38,609 nucleotides of DNA from Chrysochromulina tobinii (Eukaryota), in contig JWZX01003099.1 in the NCBI GenBank assembly GCA_001275005.1, forward strand, positions 1 to 38,609, written 5' to 3'. The notes beneath the pieces are model-generated. The model worked only from the letters and a program-made list of their open reading frames with translations, searched no databases and was not told the DNA's origin. Of the stretch, positions 1-38,609 are shown piece after piece. The position numbers and the translations under genes are program-made. The number at the start of each line of letters is the position of its first letter. Position 1 is the stretch's first letter.

Positions 1-1153
1 CGACCGCGCGCACCGCCACGGACACCACGCCCAGGTTCATCTCGAGGTCCAGTACCTTTTTGAGCCCCTGGGCCAACGCGCTGTAGTCTGCTGGCACAAG
101 AGCCTCGCGCCCATCGAGCAGGCTGATCAGCTGCTCGGCGGCGGCCTTGCGCCCCTGCCACCCTTGCGCCTTCGCAGCTCCGATCACGAGGTTGTCGGTG
201 AGCGACTGTAGCCACGTGTCGGGGGCCGTTGAGCCCTTGGAGTGCGGCAGCGCGCGAAGTAGGTCAAACGGGGGAGCCGCCGCCGCCCCTGCCTCTCCTG
301 CGGCCGCGCCGGCCGCCGTCGCCGCCGCGCCGTCGGCCGAGGCGCCTGTGGGCGCCGGTCCCTCGCTGCGCAGCCGGCGGCGTTCGCTCGGCGGCAGCGG
401 CAGTGGCAGAGGCGCCTCCTTGAGCTCCTTGAGCTTTGCGTCAGCCACGCCCTTGATCCCTTTGCACCAGTCCTGCTCCCGGCGGCCGAGGGCGAGGCGC
501 ATCTCCCCGACGAGTGCCGCGGCCGCATCACGCACCTCCTTGTCGCGATGCTCGAGGTTGCCGTCGACGCCCTTGGCGGGCGCGAGCACGAGCGCGAGCG
601 CGCCCAGATCGAAGGCGGATCCTCCGAAGAGGCGCACGGCCTGAGCGAGCGCCTTGAGGGCCGCCGCACGCGTCTTCACGATCTTGCTGGCCGCGCCGAG
701 CGCAAGCGCGATCTGGACGTGCGAGGCGCCGCCCACCTCGACGAGGTACAGGAGCGCCTCGAGCGCCTTGGGCCGTGCCAGGTGCTTGTCGACGATCGTC
801 GTCGCCATGGGCCCCGCTTGCGCTTGCGCGAGCTCAGCAGGCGCTCCGCGCAAGAAGGCGGTCGCTGCGTCGAGCGCCGAGCCCTGCGTGGCCGGCATCT
901 TATCGCACAGGATCTCGACGATGCGAGCGGCGTACTCGTCGAAGACCGACGGCTCGTCGGCCAGCGCAAAGAGCTCTGCCAGCTCGCTGTACGCCGCCTT
1001 GCGCACCTGCGGGTTGCCGTCCGCCAGCCGCTTCGCGAGCGGCCCCGCAGCGGCGCTCACGTCGCTCTCGGCGTGCTCTGCCACGTTGAAGGTGGACTTG
1101 ACCTGCGCGAGCGGTATGTCCTCGAGGCTGTTAGCCGGCGCATTCTCGGCCAT
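1..1153 (-). CDS. TOG-domain (XMAP215/CKAP5/MOR1 family) microtubule-associated protein, 5' part; continues past the left edge
   Basis: My own translation from ATG at 1153 (absent from the ORF track because there is no stop in the window): MAENAPANSLEDIPLAQVK...KRLADGNPQVRKAAYSELAELF...LEHRDKEVRDAAAAL...GWQGRKAAAEQL...DYSALAQGLKKVLDLEMNLGVVSVAVRAV. This HEAT-repeat pattern resembles TOG1 and the start of TOG2. Confidence 0.75.
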   Translation of the reverse strand, partial: MAENAPANSLEDIPLAQVKSTFNVAEHAESDVSAAAGPLAKRLADGNPQVRKAAYSELAELFALADEPSVFDEYAARIVEILCDKMPATQGSALDAATAFLRGAPAELAQAQAGPMATTIVDKHLARPKALEALLYLVEVGGASHVQIALALGAASKIVKTRAAALKALAQAVRLFGGSAFDLGALALVLAPAKGVDGNLEHRDKEVRDAAAALVGEMRLALGRREQDWCKGIKGVADAKLKELKEAPLPLPLPPSERRRLRSEGPAPTGASADGAAATAAGAAAGEAGAAAAPPFDLLRALPHSKGSTAPDTWLQSLTDNLVIGAAKAQGWQGRKAAAEQLISLLDGREALVPADYSALAQGLKKVLDLEMNLGVVSVAVRAV

Positions 1154-1272
1154 GGTGGTGAACCTGTGACGGGTCGGAGTGGCGCGAGAAGAGAAATGGA
1201 GGTGTGAAACCTCTGTGAAGAATGCGGACGAGAATCACTTTGCGAAAAAGGGATCTATTCTGCTCTGCTCCT

Positions 1273-2193
1273 TTAATCGCGCCGCGGCCCCCACCCCTTC
1301 TTGTCGTGGAAGGCCTTGAGGTTCTCGTACGCGCGCTTGGCCTTCTCCTGCGTCGCCGCGATCGAGGCGGCCGAGGCCTCGTCGTCGCCGGCTCCCGCGG
1401 CGGCGGCGGCGGCGGCGGTCGCCGCCGCGATGGCACCCTTGCCCACGCACGAGGCGACGCGCGCGCTGCTGTGGCTCAAGAAGGCGGTCACCTGCACGAG
1501 CATCGTCTCGACGTTGCCATACGTCGGCTGCCAATCGATGAGCATCTCCATGCAGAGCGCGCCGTCGAAGACGTACTCGGAGTGCAGCGTGGGCGACGCG
1601 CAGAAGACCAGCGGGGGCGTGAACGGGAAGTCGTCCGGGAATCGTATTTGCAGCACGAGCGGCACTAGGTCGTCCTTGGACTCGCTCAGGCTCTGCAGGT
1701 CCTTGTGCAGCGGGCTTTCCTCGTCAAAGGCCCAGTCGAAGAGCGAGACCTGCCACACCTGCAGGTCGTCGTTGACCAGCTCGAGCTCGAGCCCGTTGAC
1801 CGACGAGCACACCTGACGCAGCTCCTTGAGCAGCCGTGTCGCCGCCGGCACGCCCTTGGCCTTGGCAGCGGCAAAGCCGCGCTCCACGCTTTGCATGAGC
1901 CGCTCCGCCGCGGCCTCCGCCTGGTCATCGTCGTCCTCGAGCTCCTCCTCCGCCACCGGCGCCGGCGGCGGAGGAGGAGGCACATTGGCGAACGTGGGCT
2001 GCACCAGCGGTCTGCTGGAAGAGCCGCCGTCAAATGACAGACCGGCCACGGCAGCGGCAGCGTGGATGCTCACGGTGGTGCTGGCGCCGCCCCCCTCGCA
2101 GGATGCGCTGGAGGCGGAGGCGGAGGCGGAGGCGGAGGCGATGCCGGATTGAGGTGGAGAGGCAGAGGCCTCGGCCCTGGCCATGTCCGCCAT
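1273..2193 (-). CDS. Ubiquitin-conjugating enzyme E2, UBE2Q-like
   Basis: UBC fold motifs ATRLLKEL, LVNDDLQVWQV, FPDDFPFTPP and GALCMEML (catalytic Cys in the UBE2Q-type context); single exon, 306 aa. Confidence 0.85.
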   Translation of the reverse strand: MADMARAEASASPPQSGIASASASASASSASCEGGGASTTVSIHAAAAVAGLSFDGGSSSRPLVQPTFANVPPPPPPAPVAEEELEDDDDQAEAAAERLMQSVERGFAAAKAKGVPAATRLLKELRQVCSSVNGLELELVNDDLQVWQVSLFDWAFDEESPLHKDLQSLSESKDDLVPLVLQIRFPDDFPFTPPLVFCASPTLHSEYVFDGALCMEMLIDWQPTYGNVETMLVQVTAFLSHSSARVASCVGKGAIAAATAAAAAAAGAGDDEASAASIAATQEKAKRAYENLKAFHDKKGWGPRRD

Positions 2194-2379
2194 CGCTCAC
2201 CGTGATGTTTTTTCGCTCGGGAACGAGATCTTTTTCGCAAAACACATGTGCGGGGTACCCAAAGCGAGCTGAGCTGTGGCTTGGCCAGGCGCCCCTTGAT
2301 GAGGACCGCAATTCGTCGCGTCGTGTCGGTGATTCTGTTGCAGGACTCTCACCGTGTTGTCAACTCTCTCCCAGCCGTC

Positions 2380-5255
2380 ATGGCGATGGCGGAGAGCAGC
2401 AACGCGCTGAGCCTGAGCTGGGTCTTCGGCTTCGCGGATCGGTGCCCGGTGACCAACCTGTGCGACGCCAACCGCGCTGCCATCTTCTACGCCTCCGCGC
2501 ACACGGGCATCATCTACGACCTGAACTCGAAGAGCCAGCAGCTGCTGCAGGGGCACTGCAACCCGATCACGTGCACGTGCGCGAGCGCGGACCGGCGGCT
2601 TGTTGCGACGTCCGACCGCGGCGCCGACTCGATGCTCGTCGTCTGGGACTCGTACAGCACGCAGCCGGTCAAGACGATCGCGACGCCGCACCCACACGGC
2701 GTACATGCGATGGACATGTCGCCGGATGGCAAGTACCTGGTGACGCTCTCGGAGCCGGCGCCGGAGGGCGAGGCGGGCGGGCCGCAGGTGATCGCCGTGT
2801 GGGACTGCAGCCCGGCCGGCTCGAGCGACACGCCGATCTACTCGGCGATGGTGACGTCGCCGAGCGGCGAGGCGGCCGAGCTGCAGATCAGCGTGCGTCT
2901 CGACCCGTCCGACCCGACGCAGATCGTGACCAACGGCGCGTCGGTGGTCATCTTCTGGTCCTTTGCCGAGGGCGGCCTCACCTACTACTCTCCGCCGCTC
3001 TCGAGCCACGACTTCAAGCAGTCGATCGGCACACTCACCAAGTCCACTTTCCTCCCGGGCTCGACAAAGGCGGTCACCGCAACGGCCGACGGCGACTGCG
3101 TGCTCTGGGACGTTCTCGACTCGGGGCCGGCGGAGTACACGACCGAGCGGCGCGCGGCCAAGATCGTGCGCCTGCACACGGGCGCGGTCACCAACATTCT
3201 GACCGTCGGCAAGTACCTTGTCTCTGGAGGCGCCGACGGCCACGTGCGCTTCTACGACTTCGAGTTCCGCATCATCGCGTGGTTCGAGGACCTGGACGCT
3301 GGCGCGATCTCGTCGATCTCGTTCGCGGTGCCCACGAGCTCCGGCAAGGCCGCCAAGGCCGCCGCCGACGCCGCTGCATCCGGCGTGCTCAGCTGCCCCG
3401 ACTTTGTCGTTGGCACGTCCAACTCGCTCATCGTGAGCTGCCGGCCGTCGATGTTCGACGAGCTGATGACCGAGAGGAAGCGAGGCACGCTGCTCGTGCA
3501 GGGGCAGGACGCGCCCGTGCACGGGCTCGCCGCGCACCCGTCCCTCACGCGCTTCGCCGTCACCGGCAAGGCCGGCCTGCTGCAGCTATGGGACTATGCG
3601 GAAAAGCGGTTACTCCTCATGCGCATGTTCGACCGTCTCTCAGGGCACACGCTCGCCTTCTCGCCTAGTGGCAAGTTCCTCGCGATCGGCTTCACCTCGG
3701 GGCTGCTCAAGGTGCTCGTGGGCATGACCCTCGAGGAGGTGGCCACCTTCAAGGCCGCCGCCGGCTGCATCACCGCCGCAGCCTTTTCGCATGACTCGAC
3801 CTACCTCGCGACGTCGGACACGGACAACTGCGTGGGAGTCTATCGGCTCGGCAACCCTGGCGATGAGCCGACTGCCAAGAAGGAGTGGATCTTTGTGGGC
3901 AAGTACCGCGGCCACTACAAGCCGATCACGGGGCTGCAGTTCGGCGAGGGCTCGGACGGCTCAGCGCGCCTCTTCTCCTGCGGCGAGGACCGCGCACTGG
4001 TCGAGTACGACCTGGCGCGCTCGTCCGTCCAGGGAGGCATCCAGCTGCGCAACACGTCCAAGATCGAGCAGACGGGCGTGCCGACCGGATGCGTGTACGT
4101 GCCCGCAGGCGCGCAGGACGCCGAGCCGCACGTGGTCACTGCCAACGACCAGTACAAGCTGCGCGTCATCGCGCCCGGCCCCAAGTCCATTCAACGCACC
4201 GTCGTAGGCCCAACGTACGGCGGGCCGTTGACCCGCATGCTGCTCCTCTCCCCGGGCGAATCGCCGCAGCCGGGCGCGCCGCGCTACCTTGCGTACGCGA
4301 CGCACGACAAGGTGGTGGGCCTCGTGCAGATGCCTCTCGATGGCAACCCGAACAAGACGATGGGTCTGATCGCGCACCCCGGGGAGGTGGGCGATTGCAT
4401 GCTGATGACCTCTGATTGCCTCCCTCGTCATCGCGCACCCCGGGGAGGTGGGCGAGCTCGTTTAAGGGCGAGCTCGTTTAAGGGGCTCAATTGCCTCTGA
4501 GTGCCTTTGAGTGCCACACATCGCCGCTCATTGCCACCCATGGCCTCCATCATCAGGTGAGCGATCTCGTAGCGAGCTGGGACGGCCAGTGGCTACTCAC
4601 CGCGGGCGGCCACGATCGCTCCATCCATATGTGGAACGTGCGGCCGGCAGCGCTCGTGGCGACGGCGAAAGCGGGCGGGAGCGGCATCGCGCCCTTTGTG
4701 TCGCAGCTCGACGGCGGCGCGCAGGGCACCGTTTACGAGGAGATCGTCGACCACTTTTACTACGCGCAGCTGCGTGCGCAAGGGGAGGACTCGACTGAGC
4801 CACGGAAGATCACAGGCAAGGTGCCCATGTCTGAATTGGGCAATATGATGCGCTCGCTCGGATTCTACCCGTCAGGTCGCGAGATCGACGAGATGACATC
4901 CGAGGCCAAAGCCGTCGCGCAGGCCGCCGGACGGCCCGCCGACTCATTCACCTTCGACGAGTTCCTCGCCCTGTACGTTAACCACCGTCCCATTCTGGGC
5001 GTCTCCAAGGAGCAGATCGCCGATGCCTTCGCGGTGCTCGCTACGGACGGATCGGGTGTCCTCTCACGCGAGGCCCTCGTACGCGTTCTCAACTCATACG
5101 ATGAGGCCCTGGGCGCCGACGACCTTTCAAAGTGCCTGCAGCTGCTCGTTGGCTCCGAGCGCCCCGAGGTCGCCATCCCCGAGCGCGTGGACGCCAAGGT
5201 CTTCGCCGAGACGCTCCTCGGCTTTCAGGACTACGGCGCCGAGGCGGCCGCGTGA
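2380..5255 (+). CDS. CFAP251: Cilia- and flagella-associated protein 251 (WD40 repeats plus C-terminal EF-hand-like region); exons 2380-4386 and 4557-5255, about 901 aa
   Basis: Motifs LSLSWVFGF, QQLLQGHCNPI, GPTYGGPL, LPLDGNP-like MPLDGNPNKTMGLIAHPGE|VSDL, and DHFYYAQLRAQGEDSTEPRK...MRSLGFYPS are characteristic of WDR66/CFAP251. A phase-0 GT-AG intron at 4387-4556 joins the two ORFs in frame. Confidence 0.9.
4387..4556 (+). other. Repeat-type intron of CFAP251 with an internal 26-bp copy of the exon/donor junction
   Basis: GT...CATCAG boundaries; 4369-4394 is identical to 4430-4455; contains CTGATGACCTCTGATTGCCTCCCTC. Confidence 0.85.
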
Positions 5256-5686
5256 GACGAGCACGAGCACGAGGACATGGGCGCCGTCTCGGGCGCCCCG
5301 TCGGGAGGGGGAGCATGCGAGAGGGAGCGCGGCGGTCGCGGGAGCAGGCGTGGGCGCGTCGTTGTGTGACTTGTGGGGGCTGCTGCTGAGAGCACAGGGC
5401 ACATGAGGAAAGCATGCCCATGAATCCGGGGCGTGAATCCTCTCGTTAGGACCACCGGACGGAGCGGATCGGTGCCGCGCGGAGAGGAACGTCTTGCGTG
5501 CCGTGCGGACCTCTCTTTTCGATTTTATTGCGAATTCAAAGCCGTCTCGCGACGCACTCACACAATTCCACAAATCGCCGTCCGGCGCGGTGCGCGTGCC
5601 GCGCGATCCACCGGCCACGGTCAGCCCGCTCGGCTCTCGGGTCTCGGCTGCACGCTCGACGCTGCCCGAGCCCGTCCGCTGCGGCC

Positions 5687-8257
5687 CTACACCAGCGTGC
5701 TACGCCCCGCGGCAAGTGCAAGGCCCCGCAAGCGCAAGATCCTCGGGTCGGCGACAGCATGCACCTCGGGCCGCAGCGTGGGCGACGCAGACGACGACGT
5801 GCGCTCCGTGTCCTGCGTTATGTACCTTGGGCTCGCTCTGGATCGCATAATGTGGAACTCGGCGCCACTCCGACACACGGGGCACAGGACCGCTTGAAGG
5901 ACGTCATCCGCCCTCGCCTCCCTCCACTGCTGCGCGCACTCGACACAGAGCCTATGAATCTGGCAGCCCTGCACCTCATAGGGCCGGCCGTTGGGCGTGC
6001 CGTCCTCAAAGGGCTCGAGGCACACAGGGCACTCGATCTGCGTCGCTATGAGCTGCTCGGCCTTGGCTTGTCCTTCGGAGCCAAAGATGCTCCATTTGGG
6101 ACGTCGGATGACAAGCGAATACGTCAAGATGGGGGGAGGGCGTGGGTAATGGGCGAAGCTGCCGCCTCTCCCCGGCCGGACGGCCATCAGGCGGATGGAG
6201 AAGACGATGAAGACGATGAAGCTGAAGCCGTAGAGGCTGACACGGAGTATCTGGACGGCCTCCTCGGTCTTCGAGGGGCCCACGCCGGGGGGGATGTAAG
6301 AGTATTGGTCGCAATAGAGCAATCCGTGCGGGCATATGGGGCGCTGCCCGTGGTAGAGCAAGCGCCCCTCGAGCGTCGTCGAGAGCACTGCGCAGCTCTG
6401 TGAATGTGACAGCACGTGGGACGTGGTGGTGGCGGCGCTGAAAGTCGAGGCACTCGCGCTGGCACTCTCATACTCTATTTGGGATCCTTGGGAGGAAGTG
6501 GTGGTGGGCTCTAGGCTAGGCAGTGGAGGGCGGGGATGTGGAACCGAGCCGTTGGTGCACAGGGCAGTTGACCAGAACACGTTGGTGTAGCGGCTGCGCA
6601 TGGTCACATTCATGGCGATGGGGACCGCCAACGAGGCACTCGCTGCTGCCCTCGCCTTGGCTGCCGCCGCCTCGGCCTCGTCGGTGGCGCACTTGAGCCC
6701 GGAAGGGCAGATCTCCGAGCTCGCCGGTAGTGGGGGGTAGAGGCAATCCTGTGGCGAGGAGGAACGAGGGCAAGCGGAGATCGTGCAAATCTCCACATAG
6801 ACGCCGAGGGGCAGCAGGCCCGCGCCGGCGACCAGCGCGTAACTCGAGCCTAGGGTGCGCAGTTGCGGTGCACGGCCAGTGCACACGATGCCACCTGCAC
6901 TTGCTGTCAGACTGTCGCCACTGCTGTTGCCCATGCCGCCGATGCCACCCGCCGTCGCGTCCCCAAACCAGACCGCCTCAATCGTCCCGGGCTCGCCCAG
7001 AGCGGGTACGTTCAGCTTTGCGCCGAGTGTCGTCACGAGGGGCGCCTCCCCCTCGCCAGCAGCACGGCCGAGCTTCGTCACGAGGGGCGCGCGGCCCCGG
7101 CCCCCAAGACTGCCACCGCTCACAAGGTCAAGCACGCCCAGCCAGGCGCGGGACTCGCCACCCGCCACACACCCGAGCCGCTCGCCCACCACGCCGCAGA
7201 TGGTGGTGGTCGCGCTGCCGTTGGAATGGGCGTCGTATTGGGCCACGCGGGAGGAGGCACCCTCATGCAAGGAGCGGTCGTAGTGCTGAATCGGTGCCAA
7301 GGTCCGGTCCGCCGGCCAGATGCCTGAGCCGCTCACCCACGCACCCATCCGCCCGTTGGCGGCCAACAGGTTGATGCCGTAGCCGCTTGCCAAGGCCGAC
7401 TGGAAGGCCAACGCACCAGGGCCGCTCGCGAAACGGCTCGAGCGCGCGCCCGAGACGGCGCCCGAGAAGCTGCTGTAGCCGGGGTTGAGCAGGCACATAG
7501 GCGCCACGACGTCGCGCACCCCATGCTCGAGCAAGGACAGCATCGGGTCGCCGAAATTCGCATCGTTGTCGATGATGAAACCGAAGCGGACGACGCCCGT
7601 GCTCAGTGGGGCATCGAAAAAGGCTGGTTGCGCGTCGGCCGCTTCCATCCACACGTCGGCATTGCGCCGCCATGTATAGGCGAGGTGCGACTTGGAGTAC
7701 GAGCCCAGCAGCTCACCTTTGCGCCCAAAGGCCGCTGCCCCATCGAACTGGCCCATGTGGCTCCGCTCGTTGCACGGCAGCAGACGGCCGTCGAAGGCGT
7801 TCTGCTTGGGCACGCAGGGAGCGGTGATGCCGAGGCCGACAACGAGGACGAGGTCGTGCTTCTTGGCGATGCACGCGAGAGCGCTCGCCACCGGAGAGTC
7901 CTTAAAGTCGGCGCCGCACATCGTGATGCCCGCCTCTGGCAGCGGCTCCGCAAAGTTGGGCGGCGTGATGTACTTTGAGCGCCAGTGCGGTCCCCCGCCA
8001 CCAAAGGAGCTGATGAAATCTTCGGGAAAGACCACGATCTGCGCGCCCTGCGCAGCGGCCCTGCCTGCCCACTCATCGGCGGTCTTGACGTTCATCATCA
8101 TGAGAGCGACGGCACCTGCGGCAGTGCCGTCCCAGCTGCTGTACGGCGTTGGGTAAATCTCGACGACCGCGGCCCGATACCTCACACCGGGGCTGGGTGC
8201 ATCGGCCGCGTCCGAGTGAGATGCCAGAAGCAGCACTGTAAACAGCAGCGTGTGCAT
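5687..8257 (-). CDS. Signal peptide + vanin/biotinidase-like (nitrilase superfamily) ectodomain + single TM helix + C3HC4 RING finger, about 856 aa
   Basis: Signal-like start MHTLLFTVLLLASHSDA; YRAAVVE, GAQIVVFPED, GSYSKSHL and RFGFIIDNDANFGDP; hydrophobic VSLYGFSFIVFIVFSI; RING pattern CPVC...C-x2-H-x2-CVEC...CPVCR. Confidence 0.75.
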   Translation of the reverse strand: MHTLLFTVLLLASHSDAADAPSPGVRYRAAVVEIYPTPYSSWDGTAAGAVALMMMNVKTADEWAGRAAAQGAQIVVFPEDFISSFGGGGPHWRSKYITPPNFAEPLPEAGITMCGADFKDSPVASALACIAKKHDLVLVVGLGITAPCVPKQNAFDGRLLPCNERSHMGQFDGAAAFGRKGELLGSYSKSHLAYTWRRNADVWMEAADAQPAFFDAPLSTGVVRFGFIIDNDANFGDPMLSLLEHGVRDVVAPMCLLNPGYSSFSGAVSGARSSRFASGPGALAFQSALASGYGINLLAANGRMGAWVSGSGIWPADRTLAPIQHYDRSLHEGASSRVAQYDAHSNGSATTTICGVVGERLGCVAGGESRAWLGVLDLVSGGSLGGRGRAPLVTKLGRAAGEGEAPLVTTLGAKLNVPALGEPGTIEAVWFGDATAGGIGGMGNSSGDSLTASAGGIVCTGRAPQLRTLGSSYALVAGAGLLPLGVYVEICTISACPRSSSPQDCLYPPLPASSEICPSGLKCATDEAEAAAAKARAAASASLAVPIAMNVTMRSRYTNVFWSTALCTNGSVPHPRPPLPSLEPTTTSSQGSQIEYESASASASTFSAATTTSHVLSHSQSCAVLSTTLEGRLLYHGQRPICPHGLLYCDQYSYIPPGVGPSKTEEAVQILRVSLYGFSFIVFIVFSIRLMAVRPGRGGSFAHYPRPPPILTYSLVIRRPKWSIFGSEGQAKAEQLIATQIECPVCLEPFEDGTPNGRPYEVQGCQIHRLCVECAQQWREARADDVLQAVLCPVCRSGAEFHIMRSRASPRYITQDTERTSSSASPTLRPEVHAVADPRILRLRGLALAAGRSTLV

Positions 8258-8425
8258 ATTCCACCGCCACCGCCATCGTCCACACGCTCCTCTTGCAGAC
8301 ACGACCCTGCAACACGACCAACACGGCACCATGGGACTTGGGAAAAGCGAGCGTTTATTTCTGACGAAACAGCTCCGCAATATTGGTTCGTTCGCGCCAT
8401 GTCTCACAGTCAAGGCTCGCCTCGC

Positions 8426-9383
8426 TTACAACAACGTCACTTCGGTTAGGAAAGGAATGGATAACGAGAATGCTTGAAGGTCCCAGCTCAGGCGCCCGCC
8501 ATGGCGCCCGTCGCGACTCACCATGGCGACCGTTGGCAGCAAGGGCTCGACCTTCAGCCCATTCTCACCGGCTGCCTCCTGCCAGTCCTCAAACGCGGAG
8601 TCGAAGAACTGGCCCGTCGACTGCAGCCGAGCGTCGTAGTACTGCTCATGGGAGTGTGAATGGGATCTATTTATACAACCTCCGACGTCGGCTGCGATGG
8701 GCGCGCCGTGCTCCTCACACATGATGACGCGGGTCGATGTACCTCGTCGACGGGATTCCTTGAGGATCGAGGAGATGGTGTGGCAGAGCGGCCTGTGTGC
8801 CTCGTAGTATGGCGTCACTGCGAGCAAATGGGGACACTCAATAATGCGTACCGTGAGCACAGAGAGGAGTTCAGAGAGGAGGAGCAGTGCACTCACGCAT
8901 CAGGCTCGATCGGCAAGGTGGAGACGCGGGTCGCGCACCATCGCTAGCAAGCACCCAATCAAACGGCTCGCTTGGAGCGTCGTCACGGCCCCAGCGTAGC
9001 CGAGCGACGGCAATGCTCCCTTGGGTCGGAAGGAGACTGCGATTGCGCTCCACGTTCGTCTGCATGAGCGTTTGCACTTCATCCGATCCATCTGTCAGAA
9101 TGACACGCGAGGCGTGACAGCCGGCTGCGTACAACCCGACAGCACCCGTGCCGCTGCCAAGCTCAATCACCCGCGTCCCTTCGAACAGTGAGGCGTGAGC
9201 TCTTTGCCACCTGCACAACGCTGCGGCCGACTTCCAGACGCGTCCGCCGAGGGAACCTGAATGCTGCTCGGTCGCAGCCGAGCCACTCGACGCCACGGCC
9301 GCAGCGTTGAGCTCCTGCAGCTCCAAGAACGCGCCCGAGGGCAGCGCGGGCATCTGGGTCGCGCGGGAGCGAATGGCTCGCAT
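8426..9383 (-). CDS. Family-16 (METTL21/EEF1AKMT-like) SAM-dependent lysine methyltransferase; exons 9383-8939 and 8817-8426
   Basis: GGRVWKSAAALCRW, VIELGSGTGAVGL, VILTD, LRWG and FDWVLASD(V)TPYY; a GT-AG intron at 8938-8818 restores the frame. The start could also be 9353. Confidence 0.8.
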
Positions 9384-9607
9384 GAATACTCGTTCGGGGA
9401 ATTTTGTACGCCACGCGGATCCCAAATTTGTCCTTATTGTCCGCGGCTCCGCGAAAATCCACGTACGCGTCAAGGCACCGCAGCCATGCGGACAAGCTCT
9501 CACACGCTCATCTCACGCTAGATTCGCGGGGCGCGTTGGCGCGTGTATGATTGCAATCATCAACATATCCGGATAGAACATACGGATACGTAGCTGTGTA
9601 TACTCCT

Positions 9608-11375
9608 TCAATCCGTTTTCGACAGCTTGAGGGCAAAGCTCGTCGACTTGACGTTTCCGAATAGGGGCTTCACCTTCACAGGCTCGAACCCGAGCGATGG
9701 GTACAGCCGCCCATGCGCGTCCGCCTGCAACGTCGAGGTCTCCAGCACGACCCGATGATAGCCCGCTTGATCGCAGAACCGTTTGAGCTCGGCAAACAGG
9801 GCCTTAGCGACACCCGTGCCTGTGATTGGTGGCGAGCACGAAGAGTGGCACTCAATCGCAATCAGTGGTCATCAGTGGCCATCCGTGGCAATCAATCGCA
9901 ATCAGCGGTCATCCGTGGTCATCCGTGGCAAGAGCATACCCCTTGCCCAGCTCGCAACGCTCATCCGACGAAGCTCAGCATCGGTGCCATCAGCTGCGCC
10001 CCTCCACGGCGCGCTCGCCCGTTGCACGGCCACCGTGCCGCACACCTGATGGCCCGTGGCAATTCGTGGCAATTCGTGGTCATCAGTGGCAATTAGTGGC
10101 AATCAGTGGCAATCAGTGGCAATTGGTGGCAATTAGTGGTCATCAGTGGCGCTCGTCAATTCAGTGGCATCAGCCGCACACCTGCCCCGAGGCATCGTCG
10201 ATCGCCACCCAGAAGCAGGAGCCCGGAGAGCTCAGGTAGTGGGCGTAGGGACTTTTCATGTCGTCCTCCAGACACGAGTTGACGTAGTTGCTCGCGAGCC
10301 TTTGAGGGGCCAGCCAATAGACGAGAGCGCTGCACACAAGGGCGAAGCACAGCCCGAGGGCCGCCGGCATCGCAGCAGCTTCAATCTTGAGGTGGGCCGG
10401 CGACGGGGTCTTGAAGGCTGTGACGGTAGCGGCCTGCGCCATGCCGAGGCCGAAGAGCTGCATCGCCATCGCCCAAACCCAATTGCGCGCAATCACACCG
10501 AGGGCGGCCAGAAGGGCCAGCGAGAGAGCCGCCGCACGTCTACACGGCTGCACAAGCTCGGCACGGAGGCCCGAGATGATCGTCTCGTGCATGCCACTCG
10601 CGAATAGGGCAACTGCCGCCGCCTCGTCGTCGGGTCGCAGCACACGCAGGACTAGACCGGGCACGCGCTGTGAAGGCACGAGCTGTGAAGGTACCGGCTT
10701 GGGCGGTGGCCTCGCATCACCGTCGTCACGGTCGGCCGCCTCGCCAGCGGACGCCGACGATGCCGCCGCCGACGACGAAGATGACGACACCTCGTCCAGC
10801 AGCCGCCGGAGCGTCCTCAAGGGGAGGCCGATGACGGCGTCACGTGCGCCTTCCAACCGAGTCACATATGGAGCAAAGAGCGGATCGTCGATGGCGAACG
10901 CACCCGACGAGTTGTAGATGCGTCCTTGCGCGATGGCCTCGTCGATCGTCGACTCGGGGAAGGAGTCGAAGCTCACCGACGCAATCTCGTTTGCAGCGCG
11001 CCGCTCGCCCGTCTTCAAATTGTGGACCACGCAGCCGTTTACACACTCAGCCTTGGAGCCAGCCTGGTAGCTTGCGAGGAATCGGCGTGCCTCTGCTTCG
11101 GATGTGGGCTTCTCGCGGATGCAACCGTCACACACTACGACTTGGTCCATGCAGATCAGGAGCGCATCAGCCGCCGGATCCTCGCTGAGCATCTGCTCCA
11201 CCAACGCATCCGCCTTGGCATTGGCTATCAGCCGGGTGAGAGTCTGTGCGTCAGTGTGCCGAATAGCATTCTCATCTATGTCGGGCGATCGGAACGAGCT
11301 GCGCTCTAGCGGAAAGTGTTCCTCAAAGAGCGCGCGGCGGAAGGCGGACGAGGAGCCGAGAACAAGTCGTGGCAT
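9608..11375 (-). CDS. Maf-family nucleotide pyrophosphatase fused to a NAT8/camello-like GNAT acetyltransferase; exons 11375-10182, 10045-9940 and 9819-9608, about 503 aa
   Basis: Maf motifs: LVLGSSSAFRR, PDIDE, ANAKA, LLICMDQVV, IREKP, SGAF and VIGLP. GNAT motifs: TM segment, YVNSCLEDDM..PGSCFWVA, AELRRMSVASWARGTGVAKAL, VVLETSTLQ and LYPSLGF. Two GT-AG introns join the exons in frame. Confidence 0.8.
9820..10181 (-). repeat. Two introns (9939-9820 and 10181-10046) filled with 10-bp TGATTGCCAC/TGATGACCAC-type arrays
   Basis: On the + strand, repeated gtggcaatca/gtggtcatca units at a 10-bp period flank the 106-bp exon. Confidence 0.85.
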
Positions 11376-11572
11376 GTCGCGCCCGGAACAGCGCGTCGGT
11401 TGAGCCGGGAAAGAACACTTAACGGTTCAGCATCGTACAAAACACGCACACAACTTCACACACAACTTCACACACCTCTGAATGCGCATGAAAATGGCAA
11501 GGGAAGGACAGGCGATGGTGTGTGTCTGGTCGAGTGGGCCCTGAACGAACGAACGAACGGACTGGCGTGAAA

Positions 11573-12547
11573 ATGGAGCCTCAAGAGACGATCTTGTCCG
11601 ACATGCACGTCCGCGCGACAAGCGGCACGACAAGTTACACGTGGCTCGACCCCGCCTGCGTCGCCGGCGATGACAGTATCTCGAGCTGCGCCGTTGATGC
11701 GGATGGCGACGTCGCGGTCAAGCGACGGCGGCGCAGCAGATGCTTGCAACTGGCTCACTCTAAGGACGGTACATCGTTGGCGGATGTTGGCTTGCAGGTA
11801 TGGCGCGGCGCGCTGCTACTGTGTGATTATCTCATCCACCACGCAGAGCGCTTTCGAGGGCCTCCTTCCGAGCTGGTCGTTCTCGAGATGGGCAGCGGCT
11901 GCGGCCTCTGCAGCCTGATGGCGGCCCAGCTCGGTGCGAGGCTGGTGTACGCCACCGACGTGGGCGACGGCGTGCTGCACAACCTGAGTGCCAACGTGGA
12001 TGCCAACGGACTCCATGACGTACGCGTGCGCGCATTCGATTGGTGCCTACCATGGGTGCCAGGCGACTGGCGGGAGGACGCAGCTGTTGCCTCGTCGTAC
12101 AACTGGCGAGCGAGCGATCGAGCGGCGCTGAGTCACCCACAGCGCGTTATGATACTCGCTGCAGACGTAGTGTACGATGATGACCTCACGGCCGCCTTCA
12201 TCGTCCGACTCGCCGACGTGTTCCGATGGATGCAATCGAGGGTGGAGGGAGAGGGTTCGGCTGCGCGCGAGGTAACGGCCGTCGTCGCCATCGAGAGGAG
12301 ACTGAATTTCGTCCTCGATAGTCTATCTACGTGCGCGCCGGCTGCTGAGCACTTTGAAGCCCTGCTGGCCACGGCGCTCAAAGCGGGCGGTGCGATGGCG
12401 GCGCTGCGGCTCGACGAGCCGCCCCTCGGCGCGCTGCCACAGGCAATGGCGTACGAGCGATGCCCGCAGCTGGCACTGTACGAGCTGTCGCTGCTACCCG
12501 CGGTCGGTGCGGGCGCGTGTGGCGGAACAGAGCGCGCAACATGCTAG
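11573..12547 (+). CDS. METTL22: Methyltransferase-like protein 22 (family-16 lysine methyltransferase)
   Basis: ILSDMHV, DADGDVAVKRR, TSLADVGLQVWRGALLLCDY, VLEMGSGCG, ILAADVVYDDDLT and AIERRLNF match the METTL22 pattern. Confidence 0.8.
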   Translation: MEPQETILSDMHVRATSGTTSYTWLDPACVAGDDSISSCAVDADGDVAVKRRRRSRCLQLAHSKDGTSLADVGLQVWRGALLLCDYLIHHAERFRGPPSELVVLEMGSGCGLCSLMAAQLGARLVYATDVGDGVLHNLSANVDANGLHDVRVRAFDWCLPWVPGDWREDAAVASSYNWRASDRAALSHPQRVMILAADVVYDDDLTAAFIVRLADVFRWMQSRVEGEGSAAREVTAVVAIERRLNFVLDSLSTCAPAAEHFEALLATALKAGGAMAALRLDEPPLGALPQAMAYERCPQLALYELSLLPAVGAGACGGTERATC

Positions 12548-13001
12548 AACATGCTAGGTGCGAACGATGTCTCGCTCATTTCCGGTCGTCACGTCATGCG
12601 GTATTGGGTATACGTAACTATCGGGAATTTAATAATAAAAATAATATTCGCGGGTATGTTATCCGACTCACACGAGAACCCGCGGCAAGAAAACGGCGGA
12701 AAAGTCAAAAGAAACCCGCAACCGCAATGGGCAATGCCATGGATCACCCGAACACATACGCGCGTGCACGCTCGCGGTCTGGCCAAGGAGCACGGCAAGC
12801 TAGGTCGCGACCGTTCCAGTTGACTTCGGCCCAGTTCGATACATGCCCATCCGCCTCGGCCCGCCTCCGCGACGCCGCGACGGCCTCGATCCTCTCTCTC
12901 ACCTCTCTCTCATGCCATGATTGTGGGAACTCGCCAGCTCCTGCCACGTGCCCCGCGTCTCGCGCTATAGCCTGAGCGGCGGCCCCTGAGCGGCGGCGGC
13001 C

Positions 13002-13186
13002 CGTCATGTTCCCTCCCGTGTCCTGAGTGGCGGCTCGTAGTGCTCCCTTGAGGGCGTTGCATGCAGGCTGATGGGCCTGCATGAACATGCCACGTCATGT
13101 TCCCTCCCGTGTCCTGAGTGGCAGCTCGTAGTGCTCCCTCCTCGGCCGCGTGTGCCGCCCATCAGCCTGCATACAACGCCCTCAAG
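13002..13186. repeat. Interleaved 47-bp direct repeat and 30-bp inverted repeat in intergenic DNA
   Basis: Direct repeat 13002-13048 vs 13093-13139 (1 mismatch); inverted repeat 13047-13076 vs 13157-13186 (1 mismatch). Confidence 0.85.
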
Positions 13187-13333
13187 CGCGTCGCTTCGAG
13201 CGCGTCGCACGTTCATCTCCATCCTCCTTCCGTTGACGAAACGCGTTCATCGTAACGTCGCTCGTTCATCTCCATCCTCCTTCCGCGCGCACGGTACCGC
13301 TAACGTGCACAGTGCACGGAGTGTGGTGGACTT

Positions 13334-13364
<31 letters not shown>

Positions 13365-13512
13365 GGGCGTTCGATGGGGCGCTCGCTGGGGCGGATATGG
13401 GGCGGTTATGTGGCAGTTGTAGGGCGGTTATGGGGCGGTCGCTGCATTCCGTCCTCTCGGCCGCTGCGATGCTGGTATGCCCATGACGATGAGCGCCACT
13501 GCTCAGGGCTGC

Positions 13513-16500
13513 TCACGACGCCTTGTCCGCCGCGGGGACTGCCGCGGGGGCCAGATCGAGCGGTTTGAGGACGTGATGGCTGGGCAGCGGCGCGCGTTTG
13601 GGCGGCAATCCACCTGCGAGCGCATTGATCGCGCCAGCGCCGTCGCGCGAGAGACGCGTCTCCATGAAGCCACTGAGCTTCTGCCGCTTGGCGCCGCTGC
13701 CGCCCGAGGTGCTGCTCCGCTTGGCGCGCGTGGCCGCCTTGCGCTTCGTGTTCGAAAACCACACGTCCTCGGTCTTGTAGACGAAGCGTAGCTTGCACGT
13801 CGACGTGGCGATTCGACTCTCGAGGCCGTTGCGCAAGACTGTCGCGTCCCATCGACGCTGCTTGGTGCTCGCGGTGCGACGCAGCAGCATGCGAGATCGC
13901 TTCTCGCGCGTGACGAGCACAAAGGACTTGGTCAGCTCCGCGGCCTCAGCCTTGGCCACCTCGTCCTCCTCGTCCTCGTCCTCGTCCTCGCCCTCCTCGA
14001 CGTCGTCGTCGTCCGACAAATCCTCCTTCTCGGGCAAGAAGGAGAGGACGAGCGCGCCGCCATGCACGCCGCCAGCCGCATAGAGCTGGTCCATGCAGAA
14101 GCAGTCGTCACCCTCGAGCACCATGCGCGCGTTCGAGCGGTACGTGCCCTCCGAGAGTGACCCCGGCAGCGCGCGGCATCGCTCGTACGTGTAGAGCTCG
14201 AGCAGTGTCTGTGAGGCTTCCTCCACGAGCAACATCTGGAGCTGCTTGAGCGCCTGCGAGATCACCTTGTGCAGCGTGAAGAGCGAGTACGCATTCGTGC
14301 CGAGCAGCGTGCGCAGCACGTCCTCGTACGCCGAGGCCTCCATCTTACCATCGATGAGCTGGCGCAGGCACGAGATGAAGGCGAGATACATGTCGCCCTT
14401 GCACTCGTCACGAATCCGCTGCAGCTCGCTCGCGCGGTTGAGCGCTTCGGCCGACGCTTCATCGACGCCGTTGGCCGCGCTGCTGCTCGCCGCCGCCGCA
14501 TCGGCCTTGGAGGCCGCCGCCTCCGCGTCCGTGATCTGGCGCGACGCGTACTCCTTGGCCGCCTTGGCCGCCATGTCCTTGGCTGCGTCCAGCCGCATCA
14601 GGATGATATGGTACAGGCGCACGAAGATGTAAAAGTGCGAGTTGCCAATGAACTTCTGGTGGGACGTCTTCGAGTAGCTGAGCGGCATGAGCCAACGACT
14701 CTCGGGCGGCCGCGCGTCACGGGTCGCCGCCTCCTCGCCCACATCCGCCGACACGATCAGGAGGGGCTTGTGCCTCCTGGGCGGAGTCGTCTCCTGCGGA
14801 TCAACGTCCATCGCGTCGGCCGCGGCCGCCGACGAGTCGGAGGCGACGGCGGCCGTGCCGGCGGCCGTGCCGTCGGCGGCGCCGCCCTCGCTCGCCTTGC
14901 GCGCAAGCACCTCGGCGTCCGCGTCGGGGCACACAAAGAACTTTCGCACAAAGTTCTTCCAGAAGGCGCGCAGCTTCTCGTCGATGTCGCCCTCGACGAC
15001 GCTGAAATTGAGCTTGGCGCCGAAGGTCATCAGCGCCAGCGTGTCGTTGTGGAGCTCGGCGAGCGTCGCCGCCTTGACCGTGAACGGCAGCGTGAGCGAC
15101 GTGGGCGGCGCGAGCGGCGGCAGCGAGCCCTCACCGCTCGCGCCTGCCGCCTTGTTGGCCGCGGCCGCGGCCGCCGCGCTCGTCTCTTCGTCCCCAAGGG
15201 TGGCTCGCAACGCGGCGGCGTTCTCGCCGTCGGCATTCTCGCAGAGCGCCTTGAGCTCCATCACCATTTGCTTGCCCGAAAAGTTCTTCTTGTCGCCCTG
15301 CTTGAAGTAAAACGAGCGATGGTCGAGCGCCTTCGTGTAGTTCTTCTCGTACACCTCCTTCCACGTCTTGCCGCACTGGCGGCGCAGCTCCCGCCACTCC
15401 TCGTCCTTTTGCCTCAGCCGAGTCAGGAGAGGCGCGACCGCGGCCGCCGGGCACTTGTGCATCATCTCGATGACCTGCGCGCCCTGCGCGCCGTAGAGCC
15501 GCCGGATAGACTTGCAGTGCATCGCGGAGAGCACCTGCGGCAGTTTGTACCGACGCTTCTCCTGCTCCGAGAAGCGCTCGATCTCGAGCGAGATTGTGGT
15601 CAGGTACGTGAGTGTGCACTGGTTGGTCTCGATGGTCGTGTCGAGCTCGAAGCGCTCGTCCTCGGCGCGGAAGATGCACTCCTCGTACTGGTTCTTGCGC
15701 AACGTCTTGAAGTTGAGATCCTCGGTGCCCGTCGCGACGCTCACCCAGGTGTCGTTGAGCACCAGCGTCTCGAGAGGTCCGCGGCCCGATGAGGGCGGCA
15801 CCGGGTGCGTGTCGGGCAGCTGGCGGTACGAGGTGCCGTGCCGGCGCATCGTCGTGAAGTCGAGCTCGCGGAAGTTGCCGCCCTCAGCCATGGGGGCCGA
15901 AGAGGTCGCCGGCGGCGACGGCACGTCGCGCGTCTGCTGCTCCACACCGCCCGAGTAGCCGAGGAGTTTGCGGAAGGTGCCGAAGAGCTCAAACTGGGAG
16001 CGCTTGAAGAGGTCGTGCACGAGCGTGAGCAGCTCAGACCGGTCGAGCACCTGCTGCGAGTACAAGTTGAGACACTTGAGCAGCTCGAGGTAGAGCGGCT
16101 TGGGCATCCGATTGCGACACTTGGAGAAGAACTCGGCCTCGGGCGAACGAGCGGCGGCGTCCACCCGCTTGCTCTCGTCCTTGCGGCCGGGCGGGGGCGG
16201 CCCGCCGCCGGGGCCATTGCGACGCTTCTGCCAGAAGCGCTCATCCTCCTCCTCCACCGGGCCGACTGGGCGCGGGCCGCCTGGACCGCTCATCGGCGCT
16301 CCGCCCTTGGCGCCAGGCCGCTGCGCCACGGGCTGCTTGAGGCCGCCTCCCATGCCACCCATGGGCGGTCCAAGCAGGCCACCCTTGCCCTTGCCCTTGG
16401 GCCCTCCGAGCAGCCCGCCCGCCTCGGGCGAGCCGTCGGGCAGGAACTGTGAAAACTCGCTGAGCAAGTCGGTATGGCTCTTGAAGAGGTGAGAGACCTG

Positions 16501-17903
16501 CTCGTACACCTCCTTGATGGTCTTCTGCTCCTTTTGGTACGTGTGCAGGATTTCGAGGAAGGCCTTGTACGTCTCGGGCTGCTTGGCGAAGCGCGTCTTA
16601 ATCTTGGTCACGTAGTTGATCGCCTGGTCGAACTCGATGGGGGCCTTCTTGTTGGCAGGGGCCGCGGGCGGGCCAGGCGGAGCGGTGTCCATCGGCTGGC
16701 CACCCATCCGGTCGTACCCGACGGGCCCCACCCCAGCCGCCCCGTGCGGCACCGAGAGCGGCACGGGCTGCTGCACCTGCGCCTGCACCGCCGCCGCCGC
16801 GTGCGCCGCGTTCATCTGCGCAAAGCCCTGCGGCTGTGGTCCTGTCATCCCTGGCGGATACTTGAGCTGCACGCGCGGCTTGTTCTCGTCTTCCGAAAAC
16901 TCGATCTTGTACCCGGGCGGCTGCGAGCGAGACGGCACCAAAGCGCACCACCACACGGTCGGCGGTGCGAGCGTCGCGCGGCGCGCGCCACCGATGCGAA
17001 GTGCCTTTGGGGGGGGAGGCTAGCGAGCAGCTGGGTGCAAAGCTGGGCGCTGTGCAGCGGGGCGCCGTGCAGGGCGCCGTGTTGGGCGCACCAGGAAGGT
17101 GTTGAAGCCGAGAATGAGCTCGCGGTGGCCAAAGAAGAGGTTGAGCACGCGGTCGATGACGCCCGGCGTGTCAATGCTCTGCGCCTTGAACTCCTTCATG
17201 ATGTCGAGGAACTGCCACAGGACGCGCGCGCACGCGAGATTTCGTCAATAAGCCGGCGTGTGCGCGTGCGCGACGCGCGCACGAGAGTGTCCATCACAAT
17301 GGCGCCGGGCGCGACGCGGCTCCGGCGTGCGGCGCACGCGCCATCGAGACAAGGCGCGCGCGCGCAAGCGCATACCTTGTTGTAGATCTGAGGCTGCTTC
17401 TCGAACTTCATCTTGACTTGGTCCAGATACGCGAGGGCGTCCTCAACCTTGAGCTGACGGTAAGGCTGCGGTTGAGCCGCCGGGCCGCCGGGTGCCATGG
17501 GCACGTTGCCACCAGGGAGCGGGCCCTGCGGCTCGTACTTGATTGGCGCGTCGGGCATCGACACACCGCCGCGATCAGGCTGCTGCCCACCCATCACGCC
17601 TGGATTCGGAGCGCCTGGCATGGGGCCAGGCCCGCCCGGGGGACCCTGTCGTCCGGGCTGTTGCATGGGGGGCATTCCCGAGGTGGGTGGGAGCTGGCCC
17701 ATTGGCATTGGCGGCCGCGAATCGCCCTGCGGCGCCGAGATTCCAGCGTGAGGCGCAGAGGATGACAGAGGCGGGAGGATGGGTGCCGACCCCCCGGCCA
17801 TCGCGGGGTTTGGTGGCGCGGCGCTTTCGGCAGGCTTGTCTGACATGGTGGCGGGCTCGGTTGTGGGTGCGGTGTCCATGGACTCGTGCTTGATCTCAGA
17901 CAT
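13513..17903 (-). CDS. SIN3: Paired amphipathic helix co-repressor Sin3; exons 17903-17376, 17211-17092 and 16920-13513, about 1351 aa
   Basis: PAH1 [14 protein letters not shown]...[12 protein letters not shown]...GFNTFL|PPGYKI; PAH2 [19 protein letters not shown]3; HDAC-interacting region [28 protein letters not shown]-terminal [21 protein letters not shown]. Two phase-0 GT-AG introns. Confidence 0.93.
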
Positions 17904-18247
17904 CAGGGCCCGTCAAGTGCGTCTTCTCCGCGCCAGAAATCTTGCCAAAGGAAATCCGAGGAAAATAGCGAAGCCGAAGAACGGAAAGCCTACGCCGAGA
18001 CAGCGCGTTTTGCTCAAACGACATTCAGAAACGGAAGTAAGGAAAACGATACTAGCAGAGACGACCAGTACCTACCTAACGGGTGTCGCTCTGATAACTG
18101 TCATCTCGTAACCAAACTTTTGCACTGTGAAAACGGTATGAATCGCGGTTCCGCGTTGGCAAAATACAAACCAGGGCGGAGGATCTGGGTGACCACAAGA
18201 GAGGCCTTACCCACGGAAACGGCGCGCGTCGGCAAGTATTGCTTGCG
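17904..18247. promoter_or_regulatory. Putative bidirectional promoter between Sin3 and the CXC gene
   Basis: A 344-bp, lower-GC gap between divergent start codons; no specific element identified. Confidence 0.5.
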
Positions 18248-20335
18248 ATGGCGGAGCGCGACCTCTTCTCGATGCCCTCGGGGCTCGTGCCCAAGCCCTC
18301 GCCCTCGGCGCAGGGCCGCAAGCCGCCCTCCACGGTTGGAGAGAAGCGCAAGACGTGCAATTGCCGCAACAGCAGATGCCTCAAGCTCTACTGTGAGTGC
18401 TTCGCGTCGGGCCAGTACTGCTACGGGTGCAACTGCCAGAGCTGCTTCAATAATCCCGAGAACGACGAGCTGCGCAAGCAGGCCATCGAGTCCACGCTCG
18501 AGCGCAACCAGCAGGCGTTCCGGCCAAAGATCTCGAGCACCGAGCAGGCATCGAGTGCGCATAACCGCGGCTGCAACTGCAAGAAGTCGGGGTGCCTCAA
18601 GAAATACTGCGAGTGCTTTCAGGCGGGTATCAAGTGCGCGGACACGTGCAAGTGTGTCAACTGCCTCAACCGGAACGAAGGCCAGAAGGTTGTGCTGCCA
18701 TCGCCGGCACCAAAGCGCCAGCGCACTGCGACGGGCGCAGCTGCGGGCGCGACGCCGGCATCGCGCCTGGGCAGCGCGAGCGACGGCTTGATCACGCCAC
18801 GCGCCGCCTCTGAGCACCTCTCGGCCAGCCACCGCCTCGCCATCAGTCGCTCGCTGCTGGCGACGCCCACGGCACCCGCACTCCCGACGCCGCTCCAGCT
18901 CGCGCGAGTGGCAGTTGGGGAGTGCCTGTCGGACGAGCTACTCGAGGGGCTGTACGGCGCGCTGCTCGACCCCGAGATCGCCGCGATGCATCCCGAGCAA
19001 CAGGAGGCCGCCGTCCTCAGCCTCGTCCACAGGGCGCTGCACCAAGCGCTCAGCGCGGCGCGGCGGGCGGCCTCGCACCATCTTCCCACAGCAAGCGCCG
19101 CGCCGAGCGCCTCGCACCATCTTCCCACAGCAAGCGCCGCGCCGAGCGCCTCGCACCATCTTCCCACAGCAAGCGCCGCGCCGAGCGTCATCAGCAGCAG
19201 CAGCGGCGCCGTCGCCGCAATGCCCACGCCCGCGCAAGTGACGGCGCCCGTGCCCATGACAGCGCCCGCGGCAGCGCCTGTCGCCGGGAGCGCAGGCGCC
19301 GTCATGGGTGCCGCCCAGTCAGCGGTTCATTGGCCGCACCCGCGGGCCCCTGCAGCTGAGTTCCGCGCCGCGGTTGCCGCTGCGGCTGCGCCCGTGACGG
19401 CGCCCGCGCCCGTGACAGCGCCTGTGTCGGTTGCCGCTGCGGCTGCGGGCAACGACGCGGCGCCGACTACCGGCAACGGGGGCGCGGCGATGAGCAACGG
19501 GGGCGCGGCGCCTGGCGCGGCTGGCGGTGCGTGCCCCTCGGGTGGACCTTGGAAAGGAGCGCCCACCGCCGCAGCCGCCACCGCAGCCGCAGCCGCCACC
19601 ACCACCACCACCACCACCACCGCAGCCGCAGCCGCCAACGCCACCGCCACCACCACCACCACCACCGCCACCACCACCACCACGAGCGTTGGCGGTCGAC
19701 CTGTGCCTTGGGCGCCGTCTCGGGCGTCGATCGTCCCGCCCGCCACCGTCCCACCCCCGAGCGTCGCACCCGGTGCTACCGCTGCTGCCGCCGGCGGTGG
19801 TTTCGCACCCTTGGCCCTGAGTGGCGCCGCCGTGCCGGGTGCTGGCGCTGTGTCGGGCACAACACGCGGCGCTGTGTCGGGCTCCGTCCATCGCGCTGTG
19901 TCGTGCACAACCTGCGGCGCTGTGTCGGGCACATCCGGCGGCGCTGTGTCGGGCACAGCCAGCGGCGCCAGCTATGCGGGTGGGTCGAGCTGGACGAGCG
20001 TCGTGACGAAACCCGTGCCGAGCGCCGTTCCGAGCGCCATCAAGGGTGGCATCCAGTGGCCCTCGAGCGAGCCAGCAGCCTCCTCAGTAGCCTCGAAGCC
20101 CGGGCGATCTCGACCCAATGAGATTCGCAATCTCGGCAATCTCGTGCCGATGCATCAACTGCCGAGCAGCAAGGTCCCGCCAACCGCGGCCATAGCTGCG
20201 ACCATGCAACAGCCATCAACGCTCTCGTCGTCGGCGGCGCCGACGCACCCGCCGACGCTGGCGGCGGGGCCATCACAGCAGCAGCCTCAGCAGCAGCAGC
20301 CGACGCCGCAGCCGCACCAGCCGCACCGGAAGTAG
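18248..20335 (+). CDS. Tesmin/TSO1/LIN54-like CXC (CRC) domain DNA-binding protein with a long Ala/Thr/Pro-rich C-terminus
   Basis: [19 protein letters not shown]...CFN, linker [10 protein letters not shown], and [30 protein letters not shown] form a canonical CXC-hinge-CXC. Confidence 0.9.
19070..19186 (+). repeat. Coding tandem repeat, 3 x 39 bp ([13 protein letters not shown])
   Basis: Unit gcctcgcaccatcttcccacagcaagcgccgcgccgagc occurs three times in tandem. Confidence 0.95.
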
Positions 20336-20975
20336 AGAGGAAAGAGAGAGTCTCGAAGAGTAGAAGACTACCGAGTACCATACTGTGGGAGGTGTGGGTG
20401 CCTGGCTGCCTGCGCCCCGGCCGTTCGGCTGTTCGCACCGGCCGAGCGCGAGTGGCCCGAGAGCCATGACAGAGATCGCTGATCCTGCATCCTCGCCTCG
20501 GGTGTCGGGATCGGATCCGTCAGCGCGCATCGTCCACGGTCCGGTCTCCCCGGCGGATCCGGTGGATTCCGCTGCACGCGGTTCGGACGCGTCGGCCGTC
20601 GCGGCCGTAATATTCGTTATGTTTATTTTTATTATATTTGGGGATTTTTTGTCCGGTCGTTCGAGGACGCATCATCTCGCATCGGTTTAATAATAATGAA
20701 ATGTAAATTCATACATATGTCGCGGCTTGCCGCGCTTGCGGCTGCGCGCCGCGGCCGCTCGACCGCTTCGATTTCGCTTTTGTCCCGCTCGCGCTCCGCG
20801 CGTGTTACCACGTTCGCTTAAGCCGGCCGGGTGTACACGATTGTATATAACATATGGAACGTTTCCTTAAAAGATAGCGCGCCTACCTTCGGATGCGCCT
20901 CCCGGTCCTCCTACTCATACTACACGGCGCACCACGGTCAGACTCTCTCTGTCTACGAGCTATGTATCAGTATAA

Positions 20976-21701
20976 CTAAGGGCGCACAAAGGCATGTGGG
21001 CTCGCATGCCTCATCGCGTCCGCCAGGGCCTCGGGTATCGCGCCCGGCTTGGCCCAGATCTTGGGTCGCAGGAGCAGCCGGTACACAGTATTGAGCAGCA
21101 GGGCCGTGGGCAACCAAGCCACGACGGACGTGACCGCGCGCCCAAGGTGCCCCCCATTCGCGAGGACGCCAGGAACGACGGCTGCTGCGAGGTGTTCGCC
21201 AAAGGTGGTGGAGAAGCTCACTCGGTGGTAGCGGCCACCGCTCGGAAGCTGTGTGGTCATGCTCATGTAATTGATGAGGAAGCCGATGCGAGAACCGCCC
21301 CAGAAGACGTGCTGCTGCTCATCCATCGATCCGTCCGGATGGATGGTGACTGTCACACGCCTCCCCTCACTGATGATTGTGCCGCGCAAAGTGAATCCCG
21401 GCCGCCACTGCCGCAACAAAGCCTGGCTGAGATGAGCGTTGAACGCTTTGCTGGCCTTGTCAAAGTCAAAGCCGCCGAGAATGTCCGCGTCGCTGCTGCA
21501 TCCGCCTTGGTCGTAGAGAGCTCTCTTAGACTCGTTGCCGAGCACGTCATAGGCTGCAGCCACCTTGCGAAAGAAACTCGCGGCAACCTCGTCGCCGGGA
21601 TTCTTGTCTGGGTGGCTCAGCAACGCTTGCTTGCGATACGCCTTCTTGATCTCCGCGGCCGAGGCACATCGATCCACTCCGAGGACCTCGTACAGGGACA
21701 T
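20976..21701 (-). CDS. DnaJ/Hsp40 J-domain protein (type III) with a hydrophobic C-terminal segment
   Basis: [33 protein letters not shown]...AAYDVLG..KRALYD, with an intact HPD motif. Confidence 0.85.
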
Positions 21702-22349
21702 GTACGTGGGCACTCGTCGAAGAGTGGTGAAAGGGTTTGATGACGTGTTCACGTTCTCTCTGAAATTGCTGACCAATTTTCACGTGAACGTTATTTTGCC
21801 ATCGCGGCAAGACGCACACGCACCGGTCCCGTGGAGACACACCGTGGGAGGCGCAGACCAATTATCCTGTGGAAAGCCCACGCAGCGAGACTCGACGAAA
21901 GTGTGACATAGTGTCAAGTGTGGAAAGCTCATTAAAAGCTCAGCGAGACTCGACTCGACACTGCGTGGGTCGAAACGGCGTCCGTCGAGGGTGCGATTCA
22001 AATTCACGAGACAAGATGACGTGGCGCGAGCCGGGACCGGCGAGGAGAAGCAGCCCCCATACAGCCCGCGAGCGCGGTAAACAACCCGACTTAATAATGT
22101 ATTATACCTGATGACTGAACCGGCGCTCACAACCTCACAAAAGAACCGTTTCGCGACTCGGTGACTGTCCTAAACGCGAGCTAAATGCAATTGTCTAATA
22201 GACGTAAGAGACGATCATGTGTCTGAGATGCCCGCACCCTGCGTCTCTGGCGTAAGTGGTAAGTCGTCTCTTAAAGGTTGAAGCCCAAGACTCTTGGTCT
22301 AAGACCAGGACTTGCAAGCACTACGGAACTAGGATGGCGGCGGGGACGA

Positions 22350-25300
22350 TCACCCAATCCGGACCGACGGGAGGGAGGCCTTGCCCGGAGGAGGTAAAAT
22401 GATCCGTGGCGGCGGCGGCGGGCGTGGCGGAGCTGGAGATGACGGAGGTGGTGGAGGCACCAACCTGGACTCGAAGCCCCAGTCAACGCCGATCATGTAC
22501 GTTCGAATGTATTGACGGTCGACGTAATACCCACCGAGCCACCTCATAATCGATTCGACATCGCGATCTGGGAACAGCACAATGGCGTGCTGGAAGAACG
22601 TGCAAGGAATGGGGACCCTTTGATTCGCGTATGCCCAATTCGTGAGGAACGTCTGCCTGGCGACCGGGTCCGCATAGGTAGCGAATGGAACGTACATGTT
22701 GCACGTGTAGCCGGTGGGCAGTGGGTCGACAAAGAAACGCATGGCGTCGAGCCCCTTGAAAGCCACGAGCACGTCCAGGTCTCGAAAGTCGGGCGTGTCT
22801 GTGTGGCAGATGTTGTCATCTGTGTGCGTGTTATGGGAGGAACGTCCAACACACAGGCGCGCCTTGGGGCATGTGACGGGGTCGTCGGGGTCGAGGCATT
22901 GTGTCCCAAAACGGTCGGTGACGACATTGGGGTTGCAATCAATGCGAAGCTGGACGGCTGCTTCTTCAATCTCACTCTCGTAGAGCGAAAACTCGCTGCA
23001 GGGGAACCTTCGGCTGAAGTCCCAGTTCTCGAACATTGGCCGGAACGCGTCTGGCCCGTCCAAGCGGCACGTCTGGCCCGGCTGCATGAGATCCGCCTCC
23101 GTGTAGTAGTGTCGAGAGCTCGAAAAAGTGGTGGACCTCTTGCAGTAGCGCAAGCCACCAGCCATGTTGTGACCCACGATGTCAAGATTTGGCGGCACGA
23201 TGCCGCGAATACGCTTCTCGACGGAGCCGATGCGCGTGCCTCGAAAGTAGGAGCCCATTTTCGAGACTTGCTTCTCGCGCGCCCTACCACCCTGCGGCAG
23301 CACCGAACCTTCTCGGGCGAACCAATCCCCGCAGTAGTTGCAAATTCGCTGCGCCCACGCGTCCTCCTGCCGTTGGCAAAATCTGAGCATGATCTTCGGG
23401 TCGCACGACTTTGAAAACGTCTCCATGCGCACAAGCTCCAAGGTCTGCGACTGGCCCACGCGCGCCAAGCACTTGATGCACGCGGTAGATGCGTACCCGT
23501 TCTCAGGCCGGCCAACAAAATTCGGTGTGCCGGATACAGACCGGTTTCCTCGCATGTGTCCCGCTTGCCCACACTGGACCACCGTGAGTCCCTGGTTGAG
23601 GCACACCTGAGGCAGCCCATCTTGAGACTGGACGTTGCCGCAAAAATAGAGCTTGTAGCGAATCCGTTGGCAGTAGTCGTGGTCTGGAAAGCCCGCACAG
23701 GTCACGTCGTTGAGGATCATGCTCGAGCAGTCGTCCCCGCCGAACCATGGGTGGCAACGGCATGTGCCATTCTGATCATAGCCGATGATGGGATGGCCGC
23801 TAATGTTGAGGCACGTGCCGCGCAAGTCGTCGCAGTTGTGCGTCGCGTTGCAGCGGGGGCCAAAGCGCAGGGAGAGCGCCGCCTGGAGTCGCGCCCACAT
23901 GTCGACGCCGGCAATGGACGGGCCCGCGAGGATTCGCTGCGCGGACGGGATGCGATCCCATGCGGTGATCTGTTGAGTCAGCACCAGCAGCTGCGTCCGC
24001 CGTCTCGTAGGGGCGCGCATGTACGCATCAGCAGACTCCAGAGCTTCCCGCGGACCCATCTGAATGACCGGTGGAGCGACCTGAGTGAGTGGCCGGTACG
24101 TAGTGTCGAGCGGATCATCGACAAGCCCGGGTGTATCTTGCTGCTGTCCGTGCTCCGCGTCGGTACCGAGTTCGTCATGGTGTAAACGGGGACGCCCAGG
24201 GCGGCCTGCACTGGACGAAGGGTCGCGCACCACCGTCTCAAACGAAAAATCCAAGGATGGATCGAGCGCAGGAAAGTCTAAAGAGGGCAGCTCCGAAAGG
24301 CGCCGAGAGCCGGTTTGAGAGACGTTCTGAGTGACGTTCTGGGAAGGCCGGGGCGGCGGGTACAGGGGATTCACCACAGGCACGGGCAGGTCGGGCTTCG
24401 ACCAGGAGGTCATGAGGTGATCATAGCACATGAAGAACTCGTTGAGCCGCGGTCGATTGGGCCTCTCGATGCCATGGACTCGGTTCTTGGGAGGCTGTGC
24501 GGGGAAGTCAGAACAATTCTCGGCGGCGCGGTTGCGCTTGTATGCGATGCAAGAAGTGCTGCTCAGTGGGTCAAAGTAGGTCGGCACCTCCGAATCGAGA
24601 ATCTTGCGCGGGACGCGGCGGATGGGTGGCCATGGAAACCAGGCGACGATGTTGGAGGCCGTCCGAAGATCGTACCCTTCCATGTAACGGGCGCCCTGGT
24701 ACTCGCGCCCTTGAACAAACGGGAGACTAATGACGACATAACTATCAAGAGGTAGGTTGGTTGCCGGGTTGCGCTCCATGCACTTGTTTGATCCCGGGCA
24801 CCATATGCACTGGGAGTACAGTTCGCACGTCATGCAATCCGCGTACGTACTGCAATTGTACGCCTTGACCTCGATGCGCCCTGTGAAGTCGCCCTGCCAC
24901 ACTTCGACCTCGGCGTTGCGATAGTCGTGCACACCCTCCTGATCGAACACATGGACGTACCTGGGCATCCAGTTGCGGTTGATCGGGCCCGAATTGAATG
25001 CACCGCCATCATCATCGCTGCGGATGAGGACAGTCTCAAACGTTTGCAGCAGCCAGGTAACGGTCGTGTTGGGCATGACCGAGACGCGTTGAGGCGTGAA
25101 GTGGGTGTCGTTCACGAGAATCGTCACGTTCAAGCCGACGTACGCGGAGGCCCCGTCCTCGTTTACGTAGGCCTCGGGTGCTCGGTAAGACTCCGGCGGC
25201 AGCTGAAGTCCACCTGTGTAATCGACGACAAATCCCTCGGGCAGCAGCCACCGAGTTTGAGTGATCGGGTTACTGGTCCCTAAGTACCCCTCATTGACAA

Positions 25301-25529
25301 CTGGGTCGGGCCTTGTGACCGTCCGCGCAGGAAATTCGGCCGCATTTATGAAGGTTCCCATCAGGCACGCGATGTTGTTTGAGGGACAGAGCGAACGGTC
25401 CTCTGGAAAGTTCGCGGTCAAAGTCTGTGCAGGCGGCGAGACCGCTGTCGGCGCTGGCGGCGGCTGCCCAGTTAGCGGCACCACTAATGTCCCGAGAAGC
25501 AGGACGAGCAGGCGCGCGGCACCCGCCAT
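22350..25529 (-). CDS. Putative secreted Cys-rich protein with cupredoxin-like, PSI-like and EGF-like segments and a Pro-rich tail
   Basis: Signal-like MAGAARLLVLLLGTLVVPLTG; FTPQRVSVMPNTTVTW...FNSGPI...FDQEGVHDY...TGRIEV (cupredoxin-like); CSTYADCMTC..QCIWCPGSNKC (PSI-like); GTCRCHPWFGGDDCS (EGF-like); long uninterrupted ORF. Confidence 0.6.
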   Translation of the reverse strand: MAGAARLLVLLLGTLVVPLTGQPPPAPTAVSPPAQTLTANFPEDRSLCPSNNIACLMGTFINAAEFPARTVTRPDPVVNEGYLGTSNPITQTRWLLPEGFVVDYTGGLQLPPESYRAPEAYVNEDGASAYVGLNVTILVNDTHFTPQRVSVMPNTTVTWLLQTFETVLIRSDDDGGAFNSGPINRNWMPRYVHVFDQEGVHDYRNAEVEVWQGDFTGRIEVKAYNCSTYADCMTCELYSQCIWCPGSNKCMERNPATNLPLDSYVVISLPFVQGREYQGARYMEGYDLRTASNIVAWFPWPPIRRVPRKILDSEVPTYFDPLSSTSCIAYKRNRAAENCSDFPAQPPKNRVHGIERPNRPRLNEFFMCYDHLMTSWSKPDLPVPVVNPLYPPPRPSQNVTQNVSQTGSRRLSELPSLDFPALDPSLDFSFETVVRDPSSSAGRPGRPRLHHDELGTDAEHGQQQDTPGLVDDPLDTTYRPLTQVAPPVIQMGPREALESADAYMRAPTRRRTQLLVLTQQITAWDRIPSAQRILAGPSIAGVDMWARLQAALSLRFGPRCNATHNCDDLRGTCLNISGHPIIGYDQNGTCRCHPWFGGDDCSSMILNDVTCAGFPDHDYCQRIRYKLYFCGNVQSQDGLPQVCLNQGLTVVQCGQAGHMRGNRSVSGTPNFVGRPENGYASTACIKCLARVGQSQTLELVRMETFSKSCDPKIMLRFCQRQEDAWAQRICNYCGDWFAREGSVLPQGGRAREKQVSKMGSYFRGTRIGSVEKRIRGIVPPNLDIVGHNMAGGLRYCKRSTTFSSSRHYYTEADLMQPGQTCRLDGPDAFRPMFENWDFSRRFPCSEFSLYESEIEEAAVQLRIDCNPNVVTDRFGTQCLDPDDPVTCPKARLCVGRSSHNTHTDDNICHTDTPDFRDLDVLVAFKGLDAMRFFVDPLPTGYTCNMYVPFATYADPVARQTFLTNWAYANQRVPIPCTFFQHAIVLFPDRDVESIMRWLGGYYVDRQYIRTYMIGVDWGFESRLVPPPPPSSPAPPRPPPPPRIILPPPGKASLPSVRIG

Positions 25530-25767
25530 CTGCGAGATCGGAAGCTGGACGTGGCAGGGAGGACGCACTGCAAGCTTCATGACATTTGGTTGGAGAGGTT
25601 GCTTCACCGGTAAGAGTACCGGTAACTGTACCGGTAGTCTTACCGGTACCGGTACCGGTTTCTGCTGGCGCCCGCCGCAACGCCGCGAGGTGACACTACT
25701 ACTACTGCGAAACTAGACAGAATGACGCTGATTAACTGTGTGACGATATGGGAGCGCCAAAGGAGCG

Positions 25768-26904
25768 TTAGTCCATCCACTTAACATACCGATACCAGGA
25801 GGCTGGGTAGTGGGCACGCTCTATGAGCAGCGGGGGTGGCAGGTCTGAAGTCGAACTCATCGTCGTGAGCATTTTGCCAGGCACGAGGGCGTCGCAACCT
25901 GTTGCGGGCCGCCCTTTGCAGCTGGGCTCGCCTCTGCAGGTGCGATTCTGAATTCCTCTGAGATCAAGGCAGTGGCGCGAGCAGCGCTCGAGACGCGCCA
26001 AATCGGTCAGGTTGCTGCGAAGGAAGATGCCGTGGTGACTCCACGTTCGCAACTTGCGCGCGAGGTCCCAAGGCTCGCCGAATGAGGTGAAGTGCCAACC
26101 TGCGTTCGGTATGGTCGGGTAGCTCTCGTGAAGAGGAGCCGACCATACGCGCTCGCGATACCCGGTGAAGCCCGTGCTCATCTCACCGAGAGCCGCGGGT
26201 GTGGCGTTTTCATATTGCCCATACATTGCCTGGAGGGTGGCGGCGCTGAAGGCTCGCGTGCCATGCTTCCAATCGTTGCCAATCTGGCAATGCACTCCAT
26301 ATTGGTAGAGCGACAGCTTCAGAATGTAGAAGAACGGCCTCTCCTTCGAGGCAGCATCACCGTCAAAGGGATAGCACTGAGCGAGCATGCGCACGACGTC
26401 TGGCTTGGCAATCTCGTCCGTGTCGCCAAAGAGGGCTAGGTCTCCTGGCGACGCGAGCTCGATGACCGTCTCGACCAATACGAAGCGCTGAAAGGCTTCG
26501 AAGCACATCACTCTGTTGTGCACCCACCTGCCGCCTTGGCAGTAACGAGCACTGCCCTGATGAAAGTCGACGACCCGCACTGTCATCTTGGTTGCCAAGC
26601 TTTGCCAAGCTTTAGGCACGGAGCCGTTGGCCAACAGCGATGTGAGCACCAACGGTTTCGCGGACCTGGCCGTGTGCGTGGTGCTCGATTCTGCGATGAC
26701 AAAACGATCGACGACCTCACCAAGCGTTTGCAGGTGCAACCAAAGCATATCGAGCTCGAAGCCAAATGGGATGCAGTCCCAAATCCTACGGTGCTTTGTC
26801 GGCGAGTCGGGCACGATAGGGTGCTGATCGCGCGTGTGGTTTACAAACCTGCTTGACCGCGGCCCAAACGAGACTCTGCGCAGCGCCGCGGCGCAGCTTT
26901 CCAT
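25768..26904 (-). CDS. Glycosyltransferase family 17 (MGAT3/GnT-III-like)
   Basis: RRIWDCIPFGFELDML, VVDRFVIAESSTTHT..KPL, EAFQR, LFGDTDEI (DxD) and AGWHFTSF. The start is uncertain because no N-terminal TM is seen. Confidence 0.8.
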   Translation of the reverse strand: MESCAAALRRVSFGPRSSRFVNHTRDQHPIVPDSPTKHRRIWDCIPFGFELDMLWLHLQTLGEVVDRFVIAESSTTHTARSAKPLVLTSLLANGSVPKAWQSLATKMTVRVVDFHQGSARYCQGGRWVHNRVMCFEAFQRFVLVETVIELASPGDLALFGDTDEIAKPDVVRMLAQCYPFDGDAASKERPFFYILKLSLYQYGVHCQIGNDWKHGTRAFSAATLQAMYGQYENATPAALGEMSTGFTGYRERVWSAPLHESYPTIPNAGWHFTSFGEPWDLARKLRTWSHHGIFLRSNLTDLARLERCSRHCLDLRGIQNRTCRGEPSCKGRPATGCDALVPGKMLTTMSSTSDLPPPLLIERAHYPASWYRYVKWMD

Positions 26905-27235
26905 CGCGTATAAATACACACTTTGCGAAAAGGCCGGATTTGGACACGGGGGACAACTACCGTTACCGCGTTAGAATGTTACCACTTCCGTGTATACATG
27001 TTAGCCGAACGCGTACCAAGACCGTGCGAAAATATCCAAATAACATCTTCCAGAAGGTTGCTTCTGCTTCAGAATTTAGAAAATTGATTTCCGCGACAAG
27101 AGTCGACTAGGCTCTAGGGCCCAGAGGCCTGCAGCGGCACCGCGTCCGCGACACCGTTCTCGGTTCTCAAGGTGACGAGGTCTCCGCGGTCCAGCCCCGA
27201 ACCCGTCACGGTAGTTGGATCTAAAAAAAATACAG

Positions 27236-30200
27236 TTACATAACGATTCGCGGTTTGTACCGTCGACGACGTACATTATAGATATAGTAGCAGTGAGCAG
27301 AATGGCACATGTGTAACGTAAGGCCGGCCGATCGATGGTGAATAGATGGAGAATGCTTGCCGTTCGGTCCCGGCGTAGTCCCGGCGCTCATGCCTTCGGC
27401 TGCGACTCCGCGCCTGAGGTTGAGCGTGTCTGGACGTGGGCACCCGGCGGGCAGTGCGGCACGCCTCCGCTGCCCGCCGTGGTCCTCTCTCTCTCGCTCT
27501 CTCTCTCTCAGACCTGCAATGAACGGCCGCCGCCGCGGCGGGCGGCGCTCGTACGCCCCCCCGGGCGCACGTGCTTGAGCGCGGGGAGTCACCCAAGCGT
27601 CCGCGGGGCTTGTGGAGTAGCTCACCTGATGAGGGAGGCCATCACAGGTCATCAGTGATCATCAGTAGCAATCACAAGCGTCCGCGGGGCTTATGGAGTA
27701 GCTCGCTTGATGAGGGAAGCCATCAGTCGCTTGATGAGGGAAGCCATCAGTCGCTTGATGAGGGAAGCCATCAGTCGCTTGATGAGGGAAGCCATCAGTC
27801 GCTTGATGAGGGAAGCCATCAGTCAGGATAAGTCGCAAACAGAGGCCATCAGTGGCAATCACCCCCATCGCAGTCCTCGGTGATGAGGGAGGCCATCAGT
27901 GGCAATCAGTGGCAATCACCCCCATCGCAGTCCTCGGTGACCGTGGCCGAGTCGACCACACCGGCGGCTCGGCAGGTAGCTCCGCCTCCTTGTCCACCTC
28001 GTGCATCGAGTCTTGCGGGGGGGGATGCGAGGGACCATTGCAGCTTCGTGCTGGCCGGTGTTTCTTCGAGTTGCTGCCGATATCTGCATCGGCGCCGGCG
28101 CCGCCGCCGGCGCCGCCGCCGCTGCTGCTGCTCCCACCGCGGTGCTTGACACTGTGAATGACGAGGATGAAGATAAACCCCACGACAGAGAGAAAGAACA
28201 TCAACCCTAAGATCGCCCGCCGTTGCGCCCGCTGCATCTCCGGTCGGGGCGCCGTACCGAGCACGTCCTGCCTAATTAGGAGCGCCTCGTTCTCAGGGCG
28301 CACGCTACCGGGTAGCGGCTCGTCCTCGTGCAATACGTCGCGAGATTCGCGCTCCGTCGGAAGCTCCGCCTGATGAGGGAGGCAATCAGAGGTCATCAGT
28401 GGTCATCGGTGGAAATACGTCGCGAGATTCGCGCTCCGTCGGAAGATTCGCGCTCCGTTGGAAGCTCCGCCTGATGAGAGGAGCCATCAGGCGCACTCTG
28501 GCGCACTCAGCGATTCGCTCACCGGGGCAGTGAGGGTGGCGATCAGCGATACGCTCACCGGGGCAGTGATGAGGGTGGCACTCAGCGATTCGCTCACCGG
28601 GGCAGTGAGGAGGGTGGCACTCAGCGATTCGCTCACCGGGGCAGTGATGAGGGAGGCGAAGAAACCGGTAGGGGCGCGATCCGTGCCCACCAGAAGCTTA
28701 TCAGTGAGGTCAATCTCGCGGCACATGCGATGATCGCTGCCCGTGTCGGCCTGAACTCTCTTTCCATGCGCTCCCTTGCCCTTAGCAGCACTGAAGCGAG
28801 TCGCCTTGTAGGAGCGGGTCGAGCGTACGTACCTATGTGGGGAGGAGGGGGCGCCGTGGTGAGCACGTGCATGCAAGCAGCGCCCTGTGGGTCGAGCGCA
28901 CGTACACGTTGCGGATGCGAATGTAGTCGCCACGCCGCTGTTTGGGCGACGGGGACGAGTAGTAGAGCTCGAGGCGGTCCATGCTGTCCCAGGGAGTGAG
29001 CCCGGGGTAGTAGTAGTATGCGTCCTAATTTGGGAGGTGCGCATGATGAGGTGATGATGAGGTCATCAGAGGTCATCAGAGGTCATCAGAGTTCATCAGA
29101 GGTCATCAGCGGCCCTCGTGGCACCTGGATTGGGATGCTGAACGAATGCCACGTGGCCGCCCGCCACCCCCCCGGAGGCTGCGGAATCAAGAACTGCACT
29201 CCCTTGACATTATTCTCCTTCGTGTACTCAAACACGTGCAGCACGTGCGACGTGTTCGAGACGAAGACCTCCATCTCAATGGAGGCATTCGCGAGCAGCC
29301 GGCCGTCCCAGCCCACGATGGCGCTCAGGTTGGTCGTCAGCAGTTGCAGCTTGCGATCGGGTCCGAATTGGCCGAGGATGCCGTACCTGATGCAATCAGA
29401 CGCAATCAGACGCAATCAGAGGCAATCAGAGGCAATCAGATGAAATCATATTCAATCATATTATTCAATCGGATGCAATCAGACGCAATCAGACGCAATC
29501 CTACGCAATTTGACGCAATCTGACGCAATCTGACGCAATCTGACGCAATCATATGCAATCACACGCAATCATATGCAATCATACGCAATCATATGCACTC
29601 AGACGCAATCATACGCAATCAGACCGCAATCCTACCGGTTGGGTAGGATGTCAAAGCGAGCAATCCGACGGAAGAGAGGCAAGCACGAGTCCGAGCCCTT
29701 GCGTGTGTAGTGCATCGTCTGCGGGCTGGCGCGCCCCGCGCTCGAGGCGCTCTCGACGGCGCGTGCATGCAGCGCGTGTGAGAGAGGAGAGTACGAGTTG
29801 AGTAAGAGCACATCCGCGCCCGTGCACACCGCATGCGCGATCAGTAGATGCGCCTGGCTCTCTCCAACTGGACGGCCCCCGAGCATCACCTGCATGCAAT
29901 CGGTCGCAATCAGTCGCAATCAGTCGCACTCAGTCGCAATCGGTAGCAATCAGTCGCAATCAGGCGCAATCAGGCCTCCGAGCATCACCTCGGCCGCCTC
30001 GGCCGCCTCCGCAAGAGTGTAGAAGGTGGATCCCATCGCGAGGGTCGCTCCGCTTGCGAGGGTGCGCGGTAAAGTACGCACGCCGTCAGAGAGGATGAAG
30101 ACTGGATCTTCCATCGGAAGTCGCGGCAGATTGGCAGCGAGCACGTCGTGGTTGACGTGGCATGCCATGCCTGATGAGGGGGGCAATCGGAGCTCATCGG

Positions 30201-33200
30201 AGCTCATCGGAGCTCATCGGAGCTCATCGGAGCTCATCGGAGCTCATCGGAGCTCATCAGCGATGCTCAGCGGCTCCATGTGGCATTGCATGCCTGAGTC
30301 GAACCGCTGATTGCCTCAATCAGATGCACTCAGATGCACTCAGATGCACTCAGATGCAATCAGATGGAACATGTGGCAGGGCATGCCTGAGTCGAACATG
30401 GTGCGGACCCACTGTCGACCATAGGATGAGGAGCCCGCCTCGGCGTCGTACCTGATGCACGGGGCAATCGGAGGCGATCAGAAGGACCTCCGATGTCGGC
30501 AGGCAGAGGTCATCATGGGCTTTGTACCTGATGAGGGGGGCAATCCGTTGCAAACAGTTGCAATCAGACTGATGAGGGGGGCCATCCGTTGCAATCCGTT
30601 GCGATCCATCACACTCCGAGGCCATCCTCGCTCATCAGAGGTCATCCTCGCTCATCAGAGGTCATCAGTGGTCATCAGAGGTGTCATCAGAGGTCATCAG
30701 TGGCCATCCTCGCTCATCAGAGGTCGCTCATCATCAGTGCTCATCAGAGCTCGGCTTCGGCAGCGTACCCGATGAGGGATGCAATCAGAGGTCATCAGAG
30801 CTCATCAGAGCTCGGCGTCGGCAGCGTACCCGTCGCACACAGACGAGGGCAGTCGGCCATGGTACGGATCCGAAGAGACGAAACTCGATGAGGCGCCGTC
30901 ATGGCCCAATTGACGAACCTCGATGGCCATCTCTCCGTTCTCGAGGACCTCGGCCGAAAACGGGCGCGACTGCGCCGCTGGCTGCGCGAGGTCGGTGAGC
31001 GCCTCGAGTTTCGTCCACGCCGATGTGGTGAGCACGGCCGCGTCCAAGTCGGACAGATGCACGCACGAGTACCGGCGGGTGGCGAGTCGTAACTGCTTGG
31101 TCACCGCCGCTGCGGCAGCGTGCACCTCGGCGGTTTCGCTCCATAGAAGGGTGCCGATGCTTGCCCACCATGCGAGATCCGCCCGAGATCGTGCGGAGAT
31201 CCGCATGAGTTGGTCACGAGATGCAACCTCGTCCCCAATCGTGCGCCCGTCCGAGATGGAGGCTGATGGCGTCTGATTACCAACCTCATCCCCCATCGTG
31301 CGCCCGTCCAAGCTGTGGAACCCATCGAAGGCGGCGTAGAAGTGCGAGATTGCGAGCACCCGATCTCGGCACGCGCCGTACAGGCGCTGGTAGTCGAACG
31401 AGGAGCCCATCTGTGAAGACACGTGCACCTCGCTCACCTGTGAAAACGAGGGACGGGGCGCGCCGTGGTGAGCACGTGCATGCTGGGCGAGGAGGCCATC
31501 TGTGACGACACGTGGAGCGTGCACACATTCGCCCAGCCGAGGACGTTGTCAAAGTAGGTGCGCGAGGGCAGCAGGCGAGGGTCCTTGGCGTGCAGCATCA
31601 CCAAGCGCGTGGGGCGCAGCCCGAGCGCGAGGAATTCGGCCATCTCGAGCGCCCCAGGAGAGAGCGCGAGCAGCGAGCCCATCTCGAACAATCTCGAGTA
31701 GCGCGCGAGCTGCTGCAGGCTGCCGTCGAGGAGCAGGTGGGGCACCACGAGTGCGCGCCCAAGACTACGCGCGATCGCGAGCGCATTTTTGAGGCTGACG
31801 AACCATTCGCCGAGCCCGCTGTGAGGCTGGTAGACAAGGTAACGGCGAGCCGAGCTGCCCGTGACGGCGCCCGTGGCGGCGCCCGTGGCGGCGCCTGTTA
31901 CGGGCGGGCGACGCAAGCCACCGAGCGTCGTCCCGAGCGCCGCGCCGTCACGGGCGCCGCCGCCCGCGCCGTCGCGCGCGCCGTCTCGGGCGCGGCTCGA
32001 GGGCAAAAGGGCGATCTGGGCATCGAGATCATCCAATGCGCAGCCGACGCCGCCGAGGGCGATGGACGCGCTGCCGCGGGCGCTGGCGCTGCTGGTACTG
32101 CTGCTGCTGCTGCTACTGCTGCTGCTACTGCTGCTGCTACTGCTACTGCTGCTACTGCTGCTGCTGCTGGTACTCCTGCTGCTGCTGCTGGTACTGCTGC
32201 TGCTTCCGCGACCGCCGCCCACGACGGCGCCTCGGCTGGCGACGGCGCCGTCGCCGGACACGTCGCGGGCGGTGGAGTACTCAAGTTGCGGTGTGTACTC
32301 AAGTTGCATCCCTGACCAGAGGGCGGCGAGGGCCGCGTATTCCTCGACGATGCGCTCCTTCTCGGCGGGCGTCGGCGCGCTCGTCGCGTACCGTGCGCCC
32401 CACCATCGGATATTCTCCGAAAAGGAGAAGCCCTGCGTGATGAGAGCTGGGAGGGTACGGCGCTGGTGGTGCAGATCGAAGGTTGGCAGCTCTTCGTGCG
32501 CGGGCATTTGACGAAGCACGTTGGCCACCTGTGGGGAGAGGGGCGGGGCGCTATGGTGAGCACTTGCATGCGAGCGGGCATTTCACGAAGCACGTTGGCA
32601 TTTGACGAACCTCGACGAGCTCGAGCTCGGAGAGTAGAGGCGTCGTCTTGAGCTCGTCCAGGTCGGTGCGCAGCGCGTCGGTGATCGCCTGCCTCACCCC
32701 ATCTGTGCCGGTATGGTCCCCTCGTTCCATGTAGGTCGTCGAGAAGGCCTGCGGCAGAACGTCCAGCCGACTCTCAACGGTGAAGAGTAATCAAGGGCAC
32801 TCCAGGGAGATCAAGGGAGATCAAGGGAGATCCAGGGAGATCAAGGGCGATCCAGGGAGATCAAAGGCGATCCAGGGAGATCAAAGGAGATCAAAGGAGA
32901 TCAAGGGCGATCCAGGGAGAGCCCACCTGCTGGTGCCTCATGTTCGGGTAGAGCATCACATAGCCTCGGCCGTACATGTAGTCAACCATGAAGCGCTTCC
33001 ACGAGCGCGGCCACACGTTGGAGCGCGAGCGCGGCAGCAGCACCGCCGGGTCTCCGAGCGGCTCGCGGTTCTTACCCACGCCACGCTGATGGGCCTCCTG
33101 CGTGAAGTTGAAAAAGGGCGGGCGCGCGCGCGCGCGGTAGAAGCGCACGAAGTCGCGCCACATCGAGCCGAGGTACAGAGCGCCCCACGAGCACGGCACC

Positions 33201-33952
33201 TGCAGCAGAAAGGCGTTCGCCGCGGTCGCCTTGTCGGGCAGCCATCGCACCTGCGGGTAGACGATCTCATTGAGGCGCGGCGTGTACAGGCTGACGCCCA
33301 CGAGGCGCTTCGCGCGCATCGCGCGCCCGTCGTCGAAGTCGCCGTACGCGCTCGCCGCCCGCAGCAGCCACCAGTAGAAGAGCGGAGAGACTTCGATGTC
33401 ATCCTCGAGCGGAAGCACGTGCTCGTCGTCTCGTAGGTCGTCCGCGCGCGAGCTGTTGATCCACATGCCACGGATGCCCATCGGGCGGTCGAACTCGACC
33501 ACCTCCTTCGGGCCGTACGGCCAGTCCAGTCCGCGCACGAAGTCGACCACCTCCGGCAGCGCGCCGCTGTCAAGGACCATGCGGAGCGGCACCGTCCGGT
33601 TGCAGTAGCGCGCGCGCTTGAGCGACGTGATGAGGCGCACCAGGGAGGGCATCCGGCGCCACGCGAAGGCGATTATGGTCACGTTGAGCTGCAGCGCACC
33701 CGGCGCGAATTCGGGCGTATCGCACACGTCTGCGTATTGCACCAGCGGCTCGGAAGGGTTATTGTCGTCGTAGACGGTGGTGAAACTGCCATCGGTATCT
33801 CCGATCGTAGCACGTGCCGGACGCGTTGACCAGCTCTGTGAGCTACCTAGTGACGAGGAGAAGCCCAGCAGCAGCAGCAGCAGCAGCATCGTGAGCACGA
33901 GCAGTGCGACGAGGCGATGTAGCCGGCTTAGGCCTGGCGCTCGTGGCCGCAT
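27236..33952 (-). CDS. Multi-domain glycosyltransferase: N-terminal TM + GT-A domain + O-fucosyltransferase-like GT-B domain + CBM-like domain + second TM; 12 exons, about 1545 aa
   Basis: Modelled exons 33952-32927, 32748-32611, 32528-31527, 31437-30830, 30451-30387, 30170-29989, 29889-29636, 29386-29125, 29024-28906, 28832-28691, 28369-27920 and 27625-27236 give one continuous frame (ten GT-AG introns, one GC-AG). GT-A motifs: AWRRMPSLVRLITSL, LEDDIEVSPLFY, LQVPCSWG and SWKRFMVDYMYGRGYVMLYPN. O-FucT-like motifs: YLVYQPHSGLG..LKNALAIARSLGRALVVP, VFILSD and VCTGADVLLLNSYSPLS. The last exon is the least certain. Confidence 0.7.
27703..27822 (-). repeat. Intronic tandem repeat, 5 x 24 bp, derived from the acceptor cassette (sense CTGATGGCTTCCCTCATCAAGCGA)
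   Basis: Five identical copies of tcgcttgatgagggaagccatcag on the + strand. Confidence 0.9.
28504..28652 (-). repeat. Intronic tandem repeat, about 4 x 36-39 bp
   Basis: Core cagcgat[t/a]cgctcaccggggcagtga occurs four times with short near-identical linkers. Confidence 0.85.
29387..29635 (-). repeat. Intron composed mostly of 10-bp TGATTGCGTC/TGATTGCATA-type repeats
   Basis: Many gacgcaatca/tatgcaatca-like units on the + strand between the splice sites. Confidence 0.9.
30171..30829 (-). repeat. Two introns (30386-30171, GC-AG; 30829-30452) with CGATGAGCTC, TGAGTGCATC and TGATGACCTC 10-bp arrays
   Basis: On the + strand, runs of gagctcatcg, gatgcactca and gaggtcatca units flank the 65-bp exon. 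Confidence 0.8.
32085..32204 (-). repeat. Coding trinucleotide microsatellite encoding a poly-Ser linker
   Basis: (CTG/CTA)n on the + strand, which reads AGC/AGT in frame between the GT-A and O-FucT-like domains. Confidence 0.9.
32749..32926 (-). repeat. Intron with a TGATCTCCCT/GGATCTCCCT 10-bp array (same array family as the MYB intron 37352-37121)
   Basis: agggagatca/agggagatcc units on the + strand at about 32800-32920 and 37155-37347. Confidence 0.9.
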
Positions 33953-34119
33953 CGAGAAGTCCTACAGCTACTCGTCTACAGCTTCGAACAAAGCTCGCCT
34001 TTTTATCTCCGACGCTCACCGAGCGCAAGGAGCCTGCGCTGCGCGTGTCAGGTTTGAAACGGGACGGAAGAGGAATCCGCTTATTACTTGACTTGACTTG
34101 TCTTGCATATCGCTCTTCT

Positions 34120-34530
34120 ATGGAGCGCCCGCCCACGAGCAGCTCGACGACCGTGCCGCCGGCCTCCGAGGCGTCGTCGGGGTCACATCACACGCCGCCT
34201 CCGGCAGAGTTCGCAACGGCCCCCATCGAGGAGATGCTCAACAAGCTTGCTGCCTACGTGGCGGGCGAGGCGGAGATGTCAATCGAGGACTACCGCCTGC
34301 TCGAGTCGATGAATCTCGCGGCCGCCGCGCGATACAGGGAGATGGCCGAGTATTCATCAGGTTTGGTCGCGTTTGCGGAGCGCTTACAGTCCAAGACGAA
34401 CGACATCCAGCCGCAGCTCGCGCAGATCGACGTGCTCGAGGCCCAGGTGGGCGAGCTCGAATGCGCTGTGGAGCAGCTTGATGCGTACACGCTGCGGCTC
34501 GAACGAAAATTTGTTGAGCTTGTGAGTTGA
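34120..34530 (+). CDS. BLOC1S2: Biogenesis of lysosome-related organelles complex 1 subunit 2
   Basis: YVAGE..EDYRLLESMN...Y..M...LQSK...IQPQLAQIDVLE.QV..LE..V..LDAYT.RLERKF matches the BLOS2 coiled-coil pattern. Confidence 0.85.
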   Translation: MERPPTSSSTTVPPASEASSGSHHTPPPAEFATAPIEEMLNKLAAYVAGEAEMSIEDYRLLESMNLAAAARYREMAEYSSGLVAFAERLQSKTNDIQPQLAQIDVLEAQVGELECAVEQLDAYTLRLERKFVELVS

Positions 34531-34786
34531 TATGTATAAGAGACTCACGGCTTACAAGCACTGCACCGCGAACATTCCCTCGAGCACGCGCTTGCACTCC
34601 GATGCCAGACGAGTCATAGCACCTCACAAGCGTCAGAACCGATCACGCCACGATTGACGATACACCGCACACGCGCGACAGGAGACCCCGGACCCTGACG
34701 ACACGCCACGTCGCGCTGTGGGCTGTGTGGACGGAACGCAGGACACACGACCGCGACTGAATGGTTGAGCGAGCTCCGGGGCACGC

Positions 34787-35956
34787 TCACGAACGCTTCG
34801 CGACCGCCGCCACTGCACTCCGCACCGACTGTCCATGCAACCGCCGCTCGAGCTCACCCAAGCCCCCACAGCACTGCGTCACCGTCGCCCAGCCCGCACA
34901 GCCAACGGCAATGAGCCCGAACCCGAGAAGAGGCGCCGTGGCGAGCGCGTAGGCGAGTAAGAGCGCGACAACCGCCCAGCCCACCACGGCGCCCGCCAAC
35001 TCCATCACCACGCCGTGCGAGATTGACGAAGCGGCGAGTGGCGGAAGTGGCGCCGTTCCGGGCGCCGCGCTTGCCTTGGCGAGCCGCGCCTCCTTTGCCG
35101 CCCACGCGCGCCGCAGCCAGGCACCGAGCGCTTCGTCTGTGTCGCCGTCGCGGAGCAGCTCAGCTACGGGTGTTCGCTCCACATGGAAGGTCACCGCACG
35201 TGGCCAGTACCCATTCATGAAGATGGCCTTCTCATTGGGCCGAGGGTCGGAGCCCCATTTCGAGCCCATCGCCTCGTGGCTCGTGTAGGTGATGGTGACG
35301 TCGTAGACCGCGTCGAGTTGGGCACCGAGCGCACGTACGGTCGATGCAAAGCCCGCGGTTCTCGGGTTGAGCAAATGCTCCATCACAGGAAGCCCCTTAC
35401 TCGCGGCGAAAGTCTTCGAGCGCGCCACGTTCTCCGGCGAAAGGTCGGTACCCTCTGGGAAGCAGAGCACGACGGGCGGGTCGCCTCCGAGCGCCACGAG
35501 GTGCTGGCACACATGCTCGATCGTCGACAGGTCGCCCTGCCGGTCGTTGCGCGAGAGGAAGATGAAGTGGAACGCCTGGCATGCCCAGCCGAAGAGGGGA
35601 ACCTTCTTGAGCGGACCTTTGAGCATGATCGTGAGCGCCCGAAGCCAGCGCATGCGCGCGCAGAGGCACCACAGGAACAGCCAGTCGACGCGGCAGTGGT
35701 GGTTGCAGATGATGATCGTGGCGCGCTCGCTACTCGGAGGCTGCAGCGTCCCGCTCACGGTCACTTGCACGCGTCCCATCAGCTCGATGAGTGCGACGGC
35801 CAGCGTGAGCCAGCTGCGCTGCACGATGGCCACGATGGTGCGGTAGAGTTTGAGCGTGAAGCGAGTGGGCCATGGGAGCAGCACGGCTGCCGCAACGATC
35901 ATCACGAGCGTGCCGACGAGTGCGGAGAGAGCAAACAAGACAACTACGATCATCAT
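34787..35956 (-). CDS. 1-acyl-sn-glycerol-3-phosphate / lysocardiolipin acyltransferase (LCLAT1/LPAT4-5-like)
   Basis: NHHCRVDW (NHxxxxD), LKKVPLFGW, FIFLSR, FPEGTD, LLNPRTAGF and DAVYDVTITY, with N- and C-terminal TM segments. Confidence 0.9.
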   Translation of the reverse strand: MMIVVVLFALSALVGTLVMIVAAAVLLPWPTRFTLKLYRTIVAIVQRSWLTLAVALIELMGRVQVTVSGTLQPPSSERATIIICNHHCRVDWLFLWCLCARMRWLRALTIMLKGPLKKVPLFGWACQAFHFIFLSRNDRQGDLSTIEHVCQHLVALGGDPPVVLCFPEGTDLSPENVARSKTFAASKGLPVMEHLLNPRTAGFASTVRALGAQLDAVYDVTITYTSHEAMGSKWGSDPRPNEKAIFMNGYWPRAVTFHVERTPVAELLRDGDTDEALGAWLRRAWAAKEARLAKASAAPGTAPLPPLAASSISHGVVMELAGAVVGWAVVALLLAYALATAPLLGFGLIAVGCAGWATVTQCCGGLGELERRLHGQSVRSAVAAVAKRS

Positions 35957-36538
35957 CGCCGCACGAGGCCGTTCTTCTTCTACTTCTTCTTCTTCTTCTT
36001 CTTCTTCTTGACGAGCGAAGGGTAATCAGTTTTGTCGTCGCGCATGAACACAAGCGACGTCATCACACCGCGAAAACGAATCTTCACACCCCAAAAAGAA
36101 CCATGAAGGAACGGCGAACAACGGGCGTTTATGTAAACGGCAACATAAAACCGGACGAATGAGGGCGGCCCAACACCGTCCGAAGGATGCAACATCCAAT
36201 TGGCAAACATCAGGCGAGGATATATTACAGAACTCAGAACTTGAAACTTACTGAGGATATATTACAGCCTAACGGGTAACGCGGAACCGACATCGCAGAG
36301 GTACAATGTAATCATGCATCCGATCAATACCATCAACAACCTAACTGTAACGCGTAATACATACACATGCGCCACGTCAGAGGTCAGTCGTCACAGTGGC
36401 ATATGCCACACGCCCGTAACACATGCCATCTGTGGTACATTATGCCTTTGGCTGTTCCATCCAGCCTGATCGCCCCGGTCCATCGTACGCCCGGTGCAAA
36501 GTGTGCATCCCGGAAGGTCCCAAGCCATGCGCGCGAGT

Positions 36539-38489
36539 TCAATGGTTGTACTGGCTGCCAGTAGAGGCGGCAAAGGCGCCGCCCAATGGCGAATCAAAGC
36601 CCGCGGTCGTGAAGCCGTCGGTCGTCGAGGGCGAGTCGCCATAAGACCACGCGCCCGTCATCCCAGGGACGTAGTTCAACGGTCGGCCGGGCGCGAGGAC
36701 CAGCTGCTGCCGCCGCTGCCGGTCCTCGTAAATGTTCTGTAGCCGATGAAAGCGGTTGCGGATGGCGTGCTCAGTGCGACCAGGTAGCCGATCGGCGAGT
36801 TTACTCCATTTATGGCCTAGCTCCGCGACTAAGCTCAGGATGGCGTCATCTTCGGCCTTGGACCAAGAGACCCGGGGCTCGGCGGCTCGGATGGCGACAC
36901 TCTCCGCTACGTGGCCACGGCGCGCTGATGCCGAGGGCAAGCTCGCACCGAGGGTCGCGCCATGGTGGGCGCCCATTGTCGCGCCGCTGGCGATGCCAGG
37001 CGCCATCGTGGGCGCCATCGCCATGCCGCCCGCCTCGGCCGGTGCCTCGGCAGCGGGCGCCGGCGCGGCGACGCCGTCGTCGGCCACCTCGACGAGCACG
37101 CTCCCACCGACGTCGCCGGCCTGGCGGGGGGAGATAGCGAATCGGGGGAGGGAGGTCAAGGGAGATCAAGGGAGATCAAGGGAGGGAGGTCACGAGGGAG
37201 ATCAAGGGAGATCAAGGGAGGGAGGTCAAGGGCGGTAGAGCGTCGGGCAGCGCCATGGTGGGCGCCATCGTCTGCCCGCCGACCTTCTCTCTGCAGCCTG
37301 CAGATCGTCGGGGGGAGATCAAGGGAGATCAAGGGAGATCAAGGGAGCCGACCTTCTCTCTGCAGCCTGCAGGGGTGTCTCTGGGGGCGGCGTCTCTGGT
37401 AGAGGCGGCCTGTTGAAGACGGAACCAGCGGTTACGCACAGCGTCGTCCGAGCGACCAGGCAGTTCGACGGCAATCTTGCGCCAGCAGCACCCGTGCTCC
37501 TGCACCGCGCGCTGGATGATGCAGTCCTCGAGGTCTGACCACTCTTTGCGCTCGGCGCCGTTTCGAGCGGGTTTGAGGCCCAACGCCAGCTGCCTATTTA
37601 GGAGACTGCCCTGTGGGGTTGCGCCGAACGAGGGGGCGGTCGAGGGCGGAGCGGTGGCGGCTGGCGGCAGCTGTAGCGAGGCATAGGGCGCCGTGGTTGG
37701 CGCGAGCACTTGCCCGGGGAGATAGCTGCAGCTGTGAGCAATCGGCAGGGCGTCGTATGAGGCGTCGTATTTGTTACGGGGATTGTGCGGCCCATACCCG
37801 TCATGACGGGGATTGTGCGGCCCATACCCGTCATGACGGGGATTGTGCGGCCCATACCCGTCATGACGGGGATTGTGCGGCCCATACCCGTCATGAGCGC
37901 CGTGCGGCACGCCCAGCGCGAGATCGAGCGGGAGATCGAGCGGGAGATCGAACGCGAGATCGAGGTTGGCTTCGTCAGGCTCGTCTTCATCGGGGCGCCC
38001 GTTCAACGGCTGCCCGATGGTGAGCCCGGGACGGCGATGGAGCATGGCAGGGGTCGGGTGCGTGAATGCACCCGCGAGGTGCACGGGCGGCGCCCCGAGC
38101 GCCGCTCCGCTCTGCGTGGGCGCCGCGGCCGGCAGAGCCACGCCAGCGTCCTCATCCATGCCATGGCAGACCCATTCAAATGCTGGCATGGCATACAAAG
38201 CCTCGGAGGTCGTGCCAGCATGGGGTCTGTAGGGATTCGTGCCGGCATGGGGTCTGTGGGGATTCTTCGCCGGGGGGGCGGCGGCGGCCGACATCAAGTG
38301 CGCCGGCCGCAGCGGCGGGTACATCGACTGTTGTTGGAAGGCGCGCGGTTGGGCGGCCTTTGCCTTCGCCTTGGCCGCCTCCGCGCGCCTCGTGGCCTCG
38401 TGCGCCTCGACCTCGGCCGCCGCGGCCGCCTCGTCAGCGGCGATGGCCTCCAGCAAAGCGAGCTCGTTAGCCGTTGGCTTGCGCCTCAT
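36539..38489 (-). CDS. MYB/SANT-domain transcription factor with two separated MYB repeats; exons 38489-37353 and 37120-36539 (the frame stays open to the right edge, so the true start may lie outside the window)
   Basis: WSDLEDCII...HGCCWRKIAVELPGRSDDAVRNRWFRL and WSKAEDDAI...GHKWSKLADRLPGRTEHAIRNRFHRL; a phase-0 GT-AG intron at 37352-37121 joins them. Confidence 0.8.
37776..37895 (-). repeat. Coding tandem repeat, 4 x 30 bp (HDGYGPHNPR)
   Basis: Four identical copies of acggggattgtgcggcccatacccgtcatg. Confidence 0.95.
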
Positions 38490-38609
38490 CGCGAAAGCTG
38501 CCGCCGGCTTGGACGGAGCGGCGAGCGTGGCGGGCGCGGTGGACGTGGCGGACGTGGCGGGCGCGGCGGGCGCGGCGGGCGCGGCGGGCGCGGCGGGCGC
38601 GGCGGGCGC

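Follow-up and report, generated by a model that had tools for sequence, protein, structure and literature searches.

The window, that is, the whole analyzed stretch of 38,609 nucleotides of Chrysochromulina tobinii DNA, carries on its minus strand a multi-domain glycosyltransferase-like gene (27500..33958) whose homologues contain PF10250. We represent this gene by a 12-exon model in which the 3' limit of the last exon is provisional. The model has zero stops in all exons, and 11 homologues map colinearly to it. Among its 11 introns, a copy of the beginning of the next exon is located at or near the intron start in six and only internally in two (28636-28370 and 27919-27626), and in the other three the identity extends over at most 1-3 nt.

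The 3' tails of these introns recur as families, which we call F1 and F2. Intron 1 (32749..32926) instead has a third repeat type, with 10-nt CT-rich units, and no exon copy, so that the range of duplication-bearing introns given in an earlier note on this DNA, which ended at 32926, extends too far. The individual matches reported in that note were reproduced on recomputation, except that the match in intron 2 (32529..32610; F2) was confirmed by reading the alignment. Intron 2 begins with next-exon sequence recopied in two steps, about nt 13-26 first and then nt 4-29 at 25/26. Intron 3 (31438..31526; F2) matches the 39-nt start of the next exon at 32/39 positions, intron 4 (30452..30829; F1) has a 10/12 copy, intron 5 (30171..30386; F1, with a GC donor) has a 12/14 copy, and intron 6 (29890..29988; F1) has a 15/16 copy adjoining a repeat array. 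Intron 7 (29387..29635; F1) shares only 3 nt with its next exon, and intron 8 (29025..29124; F1-like) has no exon copy. Intron 9 (28833..28905; F2) has a 16/17 copy. The upstream exon lacks a terminal AG at both 31526 and 28905, and for this reason the AG of intron 9 must be supplied by the insert.

Several of these introns also contain nested events, which the earlier reading missed, as it did local donors. Near 30770 in intron 4, the donor region is recopied behind a tail without its AG, and near 30300 intron 5 contains a nested copy of the junction. In predicted intron 10 (28370..28636; F1) the donor region is repeated about four times, and an internal acceptor is followed by a copy of the next-exon start at 28470. 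In predicted intron 11 (27626..27919; F1) the donor region has been copied again, and 32 nt in the interior duplicate the next-exon start.

The pattern is also found in unrelated genes of the window, as the earlier note had claimed. A minus-strand F1 intron at 10046..10181, whose splicing is predicted, has a 9/9 copy, and a plus-strand F1 intron in CFAP251 (4387..4556) has an 8/9 copy and a nested 26-nt recopy of the exon end and donor. A minus-strand candidate CT-repeat intron in another gene (37297..37366) has a flanking direct repeat some 25 nt long.

Of the 11 introns of the glycosyltransferase-like gene, seven (introns 1-7) are skipped in RNA contigs, some by net length only. Direct evidence consists of a skip of 89 nt at 31526-31438 (RNA runs X15 and X16) and one of 249 nt at 29635-29387 (run X13). 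One X13 contig has an unlisted stretch, 253 nt long, that agrees exactly with the three introns from 30829 to 29890, and by the same net-length arithmetic on the RNA contig table, the introns at 32926 and 32610 exactly fit a 139-nt stretch. One RNA piece ends at 29124, on the donor side of intron 8; among introns 8-11, mapping of homologues backs introns 8 and 9 only. The donors at 31526, 30829 and 30386 are covered by DNA unitigs at single-copy depth (40-46), and the intron/next-exon copy pattern recurs in many other assemblies. These data confirm that the duplications are real, and not an artifact of assembly.

We surveyed about 0.83 Mb of related loci selected by the pattern. Acceptors outside the window were called by motif. 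The acceptor motifs numbered 317 for F1 and 63 for F2, and a copy was counted at a score of at least 10, with shorter copies left uncounted. An upstream copy of the next-exon start was found at 76/182 motif-defined F1 acceptors versus 0/1774 shuffled pairs, and at 18/43 F2 acceptors versus 3/402. Controls within the same locus gave 3/182 (F1) and 2/43 (F2). The comparison with shuffled exon pairs that the earlier note had suggested therefore favors its observation in these pattern-selected loci. Over half of the acceptors lack a copy scoring at least 10, which counts against the template-switch reading proposed below. Scans of viral contigs for the pattern gave 0, 0 and 2 matches, one of which was inspected and proved to be unrelated coding-like sequence; two matches in prokaryote genomes were set aside as presumed chance.

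Sequence common to different introns is limited to the 3' tail. The tail motifs are present in very high copy, with DNA depth of up to 69,000 versus about 45. The 69 non-nested copies span 10-60 nt continuously, with no modal length, which supports the earlier inference that host exon, duplicated over a variable length, provides the donor and that only the 3' part of the intron is inserted. The copy starts with GT or GC in 65 of these 69, and the exon after an F1 tail begins with GT or GC in 165/182. An A occurs at position -2 of the upstream exon in 34/69, so the exon frequently does not end in AG. A fixed sense orientation, also claimed earlier, is borne out by neighbors within 1 kb, 83 of which are on the same strand versus 2 on the opposite strand (one of the 2 is a false motif match). 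Copies are perfect in 24/69 cases and diverge by 5% on average, in agreement with the proposal that the events differ in age.

One locus (L041) has a 79-nt intron that consists of a 28-nt perfect duplication followed by a 51-nt tail. At the homologous site of another locus (L068), from a different genome, the sequence is present as a single copy without an intron, and the other two introns of the gene are retained. This is the intron-less allele that the earlier note had said to look for. Among 15 listed members of the cluster, seven ORFs begin in the preceding intron and read through this site, five begin within the intron itself, and three are ambiguous. ORFs of a more divergent group and of relatives also read through. 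In relatives (contigs of 9-262 kb), ORFs read through all three positions in the PPR gene and the CFAP251 position, the latter having been put forward earlier as a good test. These observations point to ongoing intron birth in this haptophyte. The screen for presence/absence comprised seven aligned pairs of overlapping loci and yielded this single site, a scarcity that counts against template switching.

The tail of the new intron in L041 has an 18-nt head that, in about 0.87 Mb searched, recurs in just one other place, an intron of the same gene that lies 448 nt upstream. More generally, the best match of a tail is local at p<0.05 in 10/54 recipients (binomial 3e-4, with two reciprocal pairs). 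The top 5% of similarity is reached by 21% of same-strand pairs under 1 kb apart, by 10% at 1-3 kb and by 3-7% beyond 3 kb. Three points count against a template-switch interpretation of these data: a clear local donor is absent for 44/54 recipients, tails under 1 kb apart are on average only a little more similar (percentile 0.55, p about 0.1), and later gene conversion between neighbors could also produce tail likeness.

The joints between copy and tail have a mean microhomology of 2.19 nt (42 cases) versus 1.44 nt in simulations (p=0.0014). Of 20 tails without AG, nine rejoin a local copy (null 0.5%), and one uses the acceptor of the duplicate. Linkers at the 5' end of the insert measure 0-88 nt, that is, heads are variable, and 8/22 linkers match their own flanks over at least 9 nt (null 11%), with nested copies accounting for some of these. 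Exon starts of likely donor/recipient pairs share 4.22 matches versus 4.17 at random (18 pairs), and a long stretch of homology where synthesis returns is therefore not the rule, although 14/18 nt are common there in the polarized donor/recipient case. Folding of F1 tails is weakly better than that of shuffled sequences (z between -2.3 and +0.3 for five F1 tails). A tail hairpin was considered as the driver of the process and is unsupported, with z near -2 or lower in only 3/8 tails.

The 5' ends of these introns are thus next-exon duplications, and we consider it fairly probable that they arise when DNA synthesis uses as its template the 3' tail of an intron already present and rejoins the exon 10-60 bases back. 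Synthesis, during replication or break repair, would depart from the exon, copy a tail that often belongs to the same gene, and return behind its departure point, thereby duplicating an exon stretch. The switches may be guided by short microhomology, with many possible end points. An exonic event would be retained only if the duplicate starts with GT or GC and the tail places an AG just ahead of the second copy: under these conditions splicing recovers the exact message. Within introns, the process would be unfiltered and could leave nested copies and tails without AG. Candidate pathways are polymerase-theta-like end joining and break-induced replication mediated by microhomology (MMBIR), both of which produce templated insertions with microhomology, and the template might be DNA or pre-mRNA. 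Elements of this scheme that were observed are the end product (an exon duplicate, branch-point-like repeats and AG), the empty allele and one polarized donor neighbor. As each new intron would provide a fresh template, introns would multiply without a transposase. We judge the chances to be about even that such a transposon-free chain reaction, in which each intron can seed its neighbors by way of a 10-60 nt duplication, underlies a large fraction of the introns in this alga, past and present.

Local donors, junction microhomology and inserts that end before AG lead us to favor microhomology-guided template switching or break repair over retrotransposition or a DNA-transposon introner. The earlier note had offered break repair with templated fill-in and target-primed reverse transcription side by side; the former fits, whereas the latter fits worse because intronic inserts often end before AG, the cross-locus matches listed share no longer body and some donors are local. 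In target-primed reverse transcription, a non-autonomous retroelement or an excised intron RNA would insert with a fixed 3' end, 5' truncation and a variable target-site duplication (TSD). A variable duplication, sense-only orientation, acceptor-ending exonic tails and 5' microhomology are all expected of it, and all are observed. The very high copy number of tail motifs and the lack of a local donor for most recipients also agree with it, and non-LTR introners are described in the available portion of PMC12130899. However, inserts do not share a fixed 3' end, as the truncated tails rejoining local copies before AG demonstrate, and the junctions listed contain no poly-A tract. Among 47 cross-locus matches, the 39 that were listed are tail motifs or simple repeats with no longer common body beyond the tails, in a sample of under 1 Mb. 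Moreover, the sole newborn intron copies its neighbor, and the behavior is common to three or more unrelated types of tail. We therefore regard this explanation as unlikely. An RNA template from the same transcript is possible; only one opposite-strand F1 pair lies within 3 kb, too few to tell such a template from DNA.

Secondary duplication is a less probable general account. In this scenario, repeat-rich introns slip across their own acceptors, drawing a copy of the exon start into the intron, and lose their older 5' parts, whereupon the copy serves as the new donor, such that old introns are renewed and no new positions arise. Copies directly behind another acceptor (25/94, our nested class) and repeat arrays that differ in length between genomes are in line with slippage, which probably accounts for many nested cases. 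Against it are the single-copy, intron-less site in L068, the read-through by relatives' ORFs described above, and a second tail from a different family in some nested cases (L036 and L075).

A MITE-like DNA-transposon introner, which would carry the acceptor and recruit its donor from a target-site duplication, is very improbable. Its splice-site geometry is that of introner classes described in the available portions of the Symbiodinium and Polarella reports cited below, introners are present in marine Chrysochromulina MAGs, and F1 tails contain a 6-7 bp complement between repeat unit and acceptor. This complement is internal, a qualification to the earlier statement that TIRs are absent. 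The idea is largely refuted by the length distribution of the duplications, and the insert has a variable 5' end, no terminal inverted repeats and a single orientation. The earlier preference against such an element is thereby upheld. Finally, assembly artifact or chance likeness has a negligible probability, for although short-read unitigs are broken at repeats, RNA contigs skip the introns with the frame restored, the copies have diverged and no shuffled F1 pair reached the threshold.

The origin of the sequence of new spliceosomal introns is an open question to which this system is relevant, and, introners apart, such sequence usually has no identified source in the available portions of PMC3443670 and PMC4202315. 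Here, the source, target and empty site of an intron gain are all visible, and the footprint is found at roughly 40% of motif-defined acceptors. Because the alga is culturable, repair-based and self-feeding intron gain is directly testable. Screens based on similarity across entire introns and on short TSDs of fixed length would likely overlook introns in which the 5' half consists of unique host sequence. A description of the pattern was not found in the literature searched, which lay outside subscription journals and bioRxiv supplements. In its available portion, the paper on the C. tobin genome (PMC4580454) refers to introns a single time, to give their number.

Introners of Symbiodinium and of Polarella (classes 4/5 and 6/8/10) bring a 3' splice site with them and take the 5' one from the TSD, according to the available portions of PMC9860276 and bioRxiv 10.1101/2020.10.14.339549. 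They resemble our introns in their duplicated-exon donor, inserted acceptor, exactly restored mRNA, exons that open with the donor dinucleotide, and genome-wide scale. However, the same portions describe TSDs of 3-9 bp, fixed by class, with defined ends and often TIRs, whereas here copies are 10-60 nt, 5' and 3' ends vary, donors can be local and events are nested. The Chrysochromulina introner described in the portion of PMC9860276 covered has the opposite geometry, carrying the 5' site with a 4-bp TSD, and the part of the supplement covered names C. tobinii and C. parva solely in its table of input genomes. In the model of Rogers, also taken from the portion of PMC3443670 available, an exon segment that contains AGGT is duplicated in tandem in the genome, and the 5' end of the intron likewise duplicates the downstream exon. 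That model derives both splice sites from the duplicate, with no foreign addition; in the alga, the branch point and AG are provided by the tail of an intron, with a 51-nt insert at the polymorphic site. Intron transposition or transfer, as presented in the same portion, shares the use of an existing intron as source, but moves the whole intron without a long duplication, in contrast to the 3' part alone. Polymerase-theta end joining and MMBIR are similar in their short microhomology, repeated switching and local templated fill, but the available portions of PMC8421209, PMC7165422 and PMC4912351 do not report them as a genome-scale source of introns. In Daphnia, too, new introns are polymorphic and flanked by direct repeats, have extra internal repeats when young, and are gained repeatedly at a site. 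Of the features of Daphnia-type break repair, we found a single-copy empty site (at one locus) and flanking repeats in excess of the level in unrelated pairs. Daphnia inserts are AT-rich, with a source identified for few; in this alga it is another intron whose 3' tail is inserted, and for this reason the process would feed itself.

Introns whose 5' ends repeat the beginning of the following exon are real, are spliced and occur throughout the lineage. The intron/next-exon copies named in the earlier note were each rechecked at their coordinates; all are present, with the identities reported there. The window's DNA is GC-rich and eukaryotic, and an annotated Chrysochromulina parva protein belongs to the same protein cluster as the window's CFAP251 exon; on that ground the organism is described here as C. 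parva-like. The model of the host gene, a glycosyltransferase-like gene at 27500..33958 (-), has 11 introns and 12 exons; the running frame is stop-free across all 12 exons, and 11 homologous proteins map colinearly with it. RNA contigs from two runs skip the 89 nt of intron 3 (31526-31438), and a contig from one run skips the 249 nt of intron 7 (29635-29387). One RNA contig places 253 unlisted bases across 29878 to 30825, corresponding to two small exons plus junction overlap with introns 4-6 removed (30829-30452, 30386-30171 and 29988-29890). Another, with 139 bases, is consistent with introns 1 (32926-32749) and 2 (32610-32529) having been spliced out; intron 2 contains a two-step recopy of the next exon. 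Because intron and exon share their start, the splice cut inside the shared prefix was inferred by using GT/GC-AG. On the same (-) strand, introns 8 and 9 (29124-29025 and 28905-28833) are placed by homologue mapping, and introns 10 and 11 (28636-28370 and 27919-27626) are predicted from the frame alone.

The window disagrees with every run that covers the sites, by a substitution at 28333 and a one-base omission at 27554; it may therefore hold small errors or another allele there. The inserted 3' part of these introns, the tail, has branch-point-like repeats and falls into two families, F1 and F2. A third 10-nt repeat type lies within introns at 32804-32920 and 37146-37347, and the 10-nt period is common to it and F1. 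Two introns (16921-17091 and 17212-17375) of a gene that, from its translation-like pattern, we take to be Sin3-like have neither repeat tails nor any exon copy, and are candidates for older introns. The intergenic stretch 13035-13290, downstream of this gene, contains direct repeats as well as one short inverted repeat.

Related loci, labelled L005-L145, came from one metagenome scan with an F1 acceptor motif, and the figures that follow are among the matches listed. Acceptors, called by motif without RNA, were retained after removal of duplicates if non-repeat sequence followed them (91 and 28 locus groups). An upstream match to the next exon's start scoring at least 10 was found for 76 of 182 F1 and 18 of 43 F2 acceptors. 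At this threshold, shuffled pairs gave 0/1774 and 3/402, and same-locus controls gave 3 and 2 copies, respectively. Of these 94 copies, 25 are nested and 69 have no acceptor before them and were read as intron starts. The latter range from 10 to 60 nt with no mode; 65 begin with GT or GC, and 24 are perfect (mismatches at 90 of 1814 positions overall). GT or GC also begins 165 of the 182 exons behind F1 tails, including those with no detectable copy.

Some tails appear to have come from nearby introns. Among the matches listed, 54 recipients had local candidates, and in 10 of them the best tail match was local at p<0.05 (two pairs enter this count twice); similarity in the top 5% was reached by 21% of same-strand pairs less than 1 kb apart, 10% at 1-3 kb and 3-7% farther away. 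For most of the 54, no local donor was identifiable in this tail comparison, so distant donors or decay also play a part. One case involves two alleles, L041 and L068, of a PPR-gene locus. In about 0.87 Mb searched, the 18-nt head of a new tail in L041 was found only there and in another intron of that gene, 448 nt farther upstream; in L041 both share a variant base at which the upstream intron of L068 differs. Three other loci, L045 (7745 and 10613), L135 and L054, have same-locus introns 0.2-2.9 kb apart with near-identical idiosyncratic tails; these are likely further donor/recipient pairs.

Where the copy/tail joint could be scored against known repeat context (42 of 76 F1 cases), overlap averaged 2.19 nt, versus 1.44 nt in simulated blunt joins (p=0.0014). 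Among the matches listed, 69 of 91 linkers between copy and tail measure 0-8 nt. Of the 22 longer linkers, 8 match sequence in their own flanks, in some cases only through nesting. Of 20 listed intronic tails without AG, 9 rejoin a local copy, and several of these copies span the donor and the end of the upstream exon. If such a tail had an AG, a duplicated mini-exon would be added to the message, so selection would be expected to leave the AG out, provided that the process itself has no fixed end. A mirror case near L067:10271 has a tail that lacks AG, and the acceptor behind it is provided by 39 nt copied from the end of the upstream exon.

We consider it reasonably probable that template switching guided by microhomology, during replication or break repair, makes these introns. 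Synthesis would depart from the exon, copy an intron tail and restart behind the point of exit, and splicing would filter the outcomes; the template may be pre-mRNA. Counting against template switching, likely donors and recipients resemble each other at their exon starts no more than random pairs do. Copying of tails could also occur by target-primed reverse transcription of intron-tail RNA, which we regard as unlikely.

The PPR gene (L041:9563-10060 and L068:1875-2395) has three introns, of which the third segregates, the one clean intron indel among seven aligned pairs of overlapping loci. At this site L041 contains a perfect 28-nt duplication followed by a 51-nt tail, and L068 contains the 28 nt once. 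L068 is genomic, because it retains the other two introns and intergenic DNA. Among 15 listed of the 49 members of the PPR-gene cluster, five ORFs start within the segregating intron, seven start in the preceding intron and cross the site, and three are ambiguous. In a more divergent sequence group, ORFs run through the site, and relatives at 47-64% identity, on contigs that reach 9-15 kb, have full-length ORFs unbroken at each of the three positions. The CFAP251 intron position (4387-4556) is likewise read through in relatives, one such ORF lying on a 262-kb contig; such lengths suggest genomic DNA. On the basis of one polymorphic site, gain is more parsimonious than remodelling alone, and ongoing gain of this type is the more parsimonious reading. 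That slippage only renews old introns is improbable as a general account, and it likely holds for many nested cases.

One ORF, P0228, begins in PPR-gene intron 1 and passes the other two sites uninterrupted, which would fit either incomplete splicing of a transcript or an allele that has neither of the later introns. ORFs entering the CFAP251 intron diverge among records beyond its nested copy, so the intron's interior varies between genomes. The PPR alleles also differ by two insertions in intergenic DNA (L041:8387-8732), 101 and 200 nt long, each with a short direct repeat at its ends and no intron tail.

In the literature searched, we found no account of this duplication-start pattern. The accessible part of a paper on introners (PMC12130899) does not mention haptophytes, and that of PMC8469720 describes fungal introns with TIRs and without duplications. 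As far as the available portions of the following reports describe them, three systems are similar. Introners with target-site duplication (TSD) donors (PMC9860276; bioRxiv 2020.10.14.339549) also recruit the donor from duplicated target, but have a fixed short TSD and fixed ends; neither is present here, and a DNA-transposon introner is very improbable. Break-repair gains in Daphnia (PMC4202315) are alike, except that here the source of the insert is identified and self-renewing. The duplication described by Rogers (PMC3443670) is also alike, whereas here foreign sequence is added.
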